The translations under genes were made by a program, and so were the position numbers. From Vulcanimicrobiota bacterium (GTDB taxonomy: Bacteria > Vulcanimicrobiota > Vulcanimicrobiia > Vulcanimicrobiales > Vulcanimicrobiaceae): DNA of 48,815 nucleotides. Of this stretch, positions 1 to 48,815 are shown piece after piece. A model generated the notes under the pieces. That model searched no databases. It had not been told where the DNA came from and saw nothing but the letters and a program-made list of their open reading frames with translations. Every line of letters begins with the position of its first letter. Position 1 is the stretch's first letter. Location of the stretch: positions 1-48,815 of the forward strand of contig PLCF01000015.1 in NCBI GenBank assembly GCA_003135555.1, given 5' to 3'.

Positions 1-1286
1 TCGACGTCGAACGCGCCCCAGCCGCCGGTCTTGCACTGCATCGTCGCGACCCATTGCGCGGCGCGCGCGATCGCGCCCCGAAGGCGCTGCGGCTGCGGAT
101 GGTCGACGGCGGCGAGCGCCATGGCGACGACGGCAGTGTCGTCGACGTCGGGATACCACGCGTTCTCGAACTCGAACGCCCAGCCGCCGGGCCTTCCGGT
201 GCGGTTTTTCACCGCCCAGTCGCCGTACCGCGCGACGATCTGCTTGTCGAGCAGCCACGACGCGGCTCGCACCAGCCGTGGGTCGTCGCGCGGAATGCCG
301 GCATCCGCGAGCGCGCGGACCGCCAAGCCGGTGTCCCACACCGGCGAGATGCAGGGCTGCACGCGGTACGCTCCGTCGCTGCGAATCGTGAAGCCGTCGA
401 TCGCCGCCCAACCGCGCACGACGACGGGATCGTGAAGCGCGTAGCCGAGCGCGCGCAGCGCTAGCATCGCGTTGAGCATCGCCGGGATGATCCCGCCCCA
501 GTCGCCGGTGTGTTCTTGACGCTCGACGGTCCACGTTTCGGCGCGCTCGAGGCCGCGCTCGCGAAACGGAACCAGCCCGACGCGCTCGGCCCACTTCAGC
601 ACGCCGTCGACGGCGTTGAAAAACGCCCCGAACGCGTCGCCGGCGGCCGGCAGGGTGAAGCGTGCGTTCTCGCGGCCTTCGGCGTACAGCTCGTCGAGCG
701 CGAGCGCCGGTCCGTAGACGGGTTTGCGATCGAACAGCAGGATGAGCGGCACGGTGCTCCCGCGCGCCCAGCTCGAGAGATCGTAGATCGACAGCGGACC
801 GCGATCCGGCAATACCATGAGCCACGGCGGCAGGGCCGGCAGGCCGGACCATTCGTACGCGCCGATCAGCGCCAGGTGCATCTTGGTGAAGATGCGCGAG
901 CGGGTGATCCCGCCGCGCGCCAGCACGAAGAGGCGCGCGCGCGTGAGCGCCGGATCGCTCGCGGGAACGCCCAACAGCCGCAGCGCCAGGTAGGCTTCGA
1001 TGCTCGCGCTCAGCTCGCCGCCGTCGCCGTAGGCGAGCTCCCAGCCGCCGTGGCTGCGCTGCTGTTCGCGGAAGTAGCGTTCCGCCGCAGCGCGGGGGAC
1101 ACGGTAGAAGGTGCCCCACACGTGGTGCAGCAGCAGCACCTCAGCGGTGATGGAGACGTTGGACTCCAACTCCGCCCACCAATAGCCGGCCGGATCCTGT
1201 TGTTGAAACAGCGCGTCGACGGCGCGTTCGATCGCGCCCGTCAGCGTGGACGCGGCGGGGCGGTCGTTCTCGCGATCCGAAGGCAC
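1..1286 (-). CDS. shc: Squalene-hopene cyclase, 5' part (continues beyond the left edge)
   Basis: Manual minus-strand translation, not in the ORF track. GTG start at 1286, then GYWWAELESNV, GDWGGIIPAM, QPCISPVWDT and PGGWAFEFENAWYPDVDDTAVV (catalytic DxDD). Confidence 0.95.
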   Translation of the reverse strand, partial: MPSDRENDRPAASTLTGAIERAVDALFQQQDPAGYWWAELESNVSITAEVLLLHHVWGTFYRVPRAAAERYFREQQRSHGGWELAYGDGGELSASIEAYLALRLLGVPASDPALTRARLFVLARGGITRSRIFTKMHLALIGAYEWSGLPALPPWLMVLPDRGPLSIYDLSSWARGSTVPLILLFDRKPVYGPALALDELYAEGRENARFTLPAAGDAFGAFFNAVDGVLKWAERVGLVPFRERGLERAETWTVERQEHTGDWGGIIPAMLNAMLALRALGYALHDPVVVRGWAAIDGFTIRSDGAYRVQPCISPVWDTGLAVRALADAGIPRDDPRLVRAASWLLDKQIVARYGDWAVKNRTGRPGGWAFEFENAWYPDVDDTAVVAMALAAVDHPQPQRLRGAIARAAQWVATMQCKTGGWGAFDV

Positions 1287-1293
1287 TATCTCT

Positions 1294-2466
1294 ATGCTCA
1301 AAATGCTGCGTGCTGCGGCGTGGGTGGGTGCGGCGGCGTGGGTCGGGCTCGTCGTCGCCCGCGGTCGGTTTTGGGATGCGAGCGCCGACGGCCTTCGTGC
1401 TTCCGCGCACGGCGGCCCGGCGCCCGACGTCCACGCGATCGTTCCGGCACGCAACGAGGCCGACGTCGTGGGGCGGACCCTCTCGTCGCTGCTGGCGCAA
1501 GAGTATCCCGGCCGGTTCTCGATCACGCTCGTCGACGACACGAGCGCCGACGGCACGGGCGAGGTCGCGCGAGCAACGATCGCCGGCACGGCCGCGCGGC
1601 ATGCGGCGGGCGTCGTGGCCGCAGCGCCGCGGCCTGACGGCTGGACGGGCAAGGTATGGGCGCTCGCGCAGGGCGTTGCAACGGCGCGCGCGGCCGGCGC
1701 AACCCCGGCGTATTGGTGGTTCTCCGACGCCGACGTCGAGCACGATCCCGAAACGCTCGCGCGGCTCGTCGCCACCGCGACGCGTGACGAGCGCGCGCTG
1801 GTGTCGCAGATGGTCGAGCTGCACTGCGCGTCGCCGTGGGAGAACTTGCTGATCCCCGCGTTCGTATTTTTCTTCCGGATGCTCTACCCGTTCGCGTGGG
1901 TCGACGACGACGACCGCGCAACGGCGGCCGCAGCGGGCGGCTGCGTCCTGGTCTCCGACGCGGCGTTACGTGCGATCGGCGGGGTGGAGCGTATCGCCGG
2001 CGAGCTCATCGACGATTGCGCGCTCGCGGCAGCGGTGAAAAGCGAAGGCGGCGGCCTGCGCCTCGGCCTCTCGACGCGCTCGCGCAGCGTGCGGCCGTAC
2101 GAGGGGCTCGACGCGATCTGGGCGATGGTCGCGCGCACCGCTTACACCCAGCTGCGCTATTCGCCGCTGCTGCTGGCCGGCACCGTCGCCGGGATGGTGG
2201 TGCTCTACTACGTGCCGGTCGCTGCGACGTTCGCCGGCATACGTCGCGGGCGCGCCGACGTCGCGTTGCCCGGAATCCTCGGGTGGCTGGTAATGACCGC
2301 GGCCTACGCGCCGACCGTCCGGCTCTACCGGCTCCGCCCTGCGTCGGCGCTCACGCTCCCGCTCGCTGCCGCGCTGTACACCCTGATGACCGTCGATTCC
2401 GCGCGCCGCCACCACCGCCGCGAAGGCGGCGCCTGGAAAGGCCGCACGTTCACGCCGCCCGGCTAG
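1294..2466 (+). CDS. hpnB: Hopanoid-associated GT2 glycosyltransferase (HpnB-like)
   Basis: IVPARNEA, LVDDTSADGT, GWTGKVWAL, SDAD, AAAGGCVL, LIDDCALA and C-terminal WKGR; adjacent to shc. Start could be 1294 or 1303. Confidence 0.85.
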   Translation: MLKMLRAAAWVGAAAWVGLVVARGRFWDASADGLRASAHGGPAPDVHAIVPARNEADVVGRTLSSLLAQEYPGRFSITLVDDTSADGTGEVARATIAGTAARHAAGVVAAAPRPDGWTGKVWALAQGVATARAAGATPAYWWFSDADVEHDPETLARLVATATRDERALVSQMVELHCASPWENLLIPAFVFFFRMLYPFAWVDDDDRATAAAAGGCVLVSDAALRAIGGVERIAGELIDDCALAAAVKSEGGGLRLGLSTRSRSVRPYEGLDAIWAMVARTAYTQLRYSPLLLAGTVAGMVVLYYVPVAATFAGIRRGRADVALPGILGWLVMTAAYAPTVRLYRLRPASALTLPLAAALYTLMTVDSARRHHRREGGAWKGRTFTPPG

Positions 2467-2472
2467 CGGTGC

Positions 2473-3090
2473 TCACAGCGCGGCGACCGTGCGTGCCGTT
2501 TCGGTGAGGGTCGTCAGCGCCGAGCGTACGTCGCGCACGAAGCGCACGGCGTTGCGGGGGGCGCGGGCGAACGCCAGCGCCAGGTACAGCGGGCGCAGGC
2601 GGCCGTCGGGTCCGATGGCGTTTTCGATCGGCGGCAGGTTGTGCGAGGCGTCGTCGCTGACGACGCGGACCATCGCGCAGCGCACGCCGCGCGCGGCGAG
2701 CTCCGCCGCGAGGTGCGTCCCCTCCATGTCGACGACCTGGGCCTCGAACCGCTGCGCCAAGGCTTCGCGCGCCTCGACCCGCGTGACGACGCGGCGGGTG
2801 GTGCATGCCGTGACGACGCTCGCGCTCGGCAGCGCGCTCTGCAACGCCTCGATGAGCCGCGCGTCGAGCTCGAACCTGCGCGCGGTGTCGCGCACGCGCG
2901 CGTAGATCGTCACGTCGCCGACCGACAGCTGCGACAGCGCGCCGCACAAGCCGAGCACGAGGGCCGTCTCGCCGGCCGCGAACGCCGGCAAGGATGCGCC
3001 CGAAGCCGCCCCGGGTGCGACGACGGCGGCGTGCGGAATGACGCCGCGCACCGCGTCCGCCTCGGCTCCGTGCGGGACGACGATCCTCAC
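2473..3090 (-). CDS. Nucleoside phosphorylase-like protein, probably hopanoid-associated HpnG
   Basis: PNP/UDP-family motifs GLCGAL, VVDMEG, RVVSDD; hopanoid gene context. Confidence 0.7.
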   Translation of the reverse strand: MRIVVPHGAEADAVRGVIPHAAVVAPGAASGASLPAFAAGETALVLGLCGALSQLSVGDVTIYARVRDTARRFELDARLIEALQSALPSASVVTACTTRRVVTRVEAREALAQRFEAQVVDMEGTHLAAELAARGVRCAMVRVVSDDASHNLPPIENAIGPDGRLRPLYLALAFARAPRNAVRFVRDVRSALTTLTETARTVAAL

Positions 3091-3111
3091 GGCCTCGTCG
3101 TCAGCCTGCCG

Positions 3112-3750
3112 TCAGCGCCCGGTTTTGGCGGTCGCGACGCTGTCGGTGACGATCTTGTAGTCGGTGAACGTCGCGTGCGCCTCGACGTGATACGCCGGCA
3201 GCTTGATGTCGGCGTCCTCGGTCGCCGGCACGGGAATCCCGTCCATTACGACCGGGTTCACGTGCACGTCGATCCGCCCGCCGTTCACGTAGTGCCACTG
3301 AATGCGGCGCAACCCGTCGCCGTCGAGCTCGGCGTGGATCGCCTTCACGTTGCCTGCGACCTTGTCGCGCATCTCCACGAGCGTACGCTCACCTTCGTGC
3401 GCGATGCTCGCGACGTCGTAGTGCTCGGGCCACGTTTGGGGCTCGAGCGGGTCCATCTTCATGTTCTCGAAGCCCTTGCCGAACCACGGGACGTGGTCGA
3501 AGTGCACCGAGTAGAGATTCGGCCGCTTGTACTCGATGTGGCCGTCGACGTGGAAGCGCAGATAGGGGAACGAGCGCAACGCGAAGTCCACGTGCAGCTT
3601 GGACGTGTACGACTGCACCGGCGCGGTGCGCTGGCCGCTGAGCGCAAAAAGGTGCGCCGCTTCTTCGGCATGAGCGGCTGGGCCGGGGGCTTCGGCGAGC
3701 ATGCCGATCGATGCGACGATCAGACCGGCACAAAAAAGGGCGGGGCGCAC
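3112..3750 (-). CDS. Hypothetical exported protein (possible LolA-like beta fold)
   Basis: Signal-peptide-like N-terminus, natural composition, GC-biased third positions. Confidence 0.65.
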   Translation of the reverse strand: MRPALFCAGLIVASIGMLAEAPGPAAHAEEAAHLFALSGQRTAPVQSYTSKLHVDFALRSFPYLRFHVDGHIEYKRPNLYSVHFDHVPWFGKGFENMKMDPLEPQTWPEHYDVASIAHEGERTLVEMRDKVAGNVKAIHAELDGDGLRRIQWHYVNGGRIDVHVNPVVMDGIPVPATEDADIKLPAYHVEAHATFTDYKIVTDSVATAKTGR

Positions 3751-3799
3751 TGGCTGTTAGACCCCCGATATTGGGGGTGGGTTGCCGGGACCTGCGTCC

Positions 3800-3825
3800 G
3801 TTTCGGCGAGCGGCCCCCCGGGAAC
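3800..3825 (+). promoter_or_regulatory. Putative SigB/SigF-type general-stress promoter (GTTT-N16-GGGAAC)
   Basis: GTTT at 3800-3803 and GGGAAC at 3820-3825, 12 nt before the ATG at 3838. Confidence 0.4.
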
Positions 3826-3837
3826 GTCTCCGGCGCG

Positions 3838-3975
3838 ATGTATGCGGAGTACGTGATCCCCGAATCGGTCCCCGACGTGCCGGCGATGCCGGACGCGCCG
3901 CCCGATATGCCCGGGATCCCCGCCGATCCGACGCCGCCCGGCGGCGACCCGGAGCCGATGGACATCGCTGCCTGA
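3838..3975 (+). CDS. Small Pro/Asp-rich peptide (45 aa)
   Basis: ATG 3838 to TGA 3975, MYAEYVIPESVPDVPAMPDAPPDMPGIPADPTPPGGDPEPMDIAA; sits between the putative promoter and the next gene's SD. Confidence 0.5.
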   Translation: MYAEYVIPESVPDVPAMPDAPPDMPGIPADPTPPGGDPEPMDIAA

Positions 3976-3993
3976 TTCTCCAGGAGGGGAACG

Positions 3994-4329
3994 ATGCGGA
4001 TCATCTTACGGTTTTCCATCCTCGCTCTCGCGCTGTTCCTCGCGTTCGCCCCGACGTTCGCGCTCGCGCAGACGACGGGCGGCAGCGGCGGTTCCGGCGG
4101 GACGACGACCACCGGAACCAGCGGCGGCACCGGCGGTACCGGTACCACCAGCGGTACGACCAGCGGCACGGCCACCACGACTACGACGACGACGACCGAC
4201 CCGAACGCCGGCACCATGAACTGGACCTGGATCGTGGTCGGTGCGGTAGTCCTGGTGGTCGTCGTCGGACTCATCGCCATGGCGAACAACCGCTCGAGCT
4301 CGACCAGCACGACGGTCAGGCACGACTAA
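3994..4329 (+). CDS. Small secreted Thr/Gly-rich protein with C-terminal membrane anchor
   Basis: AGGAGG SD, signal peptide ending ALA-Q, T/G low-complexity linker, hydrophobic WTWIVVGAVVLVVVVGLIAM. Confidence 0.75.
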   Translation: MRIILRFSILALALFLAFAPTFALAQTTGGSGGSGGTTTTGTSGGTGGTGTTSGTTSGTATTTTTTTTDPNAGTMNWTWIVVGAVVLVVVVGLIAMANNRSSSTSTTVRHD

Positions 4330-4425
4330 CCACGCGCTGCGCCCGTCGAGCCGGCAGCGGGGAACCGGTTCGGCGAGCGCAGACCGGGGAGGATTCGGCG
4401 CCGCCCAGTCCGCTAGTGCCCGCAG

Positions 4426-5484
4426 GTGATCGATCGCCTCTATCCATTGGTTCTAGCGCCCACGGAGAAAGCGGCGATCTGGGGCGGCGACGCGCTGGTC
4501 AGGCGCTACGGAAAACCGGGTGATGCGGCCCAGGCGCTCGGCGAGTCATGGGAGTGCTGGGACGAGAACCGCGTCGTCAACGGTCCTCGCGCCGGCGCAA
4601 CGCTGGCCGAACTGCGCGCCGATCTGGGGTCGGCGCTGACCGGTCCGATCGATCCGGCGCGCACGTTCCCCGTCCTCACCAAGATCATCGACGCACGTCA
4701 AGCGCTCTCGGTGCAGGTCCATCCCGACGACGCCTACGCGCGGCGCGTCGAACACCAGCGCAACGGCAAGACGGAGTGCTGGTACATCCTCGCTCGCGAG
4801 CCGGGTGCGGAGCTCGTCCTGGGCTGGACGCGCGACACGACCCGCGACGAGTACGAACGTCGCGTCGCCGACGGCACGCTCGCGGAGATCCTGCGCCGCG
4901 TCCCGGTCGAGCCGGGCGACGCGTTCTATCTCCCCGCCGGCACGCTGCACGCGATCGGCGCCGGGATCCAACTCTTCGAAACGCAGCAGGCCAGCGATCT
5001 GACCTACCGCATCTTCGACTGGAACCGCCTGGGCGCCGACGGCAAGCCGCGCGAGTTGCACGTGCGCAAGGCCGGCGACGTGCTCGACTATCGAGCCACG
5101 AATCCCGGTGCCGTTCGGCGGCTCGCCTACAGCGAGGACGGCCTGGAGCGCACGCTGCTCATCGCCGACGCGCGCTTCTTGGTCGAGCGCGTGATCGTTC
5201 GGCGGGCCGAGGCGTACCTCCAGACCGACGGTCGGCCGCTGACGATCACCGCGATGGACGCCCACCTGCGCATCGACACCGAAACCGCGAGCGTCGTCCT
5301 CGAGCCCTGGCAGACGCTCGTGACGCCCGGCCGCATCGGGCGCTTGGCGTTCATCCCCGGGGGCGAGCCGACCGCCGCATTGGTCGTGCACCCGCAGCCG
5401 GACCGCTTCGCGCTGCGCAAGCGCGCGCTCGCCGCGGGCGTCGAGGCGGCGGCGTTCGGCGCGTTTCTCGCGCAGTTCGGGTAG
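4426..5484 (+). CDS. manA: Mannose-6-phosphate isomerase, class I
   Basis: IWGG, GESWE, LSVQVHPDD, GKTECWYI, PAGTLHAIG, ETQQASDLTYRIFDWNR. Confidence 0.9.
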   Translation: MIDRLYPLVLAPTEKAAIWGGDALVRRYGKPGDAAQALGESWECWDENRVVNGPRAGATLAELRADLGSALTGPIDPARTFPVLTKIIDARQALSVQVHPDDAYARRVEHQRNGKTECWYILAREPGAELVLGWTRDTTRDEYERRVADGTLAEILRRVPVEPGDAFYLPAGTLHAIGAGIQLFETQQASDLTYRIFDWNRLGADGKPRELHVRKAGDVLDYRATNPGAVRRLAYSEDGLERTLLIADARFLVERVIVRRAEAYLQTDGRPLTITAMDAHLRIDTETASVVLEPWQTLVTPGRIGRLAFIPGGEPTAALVVHPQPDRFALRKRALAAGVEAAAFGAFLAQFG

Positions 5485-5609
5485 CGTTGCGGCGGCCAAG
5501 AGACGATGTTTTCGTTTGGCTCTACGAATTCGCTGGTAAGAACCTGAGAACGATTCTCATCTAGCCCTCAGCACGTATTCGGCGTGGCGGGAGTACCAGT
5601 GATACCACC

Positions 5610-7343
5610 ATGCATACACTAGAACGGCCCGCCACCAACGGCCACGTCACCAGCGTCATCCTAAAAGCGCCGCTGCGGCGTCGACCGCGCTGGTGGTTCA
5701 TCGTCGCCGCGGTGGTGTTGATCGCGGGCATCGTCGCCACGGTCGTTGTCGTGCGCTCGCGCGCAGCGGCCGTTGAGTATGCGACCGTCCCGGTGCAGAC
5801 GGGGTCGCTCGCGCAAACCGTGACGGCCAGCGGAACGCTCAACCCGCAGAACACGATCAGCATCGGCAGTCAGGTCTCCGGCATCATCAGCGAGATCGAC
5901 GCCGACTTCAACTCGCACGTGCGCAAGGGGCAGGTGCTCGCGAAACTCGACCCGACGACGCTGCAGGCGCAGCTCGATCAGGCCCAAGCAACGCTCGCCC
6001 AAAGTGCCGCTCAGGCGCAGGCGTCCGGCGCGACCGCCGGCGGTGGCCCGGCTTCGGTAGCAGTCGCTCAGGCGAACGCCCTAGCCGCCGCCGCCGGTGC
6101 ACGCGTCGCTGCGTCCAACGCCGTCGCGTCCAACGCCGCGATCGCGACGGCGCAGTCCAACGTGACCAAAGCGCAGAGCGCGGTCGTCCTCGCGCAGCAG
6201 ACCGTCTCGCGCGATACGCAGCTGCTCTCGCAGGGCTACATCGCGCAGAGCCAAGCCGATGCCGACAAGTCCAACGAGGTCGCGGCGCAGAGCGCGGTCG
6301 ACGCTGCGCGCGTCGCGGTCGGACAAGCCCAGGCTCAGGCGCAGGCGTCCGTGGCGCAGGTCGCGCAGGCGAACGCGCAGCAGGCCGGCCAGTCGGCGCA
6401 GACCGGCGTATCCGACGCTACGGCGCAGACCGAGGCCGCACAGCACGATGCCGCCGTCGCCGCGATCGGCATTCAGCGCGCGCAAGTCACGGTTGCGGAG
6501 CAAAATCTCGCCCACACGATCATCACGTCGCCGGTAACCGGCACCGTGATCTCGCGCCAGGTCTCGATCGGGCAAACCGTTGCCGCGAGCCTGCAGACGC
6601 CGACGCTGTTCACCATCGCTCAAGACCTCACCAAGATGGAGCTCGACCTCGCGGCCGGCGAACCCGATATCGGGCGCGTGACCGCGGGTGACACGGTGAA
6701 CTTCAGCGTGCTCGCGTACCCCAATCGCACCTTCACCGCGAAGGTCGCGCAGGTGCGGCAGAACCCGACCATCGTCTCGAACGTCGTGACCTACACCGTC
6801 GTCGTCTACGTCGCGAACCAGGACAGCGCGCTGCGTCCCGGCATGACGGCAAATGCCACGATCGAGGTGGCGCACGTCGACAACGCCACGATCGTTCCGG
6901 TCGCCGCGTTCACGTACACGCCGCCCGCCGGCGCAGTCAATCGCACGCCCCGCAACCGCGGCGCGGGCACCGGCGCGAACGGCGCATCGAAGAGCGCGCA
7001 GGGCGGTGCGGCTAGCACCGGCTCGAGCGGCGGATCGGCATCGCCGTGGGGTTCCACGAGCGCGTCGAGCGGCGGCGCGGTCACCTCGGGCTCGTCCGGA
7101 CGGATCTTCGTCCTGCGCGGCGGCAAGCTGATCGTGGTTCCGGTCAAAGTCGGTCTCGTCGGTGACACGCAGGCTTCGGTGACACCGCTGCGCGGCACGC
7201 TCGGCGCGAACGATCAGATCGTTACCGGCGACAACCGCAATGCGAAGGGCGGGTCGACGAACACGAATACCCGCAACATCCTCACCGGCGGCGGCGGCGG
7301 TGGCCCGCGCGGCGGCGGCGGCGGCGGCCGTCCGGGAGGGTAG
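5610..7343 (+). CDS. MacA-like periplasmic adaptor (membrane fusion protein)
   Basis: N-terminal TM; ASGTLNP..IGSQVSG, VRKGQVLAKLD, ITSPVTGTVI..GQTVAASLQTPTLF, LRPGMTA; long Ala/Gln helical hairpin. Confidence 0.9.
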   Translation: MHTLERPATNGHVTSVILKAPLRRRPRWWFIVAAVVLIAGIVATVVVVRSRAAAVEYATVPVQTGSLAQTVTASGTLNPQNTISIGSQVSGIISEIDADFNSHVRKGQVLAKLDPTTLQAQLDQAQATLAQSAAQAQASGATAGGGPASVAVAQANALAAAAGARVAASNAVASNAAIATAQSNVTKAQSAVVLAQQTVSRDTQLLSQGYIAQSQADADKSNEVAAQSAVDAARVAVGQAQAQAQASVAQVAQANAQQAGQSAQTGVSDATAQTEAAQHDAAVAAIGIQRAQVTVAEQNLAHTIITSPVTGTVISRQVSIGQTVAASLQTPTLFTIAQDLTKMELDLAAGEPDIGRVTAGDTVNFSVLAYPNRTFTAKVAQVRQNPTIVSNVVTYTVVVYVANQDSALRPGMTANATIEVAHVDNATIVPVAAFTYTPPAGAVNRTPRNRGAGTGANGASKSAQGGAASTGSSGGSASPWGSTSASSGGAVTSGSSGRIFVLRGGKLIVVPVKVGLVGDTQASVTPLRGTLGANDQIVTGDNRNAKGGSTNTNTRNILTGGGGGGPRGGGGGGRPGG

Positions 7344-7345
7344 TC

Positions 7346-8049
7346 ATGACTCCCGTCGTCGAGGTGCGCAGCCTGCGCAAGGTCTATCCGCTCGAGGGTG
7401 GTGACGACGTCGTCGCGTTGCGCGGCGTCGACCTCACCATCGAGCCCGGCGAGTTCGTCGCCGTCATGGGGCCGTCGGGCTCGGGCAAGTCGACGTTCAT
7501 GCACATCGTCGGCCTGCTCGACCGGCCGACCTCCGGCACGTACCGTTTCGCCGGGCACGAGGTGAGCGCGCTCGATGCCGACGCGCTCGCCGACCTGCGC
7601 TCGCGCGCGCTCGGCTTCGTGTTCCAGTCCTACAACCTCTTGGCGCGCACCACGGCGATCGAAAACGTCGAGCTGCCCATGGTCTACGCCGGCGTCCCAG
7701 CCGCGGAGCGGCGGCGCGCGGCGATGGAAGCGCTCGATGCGGTCGGGTTGGTGAAGTACGCGCAACATCAGCCCAACCAGCTCTCGGGCGGGCAGCAGCA
7801 ACGCGTGGCGATCGCGCGCTCGATCGTGAACCAGCCGCAGCTCATCCTCGCCGACGAGCCGACCGGCGCACTCGACACCGTTTCGTCCGAAGACGTGATG
7901 GCGCTGTTCGGGCGGCTCAACGCTGAGCGCGGGATGACCGTCATGCTGGTCACCCACGAAGCCGACGTTGCGGCGCACGCGCGCCGGCTCGTCAGCTTCC
8001 GCGACGGCCACATTATCTCGGACGAACCCGTGCGCGCGAAGGTACTTGT

Positions 8050-8053
<4 letters not shown>
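7346..8053 (+). CDS. ABC transporter ATP-binding protein (MacB/LolD family)
   Basis: GPSGSGKST, LSGGQQQRVAIAR, ILADEPTGALD, VTHE. Confidence 0.95.
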
Positions 8054-9270
<1,217 letters not shown>

Positions 9271-9286
9271 GCCGGAACGCGTATCG

Positions 9287-9384
9287 GAAGGTTCGGAGGG
9301 TAGCTCAAGCAAGCAGGACTAATGGCCTAACGGAAAAGGTGGGCCAGATCACCTAAACTCCTGCCCCTGAGCCTCCGAACCTTC
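9287..9384. repeat. Long nested inverted repeat / structured intergenic element
   Basis: Perfect 13-bp arms GAAGGTTCGGAGG (9287-9299) and CCTCCGAACCTTC (9372-9384), with inner pairs GCTCA/TGAGC, GCAGGA/TCCTGC and TGGCC/GGCCA. Confidence 0.7.
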
Positions 9385-9388
9385 ATGC

Positions 9389-9895
9389 ATGACGTCAATC
9401 GTTGCCATGATGGCGGCGGTGTTCGGGCTCTCGCCGGTATTGGTGGGAGCCTCTGGGGGGCAGGAAGCCCCGATCGCCATCTCTTTCGTGAACCCGCACT
9501 ACCCGCAGCCGGTCGTCGAGCAAGCGCGAGCGCTGGCCGACGACGTGAACGCCGAACGCGCGAAGCGCGGCTTGCCGGCGCTGGCGCGCGACGAGGCACT
9601 GGACCGGTTCGCCTACGCCAAGGCGATGGAGATGGCCGCCCGGGGGTACTTCGGGCACACCGATCCCGACGGGGTCACCTTCCAGGACCGTTTGCGCGCG
9701 TGGCACTGGACCACGACCTACGCCGCCGAGAACATCGCGTTCGACCGCGACGAGCCGCACGCGCACGCGGCGTTCATGAACAGCGAACCGCACGCGCGCA
9801 ACCTGCTCGACCGCAACGAGCGGCGCATCGGTGTCGCGGTGGTGACCGTCGGCGAGCACGAGACGTTCTACGTCGAGGACTTCTCCGCCAACTGA
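9389..9895 (+). CDS. CAP/SCP domain protein
   Basis: VNAERAKRGL..L, MAARGYFGHT, AENIA, FMNSEPHARNLL, IGVAV. Confidence 0.9.
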   Translation: MTSIVAMMAAVFGLSPVLVGASGGQEAPIAISFVNPHYPQPVVEQARALADDVNAERAKRGLPALARDEALDRFAYAKAMEMAARGYFGHTDPDGVTFQDRLRAWHWTTTYAAENIAFDRDEPHAHAAFMNSEPHARNLLDRNERRIGVAVVTVGEHETFYVEDFSAN

Positions 9896-9910
9896 CGTCC
9901 GGCCGGTCGC

Positions 9911-10777
9911 TCACGCGCCGGGAAACCAAAAATTCGCTTGCCCCGTACCGATGGCGGCCTCGTAACGGCCGTACTGGATCCCGGGCGTCGTCCAGGCGCG
10001 CGCTCCGTGCGCCCCGGCCAGCACGAGGTAGTGCGCGAAGCGCCCTTCGGGCGAACAGCGCCGCCGGAACTCGTCGGCATGATCGATCGCGGCGGCGTGG
10101 TCGCCGGCGCGCCACCAATCCATGATCCGCTCGTCGAACGCACGCAGCGCGGGATCGCTCACGTCGCCGGGGTCGGCGCTCGCGCGCTCGCGGATAACCG
10201 CCAGCGGCCAGAAGCGGTGCGACATCCCGCCCGACGCGACGAGCACGACGCGCCGCCCGCCGCGCGCGGCCGCCGCCGCGATCGCCTCGCCGAAGCGCAG
10301 GTTCGGCTCGACCTCGGCCGTGTCGAGCACCGAGATCGGCAGCACGCGCTTGCGCGCCGGCCCGGGATTGTAGTAGTGCATCGGGTTGAGCGTTCCGTAG
10401 TGCACCGGCAGGCCGCGGTGCGCCGACGCCTCGGCGGGGACGCCGCGCGCTCGCGCCTCCTCCGCGATGAGCGCCGCCAGCTCGGGATCGCCGGGATGGT
10501 CGTAAGCGTACTCGTGGATCATCCACGGGATCTCGTCGGAGGTGTAGAGACCTTCGTGGCGGTCGTGCGCGTTGAGGATGAACTCGAGCGTCGAGTGCCA
10601 GTGGGTGTCGATCACCACGAAGGTGTCGAATTCGAGCGGGTCGAGCCGCTCGCGCTTTATTTGCGGCAACGCGTCGTAGAACGTGGTCACGCTCTTGCCC
10701 ATGTACTCGCGCCGCGCCTCGGGATCGAGGATCATGAGGCGTGGGACGTGCGTGGAGAAGAGCCCGCCGACAATCAT
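9911..10777 (-). CDS. hpaD: LigB-family extradiol dioxygenase, HpaD (homoprotocatechuate 2,3-dioxygenase)-like
   Basis: THVP, VIDTHW, EGLYTSDEIP, GDPELA, YGTLNPM, ASGGMSH and GTGQANFWF closely follow the E. coli-type HpaD pattern. The substrate is not proven. Confidence 0.8.
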   Translation of the reverse strand: MIVGGLFSTHVPRLMILDPEARREYMGKSVTTFYDALPQIKRERLDPLEFDTFVVIDTHWHSTLEFILNAHDRHEGLYTSDEIPWMIHEYAYDHPGDPELAALIAEEARARGVPAEASAHRGLPVHYGTLNPMHYYNPGPARKRVLPISVLDTAEVEPNLRFGEAIAAAAARGGRRVVLVASGGMSHRFWPLAVIRERASADPGDVSDPALRAFDERIMDWWRAGDHAAAIDHADEFRRRCSPEGRFAHYLVLAGAHGARAWTTPGIQYGRYEAAIGTGQANFWFPGA

Positions 10778-10801
10778 CCTTCGACGGGGCTCAGGATGAC
10801 A
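10778..10801. repeat. Dispersed ~24-bp REP-like repeat, copy 1
   Basis: CCTTCGACGGGGCTCAGGATGACA; matches the copies at 11687, 20926 and 22347. Confidence 0.75.
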
Positions 10802-11672
10802 CGGTGGCGTCTGCGGGCGTCCATCCGTCGGGGCCCTTGTAGCGCATCGGCGGCAGGTTCGGGATCTTCGAGCGGAAGACCAGATACTGCCGGAAGCCGT
10901 CGAACTCGAAGGTGCGCTTGTCGGCGATCATCCCGGCCTCGTAGAGCGAGTGCGCGATCGCCGAGTCGCGCCCGAGCTTGCGGATCGTGATCGGCAGCAG
11001 CCGCTCCTCGAGGTCGAGGATGCGAAAGACCGCCTCCTCGGGGTCCGGCGCCGTCTCGATCGCTTCGCGCACGACGCGCAGCCCGGTTCCGATGTGGCGC
11101 ACCTCGTCGTGCATGACGTACTCGTAGGTATACGCGGTGGCGAGGTCGCCGTACTTGCGCGCGAGCTCGGCTATCGAGTTGAACAGCACGTGGGCGGAGT
11201 AGGCCTCGAGCGTGCAGACCTGGCCGTAGACGATCTCGACGAAGGTCGGCAACCCGTTGACGAAGCGGAACAGCTCGGTCTGCTCGTACGGAACCTCCAG
11301 CGCATCGGCGAGGTCGAGATCGCGGATGCGGCGCCACTCGATCTGGGTGTGGCGCACCTCGTCCAGCATGTGGGTGGCGTAGAAATACTGGATCGACGGC
11401 CGGTTGGTCTTGGTGATGATCTGGGCGACCTGAGCGGTCGTCTGCGCTTCGCCCCAGCAGGTCGTCAGCATGATCGGCCGCATCGCATGGCGGTACTCGG
11501 CGCTCAGCTCGGGATCGTGCGTCTTGTGCTCGCGGTATTTCTCGAGCAGTGCCTTCGTGTCGCGGTATTGGTGCTCGATGTACTCTTCGTAGGACTCCAG
11601 CGATCCGAAGGTGCGCAACTCCGCGTCGGGCACGACCCTCGGAATGACGGTGACCGAATTCACGAACGACAT
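10791..11672 (-). CDS. Ferritin-like carboxylate di-iron protein, function unknown
   Basis: Two E...DExRH halves (CWGE...DEVRH and TLEA...DEVRH); co-oriented between the ALDH and dioxygenase genes. Confidence 0.8.
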   Translation of the reverse strand: MSFVNSVTVIPRVVPDAELRTFGSLESYEEYIEHQYRDTKALLEKYREHKTHDPELSAEYRHAMRPIMLTTCWGEAQTTAQVAQIITKTNRPSIQYFYATHMLDEVRHTQIEWRRIRDLDLADALEVPYEQTELFRFVNGLPTFVEIVYGQVCTLEAYSAHVLFNSIAELARKYGDLATAYTYEYVMHDEVRHIGTGLRVVREAIETAPDPEEAVFRILDLEERLLPITIRKLGRDSAIAHSLYEAGMIADKRTFEFDGFRQYLVFRSKIPNLPPMRYKGPDGWTPADATVSS

Positions 11673-11686
11673 AGCCTACACGTCCC

Positions 11687-11709
11687 CCTTCGACGAGCTC
11701 AGGGTGATA
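11687..11709. repeat. Dispersed REP-like repeat, copy 2
   Basis: CCTTCGACGAGCTCAGGGTGATA, same orientation as copy 1. Confidence 0.7.
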
Positions 11710-11715
11710 CGGAAT

Positions 11716-13209
11716 TTAGTATGCAATGCACACCAGCTTCGGCTCGGTGAAGAAGTCCAGCGACCAGCGGCCGCCTTCGCGGCCCAGACCGCTCATCCCG
11801 ACGCCGCCGAACGGCTGGCGCAGGTCGCGCAAGAAGTATCCGTTGATCCAGCACATCCCGGCCCGCACGGCTTGCGCGAAGCGCAGCCCGGTCGCGACGT
11901 TGGCGGTCCAAGCATAGGCCGAAAGCCCGAACCGCGTGGCGTTGGCGCGCCGCACGACCTCGTCGAGCGTGTCGAAGCGAAACACCGAAAGCACCGGCCC
12001 GAAGACCTCTTCGCGAGCGATGGTCTGCGACTCGTCGCGCGGTGCGAAGATCGTCGGCCCGAGATAGTTGCCGCCCGCCAGTGCCGGATCGCTGGGTCGC
12101 GTGCCGCGCAGCAGCGCCTCCACGCCGTCCGCGTCGGCTTGGGCGCAGAAGCGCTCGACGCGCTCGCGATGCTGCGCCGTGATCAGCGGCCCCAAATCGC
12201 TCGCGTGCGATTGCGGGTCGCCTACGCGCAGCGCGCTCACGCGCTCGAGGTAGCGCGCCAAGAAGCGTTCGTAGATCCTGCTCTGCACGTACAGCCGCGT
12301 GCCGGCGAGGCAGACCTGTCCGCTATGGCGGAACATCGCCAGCACGCTGCCCTCGACCGCCAACTCGAGATCGGCGTCGTCGAAGACCACGTTCGCGGAC
12401 TTGCCGCCCAGCTCGAGGGTGACTTTTTTGAGGCCCGGCGCGGCCGCCGTGTTGATCGCGATGCCGGTCGGCTCGCTGCCCGTGAACGCGACCGCGTCGA
12501 CGCGCGGGTCGGCGACGAGCGGCGCGCCCACCTCGGGCCCGAAACCGGTCACGACGTTCACCACGCCGTTGGGAACGCCGGCTTGGGTGCACAGCTCCGC
12601 CAGTCGCAGGGTCGACAGCGGGGTCAACTCCGACGGCTTGAGCACGCACGTGTTTCCCGCCGCGATCGCGGGCGCGATCTTCCAGGTCGCCTGCATGAGC
12701 GGCGAGTTCCAGGGCGTCAGCAGCGCGCACACGCCGACCGGTTCGTCGCGCACGATCGACGCGATCTCGCGCTGCGCGCCCAAGAACGGCTTGCGCTCGA
12801 AGAACGCGCTCTGCTCGCGCTGCTCGATCGCGCCGGCGAAGAACGCGCAGTTGTCGGCGGCGCGCGGAACGTCGCGCTCCGCGGTCTCGCGATACGGTTT
12901 GCCGGCGTCGCGCGACTCCAGCCGCGCGAGCTCGTCACGTTCGGCCAGGAGCAGCTCGGCGAGCGTGCGCAATACCTTGGCGCGTTCGGACGCGCTGCTG
13001 CGCGGCCAGGGCCCGGCGTCGAAGGCACGTCGCGCCGCGCCGACGGCACGCTCGATGTCCGCTGCGCCGCCGCGCGCGATCCGCGCGAACACGGCACCGC
13101 TGGCCGGGTCGACGTCGTCGTAGGTCGCGCCGCTGGCGGCCTCCACCGCAGCGCCGTCGATCCACAGCTTCGTCGTGAGTGCCGTCTTGGCACCGACGCC
13201 GCTCGTCAT
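11716..13209 (-). CDS. Aldehyde dehydrogenase (hydroxymuconic semialdehyde dehydrogenase / HpaE-like)
   Basis: LTPWNSPL, KPSELTP, FTGS, LELGGKS, GQVCLAGTRL, EEVFGP, RDLRQPFGGVGMSGLGREGG. The ATG at 13209 overlaps the upstream stop. Confidence 0.9.
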   Translation of the reverse strand: MTSGVGAKTALTTKLWIDGAAVEAASGATYDDVDPASGAVFARIARGGAADIERAVGAARRAFDAGPWPRSSASERAKVLRTLAELLLAERDELARLESRDAGKPYRETAERDVPRAADNCAFFAGAIEQREQSAFFERKPFLGAQREIASIVRDEPVGVCALLTPWNSPLMQATWKIAPAIAAGNTCVLKPSELTPLSTLRLAELCTQAGVPNGVVNVVTGFGPEVGAPLVADPRVDAVAFTGSEPTGIAINTAAAPGLKKVTLELGGKSANVVFDDADLELAVEGSVLAMFRHSGQVCLAGTRLYVQSRIYERFLARYLERVSALRVGDPQSHASDLGPLITAQHRERVERFCAQADADGVEALLRGTRPSDPALAGGNYLGPTIFAPRDESQTIAREEVFGPVLSVFRFDTLDEVVRRANATRFGLSAYAWTANVATGLRFAQAVRAGMCWINGYFLRDLRQPFGGVGMSGLGREGGRWSLDFFTEPKLVCIAY

Positions 13210-14156
13210 GACACGGCGTGGACTGCCGCGTGCCGGCCCGTCTTCATCGCGGGGACCACCTCGTACAGCTCGGGGAGCCGTTTGGTGATGCGCTCGGCGG
13301 CGTCGTCGGGCGCGAGGTAGGGCGGACGAGGCGGACCCATCTCGATCCCGGTGACGACCGATGCCGTCGCCTTGGTCATCCCCAGCGCGCCCAGCGCCGC
13401 TTCGCCGCCGCGCGGGAACACCCGGTTCAAGCGGCGCTGAATCTCTTGGGCGAGCGCGATGTCGCCGCGTCTGTAGGCCTCGTCGATCGCCACGCACGCG
13501 GGGATCGCGAAGACGTTGATCTGCCCGCCGCCGGAGCCCAGGAGCCGCCCGGTCAAGTACGCGCGAAAGGTTTGCAGATAGACGGCCCGTCCGGCCAGCG
13601 CATCGGCGACTTGCTCGAGGTGCTGCAGATCGGTCTCGACCTCTTTGACGCAAGCCACGTTCTCCAGCTGCGCGACCTGGGCGAAGAATGCCGGCGACAT
13701 GTGGAACTTCGACAGCGCCGGGTTGTGATAGACGCAGACCGGCAACAGCTCGGCCTCCGCGATGGTGCGGAAATGCTCGAACGCTTCGCGCTCGCCGACC
13801 TTCCAGTAGTACGGCGCGATGACGACGGCGCAATCGTAGCCCAGTTCGGCCGCGACGCGCGTCCAGTGCATCGCTTGGAGCGTCGTCGCGCCGGAGGTCA
13901 TCGCGAACGCGCTCGCGCCCGGATGCAGGCGGGTCTGCTCGAGCACGACTTCGAGGACGCGCCGGCGCTCGGCGTCCTCGAGGTGGAGAAACTCGCCGAT
14001 CGACCCGGTCGCGACGATCCCGGTCGCGCCCTGGGCGAAGCACCAGTCGATCTGGGCGCGCAGCGCCCCTTCATCGACCGCGTAACGGCTGTCCATCGGC
14101 GTGACGATGAGCCCGATGACGTCCCGGAACCGGTCGCGAAAGCGCTCGATCTGCAT
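13206..14156 (-). CDS. DapA/NanA-family class I aldolase (catabolic, HpaI-like position)
   Basis: VTPM, GSIGEF, APYY, VYHNP, Schiff-base Lys in CVKE; AGGAGG SD before the ATG at 14156. Confidence 0.85.
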   Translation of the reverse strand: MQIERFRDRFRDVIGLIVTPMDSRYAVDEGALRAQIDWCFAQGATGIVATGSIGEFLHLEDAERRRVLEVVLEQTRLHPGASAFAMTSGATTLQAMHWTRVAAELGYDCAVVIAPYYWKVGEREAFEHFRTIAEAELLPVCVYHNPALSKFHMSPAFFAQVAQLENVACVKEVETDLQHLEQVADALAGRAVYLQTFRAYLTGRLLGSGGGQINVFAIPACVAIDEAYRRGDIALAQEIQRRLNRVFPRGGEAALGALGMTKATASVVTGIEMGPPRPPYLAPDDAAERITKRLPELYEVVPAMKTGRHAAVHAVS

Positions 14157-14255
14157 GCGGCCTCCTATCCACCCACGGCGGGCCTTGGCCTGCCCGGCGG
14201 GGTATATGGTGTTCGTTGCCGCGACCACCGGGACTCTCTCGCGGCTCGACAGGGA

Positions 14256-15056
14256 ATGCACGCGATGTCGCATCGACTGCTGGTTTCCGCCTGCCTTGCC
14301 ACGCTGGTCGCGGCGCCCGTTCCCGCCGGGGCCGCCGAGGCGGGCCGCGCCCTGCGAACGCTCGACTTCGAAGTCGACGTCCACATCTCAGAGCGCCGTG
14401 AAACGCCCGGCGACGGGATCCGTCAGGTTCTGCCGCGGATGGTCATAAAAGGCCAACCGGTCGGCCCGTCGGACGGGACGAAGGGCAGTGGCGAAGGCAC
14501 CGCCAGCGCCGCGATCACCGCTAAGGGTTCGATCCGCGTCGCGGTCATCGGCGCGACCGACGATGCCGGGCTGATCGTCGACGTCTCGGAGGACGCGACC
14601 CAGCGGACGCGGCCCAACGTGCGGGTCGTCATCGGTCCCGACGGCGCGATGGTCTACGACCCGGCCAATGCGCAGAACCTCACCGAAGAAGAAGGCGCCG
14701 TACTGCGCTGGCTCGCGCGCGGCTTCTACGGCGACCACCCGACGGAGCCGGGAACGTCGTGGACGATCGACCAGAGCGCCAACGGGCGTACCGACATCGA
14801 ACGCTATCGCGTCGTCGCCAAAGCCGCGCACCGCGTCACGCTCGACTACGCGCTCGAGGAGAAAGTCCCGGGCTCCGCGGGCTACAATGCGCTGCGCCAG
14901 GGGTCGCTGCTCTACGACGTCGCGATGATCGTTCCGGTGAAGGCGACCTTCCAGAGCCAAGCCCGCCGCCAAATCGGCGGTGCGTACGACACGACGCGTA
15001 CCACGATCACGGTGACGCTGACGTCCGACAGCTTCGCGCCGCCGCCTAAGCCTTAG
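14256..15056 (+). CDS. Hypothetical secreted protein
   Basis: Signal peptide MSHRLLVSACLATLVAAPVPAGA, beta-rich globular body. Start 14256 or 14265. Confidence 0.7.
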   Translation: MHAMSHRLLVSACLATLVAAPVPAGAAEAGRALRTLDFEVDVHISERRETPGDGIRQVLPRMVIKGQPVGPSDGTKGSGEGTASAAITAKGSIRVAVIGATDDAGLIVDVSEDATQRTRPNVRVVIGPDGAMVYDPANAQNLTEEEGAVLRWLARGFYGDHPTEPGTSWTIDQSANGRTDIERYRVVAKAAHRVTLDYALEEKVPGSAGYNALRQGSLLYDVAMIVPVKATFQSQARRQIGGAYDTTRTTITVTLTSDSFAPPPKP

Positions 15057-18000
15057 CCTTCGTCCTCGTCGGGAGCGGTTTCGGTACCGACGACGTCGGC
15101 GCGCTTGGCCCCGCCGGTCGCTAGCGCCGGTTTGCCGGCGGCGCGCAGGGCGGCGTCGGCGCGCGCGACGTCGTCGCGTTCGAAGGTCGCCAGGTCGCGC
15201 ATGACGGCGGCGAACGCGTTGTCGACGCGCGCCGCATACTCCAGCGTCGAGGCGCTGGGCGGGGAGCCGGCGGCGAAGAACAACCCTCCCATGTCCTCAC
15301 GGATGCGGCCAGGCCGCTGGATGAAGTCTTCGTCGTTGGTGTAGTCGGCGCTCAGCCGCGCGCGCAGCGCCAGCGCGCGGGCGCGGACGTCGCGCAGGGT
15401 GGCCGCGAGCTCCGCGCTTGAGCCCTTGGCGCGGTCGGCCGCCGACGCGGCGTACGCGTCGAGACGGTTGAGCGCGCCGTTGAGCCGCGAGTACTCTTCG
15501 AAATGCCACTTCGCGAAGGCGTAGGCAGCGCGATAGTCGGCGCGCGTGAACGTGGCGCGCGGATCGGCGGCGATCGTGAAGCGCTGGGTGAACGTCTTGC
15601 CGTCGAGCGCGATTCGCGCTGCATAGGGTCCGGGGACTACGGCCACGCCGACGCGCGGCCCGCGGTACATCTCCTTCGCGGCGCCGGTCCAGCGCGTCGG
15701 GCCATCTTCGCGCATGTCCCAGCCGACGCGGTTGAGCCCGCCGAAGTTGGTGACGAGCGGCACCTCGCGGCCGCCGGTGAGCTGGGTTCCGCGCAGGTGC
15801 CGCACGATGCGACCGCCCGCGTCGAGGATGTCGATCTCGGGCGCCTTCGCGCCCGGTTTGGCCTGATAGAACGCGATCATGACGCCGCCCGGCGGGTTCT
15901 TGCCGGCGAATCGCGTGTAGAGCCCTTCGTCGTTGGAATGGCTCGAAAACTGGTACGCGGTGCGGATCGCGAACAGCATCGCGCCGGCCGCTTCGGCTTG
16001 GGGGAGCTGTTGGATCGGCGTGAGGTCGTCGAGGATCCAGATCGCGCGCCCGTGCGTTGCGAGCAGCAGATCGTTCCAACGCGGCTGCACGCGGATGTCG
16101 TAGGTCGCGACCGTCGGCAGCCCCAGCATCGGCTTGCGCCAGTGCGCGCCGTCGTCGTACGAGAGCCAGAACGAGTTCTCCAGGCCCAGGTAGACGAGAT
16201 GAGGATTGCGCGTGTCGGGCCGCACCGAGCGCGCCGACTGTGCGGGCAGACCGGTGCCGATGGGCGACCAGTGCGCGCCCCAGTCGTGCGTGACGAACGC
16301 GTACGCCGCGTAGTCGCCCAGCAAATGACGATCGATCACGGCATACGCGGTCCCGGCCACGAGCGGCGAGGGCGCGATCGTCTCGACGCGGCCGTCGCGC
16401 CCGGCACCGGCCGGCGTGACGTCGTACCAGCGCCGCCCGCTGTCGCGCGTGAGATGCACGAGTCCATCGTCGCTCCCGGTCCAGATCTCGCCGCGCGTCT
16501 TGGTCGACGCTTCGATGTCGAGCAGCGTCCCGGTGAACTCCGCGCTGGACACGTCGAGGGCGAGCGGACCTCCGGCGGGCTGCTGGTGCGTCTTGTCGTT
16601 GCGCGAAAGGTCGGGCGAGATCGCCTTCCAGTGTTTGCCGCGATCGCGCGTCGCGAACACAACGTTGGCGCCGAAATACGTCGTCGCCGGGTCGAACGGA
16701 TCGAAGGCGATCGGGGCATCCCAGTTATAGCGATAGCGAGCCCGGTCGAGCTGGAACTCGTCGACGGCGCGACTGCGCCACGGTTGCACGAACGTGTTGC
16801 GCTGCGTCTTGCGGTTGTAGATCGAGACGCGCCCGGTCTGCAAGTCGGTCCAGATCAGGTTGGGATCGCGCGGATCGGGCCACGCCCACATCCCGTCGCC
16901 GCCGGTCACGCGGTCCCACGATTCGTCGATGATCCCTTCGGCGTTGAGGCTGTTCGACGGCCCGCAAAACCCGTTGTTGTCCTGGAGCCCGACGCAGACC
17001 CAATACGGCGTGCGATCGTCGTAGCCGATGTGGTAGATCTGCCCGATCGCGAGATTTCGTGAGAACGACCAGGCCGTGCCGCCGTCGACGGTGAGCGCGT
17101 ACCCGCCGTCTTCGCCGGCGATCATGCGCTTGGGGTCGTTGGGCGCGATCCACATGTCGTGGTAGTCGACGTGGACTTGGCTGGCGATCTCCTTGAACGT
17201 CTTGCCGCCGTCCTTGGATTCCGAGAGCGCCTCGGAGACGCCGTACACGTGGTCGGCGTTGGACGGGTCGACGCGCACGTGCGAAAAGTAGAACGGGCGC
17301 TGGTTGACCAGCGTGTCCTTCGACATCAGCCGCCAGGTCGCGCCCGCGTCGTCGGAGCGCCACAGGATGCCGTCTTTCGATTCGATGAGCGCGTAGACGC
17401 GCTGCGGGTTCGAGGCCGACACCGCAAGGCCGATGCGGCCCGTCATTCCGTCCGGCAAGCCGTGCCCGGTCAGGCGACTCCAGGTCTTGCCGCCGTCGGT
17501 CGATTTCCAGATGCCGTCGGCGTCGCCGCCCGAACGGAAGGTCCAGGGCCTGCGCTGGAACTGCCAGATCCCGGCGTAGAGCACGTCGGGATCCTTCGGG
17601 TCGGCGACCAGCTCGCTGACGCCGCTTTGCGGGCCTACGAAGAGCGTCTTCGTCCACGTCTGGCCACCGTCGGTGGTGCGAAAGACGCCGCGCTCCGGTG
17701 AGTCGGCGAACACGTCGCCCAGCGCGCCGACGACGACGACGTTGGGATCGCGCGGATCGATGAGGATCGACGCGATCGCGTGCGTCGCGGCGAGGCCCAC
17801 GTTCGTCCAGCTCTTGCCGGCGTCGGTGCTCTTGTAGACGCCGTTGCCCCACGACACGTCGTTGCGTGGGTTCGTCTCGCCGGTCCCGACCCATACGACG
17901 TTGTGGTTCTTGGGGTCGATCGCCACCGCGCCGATCGAGGAGACGTCTTGTTTGTCGAAGACCGCGCTCCACGTCGTGCCGCCGTTGGTCGACTTCCACA

Positions 18001-18307
18001 CGCCGCCGCCGGCCGAGCCCAGGTAGTACAGGCGCGCGTCGTCCGCGACGCCCACGACCGAGGTGAGCCGCCCGCCGGCGACCGCGGGTCCGATCTCGCG
18101 AAACGCCAGCCGGTTATAGGGCGGCGTCGGCGAGGGCGAGGGCGAGGGTGACGGCGATGGCGACGCGGCCGGCGACGGCGCGGCCGGCGCCGGAACGGGT
18201 GCAGGCGAGGGGTTCGATTGCGGCGCCTGGCCCTGCGCGAGCGCGGCGGCCGGGCCGCAACACAGCAAAAGCGCCGCAAAAGCGGCGCGGTTCATCAGAC
18301 GCTGCAC
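15053..18307 (-). CDS. Secreted BNR/Asp-box repeat beta-propeller protein (VPS10/glycosyl hydrolase-like)
   Basis: Signal peptide, Pro/Ser linker, FREIGPAVAGGR, many S/TxDxGxTW repeats, ATHGRAIWILDD. Confidence 0.85.
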   Translation of the reverse strand: MQRLMNRAAFAALLLCCGPAAALAQGQAPQSNPSPAPVPAPAAPSPAASPSPSPSPSPSPTPPYNRLAFREIGPAVAGGRLTSVVGVADDARLYYLGSAGGGVWKSTNGGTTWSAVFDKQDVSSIGAVAIDPKNHNVVWVGTGETNPRNDVSWGNGVYKSTDAGKSWTNVGLAATHAIASILIDPRDPNVVVVGALGDVFADSPERGVFRTTDGGQTWTKTLFVGPQSGVSELVADPKDPDVLYAGIWQFQRRPWTFRSGGDADGIWKSTDGGKTWSRLTGHGLPDGMTGRIGLAVSASNPQRVYALIESKDGILWRSDDAGATWRLMSKDTLVNQRPFYFSHVRVDPSNADHVYGVSEALSESKDGGKTFKEIASQVHVDYHDMWIAPNDPKRMIAGEDGGYALTVDGGTAWSFSRNLAIGQIYHIGYDDRTPYWVCVGLQDNNGFCGPSNSLNAEGIIDESWDRVTGGDGMWAWPDPRDPNLIWTDLQTGRVSIYNRKTQRNTFVQPWRSRAVDEFQLDRARYRYNWDAPIAFDPFDPATTYFGANVVFATRDRGKHWKAISPDLSRNDKTHQQPAGGPLALDVSSAEFTGTLLDIEASTKTRGEIWTGSDDGLVHLTRDSGRRWYDVTPAGAGRDGRVETIAPSPLVAGTAYAVIDRHLLGDYAAYAFVTHDWGAHWSPIGTGLPAQSARSVRPDTRNPHLVYLGLENSFWLSYDDGAHWRKPMLGLPTVATYDIRVQPRWNDLLLATHGRAIWILDDLTPIQQLPQAEAAGAMLFAIRTAYQFSSHSNDEGLYTRFAGKNPPGGVMIAFYQAKPGAKAPEIDILDAGGRIVRHLRGTQLTGGREVPLVTNFGGLNRVGWDMREDGPTRWTGAAKEMYRGPRVGVAVVPGPYAARIALDGKTFTQRFTIAADPRATFTRADYRAAYAFAKWHFEEYSRLNGALNRLDAYAASAADRAKGSSAELAATLRDVRARALALRARLSADYTNDEDFIQRPGRIREDMGGLFFAAGSPPSASTLEYAARVDNAFAAVMRDLATFERDDVARADAALRAAGKPALATGGAKRADVVGTETAPDEDEG

Positions 18308-18361
18308 ACCTGCGATCCTACGCGGGAACGCGGGTACGTCCTGCGCCGAACGGGGCGGCCG

Positions 18362-18550
18362 TCAGCGCCGAACGCTGACCGTCAACGGGCCGTTGCGGCG
18401 CCGGAAGTGGTTGTAGAGCGCCACTGCGCCGACGACGACCGCGGCGACGATTGCGGCGATGAAAACGATCTTCAAGACGAACGCCAGCACGATCAGCGCG
18501 ACGATGGCGACCGCGGCGATCGCGGTGATCCGGACGAACAGACTCATCAT
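18362..18550 (-). CDS. Small membrane protein
   Basis: GGAGG SD, two hydrophobic segments, basic tail. Confidence 0.65.
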   Translation of the reverse strand: MMSLFVRITAIAAVAIVALIVLAFVLKIVFIAAIVAAVVVGAVALYNHFRRRNGPLTVSVRR

Positions 18551-18659
18551 GGCCTCCGAGCCAGATACCCCGCGTCTCCCGGTGGTGTTTCACCGGCGCC
18601 GGCGGGCGGCGGGAAGCACCCTTGCGCTCGCTCGCTTACTGTGGCATACTGGAAGGGTC

Positions 18660-18830
18660 ATGGATGGAGTCTCCGGCCTCTCCGGCGGTGCGGCCATGGA
18701 CATCGCCGCCAACGGCACGTCCTCGGTGGCGGTTTCTGTGCTCGCCGGCACCGAGAAGCTCATGGCCGACCTGGCGGCGCGACTGTTCGCCTCGCTGGGG
18801 ATCGGCGCGAACGTCGACTCCCGAGCCTAG
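18660..18830 (+). CDS. Small protein resembling the YjfB family
   Basis: 56 aa with SVAVSVL...LF.SLGIGANVDSRA ending; preceded by TTGCGC-N17-CATACT. Confidence 0.55.
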   Translation: MDGVSGLSGGAAMDIAANGTSSVAVSVLAGTEKLMADLAARLFASLGIGANVDSRA

Positions 18831-19399
18831 CCGCCGGGGCCGCCCTGGCGGCCCAGATACGCCAGGGCGACCAGCACCGCGGCGACCTGCGAGCCGGCGG
18901 CGATGCGGCCGTCCAGCGCCATCGCGCGGACCTCGTCGACGGGGACGCGGTCGACCTCGATCTCTTCCGTGATGTCGGTCTGCGGCTCGCGGGTGCGCGT
19001 TGCGTCGCGCACGACGAAGACGTGGAAGCGGCTCGTCGAGTTGGTGGGATCGGTCAGGAACGTGCGCACGAACTCGGGTGTCGCACCGGTGTAACCGGTC
19101 TCTTCGGCCAGCTCGCGCGACGCGCAGGCCGCGGGCGATTCGTCGTCGTCCATCCCGCCCGCCGGAAGCTCGGTCACGACCTCGCCCACACCGTGCTTGT
19201 ACTGCCGAACCAGCAGGACGCGGTCGTCGGGCGTCAGCGCGAACACCACCGCGAACCCGTGCGACTCGCGCACGAAGTACTCGTCGACCACGGCGCCGCT
19301 GGGCAGCGCGACGCGATCGGCCCGCAGGCGCAGGAACGGCGTGTCGACGCGGTACTCCGATGAAAGGATGCGCCAAGCGCGCAGCCGCGGGTCGTCCAT
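18827..19399 (-). CDS. NUDIX hydrolase (ADP-ribose pyrophosphatase-like)
   Basis: LLVRQYK, ELPAGGMDDDESPAACASRELAEETGY Nudix box. Confidence 0.9.
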   Translation of the reverse strand: MDDPRLRAWRILSSEYRVDTPFLRLRADRVALPSGAVVDEYFVRESHGFAVVFALTPDDRVLLVRQYKHGVGEVVTELPAGGMDDDESPAACASRELAEETGYTGATPEFVRTFLTDPTNSTSRFHVFVVRDATRTREPQTDITEEIEVDRVPVDEVRAMALDGRIAAGSQVAAVLVALAYLGRQGGPGG

Positions 19400-19469
19400 G
19401 CTGACGGGTATACCACGCAACGGTGCGGAACAGGCCCGGATCGCACGCCGTCCTTTCGGGGGAGACGCG

Positions 19470-19793
19470 ACGATCGAGAAGATCGAGATCGGCCGGCACT
19501 ACGACACGACCTACGGAACGCTGTGGAAAGACGGCACGTTTTTTCCGCGCGGTACGAGCGTGGTCGTCACCGGCCTGCACGTCGAGCAAGGCTTCTGCGT
19601 GCGCTTCCCGGCGGAGGTCGACGGCGAGCCGCTCGAGACCTGGGAAGACTGGGACGAGGTGGACTTCATCGCCGAGGCCGGCTCGGTCGCAGCCGGCGGC
19701 ACGCTGCCCTCGAGCGTGCTGACCGAAGCGCGTGAGGTGCTCGATGACGCCGACGACGGCTGCCACCTGCACCTGCACGAAGGCGACGAGTAG
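19470..19793 (+). CDS. Hypothetical acidic protein, probable non-canonical start
   Basis: Protein-like frame starting just after the SD GGGGAG (19459-19464); only ACG (19470) or ATC (19473) are available as starts. Confidence 0.55.
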   Translation, partial: TIEKIEIGRHYDTTYGTLWKDGTFFPRGTSVVVTGLHVEQGFCVRFPAEVDGEPLETWEDWDEVDFIAEAGSVAAGGTLPSSVLTEAREVLDDADDGCHLHLHEGDE

Positions 19794-19794
19794 C

Positions 19795-20037
19795 CTGAGC
19801 CCGGCGCACAACGCCGCCGCGCTTGTCGCGACGCTGCTCGCGGCCGGCGCGTTGCTCCCCTTGCCGGGCCGCGTCCGGCTGCTGTGCGTGGCGCTGGCCT
19901 GCGGCACGATCGTCCTGTTGCTCGTTGCGCGCTTGCGCGCACACGGCGCGCGCCGCACCGATGCTCGCGTCGACGGCTTGTACGGTCGCATCGAACGCAT
20001 CCGCCGCGACCGCGCGAAGCGGCGGCGCGGCACCTAG
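19795..20037 (+). CDS. Small membrane protein, possible CTG start
   Basis: Two hydrophobic helices and a basic tail; begins 1 nt after the preceding stop. Confidence 0.45.
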
Positions 20038-20081
20038 TCGCGACGGGAGGCCCGGCCGGCGCCGCATACAAGCGTAGCGCT

Positions 20082-20555
20082 ATGCAAAAGATCAGGCCGT
20101 TCCTGTGGTTCGACGACAGTGCCGAAGAGGCGGTCAACTTCTACGTCTCGGTGTTCAAGAATTCAAAGATCGTGAGCATGGGGCGCTACGGAGAAGAAGG
20201 GCCGGGCACGCCGGGCACGATCATGAGCGCGACCTTCGAGCTCGACGGCCAGGAGTTCTTGGCGCTCAACGGCGGCCCGCTGTTCACGTTCACGCCGGCC
20301 ATATCGTTCTTCGTGAACTGCGAGACGCAAGCCGAGGTCGACGAGCTGTGGGAAAAGCTGTCCGAAGGCGGCGAGAAAAGTCGCTGCGGCTGGCTGCGCG
20401 ACAAATTCGGCGTGTCGTGGCAGGTCATCCCATCGATCCTAGGCGAGCTGCTGCAAGACGACGATGACGAGACGTCGGGTCGCGTCATGAAAGCGATGAT
20501 GCAGATGGACAAGATCGACATCGCAGGCTTGCAGAAAGCGTACGAGAACGCCTAG
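20082..20555 (+). CDS. VOC family protein (PhnB-like)
   Basis: [41 protein letters not shown]. Confidence 0.92.
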
Positions 20556-22303
20556 CTCCTCGGCAAACCACCGCAGCTTTCGGTGACGATCCCTTCGCGG
20601 GTTAGCATCTCGGCATAGATCTCCGTGACGCGCTCGATCGTGTCGGCTTCCTGCGGTGACTTGTCGGGGCGCAGGCGCACGATGCGCGGGAAGCGCAGCG
20701 AGTAGCCGCTCGCGTGCAGATCGCTCTTCTGGATGATGTCAAAGGCGATTTCGAGCACGACGGTCGGCTCGACGGGGATCTCGTGCCGCTTGAGATCGAG
20801 CCGTGCGTATGCCGCGCGCGCCTCGTCGGGTGGAAGCCGGTGCGCTTCGAACCACTCGGTCATCGCGGCGATCTCGAGGTCGGTCAGCCCGCTGTACGCT
20901 TTCCCGATCACGGCTAACTCGTGCCTGTCATCCTGAGCCTGTCGAAGGACACGCACGGCGAAGGTGTAGTCGGAGAGGACGTTGACCCGACGACCGTGCC
21001 CGCGCTCGACCGCGACGACGACGCAGTCCAGCGTCGCCAATTCGCGTTTGAGCTTGAGCCACGATTTGCCGCGCCGGCCGGGTGTGTAGGGCGAGTCGCT
21101 GCGCTTGAAGACCAGGCCTTCGTTCCCGGCCAGCCGCGAGGCTTCGAAGCGCTCGTGCACGACCTCGGGCGCAGCGCCCTCCTCCAACGCCGACCATGGC
21201 GCGGCCACCAGCGTGTCGGAGGTGCTCGCGAAGAGTTCCGCCAGCTGCGCGCGCCGCTCGGCCAGCGGACGATCGAGCAGAAACTCGTCGTCGCGCGCGA
21301 GCGCGTCGAACGCGACGTATTGCACCGGTACCTCGCGCAGCAGTTCCGGCGCGACCTCCTTGCGCTGCAGGCGGGCCTGCAGGTACCGAAAGGGCAGCAC
21401 GCGCCCGTCGCGCACCGCGACGATCTCGCCGTCGAGTGCGAACGAGCCCGGCACCGCGCGCAACGCCGCGACGATTTCGGGATACGATGCGGCGACGTCG
21501 TTGAGCGTGCGCGAGAACAGCGAGATGCGGCCGGGCGTGACGTGCGCCTGCGCCCGGATCCCGTCGTACTTGTGCTCGACCAGCCACGCCGCCGCGGCGA
21601 GGTCCTTGTATTCGGTGCCGTACGCGATCGGCGAGGCCAGCATGAATGCGACCGGTGCATGGTATGCGATCGTGACCCCATCGAGCGCGTCGTGCTTGGC
21701 CGCCAGCGCGACCGCGCCGAGATCTCCCGCCGCGCTCGCGGCGCGCCGTACCGCGCCTGGATCGCGCGCGAAGGCCCGCGCGACCGCGTCGATCACCAGT
21801 CCCTCGCGCAGCCCGATCCGCAGCTCGTCGGTCATGATCTTGATCACGTAGGTCGCTTCGAGCGGATCGGTGCACGCCGAGAAGATGCGCTCGCACAGGA
21901 CGCGCCGGCGCTTCTGCGCGTTCTTCCCCGCGGCGTCGGCGATCTCGCCCAGGAGGACCGCGAACCGTGCGGGCGTGAGTGTGTCGCGGAACAGTCCCAG
22001 GTCGTGCGAGGGCCGCACGAACGGCCCAAGCGCCGCGCCGAGATCGCCGGTGGCGCGATAGCCGGCCGACAGCGCCGCGTCCTCGACGCCCCACACGCCG
22101 GCGGCCGCCTCGACGATCGTCCGACCGCCGACCGCGAGGCTGCGTTCCTGCGCTTGCGGGAAGGGGTTGCCGGTGAAGAAGCGTGCTGCCGGCGCCAAAT
22201 CGCCGTCGTCGAGCTCGCGCAGATACTCGGCGACGAGTCCGATCTTCTCGAGCTTGCTCGCGGTTGCCGCGATCGCGGCGCAGGTCCGGGCAAAGGCGAT
22301 CAC
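20552..22303 (-). CDS. ATP-dependent DNA ligase (LigB type)
   Basis: [10 protein letters not shown] adenylation motif, [31 protein letters not shown]-terminal DNA-binding domain. Confidence 0.93.
20926..20949. repeat. Dispersed REP-like repeat, copy 3, inside the ligase coding sequence
   Basis: TGTCATCCTGAGCCTGTCGAAGGA; read in the ligase frame as VLRQAQDD. Confidence 0.75.
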
Positions 22304-22346
22304 GGCGCCGGGAGTTCGCGCCGGGGCTGCAAGTGACCGCCGCGGG

Positions 22347-22370
22347 TGTCACCCCGAGCCTGTCGAACGG
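22347..22370. repeat. Dispersed REP-like repeat, copy 4 (intergenic)
   Basis: TGTCACCCCGAGCCTGTCGAACGG. Confidence 0.65.
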
Positions 22371-22377
22371 CGCCAGC

Positions 22378-22656
22378 GTGATCACCGCGATCGTTCTGTT
22401 GACCGTTGAGCCGGGCCGCGTGCGCACGCTGGCCGAAGAGCTCCTCACCATCGACGGCGTAACCGAGTGCTACAGCGTGGCGGGCCCGTACGATCTCGTT
22501 GCGATGGTGCGGGTGCGCGAGCACGAGGAGCTCAGCGATCTGGTGACCGAGCGGATCGCCTCGCACGCCGGGATCAGCGCGACCGAGACGCTCATTGCGT
22601 TCCGCTCCTTCGCCAAACGCGATCTCGGCCTGGTGTGGGACATCGGAACGGACTGA
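22378..22656 (+). CDS. Lrp/AsnC ligand-binding (RAM) domain protein, no HTH
   Basis: ITAIVLL, GVTECYSVAGPYDLVA, TETLIAF. Confidence 0.85.
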   Translation: MITAIVLLTVEPGRVRTLAEELLTIDGVTECYSVAGPYDLVAMVRVREHEELSDLVTERIASHAGISATETLIAFRSFAKRDLGLVWDIGTD

Positions 22657-22675
22657 TGTGAAGGAGGATGGTCCA

Positions 22676-23224
22676 TTGATTCGTTCGATCGCTGCAGGGG
22701 CATTCGGACTCGGCGTCCTGGTCATCGCGGCCGTCCCGGCGTACGCCGACGCCACCGGCGACGTCCGGGCTGCGATGGTGAAGTTCTTGGGCCTGTCGTC
22801 GTACGAGATGTCGTTCGGGACGGGCGCGCGGATCGGTACGGTGGATATCGTCAAGCCGCACAGCCGGCACGTGCGCATGGCAACGGGAGAGATCATCTCG
22901 ATCGGATCGGACTTCTACGTGAAGCGGGGGAACAGCGGCTGGACGAAGCTGCCGGCGGGCGCGGGCGCGGGCGCGGCCGGGGCGTTCGTAAACATGGAGA
23001 CGTTGGGACGGAAGGTGAGCGGCGCGACCGCGACCGACATCGGGACGAAGAGCGTCGACGGCGAGACGCTGCACGCGTATCGCGTGAGGGACACTGGCGG
23101 TCACGAGGTCACCGTCTACATCGCGCGCGACGGTTTCGTGCACCGCGTCGATGACGTCAGCGGCCCGGGCGAGGCACGCTTCAGCAAGTTCAACGCGGTT
23201 CCGCCGATTCGCGCGCCGATCTGA
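22676..23224 (+). CDS. Hypothetical exported protein (LolA/LppX-like)
   Basis: AAGGAGG SD, TTG start, signal peptide ending AYA-D, C-terminal FSKFNAVPPIRAP. Confidence 0.65.
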   Translation: MIRSIAAGAFGLGVLVIAAVPAYADATGDVRAAMVKFLGLSSYEMSFGTGARIGTVDIVKPHSRHVRMATGEIISIGSDFYVKRGNSGWTKLPAGAGAGAAGAFVNMETLGRKVSGATATDIGTKSVDGETLHAYRVRDTGGHEVTVYIARDGFVHRVDDVSGPGEARFSKFNAVPPIRAPI

Positions 23225-23268
23225 GCGCCCTGCAGGCACTTCCCGGCGCGAGCGGGTAGGCGTCGCGA

Positions 23269-24132
23269 ATGTTCGACGGCTTCACCCGCTCGTTGGTCGA
23301 TACGGGCGAGGCGACGATCTGCGTGCGTAGCGGCGGCAGCGGTCCGCCGTTGCTGCTGCTGCACGGGTACCCGCAGACGCACGTGATGTGGCACCTCGTC
23401 GCGCCGCGGCTGGCCCGCGACTTCAGCGTGGTGGCCATGGATTTGCGCGGCTACGGTGACAGTTCCAAGCCGCCGACGACCGCCGACCACGAGCCCTACT
23501 CGAAGCGCGCGATGGCGCGCGACGCGGTCGCCGTGATGCAGCACCTCGGCTTCGAGCGGTTCGCGGTCGCTGGGCACGATCGCGGCGGGCGCGTGGCGTA
23601 CCGCCTCGCGCTCGATCATCCGCAGCGCGTCAGCAAGATCGCGACGCTGGACATCATTCCGACGGGCGAACACTTCCGGCGCGCCGACATGACGTTCGGG
23701 CTGGGCTACTGGCATTGGTTCTTCCTAGCGCAGCCCTACCCGCTGCCCGAGAAGCTGCTGGGCGCCGATCCGGCTTGGTTTCTGCAAGGCCGCCCGAATC
23801 GGCCCAACGTGCACAGGCCCGAAGCGCTCGCGGAGTATCTGCGCTGCTTCCGCGATCCCGAGACGATCCACGCCTCGTGCGAAGACTATCGCGCCGGCGC
23901 GACGTTCGACTTCGCGCTCGACGAAGCCGATCGCGGGAGCAGGAAGATCAACGCGCCGCTGCTCGCGCTGTGGGCCGGGCGCGGCGAGGTCGGCAAGTGG
24001 TACGACGTGCTGAGCATCTGGCGCGATTGGGCCGACGACGTTCGAGGCCAAGCGATCGATGCCGGACATTTCATGCCGGAAGAGGCGCCCGACGCTACGT
24101 ACGACGCGCTCCGCGAGTTCTTCCCGAGCTAG
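23269..24132 (+). CDS. Alpha/beta hydrolase, haloacetate (fluoroacetate) dehalogenase family
   Basis: LLHGYPQT, DLRGYGDS, YSKRAMA, GHDRGGRV (Asp nucleophile), YWHWFF, CEDYRA, GHFMPEE. Confidence 0.88.
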   Translation: MFDGFTRSLVDTGEATICVRSGGSGPPLLLLHGYPQTHVMWHLVAPRLARDFSVVAMDLRGYGDSSKPPTTADHEPYSKRAMARDAVAVMQHLGFERFAVAGHDRGGRVAYRLALDHPQRVSKIATLDIIPTGEHFRRADMTFGLGYWHWFFLAQPYPLPEKLLGADPAWFLQGRPNRPNVHRPEALAEYLRCFRDPETIHASCEDYRAGATFDFALDEADRGSRKINAPLLALWAGRGEVGKWYDVLSIWRDWADDVRGQAIDAGHFMPEEAPDATYDALREFFPS

Positions 24133-25112
24133 AAGAAGTCGAGCTGCTCGTTCGCCTCAAGGTAGGTCGCGTCAACGCCCATGCGGCGCAGGCGGTGGAC
24201 GAAATCGCGCCGGCCATGGTTGAGCAAGACCTTGCGCGGTTGCGCGAGCTCGATGTAGAGCAACAGCGAGCGATAGTCAGCGTGATCGCTCAACGGGATG
24301 CACGTGTCCACGCCGTACCGGTACGGAGCGCTCGGGTCCAGCGCCCAGCCCGACAGCATCGCGGTCCGGGCGGGCTTGTCGCGCAGTGCTTTGGGCCGGA
24401 TCTTGCGCGAGGGTGGCCAGATCAGGGCGCTGGTGCCGTCGTACGTGCGCGCGTCGTACCGTGCGTAGGGCGGAAGCCGCACGCCGGTCGCTTCGTAGAC
24501 GCGTGCGATCGCGTGCACCGCCGGGTGCACCGTAATCGGGATGCCGGCCTTGCCCAGGATCGCCATCGCTTCTTGCGCCTTGCCCAGCGAGTACGCTAAG
24601 AAGACGGGCGCGTGGCCGTCCTCGAGCGCCTGGGTCGCGAACGAGACGAGGGCGTCCTCGACCTCATCGCGGGGTGGAAAGACGTACTGCGGCCGACCGA
24701 AAGTGCACTCCATGAGCAGCACGTCGCACGGCTTGACCTCGGGCGGCTCGCACGTGTACGAACGTGCCAGCTTGAAGTCGCCGGTATAGACGAAGCGGCC
24801 ACGCTCGCCCTCGATGAGCAGCTGTGCGCTACCCAGAACGTGCCCGGCCGGAAAGAGCGTGAGCGTGTGCTCGCCGTCGGACCACGGCTCGTTGAAGGCA
24901 TGCTCCTCGAACTCGCAGCCGGTCGCGGAGCCGCGGCGCTCGAAGCGCGACCGGCAAATGCGGGCGTTGGCCGGGGTGGTGACGATCCGGTCGTGCTCGC
25001 GTGCGTGGTCGCTGTGCCCGTGCGAGACGTAGCAGCGGGCGCGCGGGCGCATGGAGTCTATCCAGAGGTCGAGGTCGCTGACGTAGAGCGACCTCTCGGC
25101 CAGGGAGAACAC
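24129..25112 (-). CDS. MBL/beta-CASP nuclease (ligase-associated DNA repair exonuclease-like)
   Basis: [41 protein letters not shown]. Confidence 0.85.
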
Positions 25113-25212
25113 GTCGAACGTGTGTTCGTGGCCGCCGGGCGACGCACCCTTTGCGGCCGAGCGGGGGTTTAGCGGGTCACCTCACACGCTAACCGGAGCA
25201 TCGAGAGAAATC

Positions 25213-26172
<960 letters not shown>

Positions 26173-26191
26173 CGAGCGCGCGGCCCCCGCG

Positions 26192-27217
26192 ATGTTCTGG
26201 GAATTGGCCGGCGTTGCGGCGGTCGCCGTGCGGCGCGGCGGGCGCGTGGAGTCGGTACATCAGGTAGCAGCCTGCGCGGCCGAGGTCGACGGAACGATCG
26301 TGCTCAAGATCGGCACGGTCCAGACGCCGGTGTTCTTGCGCTCGTCGGCCAAGCCGTTCATCGCCGCGGCCTCCGTGCGCGCCGGCGTGCTCGAACGGTT
26401 CGGCTTCGGCGAGCGCGAGCTCGCGGTTATGTGCGCCTCGCACAACGGCGAGCCCGCGCACGTCGAGCTGGTGGCATCGATGCTCGAGCGAATCGGCGCG
26501 ACGGTCGACGACCTCGGCTGCGGCGCGCACCCGCCGTCCTACGAGCCCGCCGCGGCGGCGCTGGCGGCGCGCGGCGAGCGGCCCACGCAGCTGCACAATA
26601 ACTGCAGCGGCAAGCACGCCGGCATCTTGGCGCTGGCGAAGGTTCTGGGCGCGCCCTTCGCGGGGTACCTCGAAGCCGGCCATCCGGCGCAGCGCGCGAT
26701 CATCGCGATGTGCGAGCGGGTCAGCGACGACGTGTTCGAGGGCGACAAGCTCGCGGTGGACGGCTGCGGCATCCCGGTGTACGCCACGACCCTGCACAAG
26801 GCGGCGGTATCCTTTGCCCGCTTTGCCACGCTGCGCGGGCTCGAGGACGCCGACGCAGCGGCGTTGGCACGCGTGGGTGCGGCGATGGCGGCCGAACCGT
26901 GGTACGTTGCGGGGACGGGCCGCTTCGACACCGATCTGATGCGTGCGAGCGGCGGCCGAATCGTGTGCAAGGCCGGCGCCGAGGGCGTCCACTGCGACGC
27001 CCTGCTCGACGCCGGGCTCGGACTCGCGCTCAAGGTGGTCGACGGCTCGCGCCGCGCCGCCGCACCGGCGACGCTCGCGGTGCTGCACGCGCTGCGCGTG
27101 CTCGAGCCGGCGGCACGCACGGCGCTGCGGCCGCACGCCGCCGTCCCGGTGAAGAACGTCGCCGGGCGCGTCGTGGGCGAGGTCGCGGCGCTGGAGGGCT
27201 GGATCCCGCAGGGGTAG
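26192..27217 (+). CDS. L-asparaginase II (Rhizobium AnsA type)
   Basis: RSSAKPF, CASHNGE, HNNCSGKH, DGCGIP, KAGAEG, KVVDGS. Confidence 0.88.
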   Translation: MFWELAGVAAVAVRRGGRVESVHQVAACAAEVDGTIVLKIGTVQTPVFLRSSAKPFIAAASVRAGVLERFGFGERELAVMCASHNGEPAHVELVASMLERIGATVDDLGCGAHPPSYEPAAAALAARGERPTQLHNNCSGKHAGILALAKVLGAPFAGYLEAGHPAQRAIIAMCERVSDDVFEGDKLAVDGCGIPVYATTLHKAAVSFARFATLRGLEDADAAALARVGAAMAAEPWYVAGTGRFDTDLMRASGGRIVCKAGAEGVHCDALLDAGLGLALKVVDGSRRAAAPATLAVLHALRVLEPAARTALRPHAAVPVKNVAGRVVGEVAALEGWIPQG

Positions 27218-27251
27218 CAACCCCGGGCACCCCGCGCCGGTCGAAGCCTTC

Positions 27252-30200
27252 GTGGTCGACTTCTTCCTGCACCGCCCCATCATGGCGTCGGTCTTCTCGC
27301 TCGTGATCTTGCTGCTGGGCCTGATCTCGATTCCGACGCTGCCGATCGCGCAGTTTCCCAACATCGCGCCGCCCACAGTGAGCGTGGTCGCGGTCTATCA
27401 GGGCGCCAGCGCCGAGGCCGTGGAGTCGTCCGTTACGACGCCGCTCGAAGAGGCGATCAACGGCGTGCAAGGGTTGCGCTACATCCAGTCCACGTCGGGG
27501 AGCGACGGTACATCGCAGATCACGGCGACCTTCAACCTCGACCGCGACTTGGATCAAGCGACCAACGACGTCCAGAACGCGGTCAACGGCGCGCAAGGCC
27601 GTCTCCCCAACGAGGTCAAGCAGATCGGTGTCAGCGTCTCGAAGAACGCCGGAACGTTCGTCGCCGCGCTCGGGGTCACATCGACCGACAAGCGCTGGGA
27701 TCAGGCCTACCTGACCAACTTCCTCGAGACCAACGTCGTCAACGACCTCAAGCGCATCAACGGTGTCTCGGACGTGCGCGTCTTCGGCGAGCGCAAATAC
27801 GCGATGCGGCTGTGGGTCGACCCAAAGCGTTTGGCCGACCAAGGGCTCACCGCCGGCGACGTGGTGACTGCGCTTCAGTCGCAGAACGTGCAGGTCGCGG
27901 CAGGAGCGATCGGCGCGCCGCCGACGAACGGTCATCAGGAGCGCGAGTATTCGGTCCTGGCCACGGGCCGTCTGCACGACGCGGCGCAGTTCGCGAACAT
28001 CGTCCTCAAGACGAATCCTGACGGCGGCTACGTGAAGGTGCGCGACGTCGGGCGCGTCGTCCTCGGCGCCGAGAACTATGCGGGCTCACTGTGGTTCAAC
28101 GGCAACGAGGCGATCGGCCTGGGAATCCTTCAGTTGCAGACCGGCAACGCGCTGTCCGTCTCGCAGCAAGTACGCGCTGCGATGGACCGGCTCTCGGCGA
28201 AATTCCCGTCCGGCGTCAGCTACAAGGTCGCTTTCGACACCGCCGAGTTCGTCCGCGAGTCGATCAAGGAGGTCGTGATCACACTGCTGATCGCGATCGG
28301 GCTGGTCGTGCTCGTCATCTTCCTGTTCCTTCAGGATTGGCGGACCACCCTGATCCCGGCGCTGACGATTCCGGTCTCGTTGCTCGGGACGTTCTTCCTG
28401 ATGAAGGTGCTCGGGTTCTCGATCAACACGCTCACGCTGTTCGGACTCACGCTCGCGACCGGCCTGGTCGTCGACGATGCGATCGTCGTCATCGAGAACA
28501 TCGCGCGTTTCATCCAGGAGAAGGGGATGTCGCCGCTCGAGGGTGCGCGCGAGGCGATGCGCGAGATCACCGGCGCCGTCCTCGCTTCGTCGCTCGTCCT
28601 GCTGGCAGTGTTCATCCCGGTGGCCTTCTTCCCGGGCACGACCGGCCAGCTCTACAAGCAGTTCGCGCTCACCATCGCCTGCTCGATAACGATTTCGCTG
28701 TTCTGCGCTCTCACGCTCACGCCGGTGCTCTCTTCACTGCTGCTCGGGCGGACCGGCCATAAGGAGCGCGGGATCTTCCGGCCGGTGAATCGAGTGATCG
28801 ACGCGACCCGCAGCGGATATCACCGCGCCCTGCCGCAGGTGATGCGATTCCGGTGGGCGGTGCTGGCCGTATTCGCGGTCCTGTTGAGTGTGACGGGCTG
28901 GGTCTACACGACGACGCCGACCGCATTCGTCCCCGATGAGGATCAAGGCTTCGCGCTAGTCAGCGCGCAACTGCCCGAAGGGACGGCGATCGACGTCACG
29001 CACCAAGTGCAGCGCGACATCGAGAAGATTCTCCACGCGCAGCCCGAGGTCTCCGATATCTTCGACGTGGCTGGGTTCAGCTTCACGGGTTCGGGCTCGA
29101 ACAAGATCACGATGTTCATCCGCCTGTACCCGTGGGCCGAGCGCCCCGGCAAGCAGCACGCGCTTGGCGCCGTGAAAGATCGCGTGAACTACCGGTTGTT
29201 CAGCGATTTCGCCACGCAGCATCCCGACGTTCTGGCGTTCGCGATCCAGCCGCCGTCGATTCCGATCGGATTCCAGGCCGGCTTCACCTACGAGCTCGAG
29301 GACCGCGCGAACCAGGGGATCCCGGCGCTCAATGCCACTGCCTTGAACAACCTGATCTATCCGACCTACATGATGAAAGACCCGCCGGTGCAAAGGGTCT
29401 ACACGACGTTTAGGACCGACAAGCCGACCATTCTCACCGACGTCAACCGCGACAAGGCCTCGACGCTGGGCGTCTCGCTCCCGTCGCTGTTTGACACGAT
29501 GCAGGTCTACCTCGGCTCGGTGTACGTGAACGACTTCGACATGAACGGGAAGGCCTATCGCGTCTACGTTCAGGCCGACACACCGTATCGTTCGCGCGTG
29601 TCGGACCTCGACAAGATCTTCGTCCGGAGCGCAAACCCGCTGTTCGTCAACGGAGCGCTCGTGACGCCGCCGTCCATCCCGCTAACGGCGCTGGTCGACA
29701 TCACAGAGGTCAAGGCACCCCCGACGATCACCCACTTCAACCTTTATCGCTCGATCGAGATAGGCGGCAGCCCGGCACAGGGTCACGGCTCGGGCGAGGC
29801 CCTTGCGACGATGGACAAATTCGCCGCGAACCTGCCGCCGGGGTACGCGACCGAGTGGAGCGGCGTCTCGCGCGAGCAGATCGAGGGCGGCGCCCAAGCT
29901 GCGCTGATCTTCGGCCTCGGGATCGTGTTCGTGTTCCTGGTTCTCTCGGCACAATACGAGTCGTTCGCCGACCCGCTGATCATCTTGCTGGCGGTTCCGC
30001 TCGCGTTGCTCGGCGCGGTAGGCGGTTTGCTCGTGCGGCATTTCTTCTCCGACGTGTTCGCACAGGTCGGCTACGTGATGCTGATCGGACTGGCGTCGAA
30101 GAACGCAATTCTGATCGTCGAGTTCGCGAACCAACAACGCGCGCAGGGGGTCGATCCGGTGACCGCCGTCGTGCGCGCTGCGGAGACGCGGCTGCGGCCG

Positions 30201-30482
30201 ATCTTGATGACGTCGATCGCGTTCGTCCTCGGCGTCACGCCGCTGGTATTCGCGACCGGCGCGGGCAGCGCCGCGCGTAACTCGCTCGGCACCGCGGTGT
30301 TCGGCGGGATGATCCTCTCGACGATCCTCAACCTGTTCATCACGCCGGTGCTGTACGTGTTCATCGCCGGTCTCGAAGATAGGCTCGGCATCGGACGCAG
30401 CCGCCATGCGCCGCCGGGCGCCAACGGTGCTACCGACACCGCCTCCGGAACCCCCTCGGCTCCGCAGCCGGTTCGCGTCTAG
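27252..30482 (+). CDS. HAE1-family RND efflux permease (AcrB-like)
   Basis: FFLHRPI, QFPNIAPP, GLVVDDAIVVIEN, ASKNAILIVEFA, RLRPILMT. Confidence 0.95.
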   Translation: MVDFFLHRPIMASVFSLVILLLGLISIPTLPIAQFPNIAPPTVSVVAVYQGASAEAVESSVTTPLEEAINGVQGLRYIQSTSGSDGTSQITATFNLDRDLDQATNDVQNAVNGAQGRLPNEVKQIGVSVSKNAGTFVAALGVTSTDKRWDQAYLTNFLETNVVNDLKRINGVSDVRVFGERKYAMRLWVDPKRLADQGLTAGDVVTALQSQNVQVAAGAIGAPPTNGHQEREYSVLATGRLHDAAQFANIVLKTNPDGGYVKVRDVGRVVLGAENYAGSLWFNGNEAIGLGILQLQTGNALSVSQQVRAAMDRLSAKFPSGVSYKVAFDTAEFVRESIKEVVITLLIAIGLVVLVIFLFLQDWRTTLIPALTIPVSLLGTFFLMKVLGFSINTLTLFGLTLATGLVVDDAIVVIENIARFIQEKGMSPLEGAREAMREITGAVLASSLVLLAVFIPVAFFPGTTGQLYKQFALTIACSITISLFCALTLTPVLSSLLLGRTGHKERGIFRPVNRVIDATRSGYHRALPQVMRFRWAVLAVFAVLLSVTGWVYTTTPTAFVPDEDQGFALVSAQLPEGTAIDVTHQVQRDIEKILHAQPEVSDIFDVAGFSFTGSGSNKITMFIRLYPWAERPGKQHALGAVKDRVNYRLFSDFATQHPDVLAFAIQPPSIPIGFQAGFTYELEDRANQGIPALNATALNNLIYPTYMMKDPPVQRVYTTFRTDKPTILTDVNRDKASTLGVSLPSLFDTMQVYLGSVYVNDFDMNGKAYRVYVQADTPYRSRVSDLDKIFVRSANPLFVNGALVTPPSIPLTALVDITEVKAPPTITHFNLYRSIEIGGSPAQGHGSGEALATMDKFAANLPPGYATEWSGVSREQIEGGAQAALIFGLGIVFVFLVLSAQYESFADPLIILLAVPLALLGAVGGLLVRHFFSDVFAQVGYVMLIGLASKNAILIVEFANQQRAQGVDPVTAVVRAAETRLRPILMTSIAFVLGVTPLVFATGAGSAARNSLGTAVFGGMILSTILNLFITPVLYVFIAGLEDRLGIGRSRHAPPGANGATDTASGTPSAPQPVRV

Positions 30483-30546
30483 TAGATCGTGGCGCGGCGC
30501 CGGAGCGACGACGCCGCGCCCGGGGGGGCGACAATAGTGAGTTCAC

Positions 30547-30987
30547 ATGGATAACGGGCGACAGTGGGTCGGATTCTGCATCGGCACCGAAACGGGTCCG
30601 CGGCTCAGGGTGACGTATATTGCGGCGACGGGGATTCCGGAGGAGGGCTGGCACCGGTTTCGGGTCGAGGCTGCGGTCCCGGGATTCACGGCACGCTTCG
30701 AATTCGAATCGCTGCTGGACGTCATAGCGGGATTTCGGGACAACGTCTTGGCGATGTCGGAGACGCTTCGAGGTGCGGCAGCCCTACGGTTCACGGAAGA
30801 AGATGTGCGCATTCACGGTGAGATGAGCGACCGGTTGGGCCACGTGCTATGGCGGATCGAGCTTCGGCACGGTGTTTGGGACCCCGTGACGCTGCGTTTC
30901 AATATCCAGGACGATCAAACGACGTTGCGGAAAATTGCTGCGCAGTGCAACTCGTTGCTCAAGGGCGCGAACGCTCGCCCGGTGTGA
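30547..30987 (+). CDS. Hypothetical protein, possibly WapI-like immunity protein
   Basis: Less GC-biased codons than neighbours; DRLGHV...F..DQTTL pattern recalled from WapI-like proteins, not verified. Confidence 0.5.
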   Translation: MDNGRQWVGFCIGTETGPRLRVTYIAATGIPEEGWHRFRVEAAVPGFTARFEFESLLDVIAGFRDNVLAMSETLRGAAALRFTEEDVRIHGEMSDRLGHVLWRIELRHGVWDPVTLRFNIQDDQTTLRKIAAQCNSLLKGANARPV

Positions 30988-30994
30988 AGCGGCG

Positions 30995-32719
30995 TCAGCC
31001 GGCTCGGCGTTGTTGTTCGTCGGACTCGACGCTCTCGCGCGGCTGCGGCATGTAGGCGTCGATCGCGTACTGGGCGAGCATGCGTTGGGCGTTGAAGTGC
31101 GAGGCGTTGAACGCGATTGCGCCGCGCATGACGGCCAGGTAGCGGTCGCGTTCGTGAGCATAGACCGGTAAGATCTCGCGTTCGAGCAGCGCGTAGAGCG
31201 CGTCTGCGGTGCGGTCGTCGTCCGTGCCGGTCTGCGCATCGATCGACCAGCCGGTGACGCCGTCGACGGCGCCCTCGATCCACCAGCCGTCCATGACGCT
31301 CAGGCTGGGCACGCCGTTCATCGCGGCTTTCATCCCGCTCGTTCCCGACGCTTCGTTGGGCGGCCGGGGCGTGTTGAGCCACAGATCCGCACCGGAGGTC
31401 AGCGCCGCGCCCCAGCTCATGTCGTAATCTTCGACGTACACGATGTCGACGTCGCCGGCGAGCGCGTTCGCGGCGCCGACGATGTGGCCGATCATCCCCT
31501 TGCCGTCCCAATCGCGGGGGTGCGCCTTGCCGGCGAACACCAGCTGGATACCGCCGAAGGCCCGAGCGATGCGCGCCAGGCGACCGGCATCGCGCAGGAT
31601 GAGGTCGTTGCGTTTGTAGGCCGTAGCGCGCCGGGCGATCCCGATGGTGAAGCGGTTGGCGTCGAGCACCTTGCCCGTGGCGTGGGCGGCGCGTTCGATC
31701 ATGGCGTGCTTGGCCAGGGCGTGGGCTTCGCCGATCTCGTGCAGCGGGATCCCGATCGCCTGGCGCAAGTGCCAGTTGTCGCGGCGCCAGCCGGCGATGC
31801 GGCGATCGTAGAGCTCGGCGAACGGCGCCGACGACCAGGTGGCGGCGTGCACGCCGTTGGTCACGGCGTTGATGGAGACGTGCGGAAACATCGCGCGCGA
31901 CACCTCGCCGTGGCGCAGCGCGACCGCGTTGGTGAAGCGCGATGTGCGCAGCGCCAGATGCGTCATGTTGAGCACGTCGTGATCGGCCAGCCCGAGCGCG
32001 CGCAGCGTAGCCACTTGTTCGGGGCCGAGGACTTCGTGCACGAGGTCCAATCCGAAGCAGTCGTGCCCCGCCGGCACCGGCGTGTGGGTGGTGAAGATGC
32101 ACCGCTCGCGCACCCGCGCGAGGTCGTCGCAGGTCGGTAGGCCGGAATCGGTCGCGCGGGCTTGGTCCAGCAGCGCGAGGATCAGCAGTGCCGAGTGCCC
32201 TTCGTTCATATGGTACGTGCCGACGCGCTCGTGCCCGAGCGCGCGCAGCGCCGTGACCGCGCCCAAACCGAGCAGCGTCTCCTGCTCGAGCCGGTAGCGT
32301 GCGTCGCCGCCGTAGAGCGCGCGGGTCAGGCTGCGCGCGGCGTCGTCGTTCGCCGGCCGATCGGCGTCGAGGAAATAGACCGGCACGCAGTGTCCGTCGA
32401 TGCCCAGGACCGGACAGCGCCAGACGCCGACCTCGACCTGACGACCCGAGATCGGGACGCGCACCACCGTCGCGAGTTCCTCGAGCGCCTCGGCGGGACT
32501 CCAGCGCTGCGGCTCTTCGTGCTGACCGCCCGCGGGGTCGAGGTGTTGGCGAAAGTATCCGTCGCGATAGAGCAGCGTCACGCCCGCCATCGGGTAGCCG
32601 GCGTCCGCGGCTGCGCGAATGACATCCCCGGCCAGGACGCCGAGCCCGCCGCTGTACGTGGCGATGCCCGAGGCAACGCCAATTTCCATCGACACATAAG
32701 CGACGAGCGGTGCGGTCAT
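30995..32719 (-). CDS. glgP: Alpha-glucan phosphorylase (short form)
   Basis: YSGGLGVLAGD, HMNEGH, FTTHTPVPAGHD, TNGVH, FAGKAHP, EASGTSGMKA (PLP Lys), DGWW. Confidence 0.92.
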   Translation of the reverse strand: MTAPLVAYVSMEIGVASGIATYSGGLGVLAGDVIRAAADAGYPMAGVTLLYRDGYFRQHLDPAGGQHEEPQRWSPAEALEELATVVRVPISGRQVEVGVWRCPVLGIDGHCVPVYFLDADRPANDDAARSLTRALYGGDARYRLEQETLLGLGAVTALRALGHERVGTYHMNEGHSALLILALLDQARATDSGLPTCDDLARVRERCIFTTHTPVPAGHDCFGLDLVHEVLGPEQVATLRALGLADHDVLNMTHLALRTSRFTNAVALRHGEVSRAMFPHVSINAVTNGVHAATWSSAPFAELYDRRIAGWRRDNWHLRQAIGIPLHEIGEAHALAKHAMIERAAHATGKVLDANRFTIGIARRATAYKRNDLILRDAGRLARIARAFGGIQLVFAGKAHPRDWDGKGMIGHIVGAANALAGDVDIVYVEDYDMSWGAALTSGADLWLNTPRPPNEASGTSGMKAAMNGVPSLSVMDGWWIEGAVDGVTGWSIDAQTGTDDDRTADALYALLEREILPVYAHERDRYLAVMRGAIAFNASHFNAQRMLAQYAIDAYMPQPRESVESDEQQRRAG

Positions 32720-32741
32720 AGTCTCACTTGTTCGTCGGTGA

Positions 32742-33647
32742 TCAGGCGGTTTCGGCTGAGGGTTGCGCGCCATAGGCCGCAACCCACGGCGCCGTGGTGT
32801 ACAAACGTCCTTCGCGGCGCACGACGCGCAGCCGCCCGCGCTGGGCCGCCTTGTACAGCCGGTCCGCGCGACCGGCCGCTGCAAAGTCCGTGAGCGGGTG
32901 CAGCGCGTCGACGGGCTCCACCACGTCGCGCAGCCGTTCGAGCCCGCGCGCCAGCGCGGTTCCGATCACGCGCGCCAGGGGCGCGGCATCGCCGGCGAGC
33001 GCGGCGCGCAAGGCGGCGGCGTACGCGCGCCGCGACCGCGCGTCGAGCGCGACCGGAGGCAGCCCGCGGCGGAAGGCCAGCAGCCCCGCCACCAGGCGCG
33101 CCACGCGCCCGTTCCCGTTGGGGAAGGGCTGCAGGCGCACCAGTCGCGCGACCGCACGAGCCAGGGCCAGCGGCGCTGAATCGTCGGCGCCCAGCGCGAG
33201 CCGCCCAACGTAGGTCTCGGTCTCGAACGGCACCAGCCAGTGCGGCGGCGGGACGGTGCCGTCGGCCAATGGCGGCACGGTTCGCGTGCGCCATGCCCCC
33301 GCGTCGTCGCTGATCCCGCGAACCGCGAGGCGGTGCAGCGTCCGCAGGTCCTCGGTGGTGACCGGCCCGCGACGCGCCGCTTGCTGCGCCGCCCAGCCGG
33401 CCGCGTCGGCGTAGCCGCGGACGATCTGGTAGTCCTCGAAGCGGTGGCCGCCCAGCGCGCGACCGCGATCGAGCAAGGCCCGAACCTCGGTCAGGTCGAG
33501 CCCGGAGCCGGCGAGCCGGGACGACCCGGCGATCTCCTCGAGGCGCAGGGCCGCGAAGGCGCTCCGCAGCGCGGGCGACGGGGGAGCCGCACGGACCACC
33601 GCTGCCAGGGCCTCGATCCGGCTCACGATCGGTCCAATCGCGTCCAT
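32742..33647 (-). CDS. Fic-domain protein with degenerate motif and C-terminal HTH-like tail
   Basis: QPFPNGNGRVAR in place of HPFxDGNGRxxR; C-terminal RLYKAAQRGRLRVVRREGRLYTT. Start 33647 or 33665. Confidence 0.8.
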   Translation of the reverse strand: MDAIGPIVSRIEALAAVVRAAPPSPALRSAFAALRLEEIAGSSRLAGSGLDLTEVRALLDRGRALGGHRFEDYQIVRGYADAAGWAAQQAARRGPVTTEDLRTLHRLAVRGISDDAGAWRTRTVPPLADGTVPPPHWLVPFETETYVGRLALGADDSAPLALARAVARLVRLQPFPNGNGRVARLVAGLLAFRRGLPPVALDARSRRAYAAALRAALAGDAAPLARVIGTALARGLERLRDVVEPVDALHPLTDFAAAGRADRLYKAAQRGRLRVVRREGRLYTTAPWVAAYGAQPSAETA

Positions 33648-33708
33648 TTCTGCCTGATTGGACATCAAAGCGGCGATTCCGGTGCGCCGAACCGGTAGGA
33701 TGGGCGCG

Positions 33709-36700
33709 ATGGCGGATTTTCTGGCGGCGCTGCGCGAGCGCGTCCTGCTCTTCGACGGGGCGATGGGGACGCAGCTCATGGCACTCCACCTCACCGATGA
33801 GGACTTCGGCGGGGCGCCCTACCACGGGTGCAACGAGGCCCTGGTCCTGACCCGGCCCGACCTGATCGAGCAGATCCACCGCGACTACTTCGCGGCCGGG
33901 GCCGACGTCGTCGAAACGGACTCGTTCACCGCGTCGCGGCTCAAGCTCGACGAGTACGGGTTGGGCGCCAAGACGCGCGAGGTCAACCTGGCCTCCGCCC
34001 AGATCGCGCGCCGCGCCGCCGATGCATTTTCGACACCCCAACGGCCGCGCTTCGTCGCCGGAGCGCTGGGACCGACCGGGATGCTCATCTCCTCGTCCGA
34101 TCCGGCGCTGTCGAAGATCACCTTCGACCAGCTCGCGGACCTGTACGAAGAGCAATCGACCGCGCTCGTCGAGGGCGGCGTCGACCTGCTGCTCCTGGAG
34201 ACCAGCCAAGATCTGCTCGAGATGAAGGCCGCGATCGCGGGCATCAGCCGCGCCTTCGACAAGGGCGTGCGCCGGGTGCCGATTCAAGCGCAGGCGACCC
34301 TCGACGTCACCGGACGGATGTTGCTGGGCACCGACATCAGCGCGGTCTGCGCGACGCTCGACGCGCTGCCGATCGACGTCATCGGACTCAATTGCTCGAC
34401 CGGCCCGTCGCACATGCGCGACCCGATCCGCTATCTGGTGGAGAGCTCGCGCTGCTTCGTGAGCGTCATCCCGAACGCCGGTCTGCCGCGCATGGGGCCC
34501 AAGGGCGAAACGATCTATCCCGAGACGCCCGAAGAGATGTCGCGCGAGTTGCACGCGTTCGTGACCGACTTCGGCGTGAACGCGATCGGCGGCTGCTGCG
34601 GGACCACGCCCGCGCACATCGCGGCGTTCCGCGCCGGGCTCGACGCGCTCGTCGCCGGCGGATACGCCGCGCGCATCCCGCAGCCCAAGCCGTTGCAGCT
34701 CGCGGCATCGGCGATGACCGCCGTTCCGCTCAAGCAAGAAGGCACCGTGCTGCTCATCGGCGAGCGCGTCAACAGCCAGGGGTCGCGCAAGATCAAACGC
34801 TTGCTGCTCTCCGACGACTACGACGAGATCACGCTCGTCGCACGCGCCCAAGTCGAAGGCGGCGCACACCTTCTCGACGTCTGCACGGCGCTGACCGAGC
34901 GGACCGACGAGGACGTGCAGATGGCCACGATCGTCAAGCGGCTCGCGCAGTCGGTCGAGGCGCCGTTGGTGATCGACTCGACCGAAGCCAAGGTGATCGA
35001 AGCGGCGCTCAAGATCTACGCCGGGCGGCCGGTGGTCAACTCGATCAACCTCGAGAACGGGCGCGTCAAGATCGAGTCCGTGATGCCGCTGGTGAAGGAA
35101 GCCGGCGCGGCGGTGGTTGCGCTCACGATCGACGAGACGGGGATGGCGAAGACCGCGCAGCGCAAGCTCGAGATCGCACGCCGCATCCACGACATCGTCG
35201 TAGACGAGTACGGCTTGCCGCCGGGCGCGCTCATCTTCGACGACCTCACCTTCACGCTGGCGACGGGCGACGCCGAGTACATCGACTCGGCGGTCGAGAC
35301 GATCGAGGGGATCCGGCTGATCAAGCGCGAGCTGCCGGGGGTCCTCACGTCGCTGGGCGTCTCGAACGTCTCGTTCGGCCTCAAGCCCGCCGCGCGTCAC
35401 GTCCTCAACTCGGTGATGCTGCATCACTGCGTCGAGGCCGGGCTCGACATGGCCATCGTCAACGCCGCCGAGATCAAACCCTACGCGGAGATCGACGCAC
35501 TCGAGCGCGAGCTGTGCGACGACCTGGTGCTCAATCGCCGGCCCGACGCGCTGCAGCGCGTGATCGAGCACTTCGAATCGCAGACGGTCTCCGGAAACGC
35601 GGCGGTGGCGCAGCTCGAGGACGAAGCCGACGCACCGGTCGAGCAACGCATCCACAACGCCATCCTGCGCCGCCGCAAGGACGGGATCGAGGCCAAGATC
35701 GACGAGGCGCTGCTCGCGCGCGGTCCCGTCGACGTGCTCAACAACGTGCTGTTGCCGGCGATGAAGGAAGTCGGCGACAAGTTCGGCTCGGGCGAGCTGA
35801 TCCTGCCGTTCGTGCTGCAGTCCGCCGAGGTCATGAAGAAGGCGGTCGCGCACCTCGAGCAGTTTCTCGAGCGCAAGGAAGGCGTGAGCAAGGGGATCGT
35901 GGTGCTGGCCACGGTGTTCGGCGACGTGCACGACATCGGCAAGAACCTCGTCGGCACCATCCTTTCCAACAACGGCTACACCGTGCACGACATCGGCAAA
36001 CAGGTCCCGGTCAACACGATCTTGGACAAGGCCGTCGAGGTGAACGCCGACGCGATCGGTCTTTCGGCGCTGTTGGTGTCGACCTCCAAACAGATGCCGA
36101 CGCTGGTGAAGGAACAGGCTTCGCGCGGGCTCGAGTACCCGGTCGTGATCGGCGGCGCGGCGATCAACCGCGACTTCGGGCGACGCGTGGCCTATGCCGC
36201 CGACGACCGCTTCTTCGCGCCCGGCGTGTTCTACGCCAAGGACGCCTTCGAAGGTCTCGACCTCATGGACGCGCTCACCGATGAGGTCGCGCGCGGTACG
36301 CTGGTCGAGCGCGTCCGCGCTGAAGCCGCGGCGTTGCGTGTGAAGGACGCCGCCGCGACCGCCGCGCCGTCCGCCAGCGGCCGCACCGCGCGCGCCGGCG
36401 TCGGTACGGCCGACGTCCCGACGCCGCCGTTCTTGGGCGCGCGAACGCTCGCGCACGTCGAGCCGCGCGAACTGTGGGATTGCTTCGACCTCAAAAGTCT
36501 GTACCGGCTCTCGTGGGGCGGTGCGAACACCAAGGGCGCCGACTGGGAGCGGCTCGTCGCCGACGAGTTCGAACCGCGGCTGCGCCGCTACGAGAAGATG
36601 GCCGAGAGAGAGCCGTTCCTCGAGCCGCGCGTGGTGTACGGCTATTTCCCCGCCGCCGGCAGCGGCGACGACGTCATCGTCTACGACCCGCAGGATCGCA

Positions 36701-37197
36701 CCCGCGAGCTCGCGCGCTTCACCTTCGCCCGCCAGTCCGGCGGCGAGCACCTGTGCCTTGCCGACTACGTGCGCGAGCCGCTCGAGGGCGGCGCGAGCGA
36801 TGTGATCGCCCTCCAGGTGGTGACGATCGGGGCCGAAGCGTCGCGGCGCACCGAGGCGCTGCAAGCCCGCAACGACTATAGCGAGTCGTACTTTCTGCAC
36901 GGTTTTTCCGTGCAGTCGGCCGAAGCGCTCGCCGAGCGTTCGCACCGCCGCATCCGCGCCGAGCTCGGCCTTGCGGACGGCCGCGGAAAACGGTACTCCT
37001 GGGGCTACGGAGCGTGTCCCGATCTCACTCAACACGAGATCGTGTGGAAGCTGCTCGACGTCGAGAACGCGATCGGGGCGTCGCTCACCAGCGCACACCA
37101 GATCATGCCCGAACAGTCGACCGCCGCGATCGTGATCCACCACCCGCGCGCCGCATACTTCAACGCTGCCGCAGTCCGAGAGCTCGCGTCGGTCTAG
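33709..37197 (+). CDS. metH: Cobalamin-dependent methionine synthase
   Basis: DGAMGT, GLNC, PNAGLP, GGCCGT, IGERVN, GDVHDIGKNLV (B12), RYSWGYGACPD. Confidence 0.96.
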   Translation: MADFLAALRERVLLFDGAMGTQLMALHLTDEDFGGAPYHGCNEALVLTRPDLIEQIHRDYFAAGADVVETDSFTASRLKLDEYGLGAKTREVNLASAQIARRAADAFSTPQRPRFVAGALGPTGMLISSSDPALSKITFDQLADLYEEQSTALVEGGVDLLLLETSQDLLEMKAAIAGISRAFDKGVRRVPIQAQATLDVTGRMLLGTDISAVCATLDALPIDVIGLNCSTGPSHMRDPIRYLVESSRCFVSVIPNAGLPRMGPKGETIYPETPEEMSRELHAFVTDFGVNAIGGCCGTTPAHIAAFRAGLDALVAGGYAARIPQPKPLQLAASAMTAVPLKQEGTVLLIGERVNSQGSRKIKRLLLSDDYDEITLVARAQVEGGAHLLDVCTALTERTDEDVQMATIVKRLAQSVEAPLVIDSTEAKVIEAALKIYAGRPVVNSINLENGRVKIESVMPLVKEAGAAVVALTIDETGMAKTAQRKLEIARRIHDIVVDEYGLPPGALIFDDLTFTLATGDAEYIDSAVETIEGIRLIKRELPGVLTSLGVSNVSFGLKPAARHVLNSVMLHHCVEAGLDMAIVNAAEIKPYAEIDALERELCDDLVLNRRPDALQRVIEHFESQTVSGNAAVAQLEDEADAPVEQRIHNAILRRRKDGIEAKIDEALLARGPVDVLNNVLLPAMKEVGDKFGSGELILPFVLQSAEVMKKAVAHLEQFLERKEGVSKGIVVLATVFGDVHDIGKNLVGTILSNNGYTVHDIGKQVPVNTILDKAVEVNADAIGLSALLVSTSKQMPTLVKEQASRGLEYPVVIGGAAINRDFGRRVAYAADDRFFAPGVFYAKDAFEGLDLMDALTDEVARGTLVERVRAEAAALRVKDAAATAAPSASGRTARAGVGTADVPTPPFLGARTLAHVEPRELWDCFDLKSLYRLSWGGANTKGADWERLVADEFEPRLRRYEKMAEREPFLEPRVVYGYFPAAGSGDDVIVYDPQDRTRELARFTFARQSGGEHLCLADYVREPLEGGASDVIALQVVTIGAEASRRTEALQARNDYSESYFLHGFSVQSAEALAERSHRRIRAELGLADGRGKRYSWGYGACPDLTQHEIVWKLLDVENAIGASLTSAHQIMPEQSTAAIVIHHPRAAYFNAAAVRELASV

Positions 37198-37215
37198 GGA
37201 CGCAGAATGGGAGCG

Positions 37216-38232
37216 ATGCGCGCGCGGATCGCAGCGGCGCTCATCGCGCTGGCTTCGGTCGCGGCTGCACCGGCAGCGCGGATCGGGGTCGAGATGCCGG
37301 CGGCGGGCGATGACGGCGCGCGTGGACTGGCCGCCGTCACGGCGATCCGGCTCGCTCTCGAGCCCGAGCGCGTCGTCGTTCGCGACAGCGCGAACGGCGG
37401 CTTCCAGAACCCGCATCGCGACGAAGGCAGCGACAACGACGTCGACCGCAGGCTCGCGCCGTCGATCGTCGCAGCCTTCGCGGGCGATCCGAGCATCGTC
37501 GCCGCGATCGGCGGGCTGCGCCGCAACGTCGGCGACGCAGACGCGGCTGCCGCGCAGGCGCACGGACTCCCGTTCATCGTGTTGTCGCGCTGGACGCGCA
37601 ACGGGCGCAACGCCGGCGTCTTTTGCCTGTGCCTTTCGCCACCGCGGCTAGTCGGCCGCGCGCGTGACTTCGCGCGCTACCGGTTCGGTCCGCGTCTGCT
37701 GCTCGTGCTCGTGGGCGACGCCGGGATGTTGCCGGGCCTCTGGCCGCACCGGTTCGACGGGCTCTCGGTCGTGCGCGTCGAGGCGACGGCACGTAGCGCC
37801 GATGCGGCTCGCCGGCGCGCGCTCGGCATGGACGGCGTCATCGTGCTCGCCGACGAGCGTCCGCCCACACTGTGGAGCGGCACGGCGTTTCGTTCGCGTT
37901 TCGATGAAGCGTATCTGCGCCGCCTCGGCCACCGCGACTTTCGGGCAGTGCCGGAGGGGATGCCCCGCGGCAGGGTTGCCACGTTGGAGGAACTGCTGCC
38001 CGCAACCTCGCGTCTGCGGTTCAGCGTACGCTTTCACGCGATCGCGGGATTCGCACCCAACAATGAGGTCGCGGCCGCGCATGCCGCGGCCCAGATCCTG
38101 CGCGCCGCGGGATCGGACCGGGCCGCCGTGGTCCACGCGCTCCAAAACCGGCGCTTCGAAACCGTGATCGGCAGCGTGAGCTTCGACGCCGACGGCTATC
38201 AGGCGACGGCCGTCCTGGCCGCGATGCCCTGA
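37216..38232 (+). CDS. Diverged type I periplasmic-binding protein (LivJ-like fold)
   Basis: Signal peptide; RIGVEMP..G and C-terminal TVIGSVSFDADG align with the adjacent substrate-binding protein. Confidence 0.6.
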   Translation: MRARIAAALIALASVAAAPAARIGVEMPAAGDDGARGLAAVTAIRLALEPERVVVRDSANGGFQNPHRDEGSDNDVDRRLAPSIVAAFAGDPSIVAAIGGLRRNVGDADAAAAQAHGLPFIVLSRWTRNGRNAGVFCLCLSPPRLVGRARDFARYRFGPRLLLVLVGDAGMLPGLWPHRFDGLSVVRVEATARSADAARRRALGMDGVIVLADERPPTLWSGTAFRSRFDEAYLRRLGHRDFRAVPEGMPRGRVATLEELLPATSRLRFSVRFHAIAGFAPNNEVAAAHAAAQILRAAGSDRAAVVHALQNRRFETVIGSVSFDADGYQATAVLAAMP

Positions 38233-38321
38233 CCGCCAAAGGGAAGCCGCCGCACCCGGCGTAGTCCCGCAACTCGTCGGCGAACGCTCATGTTGCGTCG
38301 CGTTTGTACGGGAGGAAGTCC

Positions 38322-39560
38322 ATGCTGTCATCACCGAGGCGCCCAGTTGCGCTTGGGGCCGCACTCGCGGCCGCGCTTGGAATCGTCCTGGGCTCGACGC
38401 TGGCCGTGCCGGGTCCCGCAGGCGCCGCGAGCGTGGTCAAGATCGGGGTCGATCTTCCCGTCTCGGGCGCCGATGCCACCAACGGCATCCCGACGCGCAA
38501 CGGCGTGATGCTCGCGGTCGAGCAGGCCAACGCCAAGCCTCTGCCCGGCGGATTGAAGTTCGAGATGAGCGCCCTGGACGATGCCGTCCAGGGCGTTCAC
38601 GATCCCGCCCAGGGCGCCCAGAACGTCAAGACCTTCATCGCCGATTCGGCGGTGCTGGGGATGGTCGGGCCCTTCAACTCCAACGTCGCCAAAGCCGAAA
38701 TCCCGCTGACCAATGATGCAGGGCTGGTGCAGATCAGCCCCTCCAACACGAACACCGGCTTGACCAAGGGCGATGACGCCAAGAAACTGCGCACCTCGCA
38801 TCCCGATGTGAACACGTACTTTCGCGTCTGCACGACCGACGATCGCCAAGGCGCGGCCGCGGCGACGTTTGCTCGCAAGCTGGGGCTCAAGAAGGCCTTC
38901 ATCATCGACGACAACGAGACGTACGGCAAGGGCCTGGCCGACGTGTTCGAGGCGTCGTTCGCCAAGCAGGGAGGCGCCGTCCTCGGCCACGAGCACATCA
39001 CCAAGGGACAACAAGATTTCAAAGCGCTGCTCACCAAGGTGCACAGCGCGTCGCCCGACATGATCTTCTTCGGCGGCACCACCGCCAGCGGCGGTGGGCT
39101 GGTGCGCAAGCAGATGGCCGACGTCGGAATGCGCGACATCAAGTACGTCGGCGGTGACGGCATCAGCGACGAGGAGTATCTCAAAGAGACCGCCGACATG
39201 GCCAACAACTCGTACTACACTGTGGCCGCGCCGGAAACGTCGAAGCTCGCCAGCGCGAAGGCCTTCGTCGCGGCCTACCACAAGCGCTTCGGCTCGAATC
39301 CCGGTCCCTACAGCGCCAATGCCTACTCGGCGTCGCAGATCATCATCGCCGCGGTGCTCAAGGGGGTCAAGGACAACGCCGGCAAGCTGCCGACGCGACT
39401 CGAAGTCCGCCAGAACGTCGCGGCCACGCAGAACTTCGACTCCCCGATCGGCAAGATCGGCTTCGACCGCAACGGCGACACGACCGCACCGATCCTGAGT
39501 TTCTACGCGATCCGCAATGGGAAGGCGCAGTTCATCAACCAGCTCAACGTGAAAGACTGA
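38322..39560 (+). CDS. Branched-chain amino acid ABC substrate-binding protein
   Basis: KIGVDLPVSG, VGPFNS, ISPSNT, FRVCTTDDRQG, YGKGLA, IGFDRNGD. Confidence 0.92.
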   Translation: MLSSPRRPVALGAALAAALGIVLGSTLAVPGPAGAASVVKIGVDLPVSGADATNGIPTRNGVMLAVEQANAKPLPGGLKFEMSALDDAVQGVHDPAQGAQNVKTFIADSAVLGMVGPFNSNVAKAEIPLTNDAGLVQISPSNTNTGLTKGDDAKKLRTSHPDVNTYFRVCTTDDRQGAAAATFARKLGLKKAFIIDDNETYGKGLADVFEASFAKQGGAVLGHEHITKGQQDFKALLTKVHSASPDMIFFGGTTASGGGLVRKQMADVGMRDIKYVGGDGISDEEYLKETADMANNSYYTVAAPETSKLASAKAFVAAYHKRFGSNPGPYSANAYSASQIIIAAVLKGVKDNAGKLPTRLEVRQNVAATQNFDSPIGKIGFDRNGDTTAPILSFYAIRNGKAQFINQLNVKD

Positions 39561-39567
39561 CCGCCGC

Positions 39568-40479
39568 TTGGACGTCTTCCTACAGCAACTGATCAACGGG
39601 CTGTCGTTGGGCGGGATCTACGCCCTCATCGCGCTCGGTTACACGATGGTCTACGGCATCATCGAGCTGATCAACTTCGCGCATGGCGACGTCTATACGC
39701 TGGGAACGTTCTTCTCGCTGGCGATCCTCACGTTGCTCGGCGTCACGGGCATCGTTACCGGACCCGCCCTCATCGTCGTGGTCGCGGTGACGATCCTGGG
39801 CGCCATGATCTTGTGCGGACTGACCGGTGTGATCGTGGAGCGCCTGGCGTACCGGCGGCTGCGTAACGCCCCCAAGCTGGCCCCGCTCATCACGGCGATC
39901 GGGATGTCGTTCATCCTCGAGAACCTGATGCTCTACTGGCATGGCCCGTCGCCGATCCCATTTCCGGCCGTCATCCCCAATCCCGCAGTCGGTCTGGGGA
40001 GCGTGACGATCCAGGCCAAGCAGATCATGGTGATCGTTTTGGCCGTGGTCCTGATGGTCGTGCTGCAGGTTTTCGTCTACAACACGAAGCTCGGCAAGGC
40101 GATGCGCGCGACGGCTCAGGACAAAGACGCCGCGCAGCTGATGGGGATCAACATCAACACGACCATCGCGCTGACGTTTCTGATCGGCTCGGCGCTGGCC
40201 GGTGCGGCGGGCTTCGTCTCGGGCGTCTACTACGGCTCGACCTGGTTCCTCAACGGTTTCGCGGCCGGCTTGAAAGCGTTCACTGCCGCGGTCCTCGGTG
40301 GGATCGGCAACCTCGCAGGCGCGATGCTCGGTGGGTTCTTGATCGGGCTGACCGAGGCGATGACGACGCAGTTCATCAGCGATCAATGGTCCAACGTCGT
40401 GGTGTTCTCGGTCCTCGTGCTCGTGCTGATCTTCCGGCCGACGGGACTGCTCGGCGAGTCGCTGCCCAACAAGGTCTGA
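39568..40479 (+). CDS. livH: Branched-chain amino acid ABC permease
   Basis: GGIYALIALGYTMVYGII..INFAHG, GKAMRATAQD, LKAFTAAVLGGIG. Confidence 0.93.
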   Translation: MDVFLQQLINGLSLGGIYALIALGYTMVYGIIELINFAHGDVYTLGTFFSLAILTLLGVTGIVTGPALIVVVAVTILGAMILCGLTGVIVERLAYRRLRNAPKLAPLITAIGMSFILENLMLYWHGPSPIPFPAVIPNPAVGLGSVTIQAKQIMVIVLAVVLMVVLQVFVYNTKLGKAMRATAQDKDAAQLMGININTTIALTFLIGSALAGAAGFVSGVYYGSTWFLNGFAAGLKAFTAAVLGGIGNLAGAMLGGFLIGLTEAMTTQFISDQWSNVVVFSVLVLVLIFRPTGLLGESLPNKV

Positions 40480-40480
40480 C

Positions 40481-41602
40481 GTGGCGGTCGCAACGAGGTT
40501 CGGTTCGAGTCTGCCCGCCCCGCTGCGAACACCCGGGGCTCGCACGGCGCTGGTCTTCGCGGTGGCGCTCGCGTTGCCGTTCGTCGGACACAATGGCGGG
40601 TTCACGAACTTTCTCGCCGACGCCGGGGCGTTCGTGCTGCTCGCGCTGGGCCTCAACATCGTCGTCGGCTTCGCCGGGCTGCTCGACCTCGGCTACGCCG
40701 CGTTCTTCGCGATCGGTTCGTACGCGTTCGCGCTGCTGGCCTCGCCGCAAGTAAACGTGCATTGGGCGATTTGGCCCCAAGGCGGCATCCACGTTCCGTT
40801 TTGGGTGCTGCTGTTCGTGGCGTCGGGGATCGCAGCCGTGTTCGGGATACTGCTCGGCGCGCCGACGTTGCGGCTGCGCGGCGACTACTTGGCGATCGTG
40901 ACGCTCGGCTTCGGCGAGATCGTGCCGCAAACGTTCTTGAACCTCTCGCAGTGGACCGGCGGCCCCAACGGGATCGGTTCGCTCGACCAACCCACGATCG
41001 GCTCGTACAAGTTCGGTTTCGATCCGCTGCCGTACTACTTCATGGTCCTCGGGCTGGTCGCACTGACGGTGTGGCTGGCGAACAACCTGCGCGCGAGCCG
41101 GCTGGGCCGCGCGTGGATGGCGATCCGCGAGGACGAGCTGGCCGCCGCGCACATGGGGATCAACACGACGACCACCAAGCTCGCGGCCTTCGCGATCGGT
41201 GCGTCGTTTAGCGGTCTGGCCGGCTGCGCGCTCGCTTCGAAGCTGCAGTTGGTATCGACCGAGCAGTTCCAGTTTCAGGTCAGCGTCTTCATCCTCGCGA
41301 TGCTCGTGCTGGGCGGGATGGGCAACATCCCGGGCGTCATCGTCGGCAGCCTGGTGCTGTCCGCGCTCGAGCGCTTCATCTTGCCGCAAGCGACGAACTT
41401 CTTGCACGGGCTGGGCTTCGCCAGCATCGACCTGTCCAATTCGCGGTTCTTGATCTACGGCGTCATTCTGGTGATGATGATGCTGTTTCGCCCCGAGGGG
41501 CTGATCCCGAGCGGGCAACGCAAGGCGGAGCTGCACGCCGCCGAGGATGACACGACCGTCGCCGGTCACGAGCAGGAACTCTACACGGAGGCGATCCGGT
41601 AG
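40481..41602 (+). CDS. livM: Branched-chain amino acid ABC permease
   Basis: GLNIVVGFAGLLDLG, LRLRGDYLAIVTLGFGEI, GRAWMAIREDE. Confidence 0.93.
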   Translation: MAVATRFGSSLPAPLRTPGARTALVFAVALALPFVGHNGGFTNFLADAGAFVLLALGLNIVVGFAGLLDLGYAAFFAIGSYAFALLASPQVNVHWAIWPQGGIHVPFWVLLFVASGIAAVFGILLGAPTLRLRGDYLAIVTLGFGEIVPQTFLNLSQWTGGPNGIGSLDQPTIGSYKFGFDPLPYYFMVLGLVALTVWLANNLRASRLGRAWMAIREDELAAAHMGINTTTTKLAAFAIGASFSGLAGCALASKLQLVSTEQFQFQVSVFILAMLVLGGMGNIPGVIVGSLVLSALERFILPQATNFLHGLGFASIDLSNSRFLIYGVILVMMMLFRPEGLIPSGQRKAELHAAEDDTTVAGHEQELYTEAIR

Positions 41603-42366
41603 TGTCGATTCTGGCGATGGAAGGCGTCACCCAGCGTTTCGGCGGGCTCGTGGCGGTGAACGACCTGAGCTTTGCGATTGAAGCCGGATCGATCGTCGCG
41701 ATGATCGGCCCCAACGGTGCGGGGAAGTCGACCGCTTTCAACCTCGTCACGGGGATCTACAAGCCGACCGCAGGCCGAATCGTCTTCGACGGAACCGATA
41801 TCACGGGCCGCAACAGCAGCAGGATCGCGCCGCTCGGCATCGCGCGAACGTTTCAGAACATTCGGCTGTTCGCGTTCATGTCGGCGATCGACAACGTCAT
41901 GACCGGCGAGCACGCGCGCTTGCGGGCGAACCTCGTGGACTCGCTCCTGCACACCCCTCGGCAGCGCAAAGAGGAGCGAGTCGCGCGGGAGCGCGGGATG
42001 GAGCTATTGCGCTTCGTCGGGCTCGAACGCTATGCGGAGAGCTACGCCCGCAATCTGCCTTACGGGTTCCAACGGCGGCTCGAGATCGCGCGCGCGCTCG
42101 GGACGAATCCGAAGCTGCTGCTCCTCGACGAGCCCGCTGCCGGGATGAATCCAACCGAGAAGCGCGACCTCATCACGCTGATCCGTGCGATACGCGAGCG
42201 CGGCGTCACCGTATTCCTCATCGAGCACGACATGGGGCTCGTGATGGAGATCTCCGAGCGCATCACCGTGCTCGACCACGGCGAGAAGATCGCCGAGGGC
42301 CTGCCGGCGGACGTGCGCAACGACCCCAAGGTGATCGAAGCGTATCTCGGGGCGCCGGCCGCATGA
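41602..42366 (+). CDS. livG: Branched-chain amino acid ABC ATP-binding protein
   Basis: FGGLVAV, GPNGAGKST, RTFQNIRLF, LDEPAAGMN, IEHDM. Confidence 0.93.
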   Translation: MSILAMEGVTQRFGGLVAVNDLSFAIEAGSIVAMIGPNGAGKSTAFNLVTGIYKPTAGRIVFDGTDITGRNSSRIAPLGIARTFQNIRLFAFMSAIDNVMTGEHARLRANLVDSLLHTPRQRKEERVARERGMELLRFVGLERYAESYARNLPYGFQRRLEIARALGTNPKLLLLDEPAAGMNPTEKRDLITLIRAIRERGVTVFLIEHDMGLVMEISERITVLDHGEKIAEGLPADVRNDPKVIEAYLGAPAA

Positions 42367-42385
42367 GCGGCACGCGGAGCGAGGC

Positions 42386-43105
42386 GTGATGGCGCTGCTT
42401 GAAGTCGAGAATCTGGTAGCACGGTACGGGCGCATCACCGCGCTCGACGGCATCGCGCTCACCGTGGAGCAAGGCGAGATCGTAACGCTGATCGGTGCCA
42501 ACGGCGCGGGTAAGACCACGACGTTGCGGACGATCAGCGGGCTGGTCCGCCCCGCAGCGGGAACGATCCGCTTCGACGGACGCGACATCTCGAAGCTGGC
42601 GCCTAACGACATCGTGCGGGCCGGGATCAGCCACTCGCCCGAGGGCCGTCACGTCTTCCCGCGCATGACGGTGCGCGAAAACCTCGAGTTGGGGGCGTAC
42701 ACGCGCACGGCGAAGTCCGAGATCGCCGAGGACACGGAACAAGTGCTGGGGATCTTTCCGCGCTTGCGCGAGCGCTACGAGCAAAAGGCCGGGACGATGT
42801 CGGGCGGGGAGCAACAGATGCTGGCGATCGCGCGCGCGATGATGTCGCGGCCGCGGCTGCTGCTGCTCGACGAGCCATCGTTAGGGCTCTCGCCGATCCT
42901 GGTGCAGACGATCTTCGGGGTGATTCGCGACATCAACGCGCGCGGCACGACCGTGCTGCTGATCGAGCAGAACGCGCGTCAAGCGCTCGCGGTCGCGGCG
43001 CGCGGGTACGTTCTCGAGGTCGGGCGAATCGCCCACTCCGGTGCCGCCGCCGAACTCTCGGCCAGTGAAGCAGTCCGCGCGGCGTATCTTGGAGGAGCAG
43101 CATGA
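42386..43105 (+). CDS. livF: Branched-chain amino acid ABC ATP-binding protein
   Basis: GANGAGKTT, PEGRHVF, MSGGEQQMLAIAR, LDEPSLGL, IEQNA. Confidence 0.93.
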   Translation: MMALLEVENLVARYGRITALDGIALTVEQGEIVTLIGANGAGKTTTLRTISGLVRPAAGTIRFDGRDISKLAPNDIVRAGISHSPEGRHVFPRMTVRENLELGAYTRTAKSEIAEDTEQVLGIFPRLRERYEQKAGTMSGGEQQMLAIARAMMSRPRLLLLDEPSLGLSPILVQTIFGVIRDINARGTTVLLIEQNARQALAVAARGYVLEVGRIAHSGAAAELSASEAVRAAYLGGAA

Positions 43106-43635
43106 ACGGCAGCGCCGGCGGCATGAGCCCGGCTTTGATCAGCCTGGCGGTCGGACTGGTCGTCATCGTGCGGTTCTTGTTTCGCGAGCTGCGCGAACGC
43201 ACGGTGAAGGTCCGGACGCTGTGGATTCGCCCGGGGATCATCGCGCTGCTCACGGTCGGATTTGCGGTGGCGGCGTTCGCGCGCCCAAGCGTGAATCCAG
43301 GGCTGTTCGTTCTGATGCTGCTCGCCGGCGCGGCCGTGGGGGTCCTCACCGGGGTGCTGGTCCTGGGCTCGACGACGTTCGCGCCGGCCGGCATCGCGGG
43401 GGCGGTGCGGGTGCGCGGCAGCGTCGTCACCGTGATCGTCTGGATCGCGGCGCTCTCGTTGCGCTTGGCGGCGCGGTTCGTGGTGGGCGGAGCCGGCGCC
43501 GATCTGACGACGCAGTACGAGCTCAACGCGGGGTTGCTGGCGCTTCTCGCCGGGGCGTTCATTGTCGTGGCGCTGGGATTCCATCGCGCCATCGACCGGC
43601 TCGCGCCGGATGCTACGGTGGCGCGAACGCTCTAG
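43102..43635 (+). CDS. Membrane protein (CcdC/DUF1453-like)
   Basis: About 5 hydrophobic helices; ATGA overlap with the livF stop. Confidence 0.65.
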   Translation: MNGSAGGMSPALISLAVGLVVIVRFLFRELRERTVKVRTLWIRPGIIALLTVGFAVAAFARPSVNPGLFVLMLLAGAAVGVLTGVLVLGSTTFAPAGIAGAVRVRGSVVTVIVWIAALSLRLAARFVVGGAGADLTTQYELNAGLLALLAGAFIVVALGFHRAIDRLAPDATVARTL

Positions 43636-43838
43636 GCGTAGCCGAGCGCGTCGCCGGACAAGGCGATGTAGAGGTCGAGCAACTCGTCGAAGACCTGCCG
43701 GACGCGCGGGTCCGGGCTACGCCGGGCCATCACGCCGGCGGCACGCACCAGCTCGTCGATCCGCGGCAGCTTCTCGACGACGGGCTCGGGCGACGCGACG
43801 ATCGCGTCCCGTTCCTCGGTGATTCCGACCAGTGTCAT
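43632..43838 (-). CDS. Small helical protein, paralog B
   Basis: AGGAG SD; 68 aa ending VFDELLDLYIALSGDALGYA; similar to 43934-44125. Confidence 0.7.
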   Translation of the reverse strand: MTLVGITEERDAIVASPEPVVEKLPRIDELVRAAGVMARRSPDPRVRQVFDELLDLYIALSGDALGYA

Positions 43839-43880
43839 GGCTGGATGCTCCTGCTCTTGCGGCACACCGCCGTACCGCTT

Positions 43881-43907
43881 GTATCGGCAGCCCGCCCGAG
43901 AAGTTTA
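43881..43907 (-). promoter_or_regulatory. Sigma28 (FliA/SigD/WhiG)-type promoter
   Basis: Minus strand TAAA-N15-GCCGATAC. Confidence 0.7.
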
Positions 43908-43933
43908 TCGCCCGGTCCGGCGGCCAGCCCGGT

Positions 43934-44125
43934 CTACGTGCTCAGAATCGCGTCCGCGCTGAGCCGGACGTACAGATCGAGGACCTCGTCGTAGACGTCG
44001 CGGGCGCTCACGGCGACCGATGCGGCCCGGCGTAACAGGGCGTCGGCGCGTTCCAGGCGCTCCGCCGTGGGCCGGCTGGAGGCGGCAATCGCGTCGAGTT
44101 CGTCCGTGATCTGATCGAGGCTCAT
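43934..44125 (-). CDS. Small helical protein, paralog A
   Basis: GGAGGG SD; 63 aa ending VYDEVLDLYVRLSADAILST. Confidence 0.7.
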   Translation of the reverse strand: MSLDQITDELDAIAASSRPTAERLERADALLRRAASVAVSARDVYDEVLDLYVRLSADAILST

Positions 44126-44153
44126 GGGCGGCCCTCCGTGGTCCACTACTGCC

Positions 44154-44181
44154 GTATCGGCGCGCAGCCCACGGGATATTA
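44154..44181 (-). promoter_or_regulatory. Sigma28-type promoter
   Basis: Minus strand TAAT-N16-GCCGATAC. Confidence 0.55.
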
Positions 44182-44206
44182 CCGCGCGGCCGCGGAGTGC
44201 CGCTCG

Positions 44207-44746
44207 TCAGGCCGGGGTCGTACCGTCGAAGAAGGGGCGCAGCTCGCCGACGAACGTGTCGGTGTTGTGGATGCTGCGCAGCACCACGATGATGGCGTCA
44301 CGGGGGAAGCCCGACTCCAACGTGACGGTGTAGCCGCAGAAGACGTCGCCGGTGTCGTCCGCGCCCCAGAACAAGAAGTTCTGGTCGCTCAGATACAACA
44401 GCCTGCGCATCAGCCCCGACTGATCTCGTGCCTTGCCGAGGTTGATGTAACCGCCGCGGTAGTGAGGATAGACGCGAAAGCCGATGGTGTTGCTCTTCGT
44501 GACGCTTACGATGACTTCGAGCGAGGCGGCGTTCTTCAAGCCGCTGGTAGCCGAGCCGAAGAAGTTGTACGGGTTCTTCGTGCTTTGCTGGAACGTGATG
44601 TTCACGTCGGACCGAGCACCCGCCGAATTGAGGACTTGGCGGACCTGTTCGCGTGTAGCGTCGCGCTCCGCGTCCTGCGCCTTCGCGGACGACGCGCAGG
44701 TGAGCACGGCAAACACGATCACAGCACAGAATCGTAGCAAGCGCAT
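44207..44746 (-). CDS. Hypothetical secreted protein
   Basis: Signal peptide MRLLRFCAVIVFAVLTCASSAKA-Q; globular body. Confidence 0.7.
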   Translation of the reverse strand: MRLLRFCAVIVFAVLTCASSAKAQDAERDATREQVRQVLNSAGARSDVNITFQQSTKNPYNFFGSATSGLKNAASLEVIVSVTKSNTIGFRVYPHYRGGYINLGKARDQSGLMRRLLYLSDQNFLFWGADDTGDVFCGYTVTLESGFPRDAIIVVLRSIHNTDTFVGELRPFFDGTTPA

Positions 44747-44842
44747 GGCTGAGTAATATTTAGTCCGACTGCCCGGGTCCTTCAAGCGAGGCGAACCCGG
44801 GCCCGAACACGCTCGTGCGGGGGCCGGGGCACCCCGACGTCG

Positions 44843-44874
44843 ACCGGACGGGCCCGCGTACGGGCCCGCCCGGT
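44843..44874 (-). terminator. GC-rich hairpin just downstream of rsr
   Basis: 14-bp stem (ACCGGGCGGGCCCG / CGGGCCCGTCCGGT on minus) with a 4-nt loop, 8 nt after the stop; no clear U tract. Confidence 0.5.
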
Positions 44875-44882
44875 TCGTTCGT

Positions 44883-46490
44883 TCACGCCTTCCGCGCGAA
44901 GTCCGCGATCAGCGCGGGCGTCGCGGCGTCGAAGCCCACGACGTCGAGCATGCCGCCGTCGTTGGGGTCCGCGATGGTGAACCCGTTCGACGTCATGCCG
45001 ACCACGACGAGCTTCGCCGGAATGCCCATCCGCTCGCGGTAGCGCCGCAGCGCCTCGTCCGGGTGGATGGTGCCGGCCCACGTCTCCGAGTCCGTCATGA
45101 TGAGGAACAGGTCGACCGTGAGCCGCCGCTCGAGCGCGTAGAGCATCGGGAGCGCGCAGTCCGTTCCCATGAACGGCAGCGCGGCCGTGCGCTGCACGAC
45201 CGAGTCGACGCTTTCGGCCTTGCCGATCTCGAACGGCACGAAGTCGTCCGCGAACGCCATGACCCGCACCGCCTCCTCGGTGCGCACGTGCGTGAGCGCC
45301 ATCGCCGCCGCGCCGACGCGCGGCGTGATCCCCGGGATACCGGCGATCGTGCCGCTCGACATCGAGCCCGACACGTCGAGCCCGATCAGCGTGCGCGCAC
45401 CGGTCGGCTCGACGTTCTCGAACGCCAGCGCGAACGCCGCGTCGAGCGCGTCGACGACCGCCGGCACCGGCGTCCACGTCGCCGAGCCGCGCACGCCGCG
45501 TCCCGACTTGTAGGTCGTGAGCGCCGCGAGCAGCGCGATCGGGTGGATACGTGCCTTGCGCAGCGCCGTCCGATCCGTGATCCGCGCGATCACCGGTGCG
45601 GTCGCCTCGCCCTTGGGCGTGAGCAGACCGACCCGCGTGAGCGTCGCGAGGTTACGGATCAGGGCCGTCATCGGCAGTCCCGGGAGCAGCGCCTCCCAAA
45701 CACGCGGCTCCTTGAGCCACGCGCTCGGCAGCGCTTCACGCGGGAGCCCGGTCGCGCGCACCAGCTCCGCGCACGTTGCGGCGTCGGCGCCCTCCGACAC
45801 CTTGGCCGTTGCGTGCGCGCGCAGGAGCGACAGCGCCTGGAACTCCTCCGTCGGGACGTCGCCCTTCACGATCCACGCATAGAGCGCGGCGCGCTCGGCG
45901 TCCGCGGCGAGCGGGTGCGCGAGACGGAAGACGTCACGGTGCGTGAAGCCCTCGCGGTTCTGGTACTTGAGCGCCTGGTACGCGAGATCGCGGACCGGCT
46001 TCGCCTCGTACCAGCCACGCAGACCGCGGCGCAGGCCGCGGCCCCAGCCGCGGAACTGCTCGATGAACGAGCAGAACGTGAGCAGGTGCGAGCCCGTGCG
46101 GCACACGCGCTGCAGGCCCTCGCCCAGTGCGAAGCTGCGCGTCGCCTCGTCGCCGAAGCCGGCGCACGCGGCCAGCGCGAAAATCGCCGGCTGCACCTTC
46201 GGCGCGCGACCGCTCTCGGAGAGCTCGATCACGCGTGCGACGACCCGACGGCCGTCCTCGCGAATGGCGTCGACGAGGTTCACCGCGTTCTCCTTGGTGA
46301 GCCGGTCCTCGGTCGCGTAGTACGTACCCGATTCGGCACCGAGAATCAGAAAGCGGTCGACGCGCGCCCAGCGGTCGAGCGGGTAGACGTAGCCGCCGTT
46401 GTCGGCGCGCACCTGGGCGCGACCCGGCTGCGGCTGCGTCTGCAGCGTGCCCGCGGCGCGGCCGCGGAAGATCCGTGCGAGCATGTTCAT
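44883..46490 (-). CDS. rsr: Ro60 ortholog (TROVE + vWA domain RNA-binding protein)
   Basis: DNGGYV, RFLILGAESGTYY, RTGSHL, RGWGRGLRR, KYQNREGFTHRD, ALIRNL, ARIHP, LDVSGSM (MIDAS), GTDCALP, TDSETW, IADPND.GMLDVVGFD. Confidence 0.95.
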   Translation of the reverse strand: MNMLARIFRGRAAGTLQTQPQPGRAQVRADNGGYVYPLDRWARVDRFLILGAESGTYYATEDRLTKENAVNLVDAIREDGRRVVARVIELSESGRAPKVQPAIFALAACAGFGDEATRSFALGEGLQRVCRTGSHLLTFCSFIEQFRGWGRGLRRGLRGWYEAKPVRDLAYQALKYQNREGFTHRDVFRLAHPLAADAERAALYAWIVKGDVPTEEFQALSLLRAHATAKVSEGADAATCAELVRATGLPREALPSAWLKEPRVWEALLPGLPMTALIRNLATLTRVGLLTPKGEATAPVIARITDRTALRKARIHPIALLAALTTYKSGRGVRGSATWTPVPAVVDALDAAFALAFENVEPTGARTLIGLDVSGSMSSGTIAGIPGITPRVGAAAMALTHVRTEEAVRVMAFADDFVPFEIGKAESVDSVVQRTAALPFMGTDCALPMLYALERRLTVDLFLIMTDSETWAGTIHPDEALRRYRERMGIPAKLVVVGMTSNGFTIADPNDGGMLDVVGFDAATPALIADFARKA

Positions 46491-46543
46491 GTGGTGTCCC
46501 TCCCTTCGTGCGTGAGATCGAGGTGATGATGAATGCGAGCCGG

Positions 46544-46680
46544 AGCCCGCGGGCAAGTGATGTTCGAGGGTGGGCTTGCGCCCCGCGCTCTACCACTGAG
46601 CTACGTGCGATGCACGGCGGGAATCGAACCCGCGCCTCTCGTTTAGCAGACGATAACCTCGGACGTTCGGCCCGCAAGCC
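46544..46680 (-). ncRNA. yrlA: Y RNA, YrlA type (permuted tRNA-like domain)
   Basis: 5' GGCUUGCGGGC-CGAA pairs with 3' CUU-GCCCGCGGGCU (bulged-C Ro site). Internal T arm GCGGG-UUCGAUU-CCCGC, loop-closed acceptor-like stem CGUGC-AUC-GCACG, then D arm UA-GCUC-AGUGGUA-GAGC. Confidence 0.9.
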
Positions 46681-46683
46681 GAA

Positions 46684-46792
46684 ACCGTGGACGAGCGATT
46701 GTTCGAGGAGTGAGGCTCACCCGTAGCGGACTCGCCCCATGCGCTTTCGCGCGGTCGTGAGGAACGATAACCTCGAACGTCCGGCCCACGGC
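46684..46792 (-). ncRNA. Y RNA without tRNA-like domain (YrlB-like)
   Basis: 5' GCCGUGGGCCGGAC-GUUCGAGG-UUAUCG pairs with 3' CCUCGAAC...CUCGUCCACGGU; 5' segment nearly identical to the neighbouring YrlA; GAAA-capped hairpin. Confidence 0.8.
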
Positions 46793-46812
46793 GGCCGGCT
46801 CATGATTGTGAG

Positions 46813-46951
46813 GACTCGCAGACGAATGGTGGTGCGGGAGCGGGACGACACCTCGCGTCCCTCGCCGACATTGCGCGGCTTGCGCCGCACGCCGCCTTTT
46901 GGATTCGAACCAGTAGCTTCCAGAGAACCCGCACCGTCCGGCCCGCGAGCC
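46813..46951 (-). ncRNA. Third Y RNA with T-loop-like element
   Basis: 5' GGCUCGCGGGC-CGGAC-GGUGCGGG pairs with 3' CCCGCACC...UUC-GUCUGCGAGUC; contains UGG-UUCGAAU-CCA and a GCAA-capped hairpin; begins 4 nt after the rtcB stop. Confidence 0.75.
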
Positions 46952-46955
46952 GGGA

Positions 46956-48146
46956 TCAGCCCTTGATGCAGACCACCTGGCGGAGCGTGTGTACGATCCG
47001 TACCAGATCGTGCTGCGCCGCCATGACGTCGTCGATGTCCTTGTACGCGGACGGTGCCTCGTCGAGGACGCCCGCGTCCTTGCGGCATTCGACGCCGTGC
47101 GTCTCGCGCGCGAGATCCTTGAGCGTGAGCGTGCGCATCGCCTCGCCGCGGCTCATCCGGCGGCCGGCGCCGTGCGAGCACGACTCGAACGATTCCGGAT
47201 TGCCGAGACCGCGCACGACGAACGAGCGCGCGCCCATCGAGCCGGGGATGAAGCCGAGCTCGTCGAGGCCGGCGCGGACCGCACCCTTGCGCGTCACGTA
47301 CACGTCGGCACCGAAGTGCCGTTCGCGCGCGACGTAGTTGTGGTGGCAGTTCACGACGGTCTCGGCGCGCGCGAAGCGCGGCAGCTTGACCTTGCCGTCG
47401 CGCAGCGCCTCGAGCGCGTTCTCCATCATGATCTCGCGGTTGGTGCGAGCGTAGTCCTGCGCCCAGCCTACCGCGTCCACGTAGGCGTCGAACGCCGGCG
47501 TGTTCTCGGTGAGGTGGGCGAGGTCGCGATCGGCGATCGTGACGCCGGCGCGCTCGAGCTCCTCGTGCGCGCGCTCGATGTAGAACGAGCCGATGCGATT
47601 GCCCGCGCCGCGCGAGCCCGAGTGCAGGACGAGCCAGACGTCGCCCGCTTCGTCAAGGCAGACCTCGCAGAAGTGGTTGCCGCCGCCCATCGTGCCGAGC
47701 TGCTCGCGCACGTTGCGGGTCGAGACCTTCGGCGCGCGCTCGACCACGCGGTCGTAGCGCTCGCCGAGGTCGGCCTTCCACGCGCGCTCCGCCGCCGGCG
47801 TCGCATCGCGGTGAGCCGCCTTACCGACCGGCACCACGTGCTCGATCGCCTTGCGAATGCCGCGGAGGTCCGTCGGAAGGTCCTCGGCGCGCAGGGTGAG
47901 CTTCTGCGCGATCATGCCGCAGCCGATGTCGACGCCGACCGCGGCCGGAACGATCGCACCGATCGTCGGGATGACGCTGCCCACGGTCGCGCCGCGGCCC
48001 AAGTGGACGTCGGGCATCACCGCGACGTGCGAGTGCACGAACGGCAGCGAGGCCATGTTGGCGACCTGCTTGCGCGCGTTTTCGTCGAACTCGACGCCGT
48101 CGACCCACGCCTTGATCGGGTGGCCGGCGTTCTCGATCACTTCCAC
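46956..48146 (-). CDS. rtcB: RNA-splicing ligase RtcB
   Basis: MPDVHLG.GATVG, AVGVDIGCGM, LGTMGGGNHF, LHSGSRG, HHNY, RKGA, IPGSMG, SCSHGAGR, DEAPSAYKDI; AAGGAGG SD before the GTG at 48146. Confidence 0.96.
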   Translation of the reverse strand: MEVIENAGHPIKAWVDGVEFDENARKQVANMASLPFVHSHVAVMPDVHLGRGATVGSVIPTIGAIVPAAVGVDIGCGMIAQKLTLRAEDLPTDLRGIRKAIEHVVPVGKAAHRDATPAAERAWKADLGERYDRVVERAPKVSTRNVREQLGTMGGGNHFCEVCLDEAGDVWLVLHSGSRGAGNRIGSFYIERAHEELERAGVTIADRDLAHLTENTPAFDAYVDAVGWAQDYARTNREIMMENALEALRDGKVKLPRFARAETVVNCHHNYVARERHFGADVYVTRKGAVRAGLDELGFIPGSMGARSFVVRGLGNPESFESCSHGAGRRMSRGEAMRTLTLKDLARETHGVECRKDAGVLDEAPSAYKDIDDVMAAQHDLVRIVHTLRQVVCIKG

Positions 48147-48165
48147 GGTGATGCCCTCCTTTCGG

Positions 48166-48203
48166 AAAAATAAGAAGCGGGGTGAGCGCATCGCTCACCC
48201 CGC
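48166..48203 (-). terminator. Intrinsic terminator in the rtcB leader (attenuator)
   Basis: Perfect 12-bp stem GCGGGGTGAGCG/CGCTCACCCCGC followed on minus by UUCUUAUUUUU; lies between the promoter and the rtcB SD. Confidence 0.85.
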
Positions 48204-48232
48204 CTTCGGCGTTCGTGGTTTGCGCTCGAGTG

Positions 48233-48334
48233 TTAGGTTCGGCTCGCCCCGATCGGCGTGCACGCCGTCAGCGGCTTCCGCGAGGCGGAGCCGTGATTTC
48301 GATCGAGGCCGGAGACGTACGATGGTGTTTGCAT
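48233..48334 (-). CDS. Putative leader peptide of the rtcB operon (33 aa)
   Basis: MQTPSYVSGLDRNHGSASRKPLTACTPIGASRT*; starts ~10 nt after the predicted TSS and ends ~30 nt before the terminator. Confidence 0.5.
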   Translation of the reverse strand: MQTPSYVSGLDRNHGSASRKPLTACTPIGASRT

Positions 48335-48350
48335 GATGAACTCGGGAAGA

Positions 48351-48380
48351 AGCGTACGCGACGATTGCGACCTTTGTCAA
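48351..48380 (-). promoter_or_regulatory. Sigma70-type promoter for the rtcB-Y RNA-rsr operon
   Basis: Minus strand TTGACA (48380-48375)-N18-TACGCT (48356-48351). Confidence 0.65.
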
Positions 48381-48446
48381 GGTGTCGGCGCGCGTTTTTC
48401 GACTGGCGTCGATTGTGGAGATCGAAAAAGATTTTATGAGAACCGC

Positions 48447-48476
48447 TTGACAAGCAGCTAGACTTCGCTCTAGGAT
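48447..48476 (+). promoter_or_regulatory. Sigma70-type promoter for the tRNA array
   Basis: TTGACA (48447-48452)-N18-TAGGAT (48471-48476). Confidence 0.7.
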
Positions 48477-48485
48477 CGGTCCGTT

Positions 48486-48617
48486 ATGATGCAACGATCC
48501 GCATCGGCCCGCCCATCATCCAAAGGCCACTCGCTATGGTCTTTAGATTCGTATTGCCTTAGCGCGAATACGTTTGGGCGAGTCGCGGCGAAGCCGGAAG
48601 GCATCGTCGTATCGTAG
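48486..48617 (+). CDS. Putative leader peptide of the tRNA array (43 aa)
   Basis: MMQRSASARPSSKGHSLWSLDSYCLSANTFGRVAAKPEGIVVS*; ATG ~3 nt after the predicted TSS; many A/T-ending codons. Confidence 0.45.
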   Translation: MMQRSASARPSSKGHSLWSLDSYCLSANTFGRVAAKPEGIVVS

Positions 48618-48645
48618 CTGTCGCACCGGAGCTCTTGTAGGTTTA

Positions 48646-48685
48646 CGAGGGGATCGGCGCACAGCCGGTCCCCTCGGTCGTTTCC
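48646..48685 (+). terminator. Strong hairpin / weak terminator ahead of the first tRNA
   Basis: 13-bp stem CGAGGGGATCGGC / GCCGGTCCCCTCG (one G-U), loop GCACA, followed by GTCGTTTCC (poor U tract). Confidence 0.55.
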
Positions 48686-48686
48686 T

Positions 48687-48754
48687 GGGTCCGTGTCGTG
48701 GCGACGGGCGCGATTCCAACCCGCGCAGTGGGCGTTCGACTCGTCCCGGACCCG
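48687..48754 (+). tRNA. Atypical tRNA-Trp(CCA) with truncated D-arm
   Basis: Acceptor GGGTCCG/CGGACCC + G73; anticodon loop TT-CCA-AC; T arm GGGCG-TTCGACT-CGTCC; D arm only GTCG-TGG-CGAC; no encoded CCA end. Confidence 0.7.
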
Positions 48755-48757
48755 CAT

Positions 48758-48815
48758 GGTGGTCGAGGCCGAAGCATTCGAGGCGCTCGCCCGTGACGCG
48801 AGCCGAAGTGGGTGA
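48758..48815 (+). tRNA. Atypical tRNA-His(GTG), cut by the window edge
   Basis: G-1 + GTGGTCG; D stem GCC/GGC; anticodon arm CTCGC-CC GTG AC-GCGAG; T stem starts GTGGG-TGA; 3 nt after the Trp tRNA. Confidence 0.65.

What the first reader, a model, noticed from the sequence alone, without database searches (positions are those of the whole stretch)
44883..48815. Bidirectional RNA repair / tRNA resupply locus with twin leader-peptide attenuators
Seen: back-to-back TTGACA-N18 promoters. The left arm reads 33-aa leader ORF, intrinsic terminator, rtcB, three Y RNAs, rsr. The right arm reads 43-aa leader ORF, 13-bp hairpin, then tightly spaced atypical tRNAs. Both leaders start MQ close to the predicted TSS and end ~30 nt before their hairpin. 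Known: the Salmonella rsr-yrlBA-rtcBA operon is driven by sigma54/RtcR, and a cyanobacterial cryptic tRNA array is induced by translational stress. No rtcR, rtcA or sigma54 -24/-12 site is visible in this window. Inference: one locus that senses ribosome stalling directly and co-induces RNA ligation, Ro60/Y-RNA quality control and a backup tRNA set. I do not know of this combined architecture being described.
Basis: partly seen in the sequence, partly recalled or inferred. Interest (0 to 1): 0.88.

Follow-up and report, generated by a model that had tools for sequence, protein, structure and literature searches.

The report
RNA-repair operon facing backup tRNA array
An uncultured peat-soil bacterium carries an RNA-repair gene set (RtcB ligase, Ro60 protein, three Y-like RNAs) back to back with a long spare set of tRNA genes. 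Each side starts with a tiny reading frame and a stop-transcription hairpin that look built to switch the genes on when protein synthesis falters.

Summary
Window 44883-48815 carries rsr, three Y-RNA-like modules and rtcB on the minus strand. Two conserved TTGACA-N18 promoters fire in opposite directions. On the plus strand a tRNA array runs past the window: 16 tRNAs up to the contig end, and 21-28 in relatives.

The organism is a Ca. Eremiobacterota (WPS-2) MAG. The layout recurs across its genus. RtcR was found in 0 of 44 genus genomes and sigma-54 in 3 of 44.

Both leaders keep a short ORF: 33-34 aa (21 aa in two) in 20 of 20 left leaders, and 41-46 aa in 18 of 18 right leaders. Indels preserve the frame and GC3 is raised. 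Each ORF is followed by a conserved segment complementary to the 5' arm of a conserved terminator, a candidate antiterminator. The right leader is also a structured RNA with covarying helices.

Ribosome-sensing attenuation is therefore plausible, but nothing shows it: no RNA data exist, no regulatory codons were found, and covariation for the antiterminators is thin.

The array has the features of a horizontally spread "L-array": divergent supernumerary tRNAs and an HNH gene at its end. L-array/rtcB linkage is published for cyanobacteria, under a repressor. The searches run here found no description of the Ro60/Y-RNA link. Yet 25 of 69 non-Eremiobacterota rsr loci examined lie in or beside tRNA arrays.

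The parts
44883..46490 (-). rsr (Ro60 orthologue), 535 aa
   Evidence: Pfam TROVE and vWA_Ro60. Full-length match to D. radiodurans Rsr, PDB 2nvo, E 7e-125.
46545..46676 (-). Y-RNA-like module 3: YrlA-like, with a tRNA-like T arm, stem and D arm inside a long closing stem
   Evidence: Partial YrlA match of 37.3 bits, E 5.5e-6, below the gathering score. Fold. 93% paired with 6 compensatory pairs in 6 loci.
46685..46791 (-). Y-RNA-like module 2
   Evidence: Repeated 5' GGGCCGGACG..GAGGTTATC and 3' CCTCGAACA motifs that pair into a closing stem.
46815..46949 (-). Y-RNA-like module 1
   Evidence: Same 5' motif, with the closing stem formed by the two ends. The alignment is poorer and covariation was not tested.
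46956..48146 (-). rtcB RNA ligase (GTG start behind AGGAGG)
   Evidence: Pfam RtcB, 408.6 bits, run on 46956-48155. PDB relatives. Start codon read.
48165..48205 (-). Left terminator: 14-bp G+C-rich hairpin (48205-48175) followed by a U tract
   Evidence: Terminator scan. Paired in 14 of 14 leaders. One compensatory variant in a further locus. Unique in the genome. MFE -27.4 kcal/mol.
48208..48222 (-). Left candidate antiterminator 5' strand, complementary to the terminator's 5' arm
   Evidence: 87.5% of cells paired in 14 leaders against 24-55% for slid controls. One compensatory pair, carried by the window itself. Weak in the window at -10.6 kcal/mol.
48233..48334 (-). Left leader ORF, 33 aa (MQTPSYV...), no Shine-Dalgarno sequence, ATG 16 nt after the -10
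   Evidence: An ORF is kept in 20 of 20 left leaders: 18 of 33-34 aa and 2 of 21 aa after a 36-nt in-frame deletion. GC3 is 0.74 against 0.57 at codon positions 1 and 2.
48351..48380 (-). Left promoter: TTGACA, N18, TACGCT
   Evidence: Read. The -35 is invariant, and the aligned loci show a -10-like hexamer (TACGCT, TAGGCT, TAGTCT or TAAGCT, read by eye at a 16-18-nt spacer).
48447..48476 (+). Right promoter: TTGACA, N18, TAGGAT, with an A/T-rich stretch upstream
   Evidence: 10 of 12 consensus positions. Conserved in 16 leaders of the genus and in 2 more distant lineages.
48486..48617 (+). Right leader ORF, 43 aa (MMQRSAS...), ATG 9 nt after the -10, so leaderless or nearly so. The same stretch folds into helices P1 (48486-48498 with 48603-48615), P2 (48525-48541) and P3 (48554-48581).
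   Evidence: An ORF of 41-46 aa is kept in 18 of 18 loci. Structure with 11 pairs changed on both sides; 0 of 500 shuffles reach the observed covariation score and 4 of 500 reach the observed count of 11 pairs. The covariance model finds a single copy in the genome.
48623..48639 (+). Right candidate antiterminator 5' strand; it pairs with 48644-48660, which includes the terminator's 5' arm
   Evidence: 95.1% of cells paired in 16 leaders against 31-56% for slid controls. One covarying pair, G-C to A-U, in 5 sequences. -16.7 kcal/mol.
48646..48676 (+). Right terminator-like 13-bp hairpin followed by a U-poor tail (GUCGUUUCCU)
   Evidence: 100% paired in 16 leaders. -27.8 kcal/mol. Relatives have U-richer tails. 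The same hairpin core is followed by a U tract outside any leader or tRNA context in another genus.
48687..48755 (+). First array member: atypical tRNA-Trp(CCA), 69 nt, 3-bp D stem
   Evidence: ARAGORN. It is first in the array in 7 of 7 genus arrays where the start is seen. It does not appear among the Rfam tRNA gathering-score hits for the window or for the two relatives scanned, L020 and L021.
48757..48815 (+). Start of the second tRNA (His-like, GTG anticodon loop read by eye). The array continues beyond the window, to 50222 of the 50280-nt contig.
   Evidence: ARAGORN on the extended contig finds 16 tRNAs. tRNA-His follows Trp in 5 of 7 relatives' arrays. Contig positions 48817-48910 are withheld (N), so this gene could not be read in full.

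Best explanation
This is an accessory island for responding to damaged translation, in a Ca. Eremiobacterota bacterium.

Two sigma-70-type promoters fire in opposite directions. Leftwards runs rtcB, then three Y-like RNAs, then rsr. Rightwards runs a horizontally spread 'L-type' array of spare tRNAs.

Each transcript begins with a short ORF that has no Shine-Dalgarno sequence or is leaderless. After its stop codon come a conserved segment and then a strong terminator hairpin. That segment can pair with the terminator's 5' arm and so act as an antiterminator.

Proposed mechanism (inferred, not shown). A ribosome that keeps pace with RNA polymerase reaches the stop codon and covers the antiterminator strand. 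The terminator then forms and the arm stays off. If ribosomes stall or lag, for example because tRNAs are cleaved or depleted or elongation is inhibited, the antiterminator forms first and transcription reads through. Both RNA repair (RtcB, Ro60/Y RNP) and the backup tRNAs would then be made.

Shown here: the anatomy, its conservation, and the absence of RtcR and near-absence of sigma-54 in the genus. Inferred: translation of the ORFs, conditional termination, and the inducing signal.
For: Anatomy.

Conservation in the genus. rsr was found in 12 of 24 sampled genus genomes. The intergenic DNA matched in 24 of 43, and 9 of those matched at least 85% of the query in one piece. In 7 of 13 fetched regions rsr lies beside an array of 7-25 tRNAs.

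Other regulators. RtcR was found in 0 of 44 genus genomes, sigma-54 in 3 of 44, and RtcA in 0 of 1 (own genome). No TrcR-type repeat was found in the window.

Leader ORFs. They are kept in 20 of 20 left leaders and 18 of 18 right leaders. Length changes are all multiples of 3: 123, 126, 129 and 135 nt on the right; a 36-nt deletion and 3-nt insertions on the left. GC3 is 0.70 and 0.74 against 0.56-0.57 at positions 1 and 2. The right ATG sits 6-10 nt after the -10.

Terminators. They are paired in all leaders and are unique in the genome.

Antiterminator candidates. 95.1% (right) and 87.5% (left) of cells are paired, against 24-56% for slid controls, and each has one pair changed on both sides. 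They start 5 nt (right) and about 10 nt (left) after the stop codon.

The right leader, ORF and hairpin persist in a lineage with 74% rsr identity and in another genus.

Functional precedent. The Anabaena L-array and rtcB are co-induced by translation inhibitors (PMC8421152, passages read).
Against: No RNA evidence of any kind exists for this locus.

The peptide sequences are not under purifying selection. Third codon positions vary no more than the others. No run of regulatory codons was seen.

Open frames are cheap at this G+C content. Frame +3 is also open in 13 of 16 right and 14 of 14 left leaders. The case for translation therefore rests on the conserved ATG and stop, the frame-preserving indels and GC3.

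In the right leader the start and stop regions pair with each other (helix P1). That pairing could conserve both codons without any translation.

The antiterminator helices are mostly invariant, so covariation is thin. The left one is weak in the window (-10.6 against -27.4 kcal/mol).

The right hairpin's U tract is poor in the window.

One lineage runs rtcB from the same promoter without any leader.

Loci were picked by exact hairpin motifs, so leaders with diverged hairpins were not examined.
Confidence: 0.5

Rival explanations
1. The leaders are non-translated RNA sensors, riboswitch-like or bound by a tRNA, a tRNA fragment or a protein such as Rsr. The folded P1-P3 domain of the right leader sets the choice between antiterminator and terminator. 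The ORFs are incidental.
For: Helices P2 and P3 covary clearly: 8 pairs with changes on both sides. P1 pairs the start region with the stop region, which would explain conservation of both codons. The peptides are unconserved. Other frames are also open.
Against: All length changes preserve the frame in both leaders. GC3 is raised in the ORF frame of both. No Rfam family, T-box included, matches even at E up to 10. The model finds one copy per genome, with strong full-length matches only in the genus, one weak full-length match at an array in another genus of the family, and two weak ~90-100-nt matches, one of which was read and covers only the hairpin, with no tRNAs in either locus, unlike a typical riboswitch class. 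RNAalifold finds no consensus fold in the left leader beyond the terminator.
Confidence: 0.2
2. Regulation acts at the two promoters through a repressor or activator encoded elsewhere, as TrcR does in cyanobacteria. The hairpins are constitutive partial terminators, processing sites or stabilisers.
For: In Anabaena the array, its HNH gene and rtcB are all repressed by TrcR at the -10/TSS (PMC10272220, passages read). One lineage has rtcB behind the same promoter without a leader. Both promoter cores are strongly conserved.
Against: No TrcR-type repeat was found in the window. The DNA between the two -35 boxes varies widely in length and sequence, from about 20 to over 230 alignment columns. 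No regulator gene is conserved next to the island. This view does not explain the conserved spacing of ORF stop, complementary segment and terminator.
Confidence: 0.15
3. The leader transcripts are end products: two small RNAs or small proteins that stop at their own terminators. Downstream genes are expressed by basal read-through.
For: Both units are complete, with promoter, ORF or structured RNA, and a strong hairpin. The right-leader RNA is highly structured.
Against: The first tRNA starts 10 nt after the right hairpin, and the rtcB ribosome-binding site lies about 10 nt after the left U tract. That leaves no room for separate promoters. The peptides are unconserved.
Confidence: 0.08

Closest known systems
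Salmonella rsr-yrlBA-rtcBA RNA repair operon (RtcR/sigma-54). PMC7790460 and PMC10159003 seen as search listings and abstracts only; PMC4201824 passages read.
   Same: Ro60 orthologue, Y RNAs including a tRNA-like YrlA type, and RtcB in one transcription unit. A presumed link to tRNA damage.
   Different: The gene order here is rtcB, Y RNAs, rsr. RtcA was not found in the window's own genome. RtcR was found in 0 of 44 genus genomes and sigma-54 in 3 of 44. The promoter is sigma-70-like and is followed by a leader ORF and terminator. The operon is physically paired with a tRNA array.
Cyanobacterial L-array (Anabaena trn operon) and the TrcR regulon. PMC8421152: outline, section 18 and passages read. 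PMC10272220: passages read.
   Same: A long, patchily distributed array of supernumerary tRNAs. An HNH endonuclease gene at the array. rtcB in the neighbourhood of some arrays and co-regulated with them. A proposed role under translational stress.
   Different: Control there is by an RHH repressor binding repeats at the -10/TSS. Here no such repeats were found, and there are leader ORF plus terminator units instead. Neither 'Ro60', 'Rsr' nor 'Y RNA' occurs in the main text of PMC8421152. The phylum is different.
tRNA array units of mycobacteria and their phages, and jumbo phages carrying tRNAs with RtcB or TROVE. PMC5966550, PMC4758250 and PMC7824862: term look-ups and passages.
   Same: Dense arrays with an HNH endonuclease as the commonest companion gene. 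Some jumbo phages combine many tRNAs with RtcB and a TROVE protein.
   Different: Those are phage or plasmid gene sets with no shared operon design described. Neither 'RtcB', 'TROVE' nor 'Ro60' occurs in the two array surveys. Here the locus sits at one conserved chromosomal site.
Leader-peptide transcription attenuators (trp/his type; antibiotic-responsive ribosome-mediated attenuators). From general knowledge, not from a call.
   Same: A short ORF, then a segment that can pair with the terminator's 5' arm, then an intrinsic terminator. The stop codon is close enough for a terminating ribosome to mask the antiterminator strand.
   Different: No cluster of regulatory codons and no conserved arrest peptide. 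The ORFs are leaderless or lack a Shine-Dalgarno sequence. The targets are non-coding RNA genes (tRNAs, Y RNAs). Function is untested.

Membership tests
RtcB RNA ligase (PF01139) | Full-length match above the curated cut-off | tested here: met
   408.6 bits against a cut-off of 27, covering profile positions 1-426. Solved RtcB structures match at E 3e-35 to 1e-24. Catalytic residues were not inspected.
Ro60/Rsr (TROVE plus Ro60 vWA) | TROVE domain followed by the Ro60-type vWA domain | tested here: met
   PF05731 at E 2e-38 and PF25045 at E 1e-62. Match to PDB 2nvo Rsr over residues 23-533, E 7e-125.
YrlA-type bacterial Y RNA (RF02553) | Score at or above the Rfam gathering threshold | tested here: not met
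   37.3 bits against 69. Only model positions 30-81, the tRNA-like part, align.
YrlA-type bacterial Y RNA (RF02553) | Encoded next to rsr, with a long stem formed by the 5' and 3' ends enclosing a tRNA-like domain | tested here: met
   Module 3 lies 55 nt upstream of the rsr start. Fold. Closing helices are 100% paired and T-arm-like and D-arm-like helices are kept in 6 of 6 loci. Binding to Rsr cannot be tested here.
L-array / tRNA array unit (PMC8421152; PMC4758250 abstract: at least 20 tRNA genes at 2 or more per kb) | At least 20 tightly spaced co-directional tRNA genes | tested here: inconclusive
   The window's contig shows 16 called tRNAs in 1.54 kb, plus one that is partly withheld, and then ends. 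The rest is not in the assembly. Relatives have 21-28.
L-array / tRNA array unit | Supernumerary tRNAs distinct from the housekeeping set, with a patchy distribution | tested here: met
   Array tRNAs are 55-82% identical to housekeeping tRNAs with the same anticodon. The locus is found in about half of the genus genomes, although many of those assemblies are incomplete.
L-array / tRNA array unit | HNH endonuclease gene at the array | tested here: met
   Seen in relatives only: L020:13552-14085 and L023:7567-8100 match HNH_5 and HNH. The window's contig ends before that point.
RtcR/sigma-54-controlled rtc operon | RtcR activator, sigma-54 and rtcA present | tested here: not met
   RtcR in 0 of 44 genus genomes, Sigma54_DBD in 3 of 44 and not in G000, RTC in 0 of 1 (own genome, 84% complete). 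The E. coli control was positive for all three.
TrcR regulon (cyanobacteria) | Direct repeats (published motif) overlapping the -10 and TSS | tested here: not met
   0 matches in the window with up to 2 mismatches. A TrcR homologue was not searched for.
Leader-peptide transcription attenuator | Short ORF upstream of an intrinsic terminator inside the 5' leader | tested here: met
   Both arms. Conserved in 20 of 20 left and 18 of 18 right leaders.
Leader-peptide transcription attenuator | Alternative antiterminator pairing that excludes the terminator and can be masked by a ribosome | tested here: inconclusive
   Conserved complementarity: 95.1% and 87.5% of cells paired, against at most 56% for slid controls. 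Only one covarying pair in each.
Leader-peptide transcription attenuator | Regulatory codons or an arrest motif in the leader peptide | tested here: not met
   The peptides diverge freely and no codon run was seen.
Leader-peptide transcription attenuator | Translation-dependent read-through demonstrated | not testable with these tools
   No RNA run holds the locus. The organism is uncultured.

The most novel reading that the evidence does not exclude
Ro60/Y-RNA particles and long spare-tRNA arrays form one widespread functional unit across at least five phyla. In Eremiobacterota this unit has acquired two independent attenuators, each built on a leaderless ORF that reads out ribosome progress directly. 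A single physical signal, ribosomes falling behind RNA polymerase, would then switch on RNA ligation, Ro60 quality control and a replacement tRNA pool without any protein regulator. This would be a new class of general translation-capacity sensor. Similar units of a small ORF plus a terminator stand before rsr-containing arrays in three Kofleriaceae loci, which suggests the logic recurs.
Probability: 0.3. Interest if true: 0.85.

Novelty: new variant of a known kind. Interest (0 to 1): 0.72.

Why it matters
Three poorly understood things are tied together at one locus: what bacterial Ro60/Y RNPs are for, why bacteria keep silent spare-tRNA arrays, and how RNA repair is switched on in bacteria that lack RtcR.

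If the leaders work as proposed, they are compact, protein-free sensors of translation health. They can be tested with simple reporters.

The link between rsr and tRNA arrays across phyla suggests a testable job for Ro60: servicing or protecting array tRNAs, perhaps against tRNA-cleaving toxins or phage and defence nucleases. I found this link in none of the papers searched. [quoted passage not shown]

Tried and rejected
- **RNA evidence.** The look-up of sequencing runs listed 20 holders, none on record as RNA. Read laying was not used. Expression is therefore untested.
- **Rfam.** At the gathering score there were 0 hits in the window. At E up to 10 over 46400-48815 there was only the partial YrlA match, one sub-threshold tRNA match and three chance-level hits, and no T-box or riboswitch.
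- **Coding test.** Excess third-position variation was sought and not found.
- **Open frame as evidence.** Rejected after the control: other frames are often open too.
- **Enrichment of Asp/Asn/His/Tyr codons in the leaders.** Considered by eye from the peptides. Dropped because the frequency is about that of ordinary proteins, and it was not computed.
- **Rest of the array in G000.** Neither overlap of contig ends nor BLAST with a relative's distal half found it.
- **RNAalifold on the left leader.** It found only the terminator. Hairpins seen in single-sequence folds were not tested for covariation.
- **TrcR repeat motif.** No match.
- **Hairpins as a genome-wide repeat.** Rejected: each full hairpin occurs once in G000.
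- **Literature.** Searches for Rsr/Ro60/Y RNA together with tRNA arrays and for leader-peptide attenuation of tRNA operons found no description of this layout. Subscription-only papers are outside the library. The 2016 comparative study of RNA repair systems that I recall was not retrieved.

Full report
**What is there**

The window is the first 48815 nt of a 50280-nt contig (C83). It belongs to a 3.57-Mb, 68% G+C MAG that is 84% complete. Close relatives of its Rsr carry record titles naming Ca. Eremiobacterota / WPS-2 / Vulcanimicrobiota and 'Ca. Elarobacter'.

On the minus strand lie rsr (44883-46490; TROVE plus Ro60 vWA) and rtcB (46956-48146; full-length RtcB). Both have solved relatives: Rsr matches 2nvo at E 7e-125, and RtcB matches at E 3e-35.

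Between the two genes are three modules. Each starts with GGGCCGGACG..G(A/C)GGTT(A/C)T. Its 3' strand pairs back onto that start to close a multi-branched RNA.
- The third module (46545-46676) contains a T-arm, a stem and a D-arm. It gives a partial YrlA match of 37.3 bits, below the gathering score of 69.
- Its fold is kept in 6 of 6 aligned loci, with 93% of cells paired and 6 pairs carrying compensatory changes.

So 'three Y RNAs' is a fair description, although none reaches the Rfam threshold.

**The tRNA arm**

ARAGORN finds one tRNA in the window, an atypical 69-nt tRNA-Trp with a 3-bp D stem. On the extended contig it finds 16 tRNAs between 48687 and 50222, all on the plus strand. A stretch just past the window's end is withheld (N). 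By position it holds most of a tRNA-His.

The contig ends inside the array, and the rest is not in the assembly.
- The array tRNAs are only 55-82% identical to housekeeping tRNAs with the same anticodon.
- 13 of 16 encode CCA.
- Across seven loci from this genus and other phyla, all 133 gathering-score Rfam hits were tRNA, at about 30-72 bits.
- The leading tRNA-Trp is not among the gathering-score hits for the window or for the two relatives scanned.

**Conservation**

rsr was found in 12 of 24 sampled genus genomes and in 0 of 16 genomes from other families of the order and class. The 635-nt intergenic stretch matched in 24 of 43 genus genomes. Nine of those matched at least 85% of it in one piece, and several of the rest matched only about 30-40 nt of the left-arm leader or terminator stretch.

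Thirteen rsr regions were fetched.
- Seven have the array beside rsr, with 21, 24, 23, 25, 23 and 15 tRNAs, and 7 at a contig end.
- In five of those seven, intact or intein-split rtcB lies between rsr and the array. In the other two rtcB is missing or reduced to a remnant.
- Of the other six, four are contigs of 3.6-12.3 kb that end at or near rtcB (8 kb of the longest was fetched), one has a degraded rsr, and one (G011) has a single tRNA.

The rsr-side flank (ABC-transporter genes) is syntenic in 7 of the 10 loci compared. Beyond the array come an HNH endonuclease and then a SpoIIE/CHASE3 phosphatase. Some arrays enclose a DUF6847 gene.

These features fit the published L-array: long, patchily distributed, supernumerary, and HNH-associated (PMC8421152, section 18 and passages).

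**The two leaders**

Both promoters are conserved.

*Right arm.* An ORF of 41-46 aa starts 6-10 nt after the -10 in 18 of 18 distinct loci. These include a lineage with 74% rsr identity and another genus. Its lengths of 123, 126, 129 and 135 nt all preserve the frame.

The same RNA is structured.
- A long-range helix, P1, pairs the start region with the region just before the stop codon.
- Hairpins P2 and P3 covary.
- Overall, 11 pairs change on both sides. Cells paired reach 93.1%, against 30-47% for slid controls. 0 of 500 shuffles reach the observed covariation score, and 4 of 500 reach the observed count of 11 pairs.

Five nucleotides after the stop codon begins a conserved 17-nt segment. 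It pairs with the 5' arm of the 13-bp hairpin: 95.1% paired in 16 leaders, one G-C to A-U covariation in 5 sequences, and -16.7 against -27.8 kcal/mol in the window.

The hairpin is followed by a U-containing tail that is poor in the window and better in relatives. The first tRNA starts 10 nt later. The same hairpin core, followed by a run of T's, also occurs in another genus in a locus without tRNAs or a match to the rest of the leader. That is consistent with a terminator role.

*Left arm.* An ORF of 33-34 aa is kept in 18 of 20 leaders. In the other two a 36-nt in-frame deletion leaves 21 aa. The 14-bp terminator with a U tract is essentially invariant, with one compensatory variant.

About 10 nt after the stop codon lies a conserved segment that can pair with the terminator's 5' arm. 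It is 87.5% paired, with one compensatory pair carried by the window itself, but it is weak at -10.6 kcal/mol.

Where rtcB has been lost, the leader and terminator stand directly before the Y RNAs. The unit therefore appears to govern the whole left operon.

**How strong is the case for translation?**

For:
- The conserved ATG at or near the transcript's 5' end.
- The conserved stop position.
- Length changes that are multiples of three in both leaders.
- GC3 of 0.70 and 0.74 against 0.56-0.57 at the other codon positions.

Against:
- The peptides are not conserved, and third positions are no more variable than the others.
- Other frames are often open in this G+C-rich DNA.
- Helix P1 could conserve the right leader's start and stop codons on its own.

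I put ribosome-mediated attenuation at about 0.5. Conditional termination by any mechanism is more likely, at about 0.7.

**Alternatives checked**

- RtcR was found in 0 of 44 genus genomes, sigma-54 in 3 of 44 and not in this genome, and RtcA not in this genome. Control genomes were positive.
- The cyanobacterial TrcR repeat motif is absent from the window.
- A covariance model of the right leader finds one copy in this genome. In 151 genomes of the phylum it finds strong matches only in the genus. It also gives one weak full-length match at an array in another genus, and two weak ~90-100-nt matches; the one read covers only the hairpin, and neither locus holds tRNAs. The leader is therefore not a widespread riboswitch class.
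- In G011, rtcB has the same promoter but no leader. The right arm there keeps the ORF and hairpin but is followed by a single tRNA and HNH. The two leaders are therefore separable modules.

**Wider pattern**

I examined the 80 best Rsr relatives from one genome per species.
- 31 have 5 or more tRNAs within 10 kb, and 24 have 10 or more.
- 25 of those 31 are among the 69 loci that are not Eremiobacterota.
- They come from Kofleriaceae, Haliangiales, Polyangia and other Myxococcota, from Gaiellaceae and other Actinomycetota, and from Gemmatimonadaceae and Armatimonadota.
- In 21 tabulated loci from other phyla, rsr sits inside (17 loci) or at one end of (4 loci) a co-directional array.

No matched control gene was counted, and these are this Rsr's nearest relatives, so they may form one array-linked clade.

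In the literature searched, I found no paper linking Ro60/Rsr/Y RNA to tRNA arrays. The 2014 Y-RNA survey discarded candidates that overlapped tandem tRNA genes.

Already published:
- rtcB in the neighbourhood of cyanobacterial L-arrays, and their joint induction by translation inhibitors through the TrcR repressor.
- tRNAs together with RtcB and TROVE proteins in some jumbo phages.

**Verdict**

The locus is a new variant of known kinds: an L-type tRNA array joined to a Ro60/Y-RNA/RtcB operon. Its predicted regulatory design, two units of a small ORF with an antiterminator and a terminator, has not been described for either system in the literature I could search.

Noticed in passing
Contig beyond the window: L001:3118-3192 (= C83 49917-49991): One array tRNA has the anticodon CTA, which reads amber. 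It sits where relatives' arrays have tRNA-Lys(CTT) after Met and Pro. It is either a decayed copy or a potential suppressor.
   Followed up: partly
L020:9586-10551 (-), genome G015: The rtcB of one relative is interrupted in frame by a 322-aa intein: intein splicing domain at E 1e-16, plus a weak HNH_3 match.
   Followed up: yes
L021:8913-9371 (-); L022:9899-10357 (-): A 152-aa DUF6847 gene lies inside the tRNA arrays of two relatives, on the same strand as the tRNAs. Its function is unknown.
   Followed up: no
G015: L020 (contig C20) and L026 (contig C8): One MAG carries the whole locus twice. In the second copy rsr matches in two overlapping pieces, which suggests a frameshift. This could be two strains in one bin.
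   Followed up: no
L078, L088, L098 (Kofleriaceae): about 300 nt upstream of the first array tRNA: Two loci have a 53-54-aa ORF ending ..PGGRAP(L/F)(V/A); a third shares the conserved 3' region but its ORF was read by eye only. In all three, about 30 nt downstream comes a conserved terminator-like hairpin with a U tract. The last codons contain GGCTCC, complementary to the hairpin's 5' arm. This resembles the leader logic proposed for the window.
   Followed up: partly
L114, L118, L124, L128 (Gaiellaceae and Actinomycetota): about 400 nt upstream of the arrays: A conserved non-coding stretch opens with a terminator-like hairpin and has no Rfam gathering hit in the two loci scanned. In L114, rsr is followed by three tRNA hits and a distant rtcB homologue on the same strand as the array.
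   Followed up: no
L081, L090 (Myxococcota): about 200 nt upstream of the arrays: A conserved inverted repeat (TGGATT..CAATCCA type) looks like a repressor operator. Different lineages may control their arrays differently.
   Followed up: no
window 43632-43865 (-) and 43934-44146 (-): Two paralogous small ORFs (77 and 70 aa) have no Pfam match. They lie in a stretch (43610-44180) that gave no BLASTN alignment in any of the relatives compared.
   Followed up: partly
window 44207-44746 (-): A gene for a 179-aa protein that appears to have an N-terminal signal-peptide-like hydrophobic segment (read by eye; only a weak DUF4148 hit) lies about 100 nt downstream of rsr on the same strand. It is conserved there in relatives and may belong to the left operon.
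   Followed up: no
G000 housekeeping tRNA set: The anticodons ACG, CCG (Arg) and GCT (Ser) were found only in the array and not among the 39 tRNAs elsewhere in this 84%-complete MAG. This may simply reflect incompleteness.
   Followed up: no

Follow-up and report, generated by a model that had tools for sequence, protein, structure and literature searches.

A candidate ribosome-coupled attenuator upstream of an rtcB-Y RNA-rsr operon and its back-to-back twin before a tRNA array

Two protein regulators, RtcR and TrcR, are known to induce RNA-repair operons, which encode Rsr, Y RNA and RtcB, and cryptic tRNA arrays. In Salmonella, Rsr, Y RNA and RtcB are brought together in one operon, rsr-yrlBA-rtcBA, which is controlled by RtcR and sigma54. 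Translation stress in Anabaena co-induces a long tRNA array, an HNH gene and rtcB (PMC8421152), and this trn L-array/rtcB regulon is under the DNA-binding repressor TrcR, which acts at promoter repeats (PMC8421152, PMC10272220). The accessible text of PMC8421152 contains neither 'attenuat' nor 'leader'.

Control by a leader has been described elsewhere. In the whiB7/wblC attenuator of Actinobacteria, a translated upstream open reading frame (uORF) favours a Rho-independent terminator, and poor translation leads to an antiterminator and read-through (PMC10274678). The whiB7 uORF senses many amino acids, and that of M. smegmatis holds all of them except Cys (PMC10274678). In P. aeruginosa, the 13-aa leader peptide PA5471.1, located about 250 bp upstream, controls armZ (PA5471, RtcB-like)-PA5470; transcription attenuation has been proposed, ribosome-targeting antibiotics induce the genes, and links to a release factor and to mexXY control are described (PMC12057347, PMC3516279). 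The principle of uORF attenuation is already known, even upstream of an RtcB-like gene. The accessible parts of PMC4007540 and PMC8297930 hold nothing on rtcB attenuation, and in the literature searched, which included few subscription journals and no supplements, we found no report of a tRNA array or an Rsr/Y RNA/RtcB operon under attenuation, and none of a leader with all 20 amino acids.

We analysed a stretch of 48,815 nucleotides from a Vulcanimicrobiota bacterium, a member of a group of uncultured soil bacteria (the window; genome G000, contig C83), in which an rtcB-Y RNA-rsr operon on the minus strand stands back to back with a tRNA array on the plus strand (Table 1). The leader of rtcB is a real, conserved regulatory leader, and the twin leader on the other strand adds to its interest. 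Folding models make it fairly likely that the rtcB leader is a whiB7-type ribosome-coupled transcription attenuator, one of a back-to-back pair, which induces rtcB-Y RNA-rsr and spare tRNAs under translation stress.

Table 1. Features of the operon, the two leaders and the start of the tRNA array in the window.
Feature	Coordinates	Strand	Details
rsr (Ro60/TROVE)	44883..46490	-	PF05731, PF25045; NF041674 below its cut-off
Y-RNA-like (YrlA-like)/tRNA-like RNA	46587..46672	-	between rtcB and rsr; RF02553 37 bits, E 1e-5, below the gathering score of 69
rtcB RNA ligase	46956..48146	-	396 aa, GTG start at 48146; PF01139 E 4e-122
rtcB Shine-Dalgarno (SD) AAAGGAGG	48155..48162	-	sequence; conserved
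rtcB terminator-like hairpin and U tract	48166..48205	-	intrinsic type, 14 pairs (48205-48175), -27.8 kcal
Candidate antiterminator AT-R	48184..48227	-	starts 6 nt past the uORF-R stop; -19.6 kcal, z -2.6
uORF-R	48233..48334	-	33 codons, no SD, ~9 nt from the presumed transcription start; MQTPSY...SRT; stop at 48233
CGGGGCGAGC	48242..48251	-	9/10 copy of the terminator 5' arm; within a small pre-stop hairpin
Hairpin P1, within uORF-R	48272..48293	-	5' strand contains GCUCCGCCU; covariation
rtcB operon promoter, sigma70-type	48351..48380	-	TTGACA 48380-48375, 18 nt, TACGCT 48356-48351; read by eye
Divergent promoter	48447..48476	+	TTGACA-18-TAGGAT; equal layout in 20/21 loci by pattern match
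uORF-T	48486..48617	+	43 codons, all 20 amino acids; MMQRSAS...IVVS
Candidate antiterminator AT-T	48617..48665	+	begins at the last base of the stop codon; -25 kcal, z -4.05
Twin terminator-like hairpin	48646..48685	+	13 pairs, weak U tail GUCGUUUCC
tRNA-Trp, first gene of the array	48687..48755	+	ARAGORN

Against the release-factor-linked RtcB model TIGR03073, the rtcB product scores 138.6 bits, below the cut-off of 271.8. Matches to RF02553 similar to that of the window occur in 5 of 7 related loci. The region 46560-46950 (minus strand) holds several partly repeated Y-RNA/tRNA-like units (GGCCGGACGT..GAGGTTATCGT), only one of which scored with YrlA. In a related genome (G015), which has two copies of the whole module, one rtcB (L116:2623-4779, contig C20) is interrupted at the conserved GC motif near residue 76 by an intein that includes an HNH domain.

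The rtcB type of the window was found in 20 of 44 genomes searched of the genus. We aligned 18 leaders, comprising 16 loci from 15 genomes and two metagenome loci, with pairwise identities of 44-93%. All close leaders belong to one genus or close kin, and the statistics below do not come from independent lineages. L033, which is the same as L011, was left out, as were L008 and L115, which contig ends cut. Also outside the alignment are L114 and L142, in which the leader is present, and the loci that lack it, namely L012, L013, L032 and the divergent L015. In the RtcB tree, L012, L013 and L032, which lack the entire rtcB leader, form one supported clade whose sister keeps it, which fits a single loss. 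In L142, both leaders and the tRNA array are kept and rtcB is gone past the SD; in L114 (8240-8745), another short ORF lies between the terminator and rtcB.

The promoter layout TTGACA-18-TAnnCT is present in all 18 aligned leaders; a consensus promoter scan of the window missed the rtcB promoter. Transcription of the operon would start near 48344. Counterparts of uORF-R begin with an ATG 5-12 nt past the assumed start and span 32-34 codons in every leader, and the ATG and the TA of the stop codon are invariant within an otherwise variable leader. From the stop codon to rtcB the distance is 85-94 nt, with a hairpin and a U-rich tail in the gap. The peptide itself is poorly conserved: mean amino-acid identity is 29% over codons 11-33 of the 13 ungapped 33-codon peptides, and no identity excess appears at first or second codon positions. 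Since the +2 frame across uORF-R is likewise open in 17 of 18 leaders, an open frame says little about translation, and the case for it lies in the start, stop and length being fixed. With this second open frame and no SD, translation of uORF-R is putative.

The promoter spacer (48371-48351, minus strand) reads GGTCGC-N10-TACGCT, with TGTCGG-N10-TAGGCT in L027, and its GTCG element is reminiscent of the mycobacterial PafBC motif. The genome has two WYL matches.

Hairpin P1 covaries, with 14 two-sided changes and none of 500 shuffles as high; possibly it acts as a pause or insulating hairpin. Covarying hairpins that span uORF-R, together with the equally open +2 frame, would also suit a leader in which the uORF is incidental. 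Such a leader would act as a small structured RNA, or else as a constitutive, leaky terminator or processing signal by which rtcB is kept at a fixed low level, with regulation left to the promoter. The WYL proteins encoded in the genome, the GTCG element of the spacer and the clade without the whole leader are in line with this. Against it, the start and stop codons are invariant, the conserved length has a chance of 3% per shuffled sequence, and Rfam gives no family match on the leader. Moreover, both leaders, though unrelated, place the antiterminator base no farther than one ribosome footprint from the stop, and the all-20 composition of uORF-T, described below, has no explanation without translation. 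We regard an incidental uORF as unlikely.

The sequence-only reading had placed a canonical terminator between the promoter and the rtcB SD, and this was confirmed: the window has the 14-pair hairpin, followed by the tail UUCUUAUUUUU, and the terminator is conserved in all 18 leaders, with 5-8 U within the first 9 nt past the stem. Each of the 18 leaders combines a uORF of conserved start, stop and spacing with an intrinsic terminator (GC hairpin and U tract) before the first gene. RNAalifold of the 18 leaders chiefly returns the terminator and two short hairpins. A search of Rfam gave no match on either leader, at E up to 5 for the window and up to 0.05 for seven related loci.

The same reading had named an antiterminator; in the version weighed here, a ribosome stalled midway in uORF-R would free GCUCCGCCU for the 5' arm of the terminator, or CGGGGCGAGC would capture the 3' arm, with site-specific induction of the antibiotic type. 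As had been stated, GCTCCGCCT (48291-48283, minus strand) can form nine pairs, two of them G-U, with AGGCGGGGT (48205-48197). Nor does any 12-nt segment in this genome form a better duplex with the 5' arm than GCUCCGCCU (-18.3 kcal). In 8 of 18 leaders, the segment that pairs best with the arm is again found at this offset (37-43), which follows from the likeness of the P1 3' strand to the terminator arm. The near-duplication of the 5' arm CGGGGTGAGC by CGGGGCGAGC holds in this genome beyond chance (9 of 10 bases, 0 of 150 shuffles). On the other hand, a nine-base-pair complement is reached by 17% of 150 uORF shuffles. Two of the nine pairs almost never form, the pairing with the arm covers 68% of cells with no two-sided change, and the bases of GCUCCGCCU covary instead with their partner inside P1. 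The duplicate is not conserved: across the remaining 17 leaders the match drops to 5-8 of 10 bases, in nearly every case what chance would give. Such a stall would further require pairing across the stalled ribosome and a conserved stall site, whereas the peptide is poorly conserved. We consider this mode of induction quite improbable, and the specific antiterminator is probably wrong.

A different alternative fold appears past the stop codon. When terminator pairs were forbidden by soft constraints, the post-stop region formed one long imperfect hairpin in all 18 leaders (-18.5 to -26.9 kcal). In the window, this is AT-R, which pairs GAGCGCA (48227-48221) with UGCGCUC at the base, CAC with GUG in the middle and CGCC-GAA-GGCG at the top, and takes up the 5' arm, the loop and the top of the 3' arm of the terminator. 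When cut 9 nt short of the terminator end, the transcripts of all 18 leaders have the antiterminator as their most stable fold, and 65% of shuffles likewise lack terminator pairs in this prefix fold. Every leader favours the terminator at equilibrium (by 3-15 kcal), so that a switch has to be argued from kinetics. The findpath barrier from antiterminator to terminator, an upper bound, averages 15.6 kcal over the 18 leaders; with 10 or 13 post-stop bases taken out of play, as under a ribosome terminating at the stop, this mean is 5.6 or 2.2 kcal.

We then slid a ribosome along uORF-R, with no pairs allowed across it. The modelled switch occurred only at the stop: with the 3' edge of the ribosome at +13, +16 and +19, the terminator nucleates in 1, 12 and 18 of the 18 leaders, and with the ribosome at codons 2-14 before the stop it does so in only 0-2. 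A full-leader equilibrium model that allows pairs across the ribosome gave no switch, and the terminator nucleated in only 2-3 of 18 leaders with the ribosome at the stop; the pairs that span the ribosome differ from species to species. Inspection of the folds for a trp-like 1:2/2:3/3:4 scheme, built on the pre-stop hairpin or the 3' strand of P1, revealed no conserved register.

On the rtcB side, all 18 folds show a candidate for a mutually exclusive antiterminator within ribosome reach, but it stands weakly against shuffles and covaries little. In 6 of 18 leaders the barrier exceeds that of 90% of shuffles, and in 11 the drop in barrier on masking does so; antiterminator energy has a mean z of only -1.0 against shuffles (18 leaders). 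The cells of AT-R are 82.5% paired with only two two-sided changes, and 126 of 500 shuffles reach as high. By these models, AT-R is a better candidate for the antiterminator than the pairing with GCUCCGCCU, and the rtcB side, taken alone, is plausible as a ribosome switch. The broader proposal of the sequence-only reading was a ribosome-controlled terminator/antiterminator switch with rtcB off by default. The conserved promoter, terminator, spacing and ends of the uORF, together with the folding models, support this proposal, though not its named antiterminator. Likewise, the general idea that ribosome position on the leader decides the fold is supported, but not a stall in mid-leader. Because the conserved alternative fold follows the stop codon, the logic would be whiB7-like, asking whether the ribosome reached the stop, rather than relying on one stall site within the leader.

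We also weighed control of translation, in which the terminator-state fold frees a post-stop segment to pair with the rtcB SD and start codon, and the ribosome on the uORF opens or closes this pairing by its position. In the minimum-energy folds of several leaders, a CUUCC/CCUCU/CCAC segment pairs with the SD or the GUG start, and for 11 of 18 leaders the model gives a more accessible SD in the antiterminator state. However, the differences are small and absent in the window (0.07 vs 0.05), the U tract is conserved, and the twin leader controls tRNA genes, which have no SD. Such control is highly improbable as the main mechanism; the SD pairing could be a second lock rather than an alternative.

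The composition of uORF-R bears on what the leader senses. It contains no run of control codons for an amino acid linked to the downstream genes, as a classical attenuator of the trp/his/ilv type would. Across the 18 leaders, 13-17 different residues occur in 32-34 codons, with a mean of 15.8 amino-acid types against 14.3-14.5 expected, which is mild enrichment only; 3-7 amino acids are absent, and Trp is absent in 17 of 18. These absences, together with a weak motif, S-[YF]-x-L-x-G-x-x-P, that recurs near the end of uORF-R, would fit an attenuator of the same anatomy tuned to a narrow signal, either a nascent-peptide stall or one drug class. Such tuning seems scarcely credible: the peptide has the low identity and the lack of excess at first and second codon positions given above, the Gly and Pro codons of the motif coincide with the pre-stop hairpin, and a modelled stall anywhere upstream leads to read-through.

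The preferred reading, a ribosome-coupled attenuator that answers to translation in general, draws on the twin leader on the opposite strand, which was absent from the sequence-only reading. This leader is unrelated in sequence to the rtcB leader and has the same design. uORF-T is near-leaderless, present in 21 of 21 loci examined and 32-46 codons long. Counterparts of AT-T start at or just past the stop codon; their mean z is -2.8, and all 21 loci lie below the shuffle mean. AT-T covaries, with 12 two-sided changes and 0 of 500 shuffles as high, and its barrier drop exceeds that of 90% of shuffles in 18 of 21 loci. By shuffles and covariation alike, the twin leader has a mutually exclusive antiterminator. 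The terminator-like hairpin begins 24-31 nt past the uORF stop, with 98.9% of cells paired and nine two-sided changes. Its tails hold 2-7 U in 10 nt and are weaker than those on the rtcB side. The twin leader must act on transcription or processing, because the tRNA genes downstream are not translated.

The tRNA array runs past the window; ARAGORN finds at least 16 tRNAs before the contig ends (G000:C83:48687-50222). In five complete relatives, the arrays comprise 21-24 genes and end in an HNH gene, and 7 of the 21 twin loci have only 0-2 tRNAs in the DNA examined. With a near-complete tRNA set and HNH and rtcB neighbours, this is a long tRNA array (L-array). Further along the array, beyond the window (G000:C83:49917-49991), lies a tRNA-like gene whose anticodon is CUA (amber). 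Its D arm is short and its anticodon stem has two mismatches, and it is possibly a decayed tRNA-Gln or a suppressor; none was found in 14 related loci. In G012, a DUF6847 gene (L118:8916-9371) is inserted in the middle of the tRNA array.

Of the 21 loci, 8 have a uORF-T that encodes all 20 amino acids and 14 have one that encodes 19 or more, kin loci not being independent in these counts. For comparison, 0.26% of 43-residue proteome windows contain all 20 and 2.4% contain at least 19, and about 1% of base shuffles contain 20. Full sets are spread over three branches of the RtcB tree, and the positions of W, C and H differ between clades. RNA structure may drive some of these residue swaps.

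At the level of sequence, the anatomy is established: a promoter, a near-leaderless uORF, a set distance from stop to hairpin, a terminator and an alternative hairpin. For its working, we propose the following model. The antiterminator would be complete about 9 nt before the terminator can form and would act as a kinetic trap. A ribosome that keeps pace as far as the uORF stop would cover the base of the antiterminator, the terminator would nucleate and the operon would stay off. If the ribosome is slow, stalls anywhere upstream or never loads, the antiterminator would persist, and the polymerase would read into rtcB-Y RNA-rsr. The divergent leader, built alike from unrelated sequence, would gate the tRNA array, with a uORF-T that often samples all 20 amino acids. 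By analogy with the systems above, the signal may be general translation failure, caused by ribosome-targeting antibiotics or by cleaved or uncharged tRNA, and the output would be an RNA ligase, a Ro/Y RNP and spare tRNAs.

A wider version of this idea is tentative, and we put it at somewhat below even chances: a chromosomal, protein-free 'translation failure' switchboard, in which two unrelated back-to-back attenuators gauge whether ribosomes complete a short test gene. The attenuator before the tRNA array would be kept supplied with all 20 amino acids, so that any loss of aminoacyl-tRNA, as by a toxin or anti-phage tRNA cleavage, would call up spare tRNAs, the twin would supply the ligase and the Ro/Y RNP to repair or clear damaged RNA, and the arrangement would replace RtcR and TrcR.

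Of 301 genomes drawn from the phylum, 13 have this rtcB type, and the leader is absent in the three same-family matches examined from outside the genus. Among the matches listed in a genome-collection scan, the six examined from other taxa or loci are plain terminators that lack the leader. Viral contigs were scanned with a loose pattern, and 80 of at least 120 loci yielded one hairpin-like match, inside an apparent coding region. Sufficient upstream DNA was available at 74 metagenome rtcB loci, of which 12 have a uORF and a terminator, a count made without a chance control. Nine of these 12 leaders are unrelated to that of the window, so leader gating of rtcB may recur. Upstream of rtcB in L037, L041, L065, L066 and L069, we notice a separate family of 29-codon uORFs with 16-17 different residues, which precedes a CCCCUCC...GGAGGGG terminator; L035, L081, L090 and L100 have further unrelated leaders before rtcB.

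In the contigs examined from soil metatranscriptomes X1-X3 (5-6% of words), X1 and X3 hold a relative about 88-90% alike. Its contigs span the leader, terminator and rtcB, and others cover the tRNA-side leader; none aligned over 48316-48567. These contigs are no evidence for the switch, because they lack ends, strand and level and DNA may be present, and their loose ends point to no common start site.

Searching the genome for units of promoter, uORF and hairpin gave six matches from 29 uORFs, namely the two leaders, three classical-looking attenuators and one unclear case. The three (C36 minus 5347, C74 plus 78 and C74 minus 19757) have near-leaderless peptides rich in Val/Ile/Leu or Met/Cys, followed by terminators, and are likely to be classical amino-acid attenuators in a little-studied phylum. 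The amino-acid biosynthesis genes after them are presumably ilvE, ilvC and a homocysteine synthase. Coupled attenuation looks available in this genome, because these attenuators share the layout of promoter and uORF.

Both modules, then, seem to be ribosome-gated here and, as modelled, are probably switched on only when ribosomes fail to finish the test gene. If true, this is a third wiring of the same response. Ribosome gating argues for a role of rtcB, rsr and the tRNA array in recovery from translation failure. The leaders are shorter than 200 nt and portable, so the inducing damage is testable codon by codon in a laboratory host.

Compared with Salmonella, the operon has a sigma70-type promoter with an attenuator, and its order is rtcB-Y RNA-rsr. 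RtcR (PF06956) was not found in the genome; its absence is not proven, because the assembly is only 84% complete. As in Anabaena, an HNH gene follows the tRNA array or lone tRNAs, in seven related loci; there, however, the TrcR repressor is in charge, whereas control here appears RNA-based. The locus shares with PA5471.1/armZ a leader peptide upstream of an RtcB-family gene, and differs in its 33-codon leader, in an RtcB below the TIGR03073 cut-off and in the genes that follow, Y RNA and rsr. Finally, the leader would work like the whiB7 attenuator. There a transcription factor is produced, whereas here an RNA-repair operon and a tRNA array would be switched on; alanine is not enriched (Ala 9.5-11.9%), and two copies of the device stand back to back.
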